This document shows positions 1 through 64,000 of a stretch of DNA of 64,000 nucleotides, one piece after another (the stretch's first letter is position 1; each line of letters starts with the position of its first letter). This DNA is from Acidobacteriota bacterium (GTDB lineage Bacteria > Acidobacteriota > UBA890 > WLXD01): assembly GCA_965248695.1 (NCBI GenBank), contig CBDFKD010000002.1, positions 2,208,001-2,272,000 of the forward strand. Direction: 5' to 3'. Under the pieces are notes generated by a model. That model searched no databases, had not been told where the DNA came from, and was given only the letters and a program-made list of their open reading frames with translations. A program made the translations under genes and the position numbers.

Positions 1-421
1 CCGCGATTGCCGCGGGATCGTGAGCGCCGTGCTGTTCGATCAGCTGGCCGGCGACCACGGCTTCCTCGAGACAGGTGGCGCAGGCAGCCGCATGTTGCGA
101 CCGGTAGCAGTCCACCACGCCGGTGTGACCGTAGAGCTCACAGGGGCAATAGCACGCGATCTTCTCGAGCACTTCCGGGTGGTCGCGGGCAACGCGGTAG
201 GCGATCAGGATACGCTGCAGGTAGTCGAGCGGCACGAAGTCCTTTCGCGGTGCCGTTGTTGCGGCCGGCGGAGCGCTGCCGGTCTCGTTGGGCGTGCTTG
301 TCGCTGCCGTGGAACTGCCATCGTCCGCGGCGAGCGTCGAAGAGCTACCGGCGGGTTGACCGCCACACGCCGCCAGGGTGACCACTGCTGCGCCCACGAG
401 CAGAAACTGCGTTGCCCTCAT
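1..421 (-). CDS. CYCxC/PCYCGC-motif lipoprotein (3'-partial, runs off window start)
   Basis: Not in the ORF track; manually translated from ATG at 421: MRATQFLLVGAAVVTLAA|CGG (lipobox) ... EVLEKIACYCPCELYGHTGVVDCYRSQHAAACATCLEE. Confidence 0.8.
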   Translation of the reverse strand, partial: MRATQFLLVGAAVVTLAACGGQPAGSSSTLAADDGSSTAATSTPNETGSAPPAATTAPRKDFVPLDYLQRILIAYRVARDHPEVLEKIACYCPCELYGHTGVVDCYRSQHAAACATCLEEAVVAGQLIEQHGAHDPAAIA

Positions 422-489
422 GACTCCGTCTCCTCGCATCGACTGCGCCGCCCCGCGCGCACCCTTGCTCTGATCTGTTCCTACGCCGC

Positions 490-1596
490 TCAACGCCGCG
501 GCTGCACCTGCGGTTCGTCCACCTCTCCGCTAGCTTCCCACAACGCGAGGATGCCCCCAAAGCGCGAATCGACGATCTCGATATTAGCGGTCTTGCGTAG
601 GTTGCGGACGTACTCGTCCATCCGCTCCTGTGACTTGTCCGACGTCAGTCGCTGCCGAATTCCCTCGCGCACATCGCCGAGCTCCGCGATGCTCTCTTCG
701 CTACGCTCGACTACTTTGACGATCGAATAGCCGAAGGTCGTCTCTACCGGATCCGAAAACGACCCCACGGGCATCGCCGGAACGGCCACTGCCAGGCCCT
801 CGGTCAGATCACTGACGGCGATGAAGCTGCCGGTATCCGCTACGTGCTGACCGTTGACGTACTTGTCGCCCACAGCACTGGCGTTTTCGCCGGCCCGCAA
901 CTCGGCCGCGGCGGCGAACGCCTGGTCGCGCAGCGACGCCGGCTCCCCGATGAACACCACCTGTTCGAGCCGTACCTGCTCGGGGGCAGTGAACTCGTCG
1001 TTGTTGTCGCTGTAGAAAGCGTTGATCTCGGTTTCCGAGACGAAGATCTGACGCTGTACCTCGTCGAAGGCCAGGCGCTGCTGGCGTAAGTTGTCGCGTA
1101 ACTGCTCGCGCAACTCGTCCATGGTGAGTCCCATCTGCGCCAACGCCTCGTCGAGCTGCGCCTGCGTCGTAAAACCGTTCGTGTCGCGCAGATTCTGGAT
1201 CTGACGATCCACCATGTTGGCGTCGATCGTGATGCCGACCAGATCGGCACGCTGCAGCATCATCTTTTGATCGACCATCCCGGCCAGCAGCTGCGTGGTC
1301 AGGAAGGGCAGCTGGGCGTCGAGCTCCTCCGCCGGGAACTGTTGCTGTAGAAGCGTGATGCGGTCTTCCAGGACCGTACGTAGGTCGGTCAACAGAATCG
1401 GGTCGCCGTTGACCTTGACGAGCACCATGTTGATGACGTTTTCCGGGACGCGCGGCGTACTCGCCGCCATCGGCGGCATCTCCGGTGCTGCTGCTTCCTG
1501 GGCGCTGGCCGCGAACGGCGTCAGAACGCCGATGGTACCGACCCACAAAGCGCCGAGCGCGGCGATCCGACGGGTCATACCCAGTTTGACGTTCAT
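490..1596 (-). CDS. SurA/PrsA-like peptidyl-prolyl isomerase chaperone
   Basis: Signal peptide, SurA N-terminal motif (VLVKVNGDPILLTDL), rotamase-like tail (SDPVETTFGYSIVKV); downstream of mfd. Confidence 0.85.
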   Translation of the reverse strand: MNVKLGMTRRIAALGALWVGTIGVLTPFAASAQEAAAPEMPPMAASTPRVPENVINMVLVKVNGDPILLTDLRTVLEDRITLLQQQFPAEELDAQLPFLTTQLLAGMVDQKMMLQRADLVGITIDANMVDRQIQNLRDTNGFTTQAQLDEALAQMGLTMDELREQLRDNLRQQRLAFDEVQRQIFVSETEINAFYSDNNDEFTAPEQVRLEQVVFIGEPASLRDQAFAAAAELRAGENASAVGDKYVNGQHVADTGSFIAVSDLTEGLAVAVPAMPVGSFSDPVETTFGYSIVKVVERSEESIAELGDVREGIRQRLTSDKSQERMDEYVRNLRKTANIEIVDSRFGGILALWEASGEVDEPQVQPRR

Positions 1597-1822
1597 CTCT
1601 GCTCGACGGTTGTTGGCGGAGCGCTTGTGGGCGGCCCGGTCTCCCCGACCCCGTATGGTGCCGTGGATATGAGAAGGCCGGGAGCGTCTACGGTACGGGG
1701 AAAACGGCGGTCAACACCGTCGATCAGCCTACCACGGAGGGGCCGCGCCCTTCATCCGAAAATCGGCTCCGGGCGCTGCTATGAGTCCGACGTAGAGACT
1801 CCGGCGAGATCGGTACGGAGGC

Positions 1823-4800
1823 TCAGCGGAGCGCATCGAGAACCTCGCGCACCGCGGCCATGAGCCCTGCGGGACTCTGCGACCCGGTAGTCACCACCAG
1901 CCCGTCCGGTGGCGACAGCGCCCAGCTCGGCTCGGATTCCACTTTGGCGATCAGCCGATCCATGGCAATCGGCGCGTCGTCGGATAGTCGGAGCCGCACT
2001 CCGGCCCCCTGGCGCTCGACGGAGCGTACGCCCATCGCCTCGGCCCCCAGTCGTAACGACGCGTAGGAGAACAGCTGCTCGACTTCGGTCGGCACCGCGC
2101 CGTAGCGGTCGCGCAGCTCGGCCTGCAGCTGTTCCAGCTTGTCCTCGGTGCGAGCCGAGGCCAGTCGTTTGCTGACCATCAAGCGCTGCAGCGGGTCCTC
2201 GACGTAGCCGATCGGTATCTGCATATCGATGCCCAGAGTCAGCTGGGCGCGATGTTCCGGCGCCGTTGGCTCCCCCTTGAGCTCGTGTACGGCCTCCTCG
2301 AGCATGCGCGCGTACAGCTCGAAGCCCACCGCCGCGATGTGGCCGTGCTGGCGCTCCCCTAGAAGCGCGCCGGCGCCGCGAATCTCGAGGTCCATGGCCG
2401 CTAGTCGAAAGCCGGATCCGAGCTCGGAGAACTCCTGGATGGCCCGCAGCCGCTTCTTCGCCACCGGCGTCAACGTGTCGACCGGCGGCACCACCAGATA
2501 GGCGTACGCCCGGCGCGTCGATCGGCCTACACGGCCGCGCAGCTGGTACAGCTGCGCCAGGCCGAAGGCGTCGGCGCGATTGATGATGATGGTATTGGCC
2601 ATCGGGATATCGAGACCGTTCTCGATGATCGCCGTGGTGACCAGAACATCGGCCCGCCCCTCGACGAAATCGAGCATCACGCGCTCGAGCTCAGCCTTGG
2701 GTAGCTGACCGTGCGCCACACGGAACTCGGCCTCGGGCACGAACTCCCGAAGCGCCGCGGCGACGCGATAGATCGATTCGACGCGATTGTGCACGAAGAA
2801 CACCTGGCCGCCACGCGACAGTTCCTCGTGGAGCGCGTCGGTGATGATCTCACGGTCGTAGGGGACGATATGCGTGGCGATGGCGTATCGATCCTTCGGC
2901 GGGGTCTCGATGACACTCAGATCGCGTACCCCGAGTAGTGACATCTGCAGGGTGCGAGGAATCGGCGTGGCGGTCATCGCCAGAACGTCAACGCTCCGCT
3001 TGAGCCGCTTGAGCCGCTCCTTCTGCGTCACGCCGAAGCGTTGTTCCTCATCGACCACCAGCAGGCCGAGAACCTTGAATTCGACGTCCTTGCCGAGGAG
3101 CCGGTGGGTCCCCACCGCTATGTCGACGGTGCCGTCCCGGATGGCATTCACGGTGGTGCGGATCTGCGCCGTGGTACGGAACCTCGACAGCATACCGACC
3201 TGCACCGGGAACGCAGCGAAACGAGCCTGGAGGGTACGCCAATGCTGGTACGCCAGGACCGTTGTCGGCGCCAGCACGGCCACCTGCTTGCCTTCCATGA
3301 CGGCCTTGAAAGCGGCCCGCATGGCCACCTCGGTCTTGCCATAGCCGACATCGCCACACAGCAGCCGATCCATGACGATGTTCGACTCCATGTCGCCTTT
3401 GACCTCTTGGATAGCGGTCAGCTGGTCGCCGGTCTCGTCATATTCGAAGCTGTCCTCGAGCTCACGCTGCCATGCCGTGTCCGACCCGAAGGTGTACCCG
3501 ACGGCGGCTTTGCGCGCGGCATAGAGCTCGAGGAGCTCACTCGCCATCTCGCGTAGCGACTCCCGCACGCGGCCCTTTACGTTGCTCCAGCTGGTGCCGC
3601 CCAACTTGTCGATCTTCGGCCGGACCTCATCTCCGGCCTGGTACTTCTGCACCAGATAGAGCTGTTCCAGCGGCAGGTACAAACGATCGCCTTTGCGATA
3701 CTCGATCTCCATGAACTCCGATGTGGAGCCGCCGACCGGGAGCTGCCGAACACCGACGAAGCGACCGATTCCGTGCTCCTCATGGATGACGAAATCGTCC
3801 GGATGCAGGTCGCGGAAATCGCCCCGGAATGCGTCGCCACGAAACCGACGGGTGCGCCCTGGAGGCCGACCACGACCGAAAACCTCGGCATCGGTGCCTA
3901 CCCAGAAGCCGAGGTCCGGCAGTCGGAACCCGACAGACAGCTCGGCGCAGCCGACCTGGCATGTCCCCGGCTTCAGGGCTGCAGCGTCGGCGGTGTCGAC
4001 AGCGTCTTCCAGCTGCAGCGTCACCGGCACTCCGTAGCCCTCGAGAATCTCCGCCAGGCGTTCGGCCTTGCCGGGCTTCGACAACACGAACGCCACCCGT
4101 TCGCCCGCGTCGAGCTCGAGCTTCAGCCCGTGGGCGAGCTCTGCCAGGCGGCCACGAAAGCTGGCAACACTCTGCGCTGTCAGGATCACCTGTTCGCCAA
4201 CCCCCGAAGCAAGCTCGGTGATCTGTATGCGCATGGCACCGGACTGCCGTCGCAACGCGCGGCGCAGGGCGTGCACCAACTCGTCGGGTACGGCTGCGTC
4301 CTGGCCAGCGGCGAGCGCCTGGTGGTAGTGCTCGTCGAGGTAGTCGTGCCAGCGCTCGGCGTTGCGATCGACGACCTCGGGCTCGATCTCCACCCAGGCT
4401 GGCTCCGGCAGATAGTCCACCAGCGCCGCATCGAGCGCAGCGCGGTCGAGCGTCGCCTCGGCCGGATCATCGGCCGCCCGTGACGACGCCGGCGGCAACT
4501 CGAGACCGTCGATCGATCGCATCGAGCGCTGGTCGCGTGGGTTGAACTCACGGATCGACTCGACCTCGTCGCCGAAGAAGTCGAGACGAACCGGATGCTC
4601 GCGCGTAGGTGGAAACACATCGACGATCCCGCCACGAACGGCAAACTCGCCGAGGGACTCCACCAGCGACACGCGACGATACCCGCAGTCGATCAGATGG
4701 CGCGTCAGCCGTATGGGCTCGATCTCGGTGCCGACGTCCAAGCGCAACGATCGCTCGCGGAAGCTCTCAGGCGCCTGGATGCGCTCCATCCAGCAGCGCA

Positions 4801-5170
4801 CCGGCGCCAGTAGGATATCCACCCGCCCGCGGCTGCACCGATCGAGAGTCTGCAGTCGTTCGCGAACAATGTCGTCGTGCGGTGGCACCGCACCGTACGG
4901 GTTGACTTCGAGCGGCGGGAACGCCACCACGGTACCGGCGCGCCGCTCGTGAAAGGACCGCAGATCGAGCAGCAACAGCTCGAGGTCGAGGTCGGCGGGA
5001 ACGGCGACTGCCAGCGGGCGCGCAGCGGCAATCTGCGCCTCGCTCAGGACCGCCGCGAGGTGGCTACCGCTCAACCCCTCCAGGCGCACTTCCCCCCCGG
5101 CGCGCACCGCCGCCAGGGTGGCACCGATCGCGGGACGCTCCCGCAGGGTCGCGAGAATGGCGTCGAGCAT
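1823..5170 (-). CDS. mfd: Transcription-repair coupling factor
   Basis: UvrB-homology region, CarD/RID (HEEHGIGRF), DRLLCGDVGYGKTEVA, DEEQRFG, TATPIPRTL, QLRGRVGR. Confidence 0.98.
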   Translation of the reverse strand: MLDAILATLRERPAIGATLAAVRAGGEVRLEGLSGSHLAAVLSEAQIAAARPLAVAVPADLDLELLLLDLRSFHERRAGTVVAFPPLEVNPYGAVPPHDDIVRERLQTLDRCSRGRVDILLAPVRCWMERIQAPESFRERSLRLDVGTEIEPIRLTRHLIDCGYRRVSLVESLGEFAVRGGIVDVFPPTREHPVRLDFFGDEVESIREFNPRDQRSMRSIDGLELPPASSRAADDPAEATLDRAALDAALVDYLPEPAWVEIEPEVVDRNAERWHDYLDEHYHQALAAGQDAAVPDELVHALRRALRRQSGAMRIQITELASGVGEQVILTAQSVASFRGRLAELAHGLKLELDAGERVAFVLSKPGKAERLAEILEGYGVPVTLQLEDAVDTADAAALKPGTCQVGCAELSVGFRLPDLGFWVGTDAEVFGRGRPPGRTRRFRGDAFRGDFRDLHPDDFVIHEEHGIGRFVGVRQLPVGGSTSEFMEIEYRKGDRLYLPLEQLYLVQKYQAGDEVRPKIDKLGGTSWSNVKGRVRESLREMASELLELYAARKAAVGYTFGSDTAWQRELEDSFEYDETGDQLTAIQEVKGDMESNIVMDRLLCGDVGYGKTEVAMRAAFKAVMEGKQVAVLAPTTVLAYQHWRTLQARFAAFPVQVGMLSRFRTTAQIRTTVNAIRDGTVDIAVGTHRLLGKDVEFKVLGLLVVDEEQRFGVTQKERLKRLKRSVDVLAMTATPIPRTLQMSLLGVRDLSVIETPPKDRYAIATHIVPYDREIITDALHEELSRGGQVFFVHNRVESIYRVAAALREFVPEAEFRVAHGQLPKAELERVMLDFVEGRADVLVTTAIIENGLDIPMANTIIINRADAFGLAQLYQLRGRVGRSTRRAYAYLVVPPVDTLTPVAKKRLRAIQEFSELGSGFRLAAMDLEIRGAGALLGERQHGHIAAVGFELYARMLEEAVHELKGEPTAPEHRAQLTLGIDMQIPIGYVEDPLQRLMVSKRLASARTEDKLEQLQAELRDRYGAVPTEVEQLFSYASLRLGAEAMGVRSVERQGAGVRLRLSDDAPIAMDRLIAKVESEPSWALSPPDGLVVTTGSQSPAGLMAAVREVLDALR

Positions 5171-5245
5171 GTCGTGTCGAACCGTCGAGCGGGTGCTTGT
5201 CGAAGTGGCCGCGCTGCCGTGAATGCCCGCTATCTGGCAGGTGGC

Positions 5246-5737
5246 CTAGTCGGCCGGCGTCAACGGTACAGCACGAATGCGGCTGACGATGTCCGTGGTC
5301 GAATAGCCGGGCACCAGCTCGAGGAAGACAACCTCGCCGCCGAGGGCGCGAAACGCGTCCCATTCCGGCATTGGCCGCTGTCGCCAGTCGGCACCTTTTG
5401 CGTAGACGTCCGGACGCAGGCAGGTGATGAGCTCAACCGGGGTGTCGCCGGCGAACGGCAGCACGTAGTCGACCCAGCGGATGGCTCGGAGAAGCTCCAG
5501 GCGCTCCTCGAGGGGCACGATGGGCCGATCCGGTCCCTTCAGTCGGCACACCGACTCATCGTCGTTGACGCCGACCACGAGGCAGTCGCCAAGCGCCCGC
5601 CCCTGTCGCAACCCGTCGAGATGCCCGGGATGGAGCAGGTCGAAGCAACCGTTCGTGAAGACGATGCGCTCGCCGCGCTCTCGGCGTCCGGCCAGCGCTG
5701 TGCGGACATCCGACCACGCGTCTGCCGACTCAGCCAT
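5246..5737 (-). CDS. RfaE domain II-type heptose-1-phosphate adenylyltransferase (cytidylyltransferase fold)
   Basis: VFTNGCFDLLHPGH, VVGVNDDESV.RLKG, GYSTT; probable start MAESAD at 5737 overlaps the wzt stop. Confidence 0.88.
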   Translation of the reverse strand: MAESADAWSDVRTALAGRRERGERIVFTNGCFDLLHPGHLDGLRQGRALGDCLVVGVNDDESVCRLKGPDRPIVPLEERLELLRAIRWVDYVLPFAGDTPVELITCLRPDVYAKGADWRQRPMPEWDAFRALGGEVVFLELVPGYSTTDIVSRIRAVPLTPAD

Positions 5738-7118
5738 CGTCGTCGCCGGCCATCGCGCTCTGATCAATCCCGCCGCGTACCTTCCAGCGCACGCCCGCGT
5801 CAAATTCCCACTCGTGTGGGACTCGCGCGACCCCGACATCGCCGATGTCGGAGTTCAAGCGAAACGAATAGAGGCCGCGATGGTAGTCGTACGGGTTGCC
5901 GTCGCGTCGGTGCACGGCCACGTCGAGGTAGTAGTTGCCGGCCACCAGGTTGATCGCCGGTATGCGTACCCGAATGGTTCCGTCCCCGCCCAGCCCGGCA
6001 GGCTCGAAGCGCTCGATGTCGGTGTTTGTCCCGTAACAGGAGACACCGTTGGCGTTGAAGAGACCGATCCCGAAAACGAAGTCGCCGACCGTTTCGCTGG
6101 CGCTGTAGTCAATCTCGATCGTCATCGGCTCGCCGGTAGAGAACACGTGCCGGACCGCGTCGGCAGCGTCTAGGAACCGGACCGTTTCGATCCGTACCTC
6201 GCCACTGCCCCACCGGCCGGTCTCGTAGGGCGCATCCACCGATGCATCGGACTGTTCCGGCATGCGGTCGGCGCTCTCGAGCTCCTCACCCGCCGCCGCG
6301 ATACGAAAGCGCTCGGCCCGCGTCATCTCGCTTTCTGCCTGTTCGGCCACCCAGTCGAGGTACTGGTCGACCACCCGCACCGGGTCACCGATGGCGGCAA
6401 CACGCCCGTGGTTGATCCACACGGCGCGATCACAGAGCCGGCGAATCGTCTCCATTCCGTGAGTCACCAGCAGGATCGTCTTGCCACGGCGCTTGAACTC
6501 GCCGATCTTGTCGAGGCACTTGTGTACGAACCCCTCGTCGCCGACCGCCAGCACCTCGTCGATGACGAGAATGTCCGGATCGACATGGATCGCCACGGAA
6601 AAACCGAGCCGCATGTACATCCCCGACGAGTAATTCTTCACCGGTGTGTCGATGAATTCCTCGAGCTCCGCAAAGGCGACGATCTCCTCGAAGCGCTCTG
6701 CGATCTCACGCCGCGACAAACCCAGCATGATGCCGTTGATGTACACGTTCTCGCGGCCGGAAATTTCCGGGTGGAAGCCGGCGCCGAGCTCGATCAAGGC
6801 CGACACCTTGCCGTTCAAGCTGACCTTCCCGTCGGTGGGCTTGGTAGTACCGGCAACGATCTTCATGAGCGTGCTCTTGCCTGCACCGTTGGCACCGATA
6901 ACGCCGAACGTCTCGCCGCGGCCTACCTCGAGGCTAACGTCCTCGAGCGCTGTGAAAACCTCGTCGGGCCGCAAGAGCTTGAAGAGGTTGCCACCCACGA
7001 ACGCGCTCTTGAGGGTGAGAAACCGGTGCGATTGGGCGATGCGCCGATAACGCTTCGTGACTTCGTCGACGCGGATTGCAGGGCCCCGCGGCTGGCTGTC
7101 GGACACGGGTTGCTTCAT
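5730..7118 (-). CDS. wzt: Polysaccharide ABC exporter ATPase with C-terminal Wzt carbohydrate-binding domain
   Basis: GANGAGKSTL, YSSGMYMRLGFS, DEVLAVGD; Wzt_C-like tail. Confidence 0.92.
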   Translation of the reverse strand: MKQPVSDSQPRGPAIRVDEVTKRYRRIAQSHRFLTLKSAFVGGNLFKLLRPDEVFTALEDVSLEVGRGETFGVIGANGAGKSTLMKIVAGTTKPTDGKVSLNGKVSALIELGAGFHPEISGRENVYINGIMLGLSRREIAERFEEIVAFAELEEFIDTPVKNYSSGMYMRLGFSVAIHVDPDILVIDEVLAVGDEGFVHKCLDKIGEFKRRGKTILLVTHGMETIRRLCDRAVWINHGRVAAIGDPVRVVDQYLDWVAEQAESEMTRAERFRIAAAGEELESADRMPEQSDASVDAPYETGRWGSGEVRIETVRFLDAADAVRHVFSTGEPMTIEIDYSASETVGDFVFGIGLFNANGVSCYGTNTDIERFEPAGLGGDGTIRVRIPAINLVAGNYYLDVAVHRRDGNPYDYHRGLYSFRLNSDIGDVGVARVPHEWEFDAGVRWKVRGGIDQSAMAGDDDG

Positions 7119-7119
7119 G

Positions 7120-7986
7120 TCAGACCTCCTCGGCGAAGGAGTCGCGCAGCCGATCGAAGAAGTTGTAGGCGGCGATAAAAAGCACGCCGGAGAGCAGCGC
7201 CGTGATGCCCAACCGCCGCCAGTGAATCAGCTCGCCAGCGAAGATCGCCGCGTGATAGCCCTCGATGATGTGCGTCATAGGGTTCAGCTGCAGTACCAGC
7301 GGCGCCCATCCGCCGGGGTCGTTCTGCTCGGCCAACGACAATGGATAGATAATCGGAGAACCGAAGAACCACAGCGTGAGGATATTGGTCAGCAGATCGC
7401 GCACGTCACGGTAGTGAACAGTCAACGCTGAGAGGAACAGCGCGAACGCGAGTGTGAACAGCATCTGGACCGCGAACACTACGGGCACCCACAAAGCGTG
7501 GACGCTGACGCTCTCCGGTTTGAAGATGAGCCAGAACAGTAGATAGATGGGCAAACCAAGCAAGAAATTGACGGCGTTCGAAAGCACGCTGACCACCGGC
7601 AGCACCTCCGCCGGGAAGATGATCTTCTTGATCAGGCTGCCGCCCATGAGCAGTGAGTTGGTGGCCTCCGCAAGCGCCCCCGAAAACCATGTCCATGGCA
7701 GCAGGCCACAGAACAGGTACAGCGCGTAGGGATCGGTACCCTCGCCGCGCATGGGGGTCAGCACGTACGTAAACACGAAGGTGTACACGCCCAGCAGCAT
7801 GAGCGGGTTGATGAACGACCACAGGAACCCGAGCATCGATCCGCGGTAGCGTGCTTTCAACTCGCGCACGACCAGGGTCTGCACCAGTACCCGGTGCTGC
7901 CACAGACGGCCTAGTGCATGCCACATGGGATGGTGCCCGGTCGGAGCTGATCTGAGCGTCTGCGCAGCGTTCGCTGGAACCGCCAA
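7120..7986 (-). CDS. wzm: Polysaccharide ABC exporter permease
   Basis: RELKARYRGSMLGFLWSFINP, YRDV, LNPM; multiple TM segments; start may be later. Confidence 0.92.
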   Translation of the reverse strand: MAVPANAAQTLRSAPTGHHPMWHALGRLWQHRVLVQTLVVRELKARYRGSMLGFLWSFINPLMLLGVYTFVFTYVLTPMRGEGTDPYALYLFCGLLPWTWFSGALAEATNSLLMGGSLIKKIIFPAEVLPVVSVLSNAVNFLLGLPIYLLFWLIFKPESVSVHALWVPVVFAVQMLFTLAFALFLSALTVHYRDVRDLLTNILTLWFFGSPIIYPLSLAEQNDPGGWAPLVLQLNPMTHIIEGYHAAIFAGELIHWRRLGITALLSGVLFIAAYNFFDRLRDSFAEEV

Positions 7987-8037
7987 AGATCCGTGCGGGG
8001 GCCCTTTTGACGCGGAGACGATTCCCGTGCCGACGAC

Positions 8038-9168
8038 TTACTCGATTGCAACCGCGACGCCGTTGCGCAACTCATACACGCGGTGGAACTTGCGAACGTC
8101 GCCCTTTTCATCGAAATCGGTCGCTCCGGTCACCCCCGGGTATGGGTTCATCCCGTTGAGGTAGAACCGCAGTTCTTGTGGGTCGAGGCCGGCTTCCTGG
8201 ATCGCCAGGGCGAGGATGTTTATGGCATCGTACGCGTGCGCCGCGTAAACATCCGGCTCCAGCCCATACAGTTCATAGAACGCCGCAACGAACCGGCGTA
8301 CGTGCTCGTCCGTGCTCTCCGGGTCCCAGGACGGCAACGGGAACCGGAAACCCTCGAGCCCCGCAAAGTCCTCTGCCTTCAGCTCGGCCGGCAGGAACGC
8401 TCCGGTACCGAACAACGCAGCGTCGCTGCCAGCGTTGCGCAACGCCCTCGCGACGGCGGCCGTATCGACCGTGTACCCAGCGATGTACACTGCCGGTGGG
8501 TTTAGTGCTTCGATCGAGCTGGCAATGCGCGCGTAGTCCTCGGCGCTGGCATCCGCCGGGTAGCTCTCTTGCCCGATCTCGCGACCACCAAGGGTGCGGA
8601 AGCGCTGGATGAACGCCGTTTTCTGCCCGAGGCCGAACTCGCTCTGCTGGGCGACTACCGCGGCTTCGCGCAAGCTGACTTTGTTAAAGATGTGATCGGC
8701 GGTGTTGAGTGCCTCGAGATCGTCGCTCGGTATATTCCGATAGATGAAATCGCCTGCGTCGCTGAGCTTCGGGGCGGTGGAGGACGGTGACATCAGGACG
8801 ACGTTGGCTTCCTGGAACAGCGGTGCGATCGCCAGCGTGACATCGCTGACGTCCGATCCGATCGCCGCATTCAGACCGCTGGCAAGAATCTCGCGGGCGG
8901 CCTGAACCCCGACCTGTCGGTCGCTCTGGACGTCGCGGCTGATCAGAGTAACCGGCTTCTGCCCACTTTCGAACACCTGCATGCCGCCGGCCGCGTTGAT
9001 CTCACCGACCGCAAGATCGATGCCTCGCTGGATCGAGTTGCCGTAAGGCGTACCGGATCCGGTGCGTGATACGAGGACGCCGATCCGTATGTCCGGACTC
9101 TCTTCGGCGCACGCAATGCTACCCGCGGCTAACAACACGATTGACGCAAGGATCGAGAATCGCTTCAT
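8038..9168 (-). CDS. Branched-chain amino acid-type ABC substrate-binding lipoprotein
   Basis: Start MKRFSIL at 9168 with GGAGG RBS; lipobox SIA|C; IRIGVL, AAHAYDA, GVTG..DFDEKGD. Confidence 0.85.
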   Translation of the reverse strand: MKRFSILASIVLLAAGSIACAEESPDIRIGVLVSRTGSGTPYGNSIQRGIDLAVGEINAAGGMQVFESGQKPVTLISRDVQSDRQVGVQAAREILASGLNAAIGSDVSDVTLAIAPLFQEANVVLMSPSSTAPKLSDAGDFIYRNIPSDDLEALNTADHIFNKVSLREAAVVAQQSEFGLGQKTAFIQRFRTLGGREIGQESYPADASAEDYARIASSIEALNPPAVYIAGYTVDTAAVARALRNAGSDAALFGTGAFLPAELKAEDFAGLEGFRFPLPSWDPESTDEHVRRFVAAFYELYGLEPDVYAAHAYDAINILALAIQEAGLDPQELRFYLNGMNPYPGVTGATDFDEKGDVRKFHRVYELRNGVAVAIE

Positions 9169-9184
9169 GACGGACCTCCTCGAG

Positions 9185-9664
9185 TCAGTCTTCGGCCGAC
9201 CGCTCGCCGGGTATCGGCATCTCGGTCGTCTGGATGGCGCTCCGAGTCGGCTTGATACCTCGCGCCTTGGCGACGCGCAACCGGGCAAGGGAACGCTCGA
9301 GGGCGAAACCGGCACGACCGGAATCCGTTTCTTCGTCTGGCGTCGCCAGTCGTGCCTGCGCCCGCTGGACCGCTGCCTCGGCGCGCGCGATATCGATTTT
9401 CTCAGCTTCCTCGGCAGTTTGAGCCAAGACGCTGACCCCGGTCGGGCCGACCTCGGCGAATCCTCCGGCAACCGCAAGCAGGCCATCCTGGCCACTGACG
9501 GTCACGTAATGAAGCTCGCCAGCGCCGAGCGCCGTCATGTACCTGGCATGCCGTGGGAGCACGCCGAACTCTCCGTCGATACCGGGAGCGGTCAGCTCCA
9601 CGACCTCTTCGTCGAGAACGGCGCCCTGCGGCGTCACCACCTCGAGATGAAAGTGTTCAGCCAT
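9185..9664 (-). CDS. atpC: ATP synthase F1 epsilon
   Basis: FHLEVVTP, GEFGVLPRHA, VAGGFAEV. Confidence 0.95.
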   Translation of the reverse strand: MAEHFHLEVVTPQGAVLDEEVVELTAPGIDGEFGVLPRHARYMTALGAGELHYVTVSGQDGLLAVAGGFAEVGPTGVSVLAQTAEEAEKIDIARAEAAVQRAQARLATPDEETDSGRAGFALERSLARLRVAKARGIKPTRSAIQTTEMPIPGERSAED

Positions 9665-9681
9665 CGCTGTTGCCGGCGAGA

Positions 9682-12175
<2,494 letters not shown>

Positions 12176-12182
12176 CGTTCGC

Positions 12183-14301
<2,119 letters not shown>

Positions 14302-14335
14302 TGATCGAGGGTCTTGCAGCCGCGTGGCTGATGGG

Positions 14336-15076
14336 TCAAGAGACCGTTTCTCCCAGGCTGTCGAGGTGCTCACGCACCAACCGTGTCTGGTCGGCGGCGC
14401 TGAAGTTGTCTTGCAGAATTCGTTTGGCGACGGCAACGGCCTGGTCGGCGACGTACGTCTGAAGCGCTCGGCGCGAGCGGGCCACTTGTGCATCGAGGTC
14501 GCGATTAGCGGAATCTCGAATGATCTCGGCATCGACGGCTGCGGCCGCGACGAGACGTTTTTTGTCACGCTGGGCGCCCTTGCGTGCATCGGTAAGCAGC
14601 GCGGCTTCTTCCTGTTCCACCCGCTCCAGTCGCGTCGCTGACTCCGCCAGACGCGACGCTGCGCTCGCCTGCTGTTGTTGCGCCAGATCTCGCGCCTCCA
14701 ACACCTGCTGGCTGCGCGCGCCCAGGATTTCGCGGAGGCCGTTGAATTCGAAATTCTCGCGCACGAACGACGGCGCCACCACCAGAGCCCAGTACAGCAA
14801 CAGGCCCAGGAGAAAGAAGTTGATCCACTTGAATGCGTACTCGCCCCAGGTCGGCCCGCCGTGCTCCTCGGTGGCGTGCTCGTCACCATGCTCCTGAGTG
14901 GCGGCGTGCTCCTGGTCCGATTCAGCAGAACCCTCCGTTGCGGCGTGGCTCTCGCCCGCCTCGGTTCCTGCGTACGGCTCCTGCGATCCCGCCGCAGCCC
15001 CGGCCCCGAAAAGCACCACGACTGCAGCAAGGCCCGCCATGACTAGCCAGCCCGAGGACTTTCTGTAGCTGATCAA
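14336..15076 (-). CDS. atpF: ATP synthase F0 subunit b (His/Glu-rich N-terminal extension)
   Basis: FKWINFFLL TM helix then coiled coil; position upstream of atpH. Confidence 0.85.
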   Translation of the reverse strand: MISYRKSSGWLVMAGLAAVVVLFGAGAAAGSQEPYAGTEAGESHAATEGSAESDQEHAATQEHGDEHATEEHGGPTWGEYAFKWINFFLLGLLLYWALVVAPSFVRENFEFNGLREILGARSQQVLEARDLAQQQQASAASRLAESATRLERVEQEEAALLTDARKGAQRDKKRLVAAAAVDAEIIRDSANRDLDAQVARSRRALQTYVADQAVAVAKRILQDNFSAADQTRLVREHLDSLGETVS

Positions 15077-15525
15077 CCGTCGGTGCTCCTGCTGCCGACG
15101 GGCCGCTCCAGGAGCCTCTCGGCGATGCGCTCGGCGAGATCGTCGGCGTCGGTCGCGAGCTGCCGCCGGGCCGCCTCGATCTGAGCGTCGATCTCCGCTT
15201 TCGCCGTTTCGACTTTGAGTGCCGCCTCGGCGCGCGCTTCGCCCAGCACCCGATCACGATCGGCGCGCGCTTCGGTGTGCGCCTGCTCGCGAATCGCGTA
15301 GGCCTCCTTACGCGCCTTGGAAACTCGCTCTTCCACCTCGGCGAGTCGTTGCTCCTGCGCCCGGATCGCGTCGGCGAAAGCCGCGCTGGCGTCGTCGATC
15401 TCGGCTTGCCGCTGCGCCAAGATGGCGTTGAGCGGGCCAAACAGCCAGCGGTTGGCGATGAAGATCAGCGCCACGACCGCGGCAGCAACCAGGGCGATCG
15501 TTGGCAGGTGTGGAAAGTTGTCCAT
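15073..15525 (-). CDS. ATP synthase F0 subunit b'
   Basis: N-terminal TM, NRWLFGPLNAILAQR, Ala/Glu coiled coil. Confidence 0.85.
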   Translation of the reverse strand: MDNFPHLPTIALVAAAVVALIFIANRWLFGPLNAILAQRQAEIDDASAAFADAIRAQEQRLAEVEERVSKARKEAYAIREQAHTEARADRDRVLGEARAEAALKVETAKAEIDAQIEAARRQLATDADDLAERIAERLLERPVGSRSTDG

Positions 15526-15669
15526 CGAGGTTCTCGGCCTCAGCTGCCGGTTATCTGCGGCCCTGTCGCTTGGAGGCAGGTGGGCGCGGTCTGCAGAATT
15601 CGAGCGAACACAGAACAGGTAAGCCCGGTTGCCGCGAGAGGCGGCTGAGGAACAAAATGGCCGCCCGTG

Positions 15670-16050
15670 TCACTCGAGCTTAGTGATCATGCGGCTGAGT
15701 TCTCGCGCCACCGAAGAGCGGCACGATGCGTCGGCCACAGATTCTATCAGCCGCGTCGAAAGGTCGGCAAGCAACCGAGTCACCGCTTCCGTCACGATCG
15801 CTTCGACCTCGACCGTGAACGTATCAACCGCCACCGTAAGCTGTGCTTCCCACTTTTCCCCCGCCGTGTCGTCGAGCCTCAGAGTGACGACCGCAGCGTC
15901 GCTCCGGTAGTCGTAAAGGTGCGGACCGGTCAAGCCGGAAGCGCCGACCTCGAGGTGGTAGCCGCGGCGCTCGAGAACGGTTGCAAACGAGTCGCGAAGC
16001 CTATCGACGAAGCTCTCGGTGCCGAGATAGGAGCATGCCGTCGGCATCAA
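15670..16050 (-). CDS. Hypothetical protein (126 aa) between mrp and atp operons
   Basis: Protein-like composition, co-oriented, starts 6 bp after the mrpD-like stop. Confidence 0.6.
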   Translation of the reverse strand: MMPTACSYLGTESFVDRLRDSFATVLERRGYHLEVGASGLTGPHLYDYRSDAAVVTLRLDDTAGEKWEAQLTVAVDTFTVEVEAIVTEAVTRLLADLSTRLIESVADASCRSSVARELSRMITKLE

Positions 16051-16056
16051 CTGACC

Positions 16057-17748
16057 TCAAAAGAAATAGAGCAGCAGCAAAGTCGCCAGGAGGACGGCGA
16101 CCCACAGCGCCATGCTGCCGGTCGGCCAGGTACGCTCGAGGATCCCCTCCGGTCCGTGATGACGGTGGACCGTTTGCACCGTGGCTGTAATGCGCCGCCC
16201 CGCTCTGTCCAGCGCACGGGCCCACAGGCGGGCGCCGCCGCGCACAACGGGCCCGAGCGTGCTCGGCACGAGGCGTCGGTAGATCCAATCCGTATCGAGG
16301 TTGACCGATCTCAGCTCCGGCGGATACAGCCCTACCCAGTTCAGCCACGCGAACGCGACCGCGGACCAGAACAGGAGCTGAAGCTGCGAGATCACATGGG
16401 TCGCTGTGTACGGCTCGTACTCGACCGGGAACGGCAGCACGTCGTAGAGCAGTGTCGGAAAAACGCCGATTCCGATGCACAGCGAAGCCGCCAGCCCCAT
16501 GGCGATCAACATATTGCGCGGCGCTTCCTTGCAGCGGATTCCCGAGTCGTGTGCAAAGAAGGCGAAATACGGAATCTTGATGCCGGAGTGGTGAAAGACG
16601 CCCGCCGATGCGAACAGCAGCACGAAGTAAACGAAGGTGTAGTGATTCTCGGCGGTCGCGGAAATGATCAATGACTTGGTTGCGAAGCCGCTGAAGAGCG
16701 GGAACGCCGAGATCGAAGCGGCGCCGACGATGCAAAAGCCGGTCGTCCACGGCATCGATCTGTAGAGTCCGCCGAGCTCGGAACCCTTTATCGTCCCGGT
16801 GCGCAGCAGCACCGCCCCCATCGACATGAAAAGCACGCCCTTGAAGAGAATGTCGGCGAACGCGTGGGCGGCAGCACCGTTGAGGGCCATCTCGGTACCG
16901 ATACCGATACCGACCACCATGAACCCGAGCTGGTTGTTCATGCTGTAAGTAAGCACCCGCCGGAGATCGTTGACGATCACCGCGAAGAAGATCGGGAAGG
17001 CGGTCATCGCGGCGCCGATCCAGACCAGCATCTCGGTTCCAGGGAAACCGCGCGCAAGGGCGTAGACCGCCAGCTTGGTGGTGAAGGCGCTCAGAAACAC
17101 CGTCCCGGTCACGGTGGCCTCCGGATAGGCGTCCTCGAGCCAGTTGTGCAACAGCGGGAACGCACACTTGATGCCGAAGGCGATGAAAATGAGACCACCG
17201 CCGAGGCCGCCGAGCCCGAGATAATCAAATGCCAGCGATCCGGTTTCGTGAACGTGCGCCAGGACTCCGGCGAGGAGCAGCACGCCGGACGTGATCTGGA
17301 AGATCAGGTACCGCATGCCGGCCCGATACGATCGCTCGCTGCGGCGCGCCCAGATCAAGAAGACGGAGGAGACCGCGGCCAGCTCCCAGTAGACGAAGAG
17401 CGTGATCAGGTCGCCCGCGAACACCGCGCCGATGGCGCTGCCGGCGTAGACGAAGGCGGCAACGTGTTGCCCGGTGTCCTTTACCCGCAGGGCGAAGATC
17501 ATGCCGAGGAACGCCGCGATGTGGAAGATGTAGCCGAACACGAGGCTCAGCCGATCGACGCGGACGGGCGTTAGCGAGTAGTCGAAGATGGAGACCTGCA
17601 GGAGCTCCCCGTGTGAGATCGCCAGCAGCTGGAGGAAGCCCAGCGCCGGGACGAGGAGCATGTAGGCCGACCGTCCGCGCCCTCGCAGAAGCGGGACCAG
17701 CAACCCCCCGAAGATCAGGAGCCAGCCGGGCGGAAGGCTATCGATCAT
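16057..17748 (-). CDS. Mrp Na+/H+ antiporter subunit D-like (proton-conducting membrane subunit)
   Basis: LFVYWEL, GIKCAFPLLHNWLEDAYPEA, FLSAFTTK; start MIDSLPPG at 17748. Confidence 0.9.
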   Translation of the reverse strand: MIDSLPPGWLLIFGGLLVPLLRGRGRSAYMLLVPALGFLQLLAISHGELLQVSIFDYSLTPVRVDRLSLVFGYIFHIAAFLGMIFALRVKDTGQHVAAFVYAGSAIGAVFAGDLITLFVYWELAAVSSVFLIWARRSERSYRAGMRYLIFQITSGVLLLAGVLAHVHETGSLAFDYLGLGGLGGGLIFIAFGIKCAFPLLHNWLEDAYPEATVTGTVFLSAFTTKLAVYALARGFPGTEMLVWIGAAMTAFPIFFAVIVNDLRRVLTYSMNNQLGFMVVGIGIGTEMALNGAAAHAFADILFKGVLFMSMGAVLLRTGTIKGSELGGLYRSMPWTTGFCIVGAASISAFPLFSGFATKSLIISATAENHYTFVYFVLLFASAGVFHHSGIKIPYFAFFAHDSGIRCKEAPRNMLIAMGLAASLCIGIGVFPTLLYDVLPFPVEYEPYTATHVISQLQLLFWSAVAFAWLNWVGLYPPELRSVNLDTDWIYRRLVPSTLGPVVRGGARLWARALDRAGRRITATVQTVHRHHGPEGILERTWPTGSMALWVAVLLATLLLLYFF

Positions 17749-18049
17749 AGTAGTCCTCGCCCCGACCGACGATCTTGCGCAGCTGCTTCGCAGCCAGAAC
17801 GAGCAATACACACGAGACAAACCCGTAGAAGCCGAAGAAGCCGAAGATGTATTCGATCGGGAACTCGACGTGTTTCTCGTACAGAAGGTCAGCCGCAACG
17901 AGAAGGGCACAGACGATCCAGAGGGCGCGGTAGATCTTGCCGACGTTCCCCATGTCGTCGATCCAGTACTTCTTCTCGCCCGCTGGCGACTCGGTCACAT
18001 TGTCGTGCGAGGGCTTGGCGTGGCTGTCGATGCTGTTGTCGTCGTGCAT
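17738..18049 (-). CDS. Small 2-TM accessory protein of the mrp cluster
   Basis: Two hydrophobic helices, GFYGFVSCVLLVLAAK..R...GRGEDYYD; coupled to the next gene. Confidence 0.75.
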   Translation of the reverse strand: MHDDNSIDSHAKPSHDNVTESPAGEKKYWIDDMGNVGKIYRALWIVCALLVAADLLYEKHVEFPIEYIFGFFGFYGFVSCVLLVLAAKQLRKIVGRGEDYYDR

Positions 18050-18055
18050 GGCAGG

Positions 18056-19573
18056 CTACGGACTCACGATCGGGAGAAGCAGCCGATAGACCTCATCGGC
18101 ACAGAAGAACAGGACCAGACAACCTACGGCGGTTGTACAGAGCGCCACCAGGCAGAGCGTTGGTGCTTCCTTGATCGACGATCCGCCGTTTGCCCCCGGC
18201 GCCGTACCCTGGACCGCGCCGGCGGCACCATCCCCGATGACCGCTGACTCCGGCGGAGCGACGAAGAATGCCCGCGCCACAATCGACAGCAAATAGGCGA
18301 CGTTCAGAAGCGAGCTGATCATCAGAACGGCAACGAAGATGACCTTCTCCGCTTCGAGAGCACCGAGCGCCAGGAACCACTTGCTCCATGCGCCGCCGAA
18401 CGGCGGCAGACCGATAACGCTGAGCGAGCCGATGAAGAAGGCCGTCATGGTGATCGGCATGGTGCGACCGATGCCGTCCATGTCGCTGATCTCGGTCTTG
18501 TGTGCCGCCACGTAGATGGCGCCGGCACAGAAAAAGAGCGTGATCTTGCCGAAGGCGTGCATGGCGATGTGCATGCTGCCGCCCAGCACAGCGCAGCTGG
18601 TCGCCAACGCGGCGCCCAGCACGCTGTACGCGAGCTGGCTCACCGTCGAGTAAGCCAGGCGCGCCTTCAGGTTGTCTTTCGTCAGGGCGACGAGTGAAGC
18701 CGCCAAGATCGTGAACGCGGCGACGTACATGAGCCAGGTGCTCAACCCTGTGTCCATGAGCAGCTCGAGCCCGAAGACGTAGATGACGATCTTCATCACC
18801 GTGAACACGCCGACCTTGACCACAGCAACGGCGTGGAGAAGCGCGCTCACCGGTGTGGGGGCCACCATCGCCGCCGGCAGCCAGCGATGGAACGGCATCA
18901 GCGCCGCCTTGCCCGTGCCGAAGGCGAAGAGTCCCAGCAGCACGGCGAGGGTAGCCTCGTCGGCGGTCCCGGCGAGAATGCCGCCGGGACGGAAATCGAG
19001 AGTCCCCGCCAGGTACCACGTCCAGATAATGGCGAACAACAGAAACGCCACCGACGTGCTCAGCAGGATTCCGAGATAAAGCCTGCCTCCCTGTCTCGCA
19101 GCTTCGGTTCGATGGTGGGTAACGAGAGGGTAGGTCGAGAACGTCAACACCTCGTAGAAAATGAACAGGGTCAGCAGGTTTGCGGCGAACGCGACGCCTA
19201 TTGCGGCCGAGATCGCGATCGCGAAACAGGCGTAGAAACGCGTCTGGTCGCTCTCCTGGTGCCCACGCATGTAGCCGATCGAATACACCGTGGTAAGGAT
19301 CCACAGCCCCGAGGCCACCAGGGCGAAGAGCATCCCGAGCGGCTCGACCTTGAACGCCATCCACAGGCCGGCCATCACCTCCACTGCGTTGGCCTCCGGG
19401 CGACCCCCGGCCTGCACCACAGGCAGCAGCGTGTACACCACCGCGAGTAGCGCGCCGCCGGTGGTCAGGCTGGCCGCCTCGCGCAAATTCGGCCAGCGTC
19501 GCAGCGCAACAACAAGCCCGGCGCCGACCAGCGGCAGGCCGACCGCGACGTAGATGGCCAGTTGCGGGCTCAC
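18056..19573 (-). CDS. Mrp subunit D/A-family membrane protein
   Basis: FIFYEVLTFSTYPLVTH, GKAALMPFHRWLPAAMVAPTPVSALLHAVAVVK; GTG start overlaps the upstream TGA. Confidence 0.92.
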   Translation of the reverse strand: MSPQLAIYVAVGLPLVGAGLVVALRRWPNLREAASLTTGGALLAVVYTLLPVVQAGGRPEANAVEVMAGLWMAFKVEPLGMLFALVASGLWILTTVYSIGYMRGHQESDQTRFYACFAIAISAAIGVAFAANLLTLFIFYEVLTFSTYPLVTHHRTEAARQGGRLYLGILLSTSVAFLLFAIIWTWYLAGTLDFRPGGILAGTADEATLAVLLGLFAFGTGKAALMPFHRWLPAAMVAPTPVSALLHAVAVVKVGVFTVMKIVIYVFGLELLMDTGLSTWLMYVAAFTILAASLVALTKDNLKARLAYSTVSQLAYSVLGAALATSCAVLGGSMHIAMHAFGKITLFFCAGAIYVAAHKTEISDMDGIGRTMPITMTAFFIGSLSVIGLPPFGGAWSKWFLALGALEAEKVIFVAVLMISSLLNVAYLLSIVARAFFVAPPESAVIGDGAAGAVQGTAPGANGGSSIKEAPTLCLVALCTTAVGCLVLFFCADEVYRLLLPIVSP

Positions 19574-21060
19574 GGCGAGATCCCCAACAGAGACTCCGCC
19601 GCCATCCGGGCAATGCCGGCCGTCACGTCGGTGCGGGTGCCGAAGTAGAAGATGGCGATGACCAGCGCCCACATGGGCAGCAGAAGAGAAAGTGGTGCCT
19701 CGGTGACGGCGCCCTCACCGTCGCCCGCCTGTGGCTCGTCGAAGTAGGCGACCTCGACGACCCTCCAGACATAAACGGCGGCCAGCAGCGAGCTGAGCAG
19801 CACCAGCGCAGCGACCGGCCAGAGGCCCTGCTCGAGGGCGGCCAGCACCAGGTACCACTTGGAGACGAAGCCCACCGTGAGCGGCACGCCGATGAGGCTG
19901 AGGCCTCCGGCAACGAAGGCGGCCATCGTCCACGGCATACGGCGGCCCAGGCCCCGCAACTCGTCGATGTGAACCGAGCCGCAGCGCATGACGATACAGC
20001 CCATGGCCAGAAACAGGGCGCATTTCATCAAGCCGTGGTTGAAGAGGTGGACGATGCCTCCGGTCAGCCCGTTGACCGACGCGAAGCTGATGCCGAGAAC
20101 CATGTAGCCGATCTGGGCCACGCTCGAGTACGCCAGCATGCGCTTGATGTTGTTCTGGAAGATCGCCACCAGCGATGCGGTGACGATGCCGATCAGGGCG
20201 AGGGGCATCAGAAATATCCAAAGCCGCATCGATTCGAAGGTGAATTGGTATCCGAAGACGGTGAAAAAGAAGCGCAGCAGGATGTAGACGGATACCTTCG
20301 TCGCCGTAGCGGCAAGGAAAGCCGTCACGACCGACGGGGCGTAGGCGTAGGCGTTGGGGAGCCACAGATGCAACGGGAAGAGCGCCATCTTCGCGCTGAT
20401 GCCGACGACGAAGAACCCGAAGGCAACCAGCACCGTGCGGGTGTCGCGCACGCTCTCGAGCTGCACCGCCATGTCGGCCATGTTCAGCGTTCCCGTCATC
20501 GTGTAGAGCAGGCCGATGCCGATCAGGATGAACGTGGCGCCGATCGTGCCCATGATGAGGTACTGGTAGGCCGACGTGAGCGCCCGCCGATCCTGTCCCA
20601 TGCTGATCAGCACGTAGGACGACAGCGCCGATATCTCCAGGAACACGAACACGTTGAACAGGTCGCCAGTGGCGGCGATGCCGAGCAGGCCGGTCAGGCA
20701 CAGAAGGTAGGCTGTATAGAAGAGGTAGTGACGCTGGTAGCGTGGCAGCTCCACCGAGATGCTCGCCGGCGACCAGGTGGCGACGATCGCACCGATGCCG
20801 GCCACCAGAATGAGCACGAAGGCGTTGAGCAGGTCGATCCGATACTCGATGCCCCAGGGCGGCGGCCAGCCCCCGAGCTCATAGGAAATGACGCCCTGAT
20901 CGAGGACGCGGAGCATCAACAACACCGAGATCCCGAAGGTCAGCCAGGTGACCGCGATGGCGAAGCCGGTCGCCAAGGCGCGGTGCCGCAGCAGCAGGCA
21001 CACGGGCGCTGCCAGCAACGGTACGAGAACGACCAGGATGGGTAGATGGCCCTCCATCAA
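19570..21060 (-). CDS. mrpD: Mrp Na+/H+ antiporter subunit D
   Basis: GDLFNVFVFLEI, KMALFPLHLWLPNAY, KRMLAYSSVAQIGY. Confidence 0.93.
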   Translation of the reverse strand: MMEGHLPILVVLVPLLAAPVCLLLRHRALATGFAIAVTWLTFGISVLLMLRVLDQGVISYELGGWPPPWGIEYRIDLLNAFVLILVAGIGAIVATWSPASISVELPRYQRHYLFYTAYLLCLTGLLGIAATGDLFNVFVFLEISALSSYVLISMGQDRRALTSAYQYLIMGTIGATFILIGIGLLYTMTGTLNMADMAVQLESVRDTRTVLVAFGFFVVGISAKMALFPLHLWLPNAYAYAPSVVTAFLAATATKVSVYILLRFFFTVFGYQFTFESMRLWIFLMPLALIGIVTASLVAIFQNNIKRMLAYSSVAQIGYMVLGISFASVNGLTGGIVHLFNHGLMKCALFLAMGCIVMRCGSVHIDELRGLGRRMPWTMAAFVAGGLSLIGVPLTVGFVSKWYLVLAALEQGLWPVAALVLLSSLLAAVYVWRVVEVAYFDEPQAGDGEGAVTEAPLSLLLPMWALVIAIFYFGTRTDVTAGIARMAAESLLGISP

Positions 21061-21413
21061 GCCTCTACGTCCTGAACGTGAATCTCGGGTTCCTCGATCG
21101 TCCCGTACTCTTCGTGGATGCGGACGACGAGCCCCAAGGCCACGGCAGTCGTGGCCACGCCAACGACAATGGCGGTGAGGATGAGAACCCCTGGAAGCGG
21201 GTTGGAGTAGATCTCGAAGCCCTCGGCGATGATCGGCGCCGTGCCACCTTCCACCTTGCCTACAGTGATGAATAGAAGGAATACGGAGGTCTGGAAAATA
21301 CTCAGCCCGATGACCTTCTTGATGAGATTGTCGCGTGCCACGACGATGTAGAAGCCGGTCATCATCAACACGACGACCACCCAGTAGTTGTATAGCCCCA
21401 GCAGCTCGACCAT
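21057..21413 (-). CDS. mrpC: Mrp subunit C
   Basis: NLIKKVIGL, NPLP.VLILTAIVVG. Confidence 0.93.
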   Translation of the reverse strand: MVELLGLYNYWVVVVLMMTGFYIVVARDNLIKKVIGLSIFQTSVFLLFITVGKVEGGTAPIIAEGFEIYSNPLPGVLILTAIVVGVATTAVALGLVVRIHEEYGTIEEPEIHVQDVEA

Positions 21414-21832
21414 CAGCTACGCACCGTCTCGCCGAAGGCGTAGAAGATCGAAATCATCACTCCGGCGACCGTCGTTCCCACGCCGAGCTCGACAAGCAAG
21501 ATTCCGAGGTGTTGGCCGTGCACCGGATCGTGCTCGAGCACGCTGTAGTTCAAAAAAGCGCCGCCCTTGAGCATGGCGACCACACCGACGGCGATATAGA
21601 GCAAGAGTCCGAGTGGAATCAGCCGGTGGACGATCCGCGGGCTCAACGCTCGCTGACAGGCGCGCAGGTCGAAGACGATCGCGTAGAGGATGACGCCGGC
21701 AGCGAAGATCACCCCGGCCTGGAAGCCGCCCCCGGGGCCATAATCGCCGTGCCATTGGACGTAGAGGGCGTACAGGAGTATGTACGGAATCAGCAGCTTG
21801 GCAGCCACGCGGGGAACGCTCTGGCGTTTCAT
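21413..21832 (-). CDS. mrpB: Mrp subunit B
   Basis: HGDYGPGGGFQAG, ELGVG. Confidence 0.93.
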   Translation of the reverse strand: MKRQSVPRVAAKLLIPYILLYALYVQWHGDYGPGGGFQAGVIFAAGVILYAIVFDLRACQRALSPRIVHRLIPLGLLLYIAVGVVAMLKGGAFLNYSVLEHDPVHGQHLGILLVELGVGTTVAGVMISIFYAFGETVRS

Positions 21833-22390
21833 TCGTCGTCCTCGCCGTCCAGCCAACGTCGCCGCCGGGCGCCTCCCAGCAAGATGAGGACCCCGATGCC
21901 GGCGGTGAAGATCACCGCGGTCTCACCCAACGTGTCGTAGCCGCGATAGCTGGCCAGCACCGCAGTCACCAGGTTCGGCACCTCCACCTCGTGCGGCGAC
22001 TCGTGGATGTAGCGAGGCGCCACGTGGCGGTGCACCTGGGCGTCCGGATCGCCGAGTCGCGGCAGGTCCATGGTGCCGTATATGAGCGCCGCGCCAGTGA
22101 TCAGGATGACGATCAACGGCAGCAACGGAGTGTGCTTGGACTCCTTCTCCTCGGAGGTCGTCAGCGACAAGGTGACGAGAATGAGGACCGTCGAGATTCC
22201 CGCCCCGACCGATGCCTCCGTAAACGCCACGTCGGGTTGGTCCAGCACGCTCATCCAGCAAGCGCCCAACAGACTGTAGATTCCGGCAACGATCGCCGTC
22301 GAGAACAGCCCGCGGAGCCGCGCAATGCGCACCGCCGTCGCCACCAGCAACGCCAGCAGGACTAGGTCAATGATGGCGTTGATGTCTCAC
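21829..22390 (-). CDS. DUF4040/MrpA C-terminal-like subunit of the mrp cluster (start uncertain, possible +1 indel near 22387)
   Basis: PDVAFTEASVGAGIST, PNLVTAVLASYRGYDTLGE; frame is open upstream to DINAIIDLVLLAL but the GTG at 22390 is one base out of frame. Confidence 0.85.
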
Positions 22391-22706
22391 CGTCCCTTTC
22401 GTCTGCTCCATCCAGCAGCGGCTCCAATCCGCGGTCGTGAGCCGCCTGGGCGATCGAATGGGTCGCCGTCGGACTGGTTATGTAAATGAAAAAGAGGATG
22501 AAGACGAGCTTCGCGGTCACCAGCGAGATCCCCGCCTGCAGCATCAGCGCGATGAGAATGAGCGAGGTGCCCAGCGTGTCGATAACACCGGCGCCGTGCA
22601 GCCGAGTGTAGAAATCCGGCAACCGGCAAAGTCCTAGCGCCCCTGCAACGCAGAAGAAAGACCCGCCCAGGAGCAGCGCCCAGCTGAGCATGTCGATGGC
22701 GTTCAT
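22362..22706 (-). CDS. mrpG: Mrp subunit G
   Basis: RLPDFYTRLHGAG..DTLG, TSPTATH. Confidence 0.93.
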   Translation of the reverse strand: MNAIDMLSWALLLGGSFFCVAGALGLCRLPDFYTRLHGAGVIDTLGTSLILIALMLQAGISLVTAKLVFILFFIYITSPTATHSIAQAAHDRGLEPLLDGADERDGETSTPSLT

Positions 22707-22713
22707 CAGCCCG

Positions 22714-23010
22714 CTACGCTCCGTCGGCGTCGGTCGGCTCTGGCTCGGTTACTTCGGCCAGGTCGCCGTATTTGAAGTACTTGAGCACCGCGAGCGTGCC
22801 GATGAAGTTGATCAGCGCATACACCAGCGCGAGGTCGAGAAAATCGGGGCGGCCGTTGAGGAACCCGAGCACAGCGATAAACAAGACCGTGGCGGTGCCG
22901 AAGCTATTCACGGCCATCACCCGGTCGTAGACGGTCGGACCGAGCGCGGCGCGAAGCAACGCCAGGCTCATCGTGATCAGGATCGCGACCATCGTCATCG
23001 CGAACATCAA
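22714..23010 (-). CDS. mrpF: Mrp subunit F
   Basis: GPTVYDR, DLALVYALINFIG. Confidence 0.93.
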   Translation of the reverse strand: MMFAMTMVAILITMSLALLRAALGPTVYDRVMAVNSFGTATVLFIAVLGFLNGRPDFLDLALVYALINFIGTLAVLKYFKYGDLAEVTEPEPTDADGA

Positions 23011-23507
23011 CCAGCATCCTCCAGGCGCGTGACTCGCCGATCCATCTCCCCGGTCTCCACGCCCGCGGCCGCCTCGCGACTCAGCGCGTGCACGGTGATC
23101 GTGGATGCATCGACCACCACAGAAACCGTTCCGGGCGTGAGCGTAATCGAATTGGCGTACACCACCTGGCCGAGCTCGCTGCTTTGGCTGGCTGCGACCT
23201 GGATGACGTTGGGGCTGATCGGCAACCTCGGGTCCAGGATTCGCTTCACGACGTCAACGTTCGCCTTGACGATCTCCCAGGCCAGCCAGGGGATGTACAG
23301 CAGCACGCGAAGGTTGACAAACTCGACTGGGGCGCCCTCCGCATCGACGACGTTCATGCGCGCGGCGATGAGCACGACAAGCGCCGTGGAAACGACGCCC
23401 ATCACAAGCAGCAGCGGCTCGTAGTGCGGGCCCCACGGGAATGACATCCCCGACCACAGCTGCCAGACGGCGAATAGGAGCAGCCCGAGCGTGGCGGAGC
23501 GTTTCAT
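23007..23507 (-). CDS. mrpE: Mrp subunit E
   Basis: EIVKANVDV, YANSITLTPGT, VHAL. Confidence 0.94.
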   Translation of the reverse strand: MKRSATLGLLLFAVWQLWSGMSFPWGPHYEPLLLVMGVVSTALVVLIAARMNVVDAEGAPVEFVNLRVLLYIPWLAWEIVKANVDVVKRILDPRLPISPNVIQVAASQSSELGQVVYANSITLTPGTVSVVVDASTITVHALSREAAAGVETGEMDRRVTRLEDAG

Positions 23508-23690
23508 CTGGGGTTCCCGTTGCTGATTCGAGCGTCGCGCCGAAGGCGGCTACGGTGCCGCAGCAGCGTGCGCCGTATACTCGCATCGGTTCGCGTGGTG
23601 CTCAACCTCGCGATCGGCCATTCGCTTTGCGACGCCGCCGAGTACCACCGTCGCACGCAGGGTCCGCCCAAGCTGTATCGACAGCAAGTC

Positions 23691-23706
23691 GTTATTACAC
23701 AATAAC
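23691..23706. promoter_or_regulatory. Inverted repeat GTTATT-N4-AATAAC upstream of the mrp operon (candidate operator)
   Basis: AT-rich 6-4-6 palindrome in the bactofilin-mrpE intergenic region. Confidence 0.4.
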
Positions 23707-23711
23707 TTAGA

Positions 23712-24128
23712 CTATTTCGACGAACCTGGAGAGGCGGCCACAGGGACGGCAGGGTCGGGCACCGCCGGCGTCGGTGTCGCCTCGGTGGCGGCGGGCTTGC
23801 CGCGGCGCATCTCACAGCGCCCACGAAAGTAACCGCCAGGCTCGATGACCAGCTTGTCAGTGTCGAGATCGGCTTCGACGCGGCCGCTGGCGTGTATCGT
23901 CACTCGTTCGGCGGCTCGCACCTGGCCGGTGATTGCACCGTGTACGGCGAGCTCGCCGACCTCTACCTCGCCCTGCAGCACTGCCCGCGGACCGAGGATC
24001 AGAGTCGCAGGCGAGAACACCTTGCCCGAGAACTTGCCGTCTATACGTACCGACCCCTTGAACTGCAACGTGCCGTCGATCTCGGTGCCTTCTCCCAGAT
24101 GGCCGTCCAGGTTGCCTGTGGTGCTCAT
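23712..24128 (-). CDS. Bactofilin (polymer-forming cytoskeletal protein)
   Basis: LGEGTEIDGTLQFKGSVRIDG ... LVIEPGGYFRGRCEM beta-helix repeats. Confidence 0.92.
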   Translation of the reverse strand: MSTTGNLDGHLGEGTEIDGTLQFKGSVRIDGKFSGKVFSPATLILGPRAVLQGEVEVGELAVHGAITGQVRAAERVTIHASGRVEADLDTDKLVIEPGGYFRGRCEMRRGKPAATEATPTPAVPDPAVPVAASPGSSK

Positions 24129-24138
24129 GAGCGTTTCC

Positions 24139-24990
24139 TCAGTCGATAGTCGTCAGTAGGTCGTAGATTCGATTCAGCTCTTCCAGCGACGTGAAGGTTA
24201 TTTCGACCTTCCCGCGTTCCTTGCCACGAATGGCAACTGGCGTGCCCAGCGACTTCGCCAGCCGTTCTTCCGCGGCCGCTACGTCGGGATCGCGCGGAGG
24301 CGGGTTGGTCGCCTCGTTCCGTGGGCTGTTCTCTGTGCGGACGCGTGCTTCAGTCTGGCGAACGGTCAGACCGCGTGCGACGATTTGCGACGCGACGCGA
24401 AGCTGTGCCGCTGCCGATGAAAGCCCGAGCAGAGCGCGAGCGTGCCCCATCGTCAGGTCTCCGTCAACGAGTTGCTGCTGGATCGTCTCCGGTAGCGATA
24501 GAAGGCGAAGATAGTTCGCCACCGTCGAGCGCTCCTTGCCAACCCGAGCCGCGGTCTTCTCCTGCGTCAAGCCCATCTCATCGACCAGGAGGTGGTAGGC
24601 GCGCGCTTGTTCGATCGCGTTGAGGTCCTCGCGCTGGAGGTTCTCGATCAGCGCCAGCTCGAGCGACTGGCGCGGTGTGGCCTCTCGAACGACCGCTGGG
24701 ATGCGGTCAAGGCCGGCCCGCTGCGCGCCACGCCAGCGCCGCTCTCCGGCAATCAACTCGAAGCCGTTCTCCGATTCGCGCACGACGATCGGTTGCAATA
24801 CACCGTGCGCCTTCAACGAGTTGGCCATCGACTCGATGCTTTTGTCGTCAAAGCTCTCCCGCGGCTGCTGTGGGTTGGGCCGGATGAGATCGATCTCCAG
24901 CTCGAGTAGCCGCGCGCCCGTCGGACCGGCCGCCGCCACTTCAGCCGGTATCAACGCGTCAAGGCCGCGCCCGAGTACCTTCCGTGCCAT
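24139..24990 (-). CDS. parB: Chromosome partitioning protein ParB
   Basis: LGRGLDALI, PNPQQPR, LIAGERRWR, IENLQREDL. Confidence 0.97.
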   Translation of the reverse strand: MARKVLGRGLDALIPAEVAAAGPTGARLLELEIDLIRPNPQQPRESFDDKSIESMANSLKAHGVLQPIVVRESENGFELIAGERRWRGAQRAGLDRIPAVVREATPRQSLELALIENLQREDLNAIEQARAYHLLVDEMGLTQEKTAARVGKERSTVANYLRLLSLPETIQQQLVDGDLTMGHARALLGLSSAAAQLRVASQIVARGLTVRQTEARVRTENSPRNEATNPPPRDPDVAAAEERLAKSLGTPVAIRGKERGKVEITFTSLEELNRIYDLLTTID

Positions 24991-25765
24991 TCCGTACCAC
25001 CTCGCGCATCAGTTTCAGGTAGGCCTGCGCCCCAGCAGAACGCAGATCGTACAGGATGATGGGTTTGCCGAAGCTCGGCGCCTCACCGAGACGCACGTTT
25101 CGTGGTACCTCGGCGGCAAACACGTCGTCGGGGAAATGGCGACGCACGTCAGTGATCACCTGCCGGGTGAGGTTCATTCGGGGGTCGACCATCGTCAACA
25201 GGATACCCTCGAGCCGGAGCTCGGGGTTCAGTCCGCGGCGCACTCTGTCGACGGTCTCCAGCATGCGGCTGAGACCCTCCAGCGCCAGATACTCGCACTG
25301 GATGGGGACGATCACGCTATCGGCCGCAACTAGGGCGTTGAGCGAGAGCAATCCGAGTGCGGGCGGACAATCGATAACGATGAACCTATAATCGGGCCGT
25401 ATCGGGACAAGCGCCTTTCGCAAGCGCGTGGCACGGTCGGTGGCGTCAACGAGCTCGAGCTCGGCGCCCACTAGAGCTGGCGCCGCAGGCGAAACCACCA
25501 GGCGATCGAGAGCGGCGGGTAGCACCGTCTCGGCCAGGGTCGCGGAGCCGCTCAGAACGGAGTAGGTGGTCGGGTGGCCGTCTGGCACGGCAACGCCAAG
25601 GCCGCTGGTGGCGTTAGCTTGTGGATCGATGTCGACCAGCAACGTCGGCAGGTCGGCCGCCGCCAGGCAGGCGGCCAGGTTGATCGAAGTGGTGGTCTTG
25701 CCGACTCCGCCCTTCTGGTTGGTGACGGCAATCACTCGTGTTATGCCGTTTCCCGTGCCCACCAC
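24959..25765 (-). CDS. parA: Chromosome partitioning ATPase ParA/Soj
   Basis: NQKGGVGKTTT, DPQANATSG, IDCPP, PRNVRLGEAPSFG; GTG start about 25765 after GGAGG. Confidence 0.96.
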   Translation of the reverse strand: MVGTGNGITRVIAVTNQKGGVGKTTTSINLAACLAAADLPTLLVDIDPQANATSGLGVAVPDGHPTTYSVLSGSATLAETVLPAALDRLVVSPAAPALVGAELELVDATDRATRLRKALVPIRPDYRFIVIDCPPALGLLSLNALVAADSVIVPIQCEYLALEGLSRMLETVDRVRRGLNPELRLEGILLTMVDPRMNLTRQVITDVRRHFPDDVFAAEVPRNVRLGEAPSFGKPIILYDLRSAGAQAYLKLMREVVRNGTEGTRARP

Positions 25766-25870
25766 GGCGGCACTAACCTCCCTCGACCCTTCGTTGTGAT
25801 TGACGCAGTAACGCTGCTCGCCATCGCGAGCACCGGAGCCTACCACAGCGACACTGGCCATCCGCTTACT

Positions 25871-25886
25871 CGTTCCACGTGGAACA
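25871..25886. promoter_or_regulatory. parS: parS site 1
   Basis: cGTTCCACGTGGAACa matches the parS consensus palindrome, just upstream of parA. Confidence 0.9.
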
Positions 25887-25896
25887 CGGGTGCGCT

Positions 25897-25912
25897 TGTT
25901 CCACGTGGAACC
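25897..25912. promoter_or_regulatory. parS: parS site 2
   Basis: tGTTCCACGTGGAACc, 10 bp from site 1. Confidence 0.9.
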
Positions 25913-25945
25913 CACCCGCGACCCCGCAGGTTTCCTGCTAGTCGG

Positions 25946-26650
25946 CTAGGTGTGGAGCTCGAGCGACACCAGGTAGCCGCGGTCGAGGTGGGGCAATGGG
26001 GCTGCTTTCTTTATCGCCCAGCCGGCCCGGGCAGCTCGACGCCAGCTCCGGTCGCTCGCCTTGCCCATCGACCCACCGGCCGACAGGTTGCGGCGCAGCG
26101 CCCGCAAGGTCTCCTCGCCAACGAACAACAGGCCCCGGCCACCGGGCGCCATGACCGGGGCGACCCGCCCCAGCATCGTGCCCCATTCGGTCCAGGCGCG
26201 CGCCGTAACCACATGCACTGGCGTCCCGACGGTGCCCGCGTCGATCGCGTCCCCGAGTCGCTCGTTGACGATCGAGACACCTTCCAGACCGAGGGCGTCG
26301 ACGACCTCCATAAGGAACGTCGCCTTCTTGGCGTTGGCTTCCACCAACACGCTATCGCGGTCCGGGTCCAGGAGCTTCAAGGGCAGTCCCGGAATCCCGG
26401 CACCGGAGCCGACATCCAACACCACCGGTCCGGCGCCCGCCAGATACCGGAGTGCCATCGCCGGCTCAACGAAGTGTCGCAAGACGGCTGTGTCTCGATC
26501 GCGGATGGCCGTCAGGTTAATGCGCTTGTTCCAGCGCTCGAGCAGCTGTAGGTAGAGGGCGAATTGCTCGACTTGCTCGGTACCGATGTGGAAGCGGAAG
26601 CGCTCGAATCCATCCCGAATCGCCTGTGCGGTACCGTCGGCGTCCGGCAC
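25946..26650 (-). CDS. rsmG: 16S rRNA m7G527 methyltransferase
   Basis: WNKRINLTAI, LDVGSGAGIPG, VTARA. Confidence 0.94.
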   Translation of the reverse strand: MPDADGTAQAIRDGFERFRFHIGTEQVEQFALYLQLLERWNKRINLTAIRDRDTAVLRHFVEPAMALRYLAGAGPVVLDVGSGAGIPGLPLKLLDPDRDSVLVEANAKKATFLMEVVDALGLEGVSIVNERLGDAIDAGTVGTPVHVVTARAWTEWGTMLGRVAPVMAPGGRGLLFVGEETLRALRRNLSAGGSMGKASDRSWRRAARAGWAIKKAAPLPHLDRGYLVSLELHT

Positions 26651-26651
26651 G

Positions 26652-27701
26652 TCAGCGCCGGTGGCCTCCGTCGGTAGGAATCACGTTGACCGCTTTCTGG
26701 AATCCATTGCCAATACTACGCGTCTTGACCTTGGGGTCTTCTGCCAAGGTGAGATGCACGATGCGGCGCTCGTACGGATTCAACGGCCCCGTCTGTTGCG
26801 GCGAGCTCGTCTCTTTCGCCTGATGTGCCACCTGGTACGCCATATCGCGGATCTCGTCGTCGAGCTGAGACCTGAAGTCGCCGGCGTCGACACGCACCCG
26901 CCGGTGGGCGCGGTCGGGGCGGTGCCGGAACGCGTGATTCAAGATGAGCTCCAGCGCTGACAGGCCACGTCCGCGGCCATCCAGCAAGTACTGGTTATCG
27001 TCGCCAGTGATCGCGATCTGCAGTGTCTCCCCGTCGAGCCTCGCTTCGGCCTCGCAATCGAAATCGATGGTCTCGAAGATCGTGTCGAGGAGTGCGATGG
27101 CCTCGCCGGAAACGTCGGTGCCGCCCTCGCCGTCCGCGCCCGGGCTGCGAGATTGGTCGCCTTCGGGGGGTGGCGCTTCGGCCGTGGTACCGGTGGATGA
27201 GACGTCCTCCGATGCCGCTAGGTCGTCGCTGACAGCCTCGTCGGCCGGCACCGCGGGGGCGGCTTGCTCCGAGGCGACACTGGACGCCTGAAAGAAATCC
27301 GGCACTCCGTCGGCATCTTCCGCGGCAGGCTGGGCCGACTCCGGAACATCAGGGTCCGGCTGCTGATCGTCCACCTCGGGCGGCTCAGCGTCGCTTGCGT
27401 CGGAAGACTTGGCGTCGGGCGTGTCGGAAGAATCGGCATCGGCCGCGTCAGAAGGCTCGGCATCGGCTTCTTGGACGGGCGTCTCTGCCACCGCGGCCTC
27501 TTCCTCGGGTTGCTCCGGGTCGGGCGCTTCACCGCGCCGCCAAGCGCGCACCGAGTAGACCGTATCGCCCAGGCCCCAGAAGTCGCCGGCCTTCTCATCC
27601 ACCAGCTCGTGCTCGAGTTCGTCGACCGCAACCCCCAACGCGGCCGCCGCCTGTTCGAGGGCAGCCTCCAACGACTTGGCTTCGAATACCTGTGCGCTCA
27701 T
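26652..27701 (-). CDS. jag: Jag/KhpB RNA-binding protein (Jag_N, long acidic linker, KH, R3H)
   Basis: FEAKSLEAAL N-terminus; PLNPYERRIVH R3H motif; position after yidC. Confidence 0.9.
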   Translation of the reverse strand: MSAQVFEAKSLEAALEQAAAALGVAVDELEHELVDEKAGDFWGLGDTVYSVRAWRRGEAPDPEQPEEEAAVAETPVQEADAEPSDAADADSSDTPDAKSSDASDAEPPEVDDQQPDPDVPESAQPAAEDADGVPDFFQASSVASEQAAPAVPADEAVSDDLAASEDVSSTGTTAEAPPPEGDQSRSPGADGEGGTDVSGEAIALLDTIFETIDFDCEAEARLDGETLQIAITGDDNQYLLDGRGRGLSALELILNHAFRHRPDRAHRRVRVDAGDFRSQLDDEIRDMAYQVAHQAKETSSPQQTGPLNPYERRIVHLTLAEDPKVKTRSIGNGFQKAVNVIPTDGGHRR

Positions 27702-29452
27702 CGCTTGCCTCTCCGGCGTTTCTTGGCTTTGGGAAGAGCCTTCTCCGCCGCAAGCTCCGCGTCCATCTTGTTGTTGACGTAGAGCTGTTGCGCGATTCCG
27801 AGAAGGTTGTTCACCAACCAGTACAGAACTAGTCCGCTAGGTACGTATAGGAAAAGTACGGTGAAGATCACCGGCATGAACTTGAACATTCGCGCCTGCA
27901 TCGGGTCTGCGCCCGGCGATGGCGTCATTCGTTGCTGCGCCAGCATGCTGCCGCCCATCAACAAAGGCAGCACGAGGTACGGGTCATAGTCCGACAAGTC
28001 CTGCACCCATAGGGCGAACGGCGCCTGCCGGAGCTCTACCGCGACCGACAGCAGCCGATAAAACGCGAACAGGATCGGAAGCTGCGCCAGCATCGGCAGG
28101 CAGCCACCGAATGGTGACACCCCCTCGCGCCGATACAGCTCCATTACCTCCTCGTTCATCTTCTGGCGCTGTTCGAGCTCCTTGGACCCCTTGTACTTGC
28201 CACGAATCGCTGCCATCTGCGGCTGTAGGCGCTGCATGCGCCGCATGGAGACCATGGATTTGTGGTTCAGCGGCAAGAAAACGAGCCGCAGCAGCACCGT
28301 CAGCAGGATGATGGCGACGCCGTAGTTGCCGACAAACGAGTGGATCCAAACAAGCAGAGCCAAGAGGGGGCGAGCGAGGATTCCCATCCAACCGAAGTCC
28401 ACCGCCAGACCAATCTCGTACCCCTGCTGAAGCAGGTAGTCGTATTTCTTCGGACCGAGATAAATGCCCGCGGTCAGCCCTTCGTCCGGCACCGCCGTTG
28501 CAACGCTTGCCAGCGCCACCAGGGGCTCGGCGGCGGCGGCGATACTCGACACCTCCCGGCTCGAGATTCGAACTTCCCTCGGCTCATCGAACAGGAAGGC
28601 TCCCAGAAAATAGTGGCTCTCCGTGCCCACCCAACGGACCGGACCGGAGGCGCTGACCGCCGGATCGGGCTCGGGCGGTACCCAGCGCTCCACGTCCTCG
28701 GCCACGAGCGCCAAGGCGCCGGCACCGAGGAAAACGTTGCGCGACCCGGCTGCAACCTCGTCCAGCCCGGCACCCAAGGAAAGGAACGGGTCGGACGCAC
28801 CGGTGGTGGCCTCCACCCGAACACGCAGCTGGTTGCCGGCAGCCGGAAACTCGATTCGCTTGGACACCGATGCACCGCCACCGTCCGCCCAGCGAAGTGT
28901 GACGATCACCGGGTCACCCGGTCGCGGCGTGCGCTCGCCGCCCCGCTCGACCCCACCGCTGGTCTCCATTACGAAGAGCGCTGCATTCACCGCCTCGCCG
29001 ATGGCGGGGTTGCTCGGGGTCGAGAGGCCGAGCGGCAGCACGTCCGCCGCGGCGGCGGCGGGATGGACGAGATCCAGAGGCGAGCGCTCGGCAGATTCGT
29101 ATTGGTTCAGCACGAAAGCCTGCAACCGCCCGCCGCGATTGGTAACCGTCGCGGTGTAGTTGTCGGCCCGTATCCGCAGGGTTGTTTCCTGTTGCGCCAC
29201 TATCGCGGCCGCCGCCTCATCCGCACCGAAAGCCGCTGCCGCCGGTCCGGTCTCGAGCGGAGCCGGCGGTGCGGGCTCGCCGTCTGCTGCGGGCGTCGCC
29301 TCTCCGCCAGCGTCTGTCGGTCCGGGTGGTGGCAGCAGCGGTGCGTCGACCGCGGGAACGAAGTAGTGCTGGTACAGCGCCAGCACCGCCATCGACAGCA
29401 CGATCGCGAGCAGCGCCCGCGATTCCATTCTCGGTTCCTGGTCGTTATTCAT
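27698..29452 (-). CDS. yidC: Membrane protein insertase YidC
   Basis: [32 protein letters not shown]. Confidence 0.97.
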
Positions 29453-29669
29453 GCACCGTCGGGACCGGGTCGTGGCCCCCCTGACTAAACGGATGGCACC
29501 TGAGGATCCGGCGCGCCGACAGCCACACCCCTCTGAGAGCACCGTGCTGCGCGACGCTCTGATGCGCGTACTCGGAGCAAGTCGGGTGGAACCGACAGTG
29601 CCCCCCGAGTGCCGACGACAGCGTCAGCTGGTAAAGCCGGATCAAACCGAGCAGGCTGCGCGTGATCAT
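29445..29669 (-). CDS. yidD: Membrane protein insertion efficiency factor
   Basis: [26 protein letters not shown]. Confidence 0.96.
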
Positions 29670-30019
29670 GTCGGCGACTCGGTTGCGCGGGCGGCGACCG
29701 CAATCAGCTCCGGGAGTAGATCGTCGGGGCTGCTGTGGGGCGCATCTTTCCGCGCCACGACGACATAGTCGTAGCCGGCGCGAAAACCGTCTCGGCGCCG
29801 GCGATACGCCTCCCGGAACACGCGCCTCGCACGGTTCCGCACCACGGCGTTGCCAATTCGGCGGGTGGCGGTGAAGCCGATACGTGGGTGCTCCAGACCG
29901 TTGGGGCGAGCGAACAAGACAAACCTCGGCGCTACGTGCTTCGTGCCCTCTGCGTACACCCGCTCGAACTCCGAGCGTTTGCGCAGGCGGTGGGCTCGCG
30001 GGAACCCTTCCGGTCGCAC
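29666..30019 (-). CDS. rnpA: Ribonuclease P protein component
   Basis: [24 protein letters not shown]. Confidence 0.95.
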
Positions 30020-30049
30020 AGCAGGGTATCGGCAGCGGCGGGGGTCAGA

Positions 30050-30187
30050 TCAGGACGGGGCCAACCGCTTGCGACCCTTGCGGCGGCGACGACGAATTAC
30101 GGCGCGCCCGGAACGCGTCCGCATCCGGAGCCTGAAACCATGTACTTTACGCCGGCGGCGGCGGTTGGGCTGAAAGGTGCGCTTCAT
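30050..30187 (-). CDS. rpmH: 50S ribosomal protein L34
   Basis: Manually translated (below the ORF cutoff): [45 protein letters not shown]. Confidence 0.97.
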
Positions 30188-30303
30188 GGTTTTCGGGGTT
30201 GCTCGCCGTGCACGACCCGCGAGAGAGCGGAAACCGTCCGTGCCGCGAAGGCGCCTGAGGGGGCAATCGACAGGTGGCCCCCTGTTTCGTACAGAACCAA
30301 ACG

Positions 30304-30332
30304 AGATTATCCGCTGGATACGAGACCGTCAA
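30304..30332 (-). promoter_or_regulatory. Putative sigma70 promoter of the rpmH operon
   Basis: Minus strand TTGACG-N17-TAATCT. Confidence 0.55.
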
Positions 30333-30449
30333 CTCCGCGTCGACTGCGGGTAGTGGGTCAGTTTCAAGTAATTGGAGCGGACGACGGAAAATACCGGTCA
30401 ATCAGTCGGTGAAAACAACGGACAACCGTGGCCACGGCTACTTTGCTTG

Positions 30450-30455
30450 TATAAT
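30450..30455 (+). promoter_or_regulatory. -10 box TATAAT preceding the structured non-coding region
   Basis: Perfect TATAAT ends 5 nt before the first hairpin (30461); no clear -35. Confidence 0.55.
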
Positions 30456-30460
30456 GCAAC

Positions 30461-30924
30461 GAGCCCGATCAGCTCGTAACTGATCAGGCTCGGGCGAAAG
30501 CATATGTGGGATTTTTTAGCCGGACTGGTGGGACCGGCGGGGGAGGCGTTTTGCGCCTCAGCTGTGGGAGAAGTGTATTCCCGACCGCACCGCGCCGTCA
30601 ACCGCACCGGCTTCGTCTATCTGAGAGGAGAAGTTTGGGGCGGGAACAGCTAGGCGACGTAGTGTAGCCAGGTAAGCACACTCCCCTGGAAAGGGGGTAT
30701 CGCGGGTTCAACTCCCGGCGTCGCCTCTCTTTATTTCCCGCCCCAATTCTCCGTCTCGGGTAAGCGCACTTCACCACTACTCTCAGAGTGTGGGGAATTC
30801 ACTAGCGCGACATCAACCGGATAATCATCCGGGCGTTGCGACGAGTAAATCCAATGCGCTCCAATGGTCTCGGTCCCCTACGTCGTCCGTGTGGGCGGCA
30901 CGACCCGTGCCATTGCGACACTCT
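30461..30924 (+). ncRNA. Candidate large structured ncRNA with embedded tRNA-like domain
   Basis: Hairpins 30461-30491, 30519-30538, 30543-30559; nested stems 30564-30584/30756-30777, 30627-30632/30747-30752, 30635-30646/30735-30746 (12 bp perfect); 3' domain 30785-30791/30918-30924, 30817-30832, 30862-30867/30910-30915; no credible ORF. Confidence 0.6.
30653..30726 (+). tRNA. Non-canonical tRNA-like element, anticodon GGA (nominal Ser), short variable arm, no encoded CCA
   Basis: Acceptor GGCGACG/CGTCGCC + T73; D-stem GTGT/GCAC with GG loop; anticodon stem CTCCC/GGGGG, loop CT-GGA-AA; V-loop TATC; T-arm GCGGG-TTCAACT-CCCGG (one G-G mismatch). Confidence 0.75.
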
Positions 30925-30968
30925 AATCCTACTATAAGACATGTGCCATGTGGCATGTAGGCGTTGTG

Positions 30969-31811
30969 CTACGCCGCTGCTTCGTGCCTCTCTAGCAACC
31001 GCACGATGTCTTCGATCTCGTAGATACGGTTCGCAACGCCGGCTTCCATCGCAGGCGTGACGCGCAGCGTCCGGTGAACGCGACAGAAGTTGTAGTACAT
31101 GAAGTGCAGCGCGACGGCGTGAGTCAAGTTCTCCACCTTCTTGCTGAATCCGTTGGTGAGTCGCGTGAAGCGGCGCATGCTCATTCGCATGGTTAGGTTC
31201 TGTCGCTCCACGTAACTTGTGCTCACCAACGCCCGGTCGGGGTGGCCGGTCACGAATCGTTTTCGAACCCCGAGGCACCTAGCGGGCGAATACCGCTTCT
31301 CGGCCTCGGGGTCAGATCCATACACCTTGTGCAGCATGGCGAAGTCAACGTCCGCCATGAAAGCGGCGGGCACCGCGTCGAGATACATCGTGTGCCCGTC
31401 CGTAGTGATCTGTGCGCGGTGGGCAAGTCGTGACGCTAAGTCGCTCATGAAGGCAAACGCGGTGTCTGCGTTGCGGTAGCCGAACCACCACGCCGGCACG
31501 ATCTTGGTGTCAGCACAGATGGATGTGAACGTCCAGACATCGCCGTATCCGAACTGGCCGCGCTTCTCCGGCGGAACGTTCTTTTCCTTCGCGTAGCAGA
31601 ACGCCCAAATCTCGTCGGCTTCCAAGCGGCGGCACGGAAGATCGCGCAGCACGCGGTCTTGGAAGTCGGAACACACCTGGCCGATCTCGGCCAGGAGCTT
31701 GGTGACCGTGTTCTTCGCCGCGCCGGTCATACGGCAAGTCGCACGCATGGAGTTGCCCTCGACCAAGGCCGCAACGATCTCTGTTCGCTTCTCTGTGCTC
31801 AACTGGTTCAT
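30969..31811 (-). CDS. IS1-family-like DDE transposase with N-terminal HTH
   Basis: MNQLSTEKR..LVEGNSMRATCRMTG (HTH); EADEIWAF, QITTDG, STSYVERQN (D,D,E); RRFTRLTNGFSKK. Confidence 0.92.
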   Translation of the reverse strand: MNQLSTEKRTEIVAALVEGNSMRATCRMTGAAKNTVTKLLAEIGQVCSDFQDRVLRDLPCRRLEADEIWAFCYAKEKNVPPEKRGQFGYGDVWTFTSICADTKIVPAWWFGYRNADTAFAFMSDLASRLAHRAQITTDGHTMYLDAVPAAFMADVDFAMLHKVYGSDPEAEKRYSPARCLGVRKRFVTGHPDRALVSTSYVERQNLTMRMSMRRFTRLTNGFSKKVENLTHAVALHFMYYNFCRVHRTLRVTPAMEAGVANRIYEIEDIVRLLERHEAAA

Positions 31812-31818
31812 AGGAGTA

Positions 31819-31847
31819 ATTGTACATGACCGGTCAAGCATAGACAA
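31819..31847 (-). promoter_or_regulatory. Transposase promoter with palindromic operator in the spacer (likely leaderless mRNA)
   Basis: Minus strand TTGTCT-N17-TACAAT-N7-ATG; spacer contains TGACCGGTCA palindrome. Confidence 0.65.
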
Positions 31848-31884
31848 GGTGAAACAGCGCCCCCTTCACGACGGCTTGGTCTAG

Positions 31885-32088
31885 CTAGGGCTTGATCACG
31901 CCTTGGTCGATTGCCCGTCTCACGCCTTCGCGTACAAGCGCGAGAGCAACCCCTGTGGGGGTCTTCTCGTACAGGTCCGTTTCCGCTAAACGCACGAGGT
32001 ATTGGTGCAGGCGCGGTGACGGAGAGAGGTTGATTTTCTGGGTTTGGACGGGAGTCCGACCGGGCTTTGAGGCTTTCTTCTTGGTCAT
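31885..32088 (-). CDS. Small ribbon-helix-helix-like DNA-binding protein (67 aa)
   Basis: Basic N-tail, alternating strand TQKINLSP, two amphipathic helices; long palindrome 12 bp upstream of the start; fold is inferred. Confidence 0.6.
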   Translation of the reverse strand: MTKKKASKPGRTPVQTQKINLSPSPRLHQYLVRLAETDLYEKTPTGVALALVREGVRRAIDQGVIKP

Positions 32089-32100
32089 GGGTACGCGGCG

Positions 32101-32133
32101 TCAATTACTAATTAGTAACTAATTAGTAATTGA
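32101..32133. promoter_or_regulatory. 33-bp palindrome (candidate operator)
   Basis: TCAATTACTAATTAGT-A-ACTAATTAGTAATTGA, perfect 16-bp arms containing two tandem ACTAATTAGT palindromes. Confidence 0.7.
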
Positions 32134-32167
32134 AGAAAGTCGAAAACCCATGTAAAGTCAACCGTTG

Positions 32168-32248
32168 AGAGCTACGTACAAGAGCGGTCGTCAGACCCCG
32201 GCCCAAGGACCGCCAGCGAGGTACACGCTGGTCTTAAGGCGTGGCTCT
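32168..32248 (-). ncRNA. Candidate DUF3800-associated structured RNA
   Basis: Starts 12 nt after the DUF3800-like stop, following an A-rich linker: closing stem AGAGCCACG/CGTAGCTCT, AAGA/TCTT, hairpins CCAGCG/CGCTGG and CGGTC/GACCG. Confidence 0.55.
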
Positions 32249-32260
32249 TATTTTGTTGTC

Positions 32261-33119
32261 TTACCCTTCGGGCGCTTGCCACATCACTCGATGTCGCAGC
32301 GGAATCTTGACGATTCCGAAGCCCTGAATCCGGCGGTCGTGTCCCTGCCGGAATTTGGGCAACAGACGATGAAGCCACGGGTACACCGTGAGTTCTCCGC
32401 TTGGGTCCTCCCAGGCGGCACCGTGGTCGCGGAACTGGCGGAGCACGTTGTAGGCAACTACGTCTGCGGCTTGAACCATGTGGCTGTGCGCGGAGTTAAC
32501 AAATCGCAGGCGTCCCGCCAAACACGAGAAGTCGAATCGCCTGTCGGGGCGAAGAAGGGTCGAACCGGTGCTCTTGAGCTGTTCGTGGTGTCGACTAAGG
32601 TTGTCTCGGTATGGGGTGCCCTTGGGAGTCTTCCCGCTCGTGTCGTCCATCGTGACGGAGAAACGTACCCCCGCGTATCCGCATTTCTAGCTCTGCCCGT
32701 TGCGCCAACGATTCATAAGCAACGGCATACGGGTACCATGTGTTATCCGGGTAGTCTTCCTGCATGTGGAGCTTGTCGACCACCGTGGCGATGAACTGCA
32801 CCCCCTCGAATGACTCAAGCTCGCGGTAGTAGTTCTCGACGAACTCGTCTAGCAACTCATCGTTGATCCCATAGGCGTCGAGGTACATCGCTTGTCGGGC
32901 ATTAGGAATCCGCAGCCAGTTCGACTTGATCTCAACGGCTTCATCGCCGAAGGTCGCTAGTTTCCGTGCACAGAGGCGATTGATTAGGCTGCTTGCGCGG
33001 CCTGTTTCGATGAGAATTGCTCCATAGACGAAGTGGCGGGAATTGTGGGCACCGTAACCCCCGTTCGGGGCGTACTCCTTCATCCCCGAGTCGTCTACAA
33101 AGAGAATATGGTCCGCCAT
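32261..33119 (-). pseudogene. DUF3800-like (RNase H-fold) protein, split by a +1 frameshift at about 32661-32663
   Basis: N-part MADHILFVDDSG...HFVYGAILI...EIKSNWLR; C-part MDD...SAHSHMVQAADVVAYNV (QxAD); removing one T from ACGTTTCTCC fuses the frames (..GGTFSVTMDD..). Confidence 0.8.
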
Positions 33120-33198
33120 TCCGCGCCACCCCTCGTGGGCGTACTCATCCGATCGAACGCCCTTGCCATCGCCCACCCCTTGATGGCAACCTAGCAAT

Positions 33199-33450
33199 AT
33201 GCCTAAACGGTCAAGCAGCTCTGAAGATCCTAACATCTTGGCCGCTCGCATCGTCGCCCAGACGACAGCCGAGCCTTTGTCCGACGAAGACGCTCGGAAG
33301 CTCGCCGCACGGCTGCTGGGCCGCCGGGGCGGCCTCAAAGGCGGACCCGCACGCGCCAAGAGCTTGTCTGCGAAGCGCCGGAGCGCGATAGCCAAGCAAG
33401 CCGCGAAGGCTCGCTGGAAGAAGCACAAACCCGCCGCCGGCGACGCCTGA
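33199..33450 (+). CDS. Small basic KGG-motif protein at the transposon end
   Basis: MPKRSS...DPNILAARIV...LGRRGGLKGGPARAKSLSAKRRSAIAKQAAKARW; ends 42 bp before the right TIR. Confidence 0.8.
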   Translation: MPKRSSSSEDPNILAARIVAQTTAEPLSDEDARKLAARLLGRRGGLKGGPARAKSLSAKRRSAIAKQAAKARWKKHKPAAGDA

Positions 33451-33670
33451 CTACTAGCAGCTCGATCCATCTTCTTGGATCGACGGTTTTTCAAACTGAC
33501 CCACTACCCGACTGCGGCCCCAGCGGGTCCGGTCGGGCGACACGGTGGCGCAGCGGCTGGACCACTCCCGATGGCGCACGTAGCCGCTAGGCGTGCCGGC
33601 GCCAACTCGCTACCGCGGTTTTCGTGTCTTGTTTGCCTTCTTTCGGTGCTTTTTTCCCCGCGGCTGGCCA

Positions 33671-33701
33671 TTGTACAGCGTCACTTTTTCTGTGCTATAT
33701 T
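33671..33701 (+). promoter_or_regulatory. Putative dnaA promoter
   Basis: Extended -10 TGcTATATT (33693-33701) with TTGTAC upstream. Confidence 0.45.
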
Positions 33702-33793
33702 CCCGCATCTTGCGGCGCGGACTTCAGCCTCCCAGGCCTACGCGCGCGAGGCTCTTGTAGCGTAAACGTCCATGATCGCTACGTTTTTAGTGT

Positions 33794-33825
33794 TTTTTCA
33801 CAGGTGTGGATAAGTCTGTGAAAAT
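33794..33825. promoter_or_regulatory. DnaA-box cluster upstream of dnaA
   Basis: Perfect TGTGGATAA at 33805-33813 flanked by degenerate TTTTTCACA (33794-33802) and TGTGAAAAT (33817-33825). Confidence 0.8.
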
Positions 33826-33891
33826 TCGCGGGGTGGGCAGCGCCGCCGTCCGCCGTCCGCGACACCGGTGCCTGGCGGACTCGAGGGCGGG

Positions 33892-35244
33892 ATGGACACC
33901 TGGGCGCGAATCCTCTCGCGTATTGAGAACAAGCTCGACCCACAGACCTTCGAGACCTGGTTCCGGCCCACGGCGCTTCTCCGCGAGCAAGACGGTGGGC
34001 TCGATGTCGCCGTTCCGAATGAGGTCTTCAGGGACTGGTTGACACAGAAATACGCCACGCTGATCCGGGAGTCCCTGGAGGAGTTCCCGGGAGCCCCGAC
34101 CGATATTCGCTTCTTCGTCGCCGGGCTGGAGGCTGGTTCGTCGCCCGGCGAACCATCGCCGGAGACCTCCAGCGACAATCGTCTAGGCACCGATCCCCGG
34201 CCTGCGGTAGCCAGCGACCGGCCTGCCACCCTGAATCCGAAATACACCTTTGAGTCTTTTGTGGTCGGCGCCTCGAACCAGTTTGCCAACGCCGCCGCCC
34301 GTGCTGTTGCCGAGCGCCCATCGTTGTCGTACAACCCGCTCTTCATCTATGGCGGTGTCGGGATGGGCAAGACTCATCTCATGCTTGCCATCGGGCATCA
34401 CATTCGGCGGGTGCAGCCGGAACTGAAGATCGTCTACCTGTCATCTGAACGCTTCATGAACGAGCTCATCAACTCGATCCGATACGACCGGACGCACGAG
34501 TTTCGCGTTCGCTATCGCAATATTGACGTCTTGCTCATGGACGACATCCAGTTCCTGGCGGGAAAGGAGCGCACCCAGGAGGAGTTTTTCCACACGTTCA
34601 ACGCCCTCCATGAGGAACAGCGCCAGATCGTCGTTACGAGCGACGCGCCGCCGAAGGAGATTCCCACCCTCGAGGAGCGCCTGCGCTCGCGATTCGAGTG
34701 GGGCCTCCTTGCAGACATCCAGCCTCCGGACCTAGAGACCAAGATCGCCATTCTGAAGAAGAAGGCTGAGGCCGAGTCTCCTGCCCTGTTAATCGCCGAT
34801 GACGTGCTGCTTTACGTCGCAACACACAGCAAATCGAATATCCGCGAGCTCGAGGGAGCCCTCATCCGACTCCTGGCTTTTGCGTCCCTTACTGGCGAGG
34901 AGATTACCGTCGAGCTGGCCCGGCGCGTGTTGAAAGACACCCTCAAGACGGAACCGCGCGTCATCACCATCGAGAGCATTCAACAGCGGGTTTCGGAATA
35001 CTACGGGCTGCGCGCAGGGGAGCTAAACTCGCGCAGCAATGCCCGGCGCGTAACCAGGCCTAGACAGGTCGCCATGTACCTGTCGAAGAAGCTGACGCAC
35101 CATTCCTACCCTGCGATCGGCCAAGCTTTCGGGGGAAAACACCACAGCACGGTTATCCATTCAGTGCGCAAGGTTCAAGCCGACATGTCCGGCGACGAGG
35201 ACCTCGAACGCGGGGTCGCCGGGCTGCTTGACTCGTTTCAGTAG
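33892..35244 (+). CDS. dnaA: Chromosomal replication initiator
   Basis: LNPKYTFESFV, YNPLFIYGGVGMGKTHL, DDIQFL, FGGKHHSTVIH. Confidence 0.99.
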   Translation: MDTWARILSRIENKLDPQTFETWFRPTALLREQDGGLDVAVPNEVFRDWLTQKYATLIRESLEEFPGAPTDIRFFVAGLEAGSSPGEPSPETSSDNRLGTDPRPAVASDRPATLNPKYTFESFVVGASNQFANAAARAVAERPSLSYNPLFIYGGVGMGKTHLMLAIGHHIRRVQPELKIVYLSSERFMNELINSIRYDRTHEFRVRYRNIDVLLMDDIQFLAGKERTQEEFFHTFNALHEEQRQIVVTSDAPPKEIPTLEERLRSRFEWGLLADIQPPDLETKIAILKKKAEAESPALLIADDVLLYVATHSKSNIRELEGALIRLLAFASLTGEEITVELARRVLKDTLKTEPRVITIESIQQRVSEYYGLRAGELNSRSNARRVTRPRQVAMYLSKKLTHHSYPAIGQAFGGKHHSTVIHSVRKVQADMSGDEDLERGVAGLLDSFQ

Positions 35245-35462
35245 ACGGGTTTTCAACAGAGCAGGGGACAATAGAGCTGTTAGCGTTCAGTGGACCATGG
35301 GTTCACCCGGCCCATCCGCATGGTTACGGCTTATGATCCGCCGCTGCCTACGGTTCGTAACGTACTGAAAACAAACACGTTTCTGGAATACTAACAGCGT
35401 CAACAAGGCCTACTACTAATACGATAAACAGGCCCTAAAGAAGAATAGGAGAAGACTAGGAA
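35245..35462. other. oriC: Putative oriC unwinding region (dnaA-dnaN intergenic)
   Basis: AT-rich; degenerate boxes about 35388-35405, then GGCC clamp (35407-35410) and DnaA-trio-like TACTACTAATACGAT (35411-35425). Confidence 0.7.
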
Positions 35463-36569
35463 ATGAAGTTCACGGTCCAGAGGGACGCACTCGAACAAGA
35501 GTTGCAGGTCCTCCAGGGCATTGCCGAGAAACGCAAGACCATTCCGATCCTCTCTCACATTCTCATCTCGGCACACGAGGACCATCTTTCCCTCGTCGCG
35601 ACCGATCTAGAAGTGAGCCTGAGCACACGCTGTCCGGCCATGACCTCAGATCCGGGGGGAACGACGGTCAGCTCGAAGAAGCTGTACGAAGTGGTCCGAT
35701 CGCTGCCTGCCGTCGAGATACATATGAGCTCGGATGCAGACGAGTGGCTAGAGATCCGCTCCGGAGACTCCTACTTCCGACTCGTGTCTTTGCCGACGAC
35801 GGATTTCCCCGAGGTTCCGGGTAGCAACTTCGACTCGGCGGCAGAGATCCCACACGCATTATTTCGCGAGATGATCCGCCGCACCTTGTTCGCCGTCACG
35901 AAGGAGGATGTCCGGTATTCGCTCAACGGGGCGCTGCTCGAGATCGGAGGCGGGAAAGTACGGATGGTGGCAACCGATGCCCACCGCCTGGCCATGGTCG
36001 AGCACGACGATGCCGACCTCGGCACGCAAACGGAAGTGCGCGCCATCATCCCGAAGAAGGCCCTGGCAGAGATCCGCGATCTGGGCGAGCCGGAGACGAT
36101 GCTCTTCGCACAAGACGAGCATCATCTCCACTTCCAGATCGAACACCGAGTGCTGTCCGCGCGCGTCATCGAGGGCCAGTTTCCTGCTTACGAGAAGGTC
36201 ATTCCGCAAGAGAACCCGGCCTGCGTCATCTTCGCCAGCGACGCGATGGGAGAGGCTATTCGTCGCGTCAGCCTATTGTCTTCCGAGCGCTCCAAAGCGG
36301 TCAAATTCACCTTCACCAGCGGAACGGCGACGATCGTCTCGAGCAACCCGGAATTGGGCGAAGCGCGAGAGTCCGTGCCCGTCCAATACGAGGGTGACGA
36401 GCTGACGGTCAGCTTTAACGCCCAGTATATTCTCGACTTCTTGGCGGTGGCCGCCAGCAACGAAATCGAGGCCCATCTACGCGACGACTCGAGCCAGGGA
36501 TTGATGTCGCCCGCCGCAGCTGAAGACGGTCCGACGTACCAGTACGTCATCATGCCGATGCGTCTCTAA
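35463..36569 (+). CDS. dnaN: DNA polymerase III beta clamp
   Basis: TIPILSH, ATDLE, VATDAHRLA, GQFPAYEKVIP, YVIMPMRL. Confidence 0.98.
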   Translation: MKFTVQRDALEQELQVLQGIAEKRKTIPILSHILISAHEDHLSLVATDLEVSLSTRCPAMTSDPGGTTVSSKKLYEVVRSLPAVEIHMSSDADEWLEIRSGDSYFRLVSLPTTDFPEVPGSNFDSAAEIPHALFREMIRRTLFAVTKEDVRYSLNGALLEIGGGKVRMVATDAHRLAMVEHDDADLGTQTEVRAIIPKKALAEIRDLGEPETMLFAQDEHHLHFQIEHRVLSARVIEGQFPAYEKVIPQENPACVIFASDAMGEAIRRVSLLSSERSKAVKFTFTSGTATIVSSNPELGEARESVPVQYEGDELTVSFNAQYILDFLAVAASNEIEAHLRDDSSQGLMSPAAAEDGPTYQYVIMPMRL

Positions 36570-36654
36570 CAGGTTCTCCATAAGTAATTATAAACAAACA
36601 ACTTATACAGAAACCTCTCGCCCTCCACGGCTATCCATTCCGGGCGAAAAAGAG

Positions 36655-36660
36655 TATAAT
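36655..36660 (+). promoter_or_regulatory. -10 box upstream of gyrB
   Basis: TATAAT after an AT-rich tract, about 230 nt before the gyrB start. Confidence 0.5.
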
Positions 36661-36754
36661 TCCAGTGTGCCGAGCGAAACGCATCGTGCGCCTGGAAAAC
36701 GCCGAGGTTTCGATCCTGTTCGAGCCTCGGGTGGGCGAAACTGAGCGCATGTAG

Positions 36755-39319
<2,565 letters not shown>

Positions 39320-39374
39320 CGGCAGCGCGGCAGGCTTCAGGCCCCGCGAGTCGGCGTAGACACCCGGAGAGACG

Positions 39375-41852
39375 ATGGACGTAATCGAACACAAGATGCC
39401 CGTCCCGGTAGAGGACGAGGTTCGTCGGTCGTATCTCGACTACGCCATGAGCGTCATCGTCGGCCGCGCGCTCCCCGACGTGCGCGACGGGCTCAAGCCG
39501 GTGCACCGGCGAGTCCTGTTCGCCATGCAGCAGCTGAACAACGGCTGGAACCAGGCGTACAAAAAGAGCGCCCGCATCGTCGGTGACGTGATCGGGAAGT
39601 ACCACCCGCACGGCGACCAGGCCGTCTACGACTCGATCGTCCGCATGGCGCAGGATTTCGCCATGCGCCACATGCTCGTTGACGGGCAGGGAAACTTCGG
39701 CTCCCTGGACGGAGACCCGCCGGCGGCGATGCGGTACACCGAGGTCCGCATGACCAGGCTGGCCTCAGAGTTGCTGGCGGACATCGACAAAGAAACGGTC
39801 GATTTCAGCGCCAACTACGATGACTCTCTCGAGGAGCCCAAGGTTCTGCCCGCGAAGTTCCCGGCGCTGCTGGTGAACGGCTCCTCGGGCATCGCGGTGG
39901 GAATGGCGACCAATATCCCACCCCACAATCTCGGCGAGATCGTCGACGCCACGGTGGCGCTGATCCGCAACCCCGAGATCTCCGTGATGGATCTCATGCA
40001 GCATGTCCGGGGCCCCGATTTCCCCACCGCCGGGATCATCTACGGTGCCGGCGGCATCGTCGAGGCCTACCGTAGCGGTCGCGGCATCATCCGCGTCAGG
40101 GCGCGCGCCGACATCGAGCGCGCAGCTTCGAGCCGTGAGCGGGACCGGGTCGTCCTCACCGAGGTGCCGTATCAGGTAAACAAGGCGCGCCTGATCGAGC
40201 AGATTGCCGGGCTGGTGAAGAACAAGAAGCTCGAGGGAATCGCCGACCTGCGTGATGAGAGCAGTCGCGAAGGCGTGCGCGTCGTCATCGAGCTACGCAA
40301 GGGCGAGGAGCCCGACGTCATCCTGAACAACCTGTACAGCCAGACAGCGATGACGAGCACCTTTGGCATCATCATGCTGGCGATTCGAGATGGCGCGCCG
40401 GAGGTGATGACCCTCAAGGAAATGCTCGGGGCGTTCGTCGCTCACCGCCGCGAGGTAATCACCCGCCGGACGCTCTTCGATCTGAAACGCGCTGAGGCGC
40501 GGGCGCACATTCTCGAGGGGCTCAAGATCGCGCTCGATCACCTCGACGAGATCATCGCGCTGATTCGCGGCTCGAAGAATGCGGAGATTGCCCGCGCCGG
40601 CATGGTCAAGCGGTTCTCGATGTCCGAGACCCAGGCTCAGGCCGTTCTGGATATGCGCCTGCAACGGCTGACCGGCCTCGAGCGTCAGAAGATCATCGAC
40701 GATCTGAAAGAGACCTTGGCCGTTATCGAGGGCCTGGAAGACATCCTCGCTTCGGAACGAAGAATTCTCGACATCATCGTTACCGAGCTCGAGGAGATCA
40801 AAGCTGCCTACAGCGACCCTCGGCGTACGGAGATCGTCAACGACGCGCGCGACTTCACCGTCGAGGACCTGATTGCCGAAGAAGACATGGTGGTGACATG
40901 CAGCCACGCCGGCTACGTCAAGCGAACCCCGCTCAGCCTCTACCGTCAGCAGCGGCGTGGAGGCAAGGGACGCATCGGCGCGGTCACCAAAGAGGGTGAT
41001 TTCGTCGAACACCTGTTCGTCGCATCGACGCACGCTTACGTCATGGTGTTCACCGAGTTCGGCATGGCGTATTGGTTGAAGGTCTACAACCTGCCGCAAG
41101 GCGGGCCGGCGACGCGTGGCAAGGCCATCGTCAACTTGCTGCCGCGTCTCGACAAAGGCGACTCCGCGGCAGCGATTCTGCCAGTGGCGGAATTCGAACC
41201 GGGCAAGCACATACTGTTCGCCACTGAGCAGGGGCTGGTGAAGAAGACCGAGTTGACCGCCTTCTCGCATCCCAAAATCACGGGAATCATCGCCATCAAG
41301 ATCCAGGAAGGCGACCGTCTTCTGGCCGCCAAGATCACCGACGGCGATCAGGACATCATCATCGGCACCTACCAGGGCAAGGCGATCCGTTTCTCGGAAG
41401 GAGACGCCCGCCCCATGGGCCGCAGCACGATGGGCGTCAAGGGTATCCAGTTGTCCGAGGGTGACATCGTCGTCGGCGCCGATACCGTTCGCGGCAACGT
41501 CGGCACGATCTTGTCAGTCACCGAGCACGGCTACGGCAAGCGCACTGCAGTGAGCCAGTATCGCCGGCAGCGGCGTGGCGGGATGGGCCTGATCGACATC
41601 AAGACGTCGCCGCGCAACGGGCCGGTTGTGGGGCAGCGGGTGGTCTCGGGTGATGACGACGTCATGTTGATCAGCCAGGGCGGCAAGCTCATCCGGATTC
41701 CGACCGCCGGAGTCAAGGAGCAGGGGCGCAACACGCAGGGCGTCAAGGTCATCGATCTCGGGGACGACGACCGCGTCGTGGCGGTGGCGCGCCTGGCTGA
41801 GTCCGAGACCACCGAAGCCACCGAAGCCACCGAGGCCACCGACGAGGAATAA
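39375..41852 (+). CDS. gyrA: DNA gyrase subunit A
   Basis: [23 protein letters not shown], GyrA-box QRRGGKG. Confidence 0.99.
41811..41843 (+). repeat. 9-bp tandem repeat (ACCGAAGCC) encoding the acidic TEA tail of GyrA
   Basis: accgaagcc accgaagcc accgaggcc accgac. Confidence 0.7.
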
Positions 41853-41871
41853 TTGCGCCCAGGCCTGCCGG

Positions 41872-44142
41872 CTACGCTAGCAGTTGAAGCTTGGCGTACT
41901 TGGCGATCAGCTGTTTGGTGCCGGCGCGCGCGAAGGCTACGGTCAGCTTCAGCGAATCGCCGCTCCCCTGCGTCCCGGTGATCCTGCCGGCGCCAAACAT
42001 CGGATGGAAGATCGACACCCCTTCGACCAGACGCTCGCTCGATGCCGGGATGCCGGAGCCGCGCGCGTCAGGATCGACGGGTGGTCGCTTTCGGCGGGCG
42101 CCGCGCCGCCCGGCGCCAGAGTGTCTCGCCCGCCGGGTACGATCCGGTGTCGCACGGCGGCCGCGCTGCTGTGAGATCTCGACCACAGCCTGCGGCTCCT
42201 CGTGCGCCACGACCAGGCCCGGATCGATCTCGCTGATGAATCGGGACGGCAGCTGGAACCGCTCACGGCCGTGGACGCGGCGCATGCGGGCGGTGCTCAG
42301 GAACAGCTCTTGGCGCGCCCGCGTCATGGCGACATAGGCCAGCCTACGCTCTTCTTCGACCTGTCCACCGTCGATCGCGGAGCGCATCGGAAACAGACCT
42401 TCCTCGAGCCCGGCAACGAACACGTGTGCGAACTCCAGGCCTTTGGCGGAGTGCACCGTCATCAACGCCACTCCCGCGGTACCGCGGGTGGTATCGGCGT
42501 CGGAGATCAACGCAGTGCGATCCAGAAACGTCCCGGCCGACCTGCCGGCAGGCTCTTCATCGCCGGCGAGCTCGACCGCCGAGGCGATCAACTCGTCGAC
42601 GTGAGCGAGCCGTTCCTCCCCATCCTCGCGACTTCGAAGCAGCGCACGGTAGCCGCTTCGTTCCAGCAGCAGCTCAAGGAGCTCTCCTAGCGGTGTGTCG
42701 TCAATGCGCCGGCGCAGATCCGCGATCAGCTGGCCAAAGACGACCAGGCCACCGACTGCACGGCCGCGGCACCCGAGGACGCGGAGCCGTTCCTCCGGGT
42801 CCGCGGCTTGAACCGCCTCCAGCAACGCGGCGACCGAGGAACCGTCGTTGGCCGCCAGCGCCTCGATGTTGGCCGGACCGACGCCACGTGACGGCGTTGC
42901 CACGGCGCGCGCGAAGGCCGCGTCGTCGTCGGCTACGAGCAGGCGCAGATAGGCGAGCAAGTCTTTGACCTCGGCGCGGCGGAAGAACGTCTGGCCACCG
43001 AGAACGCGGAACGGAATCCCCCTCCCCGCGAGCTCCTCTTCGAAGGGTCGAGACTGTGCGTTCGTGCGATACAGAATCGCCATGGCGTCAGGCGCCACAT
43101 TCGCGGCAATCGCTGCAGCGATGTGTTTCGCGATCCAGACCGCCTCGCTGCGCTCCGTGGCGCAGAGCATGTAGGTGGGCTTGCTGTCGCCCGGATTCTC
43201 GGTCCAGAGCTTCTTTCCGAGGCGCTCGCTGTTACGAGCGACCAGTGATCCGGCGGCGGCGAGAATCGGCTGCGTCGAACGATAGTTTTGCTCCAGCCGC
43301 ACGATGGTGGCGTCCGGGAAGTCGTCGCGAAACTCGAGCACGTTGGCAATATCGGCGCCGCGCCACCGGTAGATCGACTGGTCCTCATCGCCTACTACCA
43401 TGAGCGATCCGCCGTCATCGCGCAGCGCGCTCACGAGCCGGTATTGCGTCCGGTTGGTGTCCTGGTACTCGTCGATGAGCAGGTGTCGAAAACGCGTCGG
43501 GTCGGCGGCGACGCTACCGGCACCTATCAAGCGCAGCGGCAGCGCCAGCAGATCATCGAAGTCGACAGCGTTATCGGTGCGCATGTCGGCGCGGTACCTC
43601 TCGTAGATCCGTGCCGCCGCACGCTGCTCCGACGAGCGTCCCGGGCTGTCCCAGGCCCGCGGATCCTCCAGCTGATTCCGCGCGCGGCTGCACATCTCGT
43701 ACAGCATGGCCGGCCGCATCTCGCTCGCATCAACACGCGCGGCGGCCTGGCACCGTCGCCAGACCGCCAGCGAATCGCCGCGATCGTAGACCGCGAACCC
43801 GCGGCGTGGGGCGCCGTCGGCGCCAGCGGCGTCGCGCAGGATGCGCAATCCGAGAGCGTGGAACGTGAGCACCCAAACATCCGCCGCAGTCGCTCCCGCC
43901 AGCTGCTGGAGCCGTGTGCGCATCTCGCCGGCGGCCTTGTTGGTGAACGTCACGGCACATATAGAGGAAGCCGGAGCGATGCCCTCGGCAAGCAGCCAGG
44001 CAATGCGATACGTGATGACGCGCGTCTTGCCCGAGCCGGCGCCAGCAAGCACAAGGCACGGACCGCCATCGTGGGTGACGGCGCGGTGCTGCTCGGCGTT
44101 GAGGTTGCCGGATAGGTCGGCGCGCAGATCGTGCTGATTCAC
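41872..44142 (-). CDS. pcrA: UvrD/PcrA DNA helicase
   Basis: LAGAGSGKT, DEYQDTN, GDEDQSIYRWRGA, HSAKGLEF, EERRLAYVAMTRA; C-terminal Tudor-like HPMFG.G. Confidence 0.95.
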   Translation of the reverse strand: MNQHDLRADLSGNLNAEQHRAVTHDGGPCLVLAGAGSGKTRVITYRIAWLLAEGIAPASSICAVTFTNKAAGEMRTRLQQLAGATAADVWVLTFHALGLRILRDAAGADGAPRRGFAVYDRGDSLAVWRRCQAAARVDASEMRPAMLYEMCSRARNQLEDPRAWDSPGRSSEQRAAARIYERYRADMRTDNAVDFDDLLALPLRLIGAGSVAADPTRFRHLLIDEYQDTNRTQYRLVSALRDDGGSLMVVGDEDQSIYRWRGADIANVLEFRDDFPDATIVRLEQNYRSTQPILAAAGSLVARNSERLGKKLWTENPGDSKPTYMLCATERSEAVWIAKHIAAAIAANVAPDAMAILYRTNAQSRPFEEELAGRGIPFRVLGGQTFFRRAEVKDLLAYLRLLVADDDAAFARAVATPSRGVGPANIEALAANDGSSVAALLEAVQAADPEERLRVLGCRGRAVGGLVVFGQLIADLRRRIDDTPLGELLELLLERSGYRALLRSREDGEERLAHVDELIASAVELAGDEEPAGRSAGTFLDRTALISDADTTRGTAGVALMTVHSAKGLEFAHVFVAGLEEGLFPMRSAIDGGQVEEERRLAYVAMTRARQELFLSTARMRRVHGRERFQLPSRFISEIDPGLVVAHEEPQAVVEISQQRGRRATPDRTRRARHSGAGRRGARRKRPPVDPDARGSGIPASSERLVEGVSIFHPMFGAGRITGTQGSGDSLKLTVAFARAGTKQLIAKYAKLQLLA

Positions 44143-44187
44143 GATAGGTGATCCCGTGCCGTCGCCGCCTGGCCGCCCGTCGATCGG

Positions 44188-46020
44188 CTACTCGACGGTG
44201 ACGCTCTTCGCGAGGTTCCGCGGCTGGTCAACGTCGCAGCCCCGCTGCACTGCTACATGGTAGGCGAGAAGCTGCAGCGGCACGACCGCCAGGATCGGCG
44301 AGAACTCCGGCAGGCAATCGGGAATCGCCAGGAACTCGTCGCTGAGCGTCGCCAGCTCATCATCTCCGTCGGTACCGAGGCCGACCAAGAACGCCTCGCG
44401 CGCCTTGGCTTCTTGCATGTTGCTAGCGGTCTTCTCGTAGAGGTCTAGTTGCGGCGCCAGTGAGACGACAGGTACGTCGCGATCGATCAGCGCGATGGGG
44501 CCGTGCTTCATCTCTCCTGCCGGATAACCGTGCGCGTGGATGTACGAGACCTCCTTGAGCTTGAGCGCGCCTTCGAGCGCAATCGGGTAAAGAAAGCCGC
44601 GACCGATGAAGAGAAACTGTTGGAAGTGCGCTACCCGGCGGGCAACCGCAGCGATCCGTTCCTCGCGCAGCAAGATGCTCTCGATCTGTCGCGGAACACA
44701 TGCCAGGGCGTGCAGACGAAGCTCTAGGGCCTCGCGCGAGAGCCTGCCGCGTAGCTCCGCCAGACGCAGGGCGATCAGGTACAGGCAGGTGAGCTGCGTG
44801 GTGAACGCCTTCGTCGACGCCACACCGATCTCGGGCCCGGCCTGAGTGAGCAGCACCCCGTCGGCGACGCGCGTGGCCATGGATCCGACAACGTTGCAGA
44901 TCGTCCACAGGCTGGCGCCGCGATCTCGGGCCTCGCGCATTGCCGCCAGGGTGTCGGCAGTTTCGCCCGACTGGGTGATTGCGCACGCCAGAGCTCCAGG
45001 CCTGACGATCGGACCGCGATAGCGGAACTCGCTGGCATGGTCGACGGTCACCGGGACGCCGGCGAGTGTTTCGATCCAGTATTTCCCGACCAGGGCGGCG
45101 TGCCACGACGTGCCGCAACCCAACAGGATCAACTCGGTCATCGAGCGTGCCAAGTCCTCGTCGAGGTTGAGCTCGTCAAGATGCACTTCCAAGCGCGTTC
45201 GATTGACTCGTCCGACGAGGCTGTCCCGCACCGCGGTCGGTTGCTCGTGGATCTCCTTGAGCATGAAGTGCTTGTAGCCGCCCTTCTCGGCAGTCACCGG
45301 ATCCCAGGCAATGCGTTGTGGCTCGGCCCCGACAGCGTTGCCGGACCGGTCGGTGACGGCTACCGCGTCGGGCGTCACGACGACCAGCTGTCCGTCGTCG
45401 AGAAAGATGATGTCGCGGGTGTACTGCAGCACCGGCGGAACATCCGACGCGATGAAATTCTCGCCGTCGCCGAGGCCGACCACGATCGGTGGTCCGAGGC
45501 GTGCGGCGACGATCTTCTGAGGCTCATCCAGAGACATCACGACAAGGGCGTAGATACCTTCGAGATCATCCAGTGCGCGCCGTACTGCGGCCTCCAGGTC
45601 ACCCTCGTAGTACGTCGAGACCAGGTGCACTACTACTTCAGTGTCGGTCTCGGTGACGAACTTGCATCCGTCGGTCTCGAGGCGCTGTCGCAGGTCGAGG
45701 AAATTCTCGATGATGCCGTTGTGCACGAGCACGATGCGGCCACTGCCGTCTCGATGCGGGTGCGCGTTTTCGAGCGTCGGCTTGCCGTGAGTTGCCCACC
45801 GCGTGTGCCCGATGCCGTAATCGCCCGCGATCGGAGAGGCCTCGAGCTCAGCCACCAGGTTCACGAGCTTGCCAGCCGCGCGCCGCACGCCGATGGTGCC
45901 GTCCGATCGCGCCACGGCGACGCCGGCCGAGTCGTAGCCGCGGTATTCGAGCCGCTGGAGGCCGTCGAGCAGGACCGGCACCGCTTCGCGAGCTCCGACG
46001 TAACCGACAATGCCGCACAT
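44188..46020 (-). CDS. glmS: Glutamine-fructose-6-phosphate aminotransferase
   Basis: MCGIVG, LEYRGYDSAG, GHTRWATHG, PRNLAKSVTVE. Confidence 0.99.
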   Translation of the reverse strand: MCGIVGYVGAREAVPVLLDGLQRLEYRGYDSAGVAVARSDGTIGVRRAAGKLVNLVAELEASPIAGDYGIGHTRWATHGKPTLENAHPHRDGSGRIVLVHNGIIENFLDLRQRLETDGCKFVTETDTEVVVHLVSTYYEGDLEAAVRRALDDLEGIYALVVMSLDEPQKIVAARLGPPIVVGLGDGENFIASDVPPVLQYTRDIIFLDDGQLVVVTPDAVAVTDRSGNAVGAEPQRIAWDPVTAEKGGYKHFMLKEIHEQPTAVRDSLVGRVNRTRLEVHLDELNLDEDLARSMTELILLGCGTSWHAALVGKYWIETLAGVPVTVDHASEFRYRGPIVRPGALACAITQSGETADTLAAMREARDRGASLWTICNVVGSMATRVADGVLLTQAGPEIGVASTKAFTTQLTCLYLIALRLAELRGRLSREALELRLHALACVPRQIESILLREERIAAVARRVAHFQQFLFIGRGFLYPIALEGALKLKEVSYIHAHGYPAGEMKHGPIALIDRDVPVVSLAPQLDLYEKTASNMQEAKAREAFLVGLGTDGDDELATLSDEFLAIPDCLPEFSPILAVVPLQLLAYHVAVQRGCDVDQPRNLAKSVTVE

Positions 46021-46106
46021 AGCTCAGCTCCTCCCCGACGCCGTCGGGCGCCGGTCCCCGGAAGGACCAATTACAGCAATGTCAGCCGCTCGAGCAACCA
46101 GGATCG

Positions 46107-47504
46107 TCAGTCCTTCTCGTCGTGCGCGGCGCTCTTGGACCGCTTCGCCCACCCCTCGTGCACTACCTGCTTGCCACGAGCGATCCCCAGAGAGTCGTCC
46201 GGCACGTCCTTGGTGATCGTCGAGCCGGCCCCCACGTATGCTCCGCGCCCGATCTGCAGCGGCGCGACGATCGCGGTGTTGCTACCGATGAACGCGCCAT
46301 CGCCGATCACCGTGCGGTGCTTGTCGACACCATCATAGTTGCACGTGATGGTCCCCGCCCCCACGTTCACGTCCGCGCCGATCTGCGCGTCACCCAGGTA
46401 GGTAAGGTGGCTGACCTTGCTCCCCGGACCGAGCGTCGTCTTCTTTACCTCGACGAAGTTGCCGACTTTGGCCCCGGCGCAAATGTGCGCGCCAGGCCGC
46501 AGCCGCGCGTACGGACCCACGCTCGCGCTGCGCTCGACCACGGCGTTCTCCAGGACGCTGCCATCGAACACCGCGACATCGTCCCCGATCTGGCTATCGC
46601 GCACCCGAACGTTCGGGTAGATCATGCACCGGCTACCGATCGTGCTGCCGGCCTCGAGCGACACACCGGGATAGAGCACCGTGTCGTTGCCGACGACCAC
46701 ATCTGCATCGACGGATACCGTCTCCGGGTTGCGCAAGGTTACGCCGGCCGCCATGAGCTCCGCGAGCTTACGCCGCCGCAGAATCGACTCCGCCACCGCG
46801 AGCTCGGCTCGGGTGTTGACGCCGTGAACTTCGTCAGGGTCGTCGTGATGAAACAGCGCTACGCTCCCACCCTGCTCCGACACCACCGCAAGCGTGTCGG
46901 TTAGATAGAGCTCTCCCGGGGTGTTGTCAGGGCGCAGTGCCGCGAGCGCGTCGCGGAGCACTGCCGCGGCGAACAGGTAAACGCCGGCATTCACCTCGCG
47001 CAGCTGACGTTCCTGTTCGCTGGCGTCGGCCTCTTCGACGATCCGCTCCATCGCTCCCTCCGGCGTGCGGATGATACGGCCGTAACCGGTGGGATCGTCG
47101 AGCGAAACAGTCAGGAACGTGCCGTCGGCGTCGCCGTGACCGTCGACCATGGCTTGCAGGGTCTGCGCCCGGATCGTCGGACAATCGCCGTTGACGACGA
47201 GCACCAGACCGTCATGATCGCCGCCCGGGAACGTTGCAGCGAGACCGTGCGCTGCCGCGTCGCCGGTACCGCGCGCCGGCTCCTGGACCGCGTAGCGCAG
47301 GGTATCGTCGTCAAGGGCGGCACGGAGCCGATCGTGCTGCGGCGGCACGACCAGCACGATGCTGGCAGCACCCAGTTCGCGTGCGGCGCCCACCACGTGC
47401 TCGATGATCGGCCGGCCGGCTACCGGGTGCAGCAGCTTCGGTGTGTCGCTGTGCATGCGCGTACCCTCGCCGGCGGCGAGGATGACGACACGAACCGGAG
47501 GCAT
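46107..47504 (-). CDS. glmU: Bifunctional GlcNAc-1-P uridyltransferase/acetyltransferase
   Basis: ILAAGEGTRM, GYGRI, HLTYLGDA, TITCNYDG. Confidence 0.98.
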   Translation of the reverse strand: MPPVRVVILAAGEGTRMHSDTPKLLHPVAGRPIIEHVVGAARELGAASIVLVVPPQHDRLRAALDDDTLRYAVQEPARGTGDAAAHGLAATFPGGDHDGLVLVVNGDCPTIRAQTLQAMVDGHGDADGTFLTVSLDDPTGYGRIIRTPEGAMERIVEEADASEQERQLREVNAGVYLFAAAVLRDALAALRPDNTPGELYLTDTLAVVSEQGGSVALFHHDDPDEVHGVNTRAELAVAESILRRRKLAELMAAGVTLRNPETVSVDADVVVGNDTVLYPGVSLEAGSTIGSRCMIYPNVRVRDSQIGDDVAVFDGSVLENAVVERSASVGPYARLRPGAHICAGAKVGNFVEVKKTTLGPGSKVSHLTYLGDAQIGADVNVGAGTITCNYDGVDKHRTVIGDGAFIGSNTAIVAPLQIGRGAYVGAGSTITKDVPDDSLGIARGKQVVHEGWAKRSKSAAHDEKD

Positions 47505-47507
47505 CGC

Positions 47508-48368
47508 CTATTGCGCCCCGTCTCCGCTGACGACGCCGCCAAAGTCCTCGTGAACGCGCAGCGGAACGAAGTCGGGATCGTTCACGGCGTAGATGCGGTT
47601 GGCGTCATTGATATCGACCGCCGACCGTAGTGCGTCGATCGCGGCGTCAACGTCGCCCTTCTGGGCGAGCGCCGCTGCCTGGCAATAGAGGATCCGATCG
47701 TCCCCAGGAGCCTGGTCGAGCGCGACAGCGAAAGCCTCGAGTGCGCTGCGAGGATCGCCGGAGTTCAACGCCACGACGCCGAGCAGGTAGTGGTCGTCAG
47801 CGTTCTGCGGGCTGAAGTCGCTGCTGCGCGCACGGCGCTCCAGACTGCTGCTGTATTGCCGCGCGCGGGCCAGGAGTAGGGCGTCCGGCGGACTCGCCGC
47901 GATCACCGCTTGAAACGACTCCAGTGCCTTGCCGAGCGCACCGTCGTGATATCGCTTGACGCCCTGCTCGAACGCCTTCAGCGCCTTGGCTACCCCACGG
48001 TCTTGACGCATCTCGTTGCGGCGCTGCTTCTCCTCCTCGGCGGCAGCGAGCTCCGCTTCTAGACGGATGCCGCGTTCGTCCTGGGTCTCGGTTGGCTCGA
48101 CCGGCTTGCGGGGCAGAAGGCTGGCGCTCTTGATCGGTGTCGGACCGGTTTCTACCGGGGCGGAGCTTTCCTCGATCGGTTGCGGCGGGAGCACCGCAGG
48201 CATGGGGTCGGGCTCCTTGTAGTCTTGCTTCTTCAGCCCCATGCGCCGGATCTTCGACTCCATCGCCTTCTGACTGACGCCGAAGTGCTCGGCGAGCTCG
48301 GCGTAGGTCTTGTGCCGAAAATGCTCGCGGATAAAGTCTTCGTTTTCTTCAGTCCACGTTTTTGCCAT
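47508..48368 (-). CDS. HTH-TPR protein (N-terminal HTH, Pro-rich linker, C-terminal TPRs)
   Basis: WTEENEDFIREHF..TYAELAEHFGVSQKAMESKIRRMGL; TPR helices ending NRIYAVNDPDF. Confidence 0.75.
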   Translation of the reverse strand: MAKTWTEENEDFIREHFRHKTYAELAEHFGVSQKAMESKIRRMGLKKQDYKEPDPMPAVLPPQPIEESSAPVETGPTPIKSASLLPRKPVEPTETQDERGIRLEAELAAAEEEKQRRNEMRQDRGVAKALKAFEQGVKRYHDGALGKALESFQAVIAASPPDALLLARARQYSSSLERRARSSDFSPQNADDHYLLGVVALNSGDPRSALEAFAVALDQAPGDDRILYCQAAALAQKGDVDAAIDALRSAVDINDANRIYAVNDPDFVPLRVHEDFGGVVSGDGAQ

Positions 48369-48427
48369 AGGTAGGTCGTCGGCCTTTCGCGAGAGAGTGG
48401 AACCGTCCGTACGGGACGCCGAGCGCG

Positions 48428-48492
48428 ATTATATAGGGCGGGGCCTTTGGCGTAGGCTGCATGTTGACATCGCCCAGGGGCGTCGATAATGT
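48428..48492. promoter_or_regulatory. Divergent promoters
   Basis: Minus-strand TATAAT (48428-48433); plus-strand TTGACA-N17-TAATGT (48464-48492). Confidence 0.5.
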
Positions 48493-48564
48493 CCGATAGC
48501 CTTTTGCAGCAGGGGGTTTCGTCCCTTGCGGGTGGGCAAATCAGCGCCATGGGGGTGGCACGGC

Positions 48565-49197
48565 ATGCTCGACCGGCTGACCTGGCTTGGGCATTCAGGC
48601 TTCGTGGTCCAAGGTGCTCCCTGCGTCTACATCGACCCGTTCCGGATCGTCGGCGGCCCGCCTGCCGATCTCGTGCTGCTGACGCACCCACACTACGATC
48701 ATTGCTCGCCCGCGGATCTAGCCAAGATCGTCGTCGATGCCACCGAGATCGTCTGTACGCGCGACTGCTTGACGGCGCTCAGTGACCTCCCGGGCAAGCG
48801 CCGAATCGTGCAGCCGGGCGACCGCGTGACGCTGCGCGGAGTGGGGATCGAAACGATCCCCGCATATACCCGAAAGAGCCGCATGCACGAGCGCGACAAT
48901 GCCTGGGTCGGCTACATCGTCGAGATCGAAGGCGTACGCGTGTATCACGCGGGGGACACGGACTACATCCCCGAGATGCGCGACCTACGGGTAGACGTTG
49001 CCTGCCTGCCGATCTCCGGCGGCGAGACCATGAATCTCGTAGAAGCGGCCGCAGCGGCCAACAGCATCGCGCCGCAGGTAGTCGTTCCGATGCATTATGG
49101 CACCCTGGGCGCCGACATCGATCCTGACCTGTTCAGCAACCTGACGCGCGTTACGGTGCGCGCAATGCGACGCGATCCCGCCTTTAGCGGCGAGTAG
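48565..49197 (+). CDS. MBL-fold metallo-hydrolase
   Basis: TWLGHSGF, THPHYDH, YHAGDT, VPMHYG. Confidence 0.92.
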   Translation: MLDRLTWLGHSGFVVQGAPCVYIDPFRIVGGPPADLVLLTHPHYDHCSPADLAKIVVDATEIVCTRDCLTALSDLPGKRRIVQPGDRVTLRGVGIETIPAYTRKSRMHERDNAWVGYIVEIEGVRVYHAGDTDYIPEMRDLRVDVACLPISGGETMNLVEAAAAANSIAPQVVVPMHYGTLGADIDPDLFSNLTRVTVRAMRRDPAFSGE

Positions 49198-49207
49198 ACT
49201 GCGAGGC

Positions 49208-50971
49208 ATGGGTTCGCGGATCACGACCGCGGCGTTGCTGACGTGCGGTGCCGCGCTGGCGATCTGGTTCGTCTGGTTGGCCACGACAGGCCTGCTGGGG
49301 TACCGACCGCCGCTTATCGAAACATCGACGGCGAGTGCCGTCGGTCACCCCTGGCGCGGCGCCGTTCACGTGCACACGGTGCTTTCTGCCGACGCAACCG
49401 GAACGATCGAAGAGATCGCGGCGGCGGCGGCCCGCGTCGGTCTGGACTTCGTGATCGTGTCCGAGCACACTGCTGCGCGCGGGACGGCCGGGCGTGTCCG
49501 ACCGGGATGGTACGGGTCGGTCCTGGTGCTGGTTGGAGAGGAGATCTCCACCCTCGACGGTCACCTGCTCGCACTCGCGGTGCCGCCGCATCCGTATGCA
49601 TTGGGACCGCAGGCCCGGCAGGCGTTCGACGACATTCGATCCCTCGGCGGCGCTGCCTGGATCGCTCACCTCGGCGGCGACGCGGCGTGGACCACCGGCC
49701 TTGGCGGTGCCGAAGGTATCGAGGTCGTGAGCCTGTCAGAAGCGCTCGACCGTCTGCCGGTGCCCGCACGACTCTTGTTGGCGATGACCTACCCAGCGAG
49801 CCCTCCCGGGGCAATGCTGCGGGCGCTCGTCGAGCGCCCGCCGGCGCTCGACTTGTGGAGCGCACGGACGTCACTGTCGGGATCCGCGCTGCCTCGACCG
49901 CTGGTCGCGATCGGCGCCGTCGACGCGCACGGACCGTTCCGCGGGCTCGGCGCACCGAGCTACGACGTTGTGTTGGGCTCGCTGACGACCGTCGTGTGGA
50001 TGGATGAGCCGCCAAGTCCAGGTGAGTCTGACCGCGCCGTGGCGGCCCGCCTGCTTCGTCGGTTGCGTGGCGGCAGGGTCGCCGTCGAGCTATCGGCGGC
50101 GGGACAGGCCCCCGGGCTATCATTCGTCGCCACGACGCCCGCGGGGCAGGTGGCGTTTCCCGGCGAGATAGGGGCCTGGGAGGCCGGCAATTGGAGCCTC
50201 GAAGCGCGGCTCGGAGCACCCGGCGACTATCGCATCGAATTGTTGCGCGACGGCGCACCTGCCGCCAGTGCAGAGGGCGAACCGATCACCGTCGAGGCAT
50301 CTGGTCCCGGGTCCTATCGCGTCGAGGTATTCCGCACCAGCGGTCCGGCTGGCGGTGGGGCGTCGGGAGCTACTCCGTGGATCCTGACCAACCCGATCTA
50401 CCTTTGGCCGCGGAGTGCCGTAACCGCCGCGACGCTGCGCCCGGCACCGCCGCTTCCGGCGCCACCGACAACCCGCCCGCTGCTGCCGGAACCCGGTTGG
50501 GCGGCGGAGAGCGACGTACTCTCCGCCAGCGCCCTGGCGCCAATGGCTGATGGCCTGCTGTGGACCGCCCGGGTGCCCAAAGAGGAGGCTGCCGATGCCT
50601 TCTCGGCGGTGGCCTGGCGTCCGGAGGCCGCGGTCGACTGGCATCACACCTCGGGGCTCGTGGCAGGCTTGTCGTCGCCACGCGAGTGGCGCGTTGGCCT
50701 GCGTCTCTGGACCACCATCGACGGGGTCGAGCAAACCTGGGAGCAGGTGGTGGCGAGTACCCCCGGCGGCCAGCAGAGGCTGTCGCCTTGGCAACGGTTT
50801 CGCCGCATCGGTAGCGACGGGCAGGTCATGCGCGGCGAACGGCTCGACCAAGAGCTGGCACAGGTCACGGGCGTTGCCTTCGTGGTCACGCCGCAGCGCA
50901 TACGACCGGGTAGCGAGGCGCGAATCGAGATCCGCGGCGTCGGGCTGTTCGACGGAGCAGCGCCACGGTAG
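49208..50971 (+). CDS. Membrane-anchored PHP-domain metallohydrolase with C-terminal beta-rich domains
   Basis: N-terminal TM; HVHT, VSEH, GEEIST..GHLL, AH, DAH; WILTNPIYL. Confidence 0.75.
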   Translation: MGSRITTAALLTCGAALAIWFVWLATTGLLGYRPPLIETSTASAVGHPWRGAVHVHTVLSADATGTIEEIAAAAARVGLDFVIVSEHTAARGTAGRVRPGWYGSVLVLVGEEISTLDGHLLALAVPPHPYALGPQARQAFDDIRSLGGAAWIAHLGGDAAWTTGLGGAEGIEVVSLSEALDRLPVPARLLLAMTYPASPPGAMLRALVERPPALDLWSARTSLSGSALPRPLVAIGAVDAHGPFRGLGAPSYDVVLGSLTTVVWMDEPPSPGESDRAVAARLLRRLRGGRVAVELSAAGQAPGLSFVATTPAGQVAFPGEIGAWEAGNWSLEARLGAPGDYRIELLRDGAPAASAEGEPITVEASGPGSYRVEVFRTSGPAGGGASGATPWILTNPIYLWPRSAVTAATLRPAPPLPAPPTTRPLLPEPGWAAESDVLSASALAPMADGLLWTARVPKEEAADAFSAVAWRPEAAVDWHHTSGLVAGLSSPREWRVGLRLWTTIDGVEQTWEQVVASTPGGQQRLSPWQRFRRIGSDGQVMRGERLDQELAQVTGVAFVVTPQRIRPGSEARIEIRGVGLFDGAAPR

Positions 50972-50983
50972 GAGCCGCACCTC

Positions 50984-52072
50984 TCACCGCTGTACCGGAA
51001 TCGTCTCCCAGACGCGCGCGAACGAAGCGATCGCCAGCAGCGGCTCGATCGACGCGCGGATACGGCCACCGAACATATCGCTCATGACGGCGGTCTTTAG
51101 CCAGGGGTCGCGCAGCAGGGCTTCGCGCCCGGCGGCTGCGGCGAGCTCGGGTTGGCCCCGCGCGATGCGGACCGATGCCAGCAACAACCAGGCGTAGCCG
51201 TTATTCGCATAGAGGGTCGTAGCTGTGCCAGCGTGCTCGAGCGCGGCGTCAAGATTGCCGGCGGCAAGCTGTTCGGCAGCGAGCTCGCTGGCCAGCTGGC
51301 CGTGCCGCATGTCGAGCAGTCGGCGCAGCTCGGCGATCGGCGCCGGGTGGTCCTCCACCCGCAGATCGATGTAGCGGTCGTTCAGCTGCCCATACCCGCC
51401 GCCATCTCGGACCACCAACAGGGCCGCCGACTGTCGCCCGCGTGCATCGCCGCCGGCCGCCTGCCCGGCAGCGAGGGCGGACGCTAGCCGCGTAGCCAAG
51501 TCGCCGGTGGTGGACTCGAAGGTGGCTGCCATCGCGTCGACCACCTCCGGGCCGGCGAGAATGTTGCCTTGCGCCGCGTAGTGCCGACCGACGTGTCCGC
51601 CGGCCCATGACAGGCAAGCGTCGCCGGTAAAGGAGGCGGCGTTGCCGGCGTCATCCACGATCCCCAGCTGTCGCCGGTTGGCGATCTCGTCGGCGCCGGT
51701 GAGCGCCGCCACGACCGCCTCGGCGGATTCACCCGCGGCGAGCATCTCCAGACCGCGGGGTCCATAGGTGGTGTTGGCGCGCGCCTGCGTGGCTACCGCC
51801 CCGACGCCGGCGCGCGCCCAGGGAACGACCGCGCCGACACCGAAGAACTTCGATTGTACGGCGACGCCGAGATCTCCGGTGTCGGGATCGAAACCGACGA
51901 TCGAGAACGTAGCCACGGGTGCCGGAAACGCGGCTTGGCGCCCTTGATGTGCTGCCTGCGCCACGCTGTAGCCGCCGGCGCTCGCAAACGCCAGGCCGAT
52001 GGCAAGCAGCCTCGGTGCCCACGATTCTCGCTGCTGGCGACAGGGACTCGGCCGGTCGTTGCTCTCGAACAT
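50984..52072 (-). CDS. DUF1028 (Ntn-hydrolase-like) protein with C-terminal TPR
   Basis: ATFSIVG.D, GVAVQSKFFGVG, GAVATQA, GGDARGRQSAAL, DLRVEDH. Confidence 0.9.
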   Translation of the reverse strand: MFESNDRPSPCRQQRESWAPRLLAIGLAFASAGGYSVAQAAHQGRQAAFPAPVATFSIVGFDPDTGDLGVAVQSKFFGVGAVVPWARAGVGAVATQARANTTYGPRGLEMLAAGESAEAVVAALTGADEIANRRQLGIVDDAGNAASFTGDACLSWAGGHVGRHYAAQGNILAGPEVVDAMAATFESTTGDLATRLASALAAGQAAGGDARGRQSAALLVVRDGGGYGQLNDRYIDLRVEDHPAPIAELRRLLDMRHGQLASELAAEQLAAGNLDAALEHAGTATTLYANNGYAWLLLASVRIARGQPELAAAAGREALLRDPWLKTAVMSDMFGGRIRASIEPLLAIASFARVWETIPVQR

Positions 52073-52149
52073 CTCGCTCCCTCACGGTATGAAACAATGC
52101 CGTGCTGGTGAGTATAGAGCGCGCGACAGACACGGCCTGCTGGCAGGGA

Positions 52150-52761
52150 ATGCTCGTGGCCCTCGAGGGAATCGACGGCTGCGGCAAGTCGACGCAGGCG
52201 CGACTTCTGGCAACGGCGCTGGTCGAGCGCGGCCTCGAGGCAGCGACGTTCCGGGAGCCCGGCGACACCGAATACGGGCGTCAGCTGCGCCGCATCTTCG
52301 TAGAGGGTCGCGACATATCGCCACACGAGGAAATGCGCCTCTTTCTCGAGGATCGCCGCATCGACGTGCGCACCAACATCCAACCAGCCCTCGCGGCCGG
52401 CAAAGTGGTGATCATGGATCGCTACTATCTTTCGTCGGTGGTCTACCAGGGCGCCCTGGGCGTCGATCCGCGCGAGATCCTCGCGGCCAACCTGGCGATC
52501 GCCCCGCCGCCAGATATCACGCTGCTACTGGACATTCCCGTCGATGTCGCGCGCCAGCGAATACGTGAAGCGCGCGGCACCACCAACACCTTCGAGGGTC
52601 GCGATTATCTGGACCGGGTTCGGACGCTGTACCTGAGCTATTGCGACGGCACCGACGTCGTTCGTGTCGACGCCGCGGTGGCGCCCGCAACCGTGCACGA
52701 GGAGTTACTCGGGCTCGTTCTGGAGGAGGCGCGGAACCTCGGCGCGGCAGTGGATCCCTGA
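52150..52761 (+). CDS. tmk: Thymidylate kinase
   Basis: LEGIDGCGKSTQ, REPG, DRY..SS..YQG. Confidence 0.94.
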   Translation: MLVALEGIDGCGKSTQARLLATALVERGLEAATFREPGDTEYGRQLRRIFVEGRDISPHEEMRLFLEDRRIDVRTNIQPALAAGKVVIMDRYYLSSVVYQGALGVDPREILAANLAIAPPPDITLLLDIPVDVARQRIREARGTTNTFEGRDYLDRVRTLYLSYCDGTDVVRVDAAVAPATVHEELLGLVLEEARNLGAAVDP

Positions 52762-52867
52762 GCGTGATCGTCACGCACCTTGTGGGGGCCAGAGCTCCCT
52801 GGGCGTGCGCGTGACGCCGAGCGTCGGTCGAGTTGCGACCGGCGATCGCCTCGTTTTTCCGCGACTG

Positions 52868-53914
52868 TCAGACGTTGAACCGGAAGTTCACTACGTCACC
52901 GTCTTGGACCACGTAGTCTCGGCCCTCGACGCGTAGCTTTCCCGCCTCCCGGCACTTTGCCTCGCTCCCCAGTGCCAGGAGCTCGTCCCAGAGGACCACT
53001 TCCGCGCGGATGAAGCCGCGCTCGATGTCGGAGTGAACCTTGCCGGCGGCCCGCGGCGCCAGGCTGCCGGAGCGCACCGGCCAGGCACGACACTCGTCGG
53101 GCCCCACGGTCAGCATCGTGATCAGGTCGAGGAGCTCGAAAGCGGCGCGCAAGAACCGGGCGCGTGCCGAGTCGCCGAGGCGGAGTGCCTCGTAGAACTC
53201 GTGCCGCTCGTCGGCCGGCATCTGCGCGATGTCCATCTCGACACTGGCCGATAGCGGCACGATGCCCGTGCCGATCGCGTCCGCGGCGCCGGAGAGCGCC
53301 GCCGGGACCGGCTCTGCCACCGCCTCTTCTTCTACGTTCAGGACCAGGAGAAGCGGTTTTTGCGTCAGAAACTGATAGCTGGAAACGAGCTTCCGCTCAT
53401 TGGCATCGAGGCCCAGCGTGCGCAGTGGCTGCTCGGCCTCGAGATGACTCTCGATGCGTTCCAACAGCTTGAGCTCTTGCGGATCGGACCCGTCCTTGCG
53501 GAGCCGGGTGATGCGGCGCTCGATGATCTCCAGGTCCGCCAGCACGGTTTCCGCCTGCAGGTCGAGCAGCTCACGATGCGCATCCGGTTCGATTCCCAGC
53601 GCGGCGTTGTCGAAGGCGCGCATCACCTGTGCCACCGCGTCCATCTCGCGCATGCTGTTGAGCAAGCTGCGGTCAAGCTCACGCACCCCCGTGCCGCCGG
53701 CGATGTCGCAAAACGTGATCTCCGCGTGCGTTGTTTTCTTCGGCTCGTAGAGGGCCGCCAGCTGGTCGAGGCGGTCGTCCGGCACGCGCACCACGCCGAG
53801 GTTCTTGGTACCGGGCTTCGAGGCGCCCGGCCCGGTCTGCGCCGCGAGGCCGGTGAGCGCGTTGAAGACGGTCGTCTTGCCGCTACCGGGGAATCCTACG
53901 AGTCCTATCTTCAT
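52868..53914 (-). CDS. ychF: YchF/Obg-like ATPase
   Basis: [47 protein letters not shown]. Confidence 0.92.
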
Positions 53915-54006
53915 GAGGCCCGCACGCTACACCACGATCCGGAGACGCGCTCGCGGCGGGCGCCTGCACCCGTCGCGCACTGTTTCGCCACCGGCGCGGC
54001 GACCGC

Positions 54007-55746
54007 TCAGTTCGATTTCCCCGGCCCGTAAACCGCCCGCCCGGGAAGCGCTCCGGTGTGCTCGCCATCGCGCAGCACCTGCTCGCCGTTGACGAATACG
54101 TGCACCATTCCGGTGGCGTATTGATGCGGCTGCTCGTAGGTGGCGTGGTCGGTGATCGTGTCAGGGTCGAAGATCGCCAGGTCGGCGAAATAGCCCTCCA
54201 GGAGGCGTCCTCGATCAGCCACCCCGAGGTTCTCGCTCGGCAGCGCCGAGAGCTTGCGAACAGCCTCGTGCAGCGGGATCACGCCGCGGTCACGGACGTA
54301 GCGCCCGAGGAGTCGCGCGAAGTTGCCGTAGGCTCGCGGGTGGGTGCTGGTGAGCACGAACCGACCTTCGGTCGCCAGCGAGCCGGCGTCGGACCCGAAC
54401 GAAAGCCATGGCAAGGCAACCTGCCTCTCGATGTTCTCCTCCGACATCAGGAAGTAGACGACCTGCACGCGCGTGCCGTCCTCGACCACCAGATCCATCG
54501 CCGTGTCGGCCGGATCGCGTCCACGCTCGGCGGCAACTTCGGCGAGCGTCTTGCCGGTGTAGCGCTGGCGCAGCTCGGGGTTACGGAAGCCGACCAGCAG
54601 CGTCCCCTCGGCGCCGGCCGCCAGCAACAGGTTCTCCCAGTCGTCGGTTGGCGAGGTCATCTCGTCCTTCACCTGCGCCCGCGTTACAGGATCGCCCAAC
54701 CGTCGTACCCACTCCGAGTAGCCGCCTTCCTGCACCCACGGGGGCATCGCCGCGTCGAGACCCGTCGAGCCGGCCGTATAGGTGTACATATCGGCGGTGA
54801 TGGACAGCCCCTCGGCGCGCGCCGCCTCGACGCGTCCGATGGCGGCATCCATCTTCTCCCAGTTTTGCTGGCCGGCGGCCTTGAGATGGTAGATCTCGGC
54901 TGCGACGCTGGCGTCGCGCGCCACGGTGATGAGCTCGTCGATGGCTTCGAGGAGGCGATTCCCCTCCGACCGCATATGCGAGATGTACATGCCGCCGGAT
55001 TCGCCGGCTGCTGCCGCCAGAGCCACTAGCTCATCGGTGCCGGCGTAGAACCCTGGCGCGTAGATGAGCGATGAGCCGATGCCCATGGCGCCCTCACGCA
55101 TGGCGGCGCGCGTCAGCTCCAGCATGCGGGCGAGCTCTTCGGCGGTGGCCGGTCGGTCGGCGTAGCCAACTTCGTGGATTCGCAGTGTCGTGGCGCCGAC
55201 GAAGGAGGCGACGTTCGTGGCGACTCCCTTGTTCTCCAGGAAGCTCAGGTACTCTCCGAGCGTCGTCCAAGGTACCTGGACCGTCGATCCGGCGGGCAAG
55301 CCGAGCATGTTGCGGGCGGCGTCTTCGCCTCCTGCGTCGGCAATCCAGCCAGCCACCGTTTCGGCCTTCATGGCGTCGTTGAGGGGGCCGTACGACGACC
55401 CTTCGCCGAACACCTCGAGGGTCACGCCCTGCCGGATGTCGCCTTGCGAGCGACCATCGACGATCAATGAGTCGACCGCCCAGCTGAGCATGTTGACGAA
55501 TCCCGGCGCCACGGCCAGTCCGGCGACGTCGATCTCCTCGTTGCCGACAGCGGTCCCCAGGTCACCGACGGCGGCGATGCGATCGGCGGCAATGGCGACG
55601 TCGCCGATGATCGGCGGCTCGCCGCTGCCGTCATAGATCGTGCCGCCGCGCAGCACGATGTCGTACGAGATCGGTGGTGTTCCGACACATGCGGGGGTCC
55701 AGACGACGGCTAGCAGCAGGGTCAGGGCATGACGGACTCGCGACAT
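54007..55746 (-). CDS. N-acyl-D-amino-acid deacylase family (signal peptide)
   Basis: GGTIYDGSG, APGFVN, YISHMRSEG, HPRAYG, ADLAIFDP. Confidence 0.9.
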   Translation of the reverse strand: MSRVRHALTLLLAVVWTPACVGTPPISYDIVLRGGTIYDGSGEPPIIGDVAIAADRIAAVGDLGTAVGNEEIDVAGLAVAPGFVNMLSWAVDSLIVDGRSQGDIRQGVTLEVFGEGSSYGPLNDAMKAETVAGWIADAGGEDAARNMLGLPAGSTVQVPWTTLGEYLSFLENKGVATNVASFVGATTLRIHEVGYADRPATAEELARMLELTRAAMREGAMGIGSSLIYAPGFYAGTDELVALAAAAGESGGMYISHMRSEGNRLLEAIDELITVARDASVAAEIYHLKAAGQQNWEKMDAAIGRVEAARAEGLSITADMYTYTAGSTGLDAAMPPWVQEGGYSEWVRRLGDPVTRAQVKDEMTSPTDDWENLLLAAGAEGTLLVGFRNPELRQRYTGKTLAEVAAERGRDPADTAMDLVVEDGTRVQVVYFLMSEENIERQVALPWLSFGSDAGSLATEGRFVLTSTHPRAYGNFARLLGRYVRDRGVIPLHEAVRKLSALPSENLGVADRGRLLEGYFADLAIFDPDTITDHATYEQPHQYATGMVHVFVNGEQVLRDGEHTGALPGRAVYGPGKSN

Positions 55747-55867
55747 GGCGAGCTCCTGAGCTTCGGGGTACGCGATCTGGACGGGGTAGGTACGCGCCGT
55801 AGCTTACGATGGGCGCCCACGACGGTCGGTCAGCGGGACCGCGCCGCCAGTTGAGGAGAAGACAGCA

Positions 55868-56716
55868 GTGACCCGCAAGTCGCGTCGCTCCGGCGATTCA
55901 CCACCAACGCGCGCCGGTCGTACGAAAGCCGAGACGGCCGACAAGCACGACCTGTACGAGCGTGCGGTTCAGGAGCCCGAGGCTGATGTCGACTTCGCCA
56001 CAAACACGTTTCGTGCCGAGTTCGGACGCCGCGCGGTGCGTTTGCGCGAGGACTTCTGCGGCACCGCCGCGATCAGCCGTGACTGGGTGAGGGCGCACAA
56101 GAAGAACTACGCCTGGGGAGTGGACCTCGATGCCGAGACGTTGGCCTGGGGTCTGACGAACAATATCGAACCGTTGCGAGAGCAGCAGCGGCGTCGCGTC
56201 GCCCTGGTCGAGGGCGACGTGCGCACTACGAGCACGCCGCCGGTCGATATCGTCATGGCGCTGAATTTCTCGTACTTCCTGTTCACCGAGCGGGCCGCCC
56301 TGCTGCGCTACCTCCGCGCCGCGCGCCGACACCTCGATCGCGAGGGATTGCTGATCCTGGATGCCTACGGCGGCCCGGAGTCGGTGCAACGCGTCGAGGA
56401 CGAAACCGAGCACGAAGGCTTCAGCTACATCTGGGACCAGGACGACTTCGATCCCATCAGCCGCATGGCCACCTGCTACATCCACTTCACGTTCGATGAC
56501 GGCAGCGCGCTGCGCCGCGCTTTTGCTTACCACTGGCGCATGTACACCATCCCGGAGCTCCGGGAAGCTCTGGCCGACGCCGGCTTCACGTCGTCGACGG
56601 TGTACTGGGAGGGTACCGACGCGAAGACCCAAGAGGGCGACGGGGTCTACACCCCGAGGGAGACGGCCGAGCCCGATGACGCCTGGGTTTGCTACGTCGT
56701 CGGGGTGAAGCGCTGA
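55868..56716 (+). CDS. Class I SAM-dependent methyltransferase
   Basis: LYERAVQEP, LREDFCGTA, GVDLD, ALNFSY. Confidence 0.85.
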   Translation: MTRKSRRSGDSPPTRAGRTKAETADKHDLYERAVQEPEADVDFATNTFRAEFGRRAVRLREDFCGTAAISRDWVRAHKKNYAWGVDLDAETLAWGLTNNIEPLREQQRRRVALVEGDVRTTSTPPVDIVMALNFSYFLFTERAALLRYLRAARRHLDREGLLILDAYGGPESVQRVEDETEHEGFSYIWDQDDFDPISRMATCYIHFTFDDGSALRRAFAYHWRMYTIPELREALADAGFTSSTVYWEGTDAKTQEGDGVYTPRETAEPDDAWVCYVVGVKR

Positions 56717-56735
56717 GGGTTGGTCCTTAAGTGGT

Positions 56736-56763
56736 TTGCAAAGTGATATCACTTTGATAAGAT
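56736..56763 (+). promoter_or_regulatory. Promoter overlapped by an 18-bp perfect palindrome CAAAGTGATATCACTTTG (56739-56756)
   Basis: TTGCAA-N16-TAAGAT with the palindrome spanning the -35 and spacer; upstream of SPFH + Arc-like genes. Confidence 0.75.
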
Positions 56764-56862
56764 AGCTCCGTTCGAGGTCGGACGCGCCTCACCGCGGTGC
56801 CGAGCCAAGCACTCGTCGGGACGGCGTTCTTTCACCGCCCTCCACAAGAACAGGAGCGACCG

Positions 56863-57753
56863 ATGATTCGAGAGATCGAGCACAAGGCGTTGAGCGGATT
56901 CCTCATGCTGGGCGTTCTCGTGCCAGCGTTGATCGGGCTCGTCTGGATGGTCATCGCGACGATCCGCGACCTCGCCCAGCTCGGCGCCACTCCAGGCCGC
57001 GTCGGATGGCTCGTGGGCTTTATCCTGCTCGTGGTCACGGACGTGATCATGATGGCGGGCCTGTTCACCGTGGCCCCCAACGAGGGCAAGGTGCTACAGC
57101 TCTTCGGTCGCTACGTGGGCACGGCGAGGGAGCCGGGACTGCGCTGGGCCAACCCGTTCCTGACCAAGAACCGGGTCTCCCTGCGCGTGCGCAACTTCGA
57201 GACCGGCAAGCTCAAAGTGAACGATAAGCGCGGCAACCCGATCGAGTTTGCCTCGGTCGTGGTGTGGAAGGTCGTCGATACCGCCGAGGCGATCTTCATG
57301 GTCGACGACTTCAAGCACTACGTGCACGTGCAAAGCGAAGCGGCGGGCCGAGCCCTGGCGACGGGCTATCCGTACGACGTGTTCGAAGAGGGCGAAGTGT
57401 CGCTGGTGTCGCATACCGCTGAGATCAGCGACAAGCTGAAGATAGAGATCCAGGACCGGCTCGACCAGGCCGGAGTGGAGGTCATCGAAGCGCGCATCAG
57501 CCACCTGGCGTACTCGCCGGAGATCGCCAGCGCCATGCTGCAGCGTCAGCAGGCCGCCGCGGTCATTGCGGCGCGCAAGAAGATCGTCCAGGGCGCCGTC
57601 GGCATGGTAGAGGACGCGCTGAATCAGCTTTCGGAGCATGGCATCGTCGAGCTCGATGACGAGCGCCGGGCCCAGATGGTGAGCAACCTGCTGGTCGTGC
57701 TGACCAGCGAGTCGCGACCGCAGCCGGTGCTGAATGCGGGGAGCCTCTACTAG
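56863..57753 (+). CDS. SPFH/band-7 domain membrane protein
   Basis: Two TMs; [46 protein letters not shown]. Confidence 0.92.
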
Positions 57754-57861
57754 GCGGTCCGGGACGCCCGGGCACACCAGCACACGAGAACGGAAGGCAG
57801 AGAGAGATCTGCAGCACAGATGCGGGGCGCGCAGCTGGCGCCCCGCTGAGGCAGGCGGAAG

Positions 57862-58056
57862 GTGACAGAGCGCAAGGCGGTCCTGATCCGGCTGGACCCG
57901 ACGGTCCACTCGTCCTTGCGACGATGGGCCGATGACGAGCTCAGATCGTTCAATGCGCAGGTGGAGTACGTGCTGCGCAACGCACTGCGCGGCGCCGGCC
58001 GCCTTCGCGGCGATCAACCACCGGGACCAGGCGCGCCAGAGCGCACGGACACTTAG
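57862..58056 (+). CDS. Arc-family ribbon-helix-helix regulator
   Basis: RKAVLIRLDP..LRRWADDELRSFNAQVEYVL. Confidence 0.85.
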   Translation: MTERKAVLIRLDPTVHSSLRRWADDELRSFNAQVEYVLRNALRGAGRLRGDQPPGPGAPERTDT

Positions 58057-58222
58057 CCCCGTCGCACCCGCCGAGGACCGGCCCAAACCGCGGCCCTGAG
58101 GCGTCGCCTGGGGGGCCGCCCGCCGCGCCTATCCCCTCGAAGGATCGGCTGCGATACTTGGGGCCACCGGCCGGAATCGCCCGGTCGCGCCACCGCAGGC
58201 CCGTTTTCCGCCCGCCGCCAAG

Positions 58223-59685
58223 ATGACCGAACAGCAGCGATTTACCTGTGACTGGCTGTGGAACCAGCTGGTTGTGCTCTCCGACGGCAAGGTTGTTTGC
58301 GGTTGTGCGGATCCCTACGGGGAGCGACCGCTCGGCCATCTCGACAAGCAATCGCTGCACGACATCTGGAACGCGCCGCATGTCCAGAAGATCCGCCGCC
58401 AGCTGAACGACGGCTACGCCCCCTTCTGCAAACCCTGCGGCCTCAAGACGATGGTCGACGAGGACTACGAGATTCCGCAGCGCCCGGAACACGTCGAGAC
58501 GCTGCCGCGGATCTTCCTGGAGCCTGCCGTCGGCTGCAACATCTCCTGTTTCGAAGCGGTGTGTAACCAGACGTCCAAGATCGTCCAGACACGCTCCCAG
58601 CGGCTGATGGAGTGGGGCGACTTCAAGCGCATCGTCGACTCGGTCGGCAACGAGCTCGTGCGCCTCGACTTCTTCAACTACGGCGAGTCGTTCGTGCACC
58701 CGGAGTCGGTCGAAATGATGGAGTACATCAAGGCGACCTATCCAGACGTTTTCCTGTACATCAGTACCAACGGCTTGCTGCTCACCGACGACAAGATGGC
58801 CCGGCTGGTGGATGCCGGCGTCGACGAGATCACCTTCTCCGTGGACGGTCCCGATCAGGAGACGTACGAGAAGTATCGCGTCAAAGGCGACTTCGAGAAG
58901 GTGTTCGGCATCATGCGTCGCTTCGTCGAGATCCGCGAGGCAGCGGGTGCGCTGCTGCCGTACTTGAACTGGGCTACATCATCTTCAAGTGGAACGACTC
59001 CGACGAGAAGATGGACCGCACGCGCCAGCTGGCTGCCGACATCGGTATCGACAAGCTCGTCTGGGAGATCACCAATCACCCACCGGTGGCGGCCAGCGAG
59101 AAGTATCAGCCCGGGACGCCGGCGTGGCGTGAGATCTACAACGAGATCTGGGATACGAGCCAGACGTGCAACGCTATCGATGGCAGACGCTTGCTGGCCG
59201 ACATCGGCTTTGATGGCGACGGCTCGTGGACCGGGCGGTCCTCGGAGCCGACGACGCTGAGAGTTCGCGTGCAGAACACCGGCGGTGCGTTGTGGCGCAA
59301 CGCCGCGCATGGGTGGCGACGGACCATTCGCCTCGGCGCCCAGTTGCATGACGGCGACCGCAACCTGATCGACCGTGACTACGCACGTGCCTTCCTGCCG
59401 CGGGACGTTGCCGGCAACGAGTCGGTGGAAATCGACATAGAGCTGCCCGCCCTGGAAGCTCCCGGCGAGTACACCCTCAAGTTCGACATGGCGTGTGAAG
59501 GGATCGACTGGCTTGAGTCTGGCGGTTCACCGGTGTCCTGGGGAGCCCTGAGCGTCGCTCCTTCTGCCGAGGCGACCAACGGCGGCGCGCCCGCCGACGT
59601 GGTATCGGCCGATTCGGAAGAGACGCCCGTCGGCCGCCTTCTAGACGGCGCCCGTACGCTTGGCCGGCGGCTGATCGGTCGGTAG
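58223..59685 (+). CDS. SPASM/twitch + radical SAM + Ig-like domain protein, frameshifted at about 58971
   Basis: N-terminal C..LW.QLVVLSDGKVVCGC.D...C..C; GCNISCFEAVC; FNYGES, ISTNG, FSVDG; restoring one C (TGG[C]GCTAC) gives NWRYIIFKWND and joins ORF 58612..59685. Confidence 0.8.
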
Positions 59686-59746
59686 CGGCGATGCCCGACA
59701 GCACTGGTTCGGCAGCGGCGGTGCCCGCCAGAAACGGTAGCTAGAC

Positions 59747-59993
59747 CTGCGGCCGCTGCACACCGACTTGCCGATGGCGTACACATGGCGTCGCGATAGC
59801 AGCAGCGACAACTTCTCCTGGCCGACTCGACCTGATCTTCTTTACCGACAGCGTCCTGCGGGCACAGAATCGCTTTGTGCTGCACACGCCCTCGATGACC
59901 CGCAAGCGCCGGCGAGGCTATGGTCTACGCCGCGACGACACCACCAAAGCTTCCGACCACCTGCCGGTGGTGGCTGACTTCAGCCTGCGCTAG
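59747..59993 (+). pseudogene. Remnant of an endonuclease/exonuclease/phosphatase gene (C-terminal fragment)
   Basis: AYTWRRDSS / frameshift / SPGRLDLIFFTDSVL...ASDHLPVVADF* (EEP motifs RLD and SDH.PV); no N-terminal part. Confidence 0.7.
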
Positions 59994-60100
59994 TCACGTG
60001 CGCGACGCGGTTCGCCACTGACCGTCGCCATCACGGACCGCGAGGCGGGGCACGTACGCGAGCCCGCCAGCCTGCTCAGGGCAGCGAGCCCGCAGCCTGC

Positions 60101-61693
60101 TCAGCGCAGACGGTAGCGCTGGATCTTGCCGGTGGCAGTCTTCGGCAGTTCGGCGACGAACTCGATCCAGCGCGGATACTTGAAGGGTGCGATGGCGCTC
60201 TTGACGAACTCCTTGAGCTCCTCGCCCAGGGTGTCGCTGACGTCTACGCCGTCGCGCAGCACCACAAAAGCCTTGGGCTTGACCAGACGGGCTTCGTCTT
60301 CGGCGCCCACCACCGCGGCCTCGAGGACCGCGGCATGCTCCATGAGCGCCGCCTCGACCTCGAAGGGCGACACCCAGATGCCGCCCACCTTCAACATGTC
60401 GTCGGTCCGCCCCTGGTACCAGTAGTAGTCGTCATCGTCGACGATGTACTTGTCGCCGGTGCGGATCCAGTCGCCGCTGATGGTGGCTTTGGTCTGCTCG
60501 TGACGGTTCCAGTAGAAGGCGCAGGTGGAGTCGCCCTTGATGAGCAGGTCGCCGACCTCGCCGGGCGCCGTCAGGCCACCGTGGTCATCAACGATGCGCG
60601 CCTCGTATCCGGGGACGATCTGGCCGCTGGAGCCCGCCCGTACCTCGCCGGCTCGGTTGGCGATGAACATATGCAAGATCTCGGTAGAGCCGATGCCGTC
60701 GAGAATCTCCTGACCGTAGCGTTCCCGCCAGCGCTCATACAGCGTCGGAGGCAGCGCCTCACCGGCCGAGATGCACAGCCGCAGGCTCGGCAGGGTTGTC
60801 GGCGCCGTCCGGTTGTCGACCTCGAGCAAGCTGGAGTAGCCGGTCGGCACCGAGTAGAAGACGCTGGGGCGATAGCGCTGCAGCACGTCGAAAACCGCTC
60901 CTGGCTCGGGGCGCCCGGGGTACAGCACCGTCGAGGCGCCGACGTGGAACGGGAAGTAGAGCGCGTTGCCGAGGCCGTAGGCGAAGAACAGCTTCGCCAC
61001 CGAGAACGTGACGTCGGCTTCCGACAGCGCCAGCACGTGCCGAGCGTAGCCCTCGGCGCAGACCAGCATGTCGTGCTGCAAGTGCACCGTCCCTTTCGGG
61101 AAGCCCGTCGTCCCTGACGAGTAGAGCCATAGGCACGGGTCGTCCTTGCTCATCTGCTCGGCGTCGAGCTCCGGCGAGGCAGCGGCGCACAGATCGACGA
61201 GCGAATGCACCGCGAGCTTATCGCTGGCTTCGGGCAGCTCAGGTGCGTCGCCCTCGGGCCCCGGCGCCACGACCAGGTGCCGCAGGTACAGCAGTCGATC
61301 GCGGATCGGCTCGATGACCGTCAGCAAGGGAGCTGAAACGACCAAGACGCGGGCGCGCGAATCGTTCAGCAGATACTCGTACTCGGGCGCGGTGAGCAGG
61401 GTGTTGGTGGGAACAGGCACCGCGCCGATCTTGATGGCACCAAAGAAGGAGTGGACGAACTCGGGACCGTCGAGCAACAGCAACATGACGCGCTGCTCCA
61501 CATCGAGCCCGAGATCGCGGAACGCGTTGCCGGCCCGATTCGTGTCGGTCAACACTGCCGCGTAGGTGTGCGTGCTGCCGTCGCCAACATAGTGCACGGC
61601 GACGTTGTCACCGCGCCCCATCTCGACGTTGGCGTCGACGAAATCGAACGCGGCATTCATGCGGTCGGGAATCTCGATCACGGTCACCTGCAA
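60101..61693 (-). CDS. Benzoate-CoA ligase family acyl-CoA synthetase
   Basis: WLYSSGTTGFPKG, KLFFAYGLGN, DGIGSTE, RTGD, PKTATGKIQR. Confidence 0.92.
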   Translation of the reverse strand: MQVTVIEIPDRMNAAFDFVDANVEMGRGDNVAVHYVGDGSTHTYAAVLTDTNRAGNAFRDLGLDVEQRVMLLLLDGPEFVHSFFGAIKIGAVPVPTNTLLTAPEYEYLLNDSRARVLVVSAPLLTVIEPIRDRLLYLRHLVVAPGPEGDAPELPEASDKLAVHSLVDLCAAASPELDAEQMSKDDPCLWLYSSGTTGFPKGTVHLQHDMLVCAEGYARHVLALSEADVTFSVAKLFFAYGLGNALYFPFHVGASTVLYPGRPEPGAVFDVLQRYRPSVFYSVPTGYSSLLEVDNRTAPTTLPSLRLCISAGEALPPTLYERWRERYGQEILDGIGSTEILHMFIANRAGEVRAGSSGQIVPGYEARIVDDHGGLTAPGEVGDLLIKGDSTCAFYWNRHEQTKATISGDWIRTGDKYIVDDDDYYWYQGRTDDMLKVGGIWVSPFEVEAALMEHAAVLEAAVVGAEDEARLVKPKAFVVLRDGVDVSDTLGEELKEFVKSAIAPFKYPRWIEFVAELPKTATGKIQRYRLR

Positions 61694-61785
61694 TCTGCGT
61701 CACACGGAGAGCGCGTGAACGTTTCGTTACAAGTCCAATCTACCCTGCAATAGGGACGCCGTAGCGCCCGCGGGGTACATGGACG

Positions 61786-62496
61786 ATGCATCACATCTTG
61801 ATAGTGGAGGATGAGCCGGACATCGCCCGCCTCATCGACCTGCATCTGTCGGACGCCGGCTTTGACGTCGAGATCGCCGGCACCGCCAGCGCCGGGTTGA
61901 ATAGCGCGCGTCGAAATGGCCCCGATCTGGTGATCCTGGATCTGATGCTCCCGGACGGCGACGGGCTCGACGTTTGCCGCGCGCTGCGCGCCTCCGCCGA
62001 CTACACGCCGATCCTCATCTTGACCGCCAGGTCGGCCGAGCTCGATCGCGTCGTCGGCCTCGAGGTGGGCGCCGACGACTATCTCGTGAAGCCCTTCGCG
62101 GTGCGCGAGCTGGTAGCCTGCGTCAAGGCGATCCTGCGGCGCGTCGAGCTGTCGACCGGCGTGGCGCAGCGGAGCATCTCGCGGCTGGAAGTGGAAGGCC
62201 TGGTGATCGAGCCCGACAAGCGGTGCGTCACCATCAACGCTGCACCCGTGGAGCTCACGGTGACGGAGTTCGATCTGCTCGTGCAGCTGGCCTCGAACCC
62301 CGGGCGGGTCTATACCCGGGCGCAGCTTCTGGACCTCGTGTGGGGAGTGGCCAGCGATTCGTACGAGCACACGGTCAACGCCCACGTGAATCGTCTACGC
62401 GCCAAGATCGAGCCCGATCCGTCGCAGCCTTTCTACGTGCGCACGGTCTGGGGCGTGGGCTACCGATTCCTCGACCCGGGGACGCGAGAGCTCTGA
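61786..62496 (+). CDS. OmpR-family response regulator
   Basis: ILIVEDE, LDLMLP, GADDYLVKPF, winged helix TVWGVGYRF. Confidence 0.95.
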   Translation: MHHILIVEDEPDIARLIDLHLSDAGFDVEIAGTASAGLNSARRNGPDLVILDLMLPDGDGLDVCRALRASADYTPILILTARSAELDRVVGLEVGADDYLVKPFAVRELVACVKAILRRVELSTGVAQRSISRLEVEGLVIEPDKRCVTINAAPVELTVTEFDLLVQLASNPGRVYTRAQLLDLVWGVASDSYEHTVNAHVNRLRAKIEPDPSQPFYVRTVWGVGYRFLDPGTREL

Positions 62497-63980
62497 TGCA
62501 GAACCTCCACACGAAACTGTCCCTGGCCCTATTGGCCGTCCTGGCCGTAGCCTCCGTCGGGCTGGTCGTGCTGCTGGCGCGCACCAGCCAGATGTATCAG
62601 CAGGAGGTCCAACAACAGCTGAACGACGGCCTCGCGGACCACATCATCCAGGAATACGAGCTCATCCGCGCCGACACCGTCGCCGAGGCGGCGCTCGCCG
62701 ATCTCTTCCACATGCTGATGGTCATCAACCCCAGCATCGAGGTCTACCTGCTCGATCCGGAAGGGCGCATCCTTGCCGATGCCGCCCCCGAGGGCCGGAA
62801 GCGTCGCGACCGCGTCTCGCTGGTGCCGGTGGAACAGTTGCTCCAGGGCACCTCGCGATTCCCGATCTTCGGCGATGAGCCGCGCGACCCCCTCGGCAGC
62901 AAGGTCTTCTCCGCCGCACGAATTCTCAGCGACGGCCGATTGCAGGGGTATCTCTACGTGGTGCTCGGAGGCGAGGCATACGACAGCGCCGCAGCGATGC
63001 TTGCCAGCAGCTACATCGTGCGATTGAGCGCCTGGCTCGGCGGCGGCATCCTCGTGCTGTCGCTGTTGGCCGCGGGTTTTCTCTTCCGCCGACTGACGCG
63101 ACCGCTTGCCGCCCTCGATGCCGAGATGGCCCAGTTCGAGAACCACGGACAAAGCGACATCCACCCGGCCCTGGTCGGCAACGACGAGGTCCAACGGTTG
63201 CAAGCCTCGTTCGGCCGTCTATCGCACCGGCTCCAGGAGCAACTGGAGGCCCTGGAGCGCAACGATCGGCTGCGCCGCGAGCTGGTTGCCAACGTGTCAC
63301 ACGACCTGCGCACACCCCTCACGCACCTCCAGGGGTACCTAGAAACACTGCAGTTGAAGGACGATTCGCTGACTCCTAGCGAGCGCGCCGAGTACCTGCG
63401 CATCGCGGTCGACCATTGCGATCGTCTGGCGCGATTGATCGCCGACCTGTTCGAGCTCGCCAAGCTCGAAGCACTGCGAGTGCCGATCAAGACCGAGCGT
63501 TTTTCGGTCGTGGAGCTGGCACGGGACGTGGTCGACAAGTTCCAGCTCACGGCGCGACAACGGGGCATTCACCTGTCGGTGGCCGACGGTCCACGGAGCT
63601 GCCACGTCGATGCGGACCCGAGCCTGATCGAGCGTACGCTCGAGAACCTCATCGCCAACGCCCTGCAGCACACGGAGAGCGGCGGCGCGATCGACGTCGT
63701 CCCGCCGCGACGGCCGGAAGCGGTGCACGTCGAGGTCAGGGACACTGGCAAAGGTATCGACGAGGCCGACCAGCGACGCGTCTTCGAGCGCTTCTTCCGA
63801 ACCTCGGGAGATCGGCGCGCCGACGCCGGCACCGGGCTGGGTCTGGCGATCGCCAAGCGGGCCGTCGAGCTGCATCACGGCAGCATCAGCGTGCACAGTG
63901 TCCCCGGGCAGGGAAGCGTGTTCGGCTTCGACTTGCCGCGGACGGAGGCCTCGGTCGACGGCGGCCTGGCCGAGGCGTAG
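62496..63980 (+). CDS. HAMP-domain sensor histidine kinase
   Basis: Start ATG overlaps the regulator TGA; two TMs; NVSHDLRTPL, NLIANA, DTGKGI, GTGLGLAI. Confidence 0.94.
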   Translation: MQNLHTKLSLALLAVLAVASVGLVVLLARTSQMYQQEVQQQLNDGLADHIIQEYELIRADTVAEAALADLFHMLMVINPSIEVYLLDPEGRILADAAPEGRKRRDRVSLVPVEQLLQGTSRFPIFGDEPRDPLGSKVFSAARILSDGRLQGYLYVVLGGEAYDSAAAMLASSYIVRLSAWLGGGILVLSLLAAGFLFRRLTRPLAALDAEMAQFENHGQSDIHPALVGNDEVQRLQASFGRLSHRLQEQLEALERNDRLRRELVANVSHDLRTPLTHLQGYLETLQLKDDSLTPSERAEYLRIAVDHCDRLARLIADLFELAKLEALRVPIKTERFSVVELARDVVDKFQLTARQRGIHLSVADGPRSCHVDADPSLIERTLENLIANALQHTESGGAIDVVPPRRPEAVHVEVRDTGKGIDEADQRRVFERFFRTSGDRRADAGTGLGLAIAKRAVELHHGSISVHSVPGQGSVFGFDLPRTEASVDGGLAEA

Positions 63981-64000
63981 GGCCTGGCGCAGGCACCGTT

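What the first reader, a model, noticed from the sequence alone, without database searches (positions are those of the whole stretch)
30450..30961. Promoter-preceded ~470-nt multi-domain ncRNA candidate inside the transposon
Seen in sequence: a perfect TATAAT is followed 5 nt later by a strong hairpin (GAGCCcGATCAG/CTGATCaGGCTC) and two more hairpins. A long nested rod follows (30564-30584/30756-30777; GGAGAA/TTCTCC; 12-bp TTGGGGCGGGAA/TTCCCGCCCCAA), capped by a cloverleaf. A separate 3' domain is closed by AGAGTGT/ACACTCT and contains CCGGAT/ATCCGG, CAATGG/CCATTG and GTCGT/ACGAC stems. There is no credible ORF, and it converges on the transposase stop at 30969. Inference: a large structured RNA. 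It is loosely reminiscent of large ncRNAs associated with tRNAs, such as GOLLD, but I cannot assign it to any family.
Basis: partly seen in the sequence, partly recalled or inferred. Interest (0 to 1): 0.85.

Follow-up and report, generated by a model that had tools for sequence, protein, structure and literature searches.

The report
Odd tRNA gene inside a transposon
The supposed large structured RNA is mainly an unusual transfer-RNA gene wrapped in a long hairpin and carried by a jumping gene, one of a little-studied class of mismatched tRNAs that ride on mobile DNA in soil bacteria.

Summary
The "cloverleaf" is a real tRNA-type gene at 30653-30726 (+): Rfam tRNA 52.6 bits against a cut-off of 29, also called by ARAGORN. 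It is irregular. It has the serine anticodon GGA but a short variable arm, and discriminator U73. A 27-bp helix (30618-30646 / 30735-30762) encloses it. This flank pairing has z -6.9 and is the only outlier among the genome's 59 tRNA calls. The rest of the proposed ~470-nt RNA is weak. The outer rod and the 3'-domain closing stem are not in the full-length MFE, segment z-scores are -0.3 to -2.1, and the first hairpin folds better on the minus strand. No homologue of the flanks was found, so covariation could not be tested. The region lies in a 3,162-bp IS1-family transposon (conserved inverted repeats, 6-bp target duplication) in an acidobacterium. The site between rpmH and dnaA is empty in 4 of 4 same-genus genomes. 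Across 160 related elements, 36 carry tRNA-like genes with mismatched body and anticodon, and some of these are also helix-enclosed. Irregular acidobacterial tRNAs near toxin-antitoxin and transposable elements are already in print (Mukai 2017). Verdict: a new variant of a known kind, not a GOLLD-like RNA.

The parts
30342..30347 (.). Target-site duplication GACTGC, left copy.
   Evidence: Read. The same hexamer follows the element at 33510-33515. The empty site in same-genus genome G004 carries it once.
30348..30367 (+). Terminal inverted repeat at the transposase-proximal end. It contains the family core GGTAGTGGGTCAGTTT.
   Evidence: 2 matches against 0.01 expected. The core is conserved at both ends of related elements across phyla.
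30422..30441 (.). Terminator-like hairpin called on both strands. A T-run follows it on the minus strand.
   Evidence: This is a consensus scan only: 3 sites found against 2.1 expected.
30450..30455 (+). Lone TATAAT hexamer, a possible -10 box. No -35 box accompanies it.
30460..30492 (.). Strong hairpin. It has 12 pairs with a C-A mismatch on the + strand and is a perfect 15-pair hairpin on the - strand, where the mismatch becomes G-U.
   Evidence: the segment has z -2.8 on + and -5.9 on -..
30618..30646 (+). 5' arm of the 27-bp helix that encloses the tRNA. It is built of 9 + 6 + 12 pairs with a 2-nt bulge at 30633-30634.
   Evidence: pair probabilities 0.96-0.98, with two G-U pairs in the outer 9 bp; flank duplex -48.4 kcal/mol, z -6.9, reached by 0 of 200 shuffles.
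30653..30726 (+). Irregular tRNA gene. It has anticodon GGA, a short variable arm, discriminator U at 30726 and no encoded CCA. Pair 49-65 of the T-stem is a G-G mismatch, and an alternative 8/4 pairing is possible.
   Evidence: Rfam RF00005 at 52.6 bits. ARAGORN. Sequence reading and comparison with the host tRNAs.
30735..30762 (+). 3' arm of the enclosing helix, with a 1-nt bulge at 30753.
30785..30925 (.). Local hairpins are present, but the domain as a whole is not beyond chance.
   Evidence: z -2.1 on + and -1.5 on -. The closing stem is absent from the full-length MFE.
30969..31847 (-). IS1-family DDE transposase. The ORF is 292 aa; homologues align from residue 13, so the likely start is at 31811. 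It converges on the tRNA.
   Evidence: NCBIfam IS1 at 1.7e-13, which is below that model's cut-off. Pfam DDE_Tnp_IS1, weak. Relatives are named 'IS1 family transposase' by their sources.
32101..32133 (.). Perfect 16+1+16 palindrome upstream of the transposase gene. It looks like an operator.
   Evidence: inverted repeat I5.
32261..33119 (-). DUF3800 cargo gene, split into two frames: 33119-32595 and 32650-32261.
   Evidence: Pfam DUF3800 at 3.7e-4. The second frame reads like the C-terminal half of the same protein. Calling it a frameshift is my own reading.
33199..33450 (+). Small basic ORF (83 aa) that is conserved across the IS family. Here it is on the strand opposite to the transposase, unlike the usual layout.
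   Evidence: tblastn gave 58 matched stretches in the family loci.
33490..33509 (-). Terminal inverted repeat at the far end. It matches the other arm at 19 of 20 positions.
33510..33515 (.). Target-site duplication GACTGC, right copy.

Best explanation
Shown:
- The core of the finding is a cargo gene for an irregular tRNA (30653-30726, + strand).
- It is carried by a 3,162-bp IS1-family transposon (30348-33509).
- That transposon recently inserted between rpmH and dnaA of an acidobacterium.
- The gene keeps a full cloverleaf.
- It combines the serine anticodon GGA with a short-arm (class I) body and discriminator U73.
- A 27-bp helix formed by its flanks encloses it.

Inferred mechanism, to which I commit:
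1. The + strand is transcribed as a precursor, perhaps from the TATAAT at 30450.
2. The long helix acts as a processing or stabilising stalk, cut by a double-strand RNase as in rRNA operons, or opened.
3. RNase P and 3' trimming with CCA addition then release a ~74-nt tRNA.
4. The tRNA lacks the long arm that seryl-tRNA synthetase needs, so it would not carry serine.
5. If it is charged at all (its acceptor stem and U73 are nearest the host's tRNA-Cys), it would misread UCC/UCU codons.

The other hairpins in 30450-30961 are not parts of one large RNA. They are local elements: terminator-like structures that fit the transposase strand at least as well as the + strand.

My confidence that this is an IS-borne tRNA gene with an enclosing helix is about 0.85. 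My confidence in the decoding role is about 0.35. The figure given below is for the whole statement.
For: tRNA identity:
- Rfam 52.6 bits against a cut-off of 29, and ARAGORN.
- I read U8, A14, G18-G19, U33, A37 and the T-loop TTCAA in the sequence.
- The D and T arms resemble the host tRNA-Asp at 73% identity, while the acceptor stem differs by paired changes.
- Twenty class-I tRNA-likes were aligned: 17 from related elements, this one, and the other two GGA genes. They keep the cloverleaf with changes on both sides at 19 of 21 pairs.

Irregularity:
- It is 75 nt with a 4-5-nt variable region, whereas the host's own tRNA-Ser(GGA) is 90 nt.
- The acceptor GGCGACG/CGTCGCC plus U73 and the loop CUGGAAA compare with the host tRNA-Cys GGCGGCG/CGCCGCC plus U73 and loop CUGCAAA.
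- Two other, unrelated class-I bodies carry the same loop CUGGAAA and U73, each within about 250 nt of an IS1-family transposase gene. One is at G000 C2:5220443, identical to C1:1975; the other is in G002.

Enclosing helix:
- Pair probabilities are 0.96-0.98.
- The flank duplex has z -6.9 and is the only outlier of the 59 tRNA calls in the genome.
- A perfect run of 8 bp or more starting within 10 nt of both tRNA ends occurs in 4 of 36 tRNA-likes inside related elements. It occurs in 0 of 27 other tRNAs in the same loci, and in 1 of 59 in G000, which is this one. The arm sequences differ from locus to locus.
- Two G-U pairs in the outer 9 bp exist only on the + strand.

Transposon:
- Inverted repeats and a 6-bp duplication are present.
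- The site is empty in 4 of 4 same-genus genomes.
- The repeat core is conserved across the family.
- 40 tRNA-likes occur in 36 of 160 related loci. Of these, 31 lie inside 104 repeat-delimited elements, which is 13.6 per 100 kb against about 1 per 100 kb in G000.

Literature:
- Irregular tRNAs near toxin-antitoxin genes and transposable elements in Acidobacteria, including one with U73 and a GCU anticodon, are described in PMC5389517 (section 16 read in full).
- The host's DnaA relatives are named Acidobacteria or Acidobacteriota.
Against: - There are no expression data, and none could be obtained.
- The TATAAT has no -35 box and the promoter scan did not call it.
- No CCA is encoded, and T-stem pair 49-65 is a G-G mismatch.
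- No homologue of this particular tRNA or of its flanks was found in 400 genomes of the phylum, in 160 family loci or in viral contigs. Selection on this copy is therefore inferred only from its intact fold.
- The helix folds almost as well on the minus strand, z -7.4, so it could be a DNA-level or transposase-strand feature.
- A helix this close to the tRNA ends could hinder RNase P rather than help processing. This rests on my general knowledge and was not tested.
- The layout, with the tRNA downstream of and convergent with the transposase gene, occurs in 0 of the 160 related loci. There, 26 loci have the tRNA-like no more than 360 nt upstream on the same strand.
- Amino-acid identity is open. 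In this host U73 is shared by tRNA-Cys, tRNA-Gly and tRNA-Thr. The anticodon is one base away from both GCA and GGU. Only one cysteinyl-tRNA synthetase gene was found.
- Mukai et al. found that some irregular tRNAs were charged but not used in translation, and that others were not charged at all.
Confidence: 0.5

Rival explanations
1. The tRNA-shaped RNA is made but is not used in translation. It acts as a mimic: a decoy or RNA antidote for a tRNA-targeting toxin carried by such elements, or a cis-regulator or insulator of transposase expression. The enclosing helix keeps it embedded in a longer transcript.
For: [quoted passage not shown]
- Related elements carry toxin-antitoxin-like cargo. 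This is my reading of the ORF translations and was not scanned against any library.
- In 4 related loci the helix abuts the tRNA ends (0-4 nt away), continuing the acceptor stem. That argues against ordinary maturation.
- In 26 of 160 loci the tRNA-like sits 68-354 nt upstream of the transposase gene on the same strand, which suggests co-transcription.
Against: - This copy keeps every feature needed for decoding: a 7-nt loop, U33, A37 and the T-loop.
- The anticodon loop and U73 are identical in three otherwise different bodies. That fits selection on decoding or charging as well as on protein recognition.
- Here 5-7 unpaired nucleotides separate the helix from the tRNA ends, which leaves room for RNase P.
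- The only cargo protein gene, DUF3800, looks frameshifted and matches no defence or phage family.
Confidence: 0.28
2. One reading: one promoter-driven RNA of ~470 nt with several domains (5' hairpins, a long rod capped by a cloverleaf, and a 3' domain), working as a large non-coding RNA of a new family.
For: - The whole region folds with z -6.8.
- There is no credible ORF and no translated similarity to 160 related loci.
- A rare TATAAT lies at its start.
- The full-length MFE pairs 30506-30513 with 30925-32 at probability 0.95.
Against: - The z-score is carried by the tRNA plus its helix and by one hairpin that is better on the other strand. The remaining segments give z -0.3 to -2.1.
- The outer rod and the 3' closing stem are not in the full-length MFE.
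- The minus strand folds as well, z -6.5.
- No Rfam family other than tRNA matches at E <= 5.
- No homologue was found, so there is no covariation evidence.
Confidence: 0.07
3. A captured tRNA copy that is now decaying, with no function. The palindromes are DNA-level features, or terminators for the transposase strand.
For: - The G-G mismatch in the T-stem, and no encoded CCA.
- It is single-copy with no homologue.
- The neighbouring DUF3800 gene looks broken.
- The first hairpin and a terminator-like hairpin fit the minus strand.
- The family inserts next to host tRNA genes: 11 of 122 elements have one 48-96 nt beyond the transposase-proximal repeat. That offers a route for capture.
Against: - All four stems are otherwise intact, and the acceptor stem differs from its nearest relatives by paired changes.
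- The anticodon-body mismatch recurs, with the same loop and the same discriminator, in two other unrelated bodies next to IS1-family transposases.
- A 27-bp helix centred exactly on the tRNA is not what decay would produce.
Confidence: 0.12

Closest known systems
Irregular tRNAs and allo-tRNAs of Acidobacteria and soil metagenomes (Mukai et al., Nucleic Acids Res 2017, PMC5389517).
   Same: - Same host phylum.
- The anticodon does not fit the body.
- Located next to mobile-element and toxin-antitoxin-type cargo.
- That paper also describes an irregular tRNA with U73 and a serine-box anticodon (GCU), which E. coli GlyRS and ThrRS did not charge.
- Related elements here carry class-II tRNAs with UAU, UUA, CCC or UCC anticodons, which look like their allo-tRNAs.
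   Different: - This one has a short variable arm and anticodon GGA.
- It is not the 8/4 or 9/3 long-arm serine-type body that defines allo-tRNA.
- The paper's text, as far as I read it (section 16 and passages found by search), mentions transposable elements only in passing.
- It does not describe an IS1-family element with conserved repeats, nor an enclosing helix.
- I could not see its Figure 4A or its supplements.
IS1-family insertion sequences with passenger genes ('transporter IS'). The ISfinder subgroup name ISMhu11 is recalled from memory and was not found in the library.
   Same: - A DDE transposase that sources name as IS1 family.
- Terminal inverted repeats beginning GGTAGTG.
- A short target duplication.
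- Cargo between the ends, with element sizes of 2.1-5.4 kb.
   Different: - The NCBIfam IS1 model scores below its cut-off.
- tRNA-like genes as frequent cargo, and insertion just upstream of host tRNA genes, were not found in print by my searches.
Processing stalks of bacterial rRNA operons: long leader-trailer helices cut by RNase III. This is established knowledge, recalled.
   Same: A helix of more than 20 bp, formed by sequences on both sides of a stable RNA, encloses the mature molecule.
   Different: It encloses a single tRNA and not an rRNA. Cleavage was not tested and is unknown.
GOLLD, ROOL and other large bacterial non-coding RNAs found near tRNAs.
   Same: A structured, ORF-free region on mobile DNA with a tRNA.
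   Different: - No Rfam match to any such family at E <= 5.
- Much smaller.
- The significance is confined to the tRNA and its stalk.
tRNA genes carried by phages, plasmids and integrative elements.
   Same: A tRNA gene as cargo of a mobile element.
   Different: - Those are usually canonical tRNAs that match host codon use.
- This one is on a simple DDE insertion sequence.
- Its anticodon does not fit its body.

Membership tests
tRNA (Rfam RF00005) | Covariance-model score at or above the gathering threshold. | tested here: met
   52.6 bits against 29, E 1.9e-8, covering model positions 1-71 of 71. ARAGORN also calls it.
tRNA (Rfam RF00005) | Conserved tertiary and loop nucleotides: U8, A14, G18-G19, U33, a purine at 37, and the T-loop TTCRA. 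| tested here: met
   Read from the sequence and from the Rfam alignment. One mismatch is present, G49-G65.
Canonical bacterial tRNA-Ser | Long variable arm (class II body) and G73. | tested here: not met
   The gene is 75 nt with a 4-5-nt variable region and U73. The host's own tRNA-Ser genes are 90-97 nt and are followed by GCC.
tRNA that is active in translation | Aminoacylation and use on the ribosome. | not testable with these tools
   No RNA data were available. Amino-acid identity cannot be read from the sequence, because U73 is shared by the host's tRNA-Cys, tRNA-Gly and tRNA-Thr.
allo-tRNA (Mukai 2017) | A 12-bp acceptor branch in 8/4 or 9/3 form, with a long variable arm and serine-type identity. 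| tested here: not met
   There is no long arm. An 8/4 reading (a U8-G pair plus a 4-bp T-stem) is what ViennaRNA predicts, but that is only an alternative to the 7/5 form with one mismatch.
IS1-family insertion sequence | Transposase matching the IS1 models. | tested here: inconclusive
   NCBIfam IS1 scores 50.9 bits against a cut-off of 100, and Pfam DDE_Tnp_IS1 21.9 against 24.1. Relatives at 64-77% identity are named IS1 family by NCBI and JGI.
IS1-family insertion sequence | Terminal inverted repeats, a target duplication, and an empty site in relatives. | tested here: met
   - The repeats match at 19 of 20 positions, and there is a 6-bp GACTGC duplication.
- The site is empty in 4 of 4 same-genus genomes.
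GOLLD, ROOL and other large non-coding RNAs | A match to the family's covariance model. | tested here: not met
   cmscan over 29500-33900 at E <= 5 returned only tRNA and one chance-level sRNA match.
RNase III-type processing stalk | A helix of 20 bp or more, formed by leader and trailer, around the mature RNA. | tested here: met
   27 bp with two small bulges at probability 0.96-0.98, and z -6.9.
RNase III-type processing stalk | Cleavage by a double-strand-specific RNase. | not testable with these tools
   This needs an in-vitro or in-vivo assay.

The most novel reading that the evidence does not exclude
A cross-phylum clade of IS1-family transposons acts as a vehicle for 'caged', anticodon-swapped tRNAs. 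Here that would be a Cys- or Thr-like body reading the serine codons UCC/UCU. Elsewhere it would be class-II bodies with Ile, Gly or stop anticodons. Each is released from an enclosing helix by a dedicated processing step. They would either reprogramme decoding in the host or serve as decoys for tRNA-targeting toxins. The same elements would home to sites 48-96 nt upstream of host tRNA genes.
Probability: 0.2. Interest if true: 0.8.

Novelty: new variant of a known kind. Interest (0 to 1): 0.5.

Why it matters
tRNAs whose anticodon does not fit their body can change how codons are read. Finding them as regular cargo of a widespread insertion-sequence family would make such tRNAs mobile between phyla: 36 of 160 elements carry one, about 14 times the background tRNA density. 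It would also give a simple genomic handle, the conserved 16-nt repeat core, for collecting them.

The recurrent enclosing helix points to an unusual maturation or control step that can be tested directly. The polar insertion upstream of host tRNA genes, if confirmed, would be a bacterial parallel to tRNA-gene targeting by eukaryotic retroelements.

For this window alone the result is more sober. The proposed large RNA shrinks to a tRNA gene with a stalk.

Tried and rejected
Large-RNA families. Rfam at gathering thresholds over the whole window, and at E <= 5 over 29500-33900, gave only tRNA.

Hidden protein genes. Six small ORFs in the region had no Pfam hit at E <= 0.1. tblastx against 160 related loci gave only one marginal pair.

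Homologues for a covariation test of the flanks. None was found in any of these:
- blastn against all fetched loci.
- Whole-genome search of 400 genomes of the phylum, where only the host tRNA-Asp genes matched, at 72-75%.
- An exact 31-nt search of viral contigs, with 0 hits.
- Related loci from genome and metagenome contigs, which reached only 56-68% transposase identity and shared no flank.

A repeated (MITE-like) origin for the helix arms. The arms are unique in the genome.

A second cysteinyl-tRNA synthetase that could charge a Cys-like tRNA with a changed anticodon. Only one clear CysRS gene was found.

Avoidance of UCC/UCU codons in the element's own genes. The counts are too small to say.

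Defence or phage families for the cargo. There were no PADLOC hits for 4 proteins. For 3 proteins there was only one weak PHROG hit of unknown function, to the small ORF.

Sister elements with and without the tRNA, to test whether tRNA plus helix is a discrete cassette. No informative pair was found.

Expression. No RNA holder was listed: the 4 runs that hold the stretch come from one study and none is on record as RNA.

Other limits:
- The supplements and figures of PMC5389517 could not be seen. Its Figure 4A and Figures S5-S7 may already show this kind of locus.
- Unpublished genomes G047 and G071 appeared in result tables. No claim here rests on them.

Papers:
- PMC5389517: I saw the abstract, section 16 in full, and passages found by term.
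- PMC7609411: passages found by term only.
- All other titles: search listings only.
- The statement that the IS1-family link, the enclosing helix and the tRNA-gene targeting are not in print rests only on searches, and on those passages.
- Recalled and not checked: the ISfinder subgroup name, the usual IS1 duplication length, the identity elements of CysRS, ThrRS and GlyRS, MiaA's A36-A37-A38 rule, and RNase III and RNase P behaviour.
Full report
What is at the coordinates.

The 512 nt fold with z -6.8 on the + strand, but also z -6.5 on the - strand.

Folding the pieces separately shows where the signal lies:
- The tRNA with its flanking stem (30620-30760) has z -7.2.
- The 5' hairpin segment has z -2.8 on + and -5.9 on -. 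The C-A mismatch of the first hairpin becomes a G-U pair on the other strand, giving a perfect 15-pair hairpin there.
- 30561-30652 has z -0.9 and 30728-30790 has z -0.3.
- The 3' domain has z -2.1 on + and -1.5 on -.

It has 9 + 6 + 12 = 27 pairs, at 30618-30646 with 30735-30762. The TATAAT is a rare hexamer here (5 in the window against 1.9 expected). It has no -35 partner and the promoter scan did not report it.

The cloverleaf is a tRNA, and an odd one.

Rfam's tRNA model matches 30653-30726 (+) at 52.6 bits, against a gathering score of 29. ARAGORN calls a 75-nt 'tRNA-Ser(gga)'. Nothing else in Rfam matches 29500-33900, even at E <= 5.

The gene has a 7-bp acceptor stem, a 7-nt anticodon loop CUGGAAA, the usual D-loop GG and the T-loop TTCAA. 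It has only a 4-5-nt variable region and discriminator U. The host's own serine tRNAs are 90-97 nt with long arms.
- Its D and T arms are most like the host tRNA-Asp, at 73% identity overall.
- Its acceptor stem, discriminator and anticodon loop are closest to the host tRNA-Cys. These read GGCGACG/CGTCGCC-U with CUGGAAA, against GGCGGCG/CGCCGCC-U with CUGCAAA.
- U73 is also found in this host's tRNA-Gly and tRNA-Thr, and GGA is one base away from both GCA and GGU, so the amino-acid identity cannot be read off.
- T-stem pair 49-65 is G-G. ViennaRNA instead predicts an 8-bp acceptor stem and a 4-bp T-stem.

Two other class-I tRNAs have quite different bodies but the same loop CUGGAAA and U73. 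Both lie in this genus, and each is next to an IS1-family transposase gene.
- One is at G000 C2:5220443, identical to C1:1975. It lies 228 nt upstream of the transposase gene on the same strand.
- The other is in G002. It lies between the small ORF and the transposase gene, on the opposite strand.
- Among the 26 genomes of the order, only G000 and G002 have such genes.

The setting is a recently inserted IS1-family transposon.

The window holds the replication-origin neighbourhood of a bacterium: yidC, jag, rnpA, rpmH, then dnaA, dnaN and gyrB. The DnaA relatives are named Acidobacteria or Acidobacteriota. Between rpmH and dnaA lies a 3,162-bp element (30348-33509).
- Its terminal inverted repeats match at 19 of 20 positions, and it is flanked by a 6-bp duplication, GACTGC.
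- In 4 of 4 same-genus genomes the two flanks are adjacent, and G004 has a single GACTGC at the site.
- The element carries a transposase whose relatives are named IS1 family.
- It also carries a DUF3800 gene that appears split between two frames.
- It carries a small basic ORF that is conserved throughout the family.
- The remaining 620 nt, between the transposase stop and the near repeat, contain the finding.

The family context.

The transposase has thousands of relatives across phyla. I fetched 80 loci from genome contigs and 80 from metagenome contigs, at 56-68% identity.
- The 16-nt repeat core GGTAGTGGGTCAGTTT bounds elements of about 2.1-5.4 kb. Both ends were found in 104 of the 160 loci.
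- The usual layout is: repeat, small ORF, cargo, transposase, sometimes more cargo, repeat.
- ARAGORN finds 40 tRNA-like genes in 36 of the 160 loci. Of these, 31 lie inside the 104 delimited elements. That is 13.6 per 100 kb of non-transposase DNA, against about 1 per 100 kb in G000.
- In 26 loci the tRNA-like lies 68-354 nt upstream of the transposase gene on the same strand. None of the 160 shows the convergent, downstream layout seen here.
- Many are mismatched. Bodies of 86-96 nt with long arms carry UAU, UUA (a stop anticodon), CCC or UCC. Short bodies carry GCU or ACU. One has an 8-nt loop.
- Twenty class-I examples were aligned: 17 from these loci, this one, and the other two GGA genes. 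They keep the cloverleaf with double changes at 19 of 21 pairs.

This is the class that Mukai et al. described in Acidobacteria and soil metagenomes as allo-tRNAs and 'irregular tRNAs'. They found them near toxin-antitoxin genes and 'possibly associated with transposable elements'. Their examples include one with U73 and a GCU anticodon.

The enclosing helix recurs.

The duplex between the 40-nt flanks of this tRNA is -48.4 kcal/mol, z -6.9. It is the only outlier among the genome's 59 ARAGORN calls, and its arms occur nowhere else in the genome.

A perfect Watson-Crick run of 8 bp or more, starting within 10 nt of both ends, is distributed as follows:
- 4 of 36 tRNA-likes inside related elements, with runs of 13, 9, 8 and 8 bp.
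- 0 of 27 other tRNAs in the same loci.
- 1 of 59 tRNA calls in G000, which is this one, with a 12-bp run.

The arm sequences are unrelated from locus to locus. That is what selection on pairing, as opposed to a shared protein-binding site, would give. In those four loci the helix abuts the tRNA (0-4 nt away). Here 5-7 unpaired nucleotides lie on each side.

What it most likely is and does.

Shown: this is an intact, irregular tRNA gene with an enclosing 27-bp helix, carried as cargo by a recently transposed IS1-family element.

Inferred: it is transcribed on the + strand. The helix serves as a processing or stabilising stalk. The released tRNA, lacking the serine arm, is either charged with another amino acid and misreads UCC/UCU, or is not used in translation and acts as a mimic. 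I lean slightly towards the first, because three unrelated bodies share the same anticodon loop and discriminator. The evidence does not separate the two.

The 5' hairpins and the terminator-like hairpin at 30422-30441 fit the transposase strand at least as well as the + strand. The 3' domain is not beyond chance. I therefore do not accept a single ~470-nt RNA. I could not exclude it either, because no RNA data exist (see Tried and rejected) and no homologue of the flanks was found.

Novelty and score.

Three things appear new, as far as five literature searches and the passages I read can show:
- The anticodon GGA on a Cys- or Thr-like short body.
- The recurrent enclosing helix.
- The firm link to one IS1-family clade with a conserved repeat core.

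I rate it a new variant of a known kind, with interest 0.5.

Noticed in passing
Loci L021, L039, L043, L065, L068, L072, L105, L112, L130, L162 and L167, just beyond the transposase-proximal repeat.: In 11 of 122 related elements with flank available, an ordinary-looking host tRNA gene starts 48-96 nt beyond the repeat, in the same orientation as the transposase. At the other end there is 1 in 101, and that one is probably a mis-assigned repeat. L072 and L162 may be the same locus. This suggests polar insertion just upstream of tRNA genes. In the window, the same end of the element faces rpmH, 160 nt away.
   Followed up: partly
G000 outside the window: C2:5217564, C2:5218723, C2:1586595, C2:1401818, C2:4678307 and C2:5559422.: The genome holds further odd tRNA calls. 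There are two identical 87-nt long-arm tRNAs with the alanine anticodon UGC, and a 72-nt 'Arg(cct)'. There is also a 75-nt short-arm 'Ser(cga)' about 800 nt from a transposase fragment, and there are two tRNA-Sec genes. Three of the odd ones lie within 3 kb of each other beside IS1-family fragments.
   Followed up: no
window 32261-33119 (-): The DUF3800 cargo gene seems to be split into two overlapping frames, 33119-32595 and 32650-32261. This could be a frameshift or a sequencing error.
   Followed up: partly
window 32101-32133: A perfect 33-nt palindrome (16+1+16, AT-rich) lies about 290 nt upstream of the likely transposase start (about 255 nt from the ORF's first codon). It looks like an operator. 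The 98-aa ORF that starts just beside it has GC3 of 0.41 and a junk-like translation.
   Followed up: no
L004 (G007:C2:516935-520170), compared with window 31872-32118, 33188-33216 and 33252-33364.: A genome of another genus in the same family holds pieces that are 97-100% identical to the interior of this element, lying side by side without the DUF3800 region. No terminal repeat was found in that locus. This suggests recent exchange of a deletion derivative.
   Followed up: no
window 33199-33450 (+): The family's small conserved basic ORF normally sits next to the far repeat, on the same strand as the transposase. Here it is on the opposite strand and reads outward. L062 shows another inverted arrangement.
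   Followed up: partly
G000 genome-wide, for example C2:4157212.: The motif GTGTGGTGGGTCTGGTT occurs about 25 times in the genome and is probably the end of another insertion sequence. One copy underlies a dubious 98-nt 'tRNA-Pro(ggg)' call by ARAGORN.
   Followed up: no
L003 (G011:C1:562961-566714): The closest related element by DNA (73% over the transposase gene, 3,108 bp between its repeats) carries different cargo where the tRNA region lies here. The cargo is a 273-aa ORF, which I read as OMP-decarboxylase-like, and a 105-aa ORF. It has no tRNA.
   Followed up: partly
G004:C2:975-6907: Three transposase-gene matches are spaced exactly 2,555 bp apart, so a related element is tandemly repeated.
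   Followed up: no
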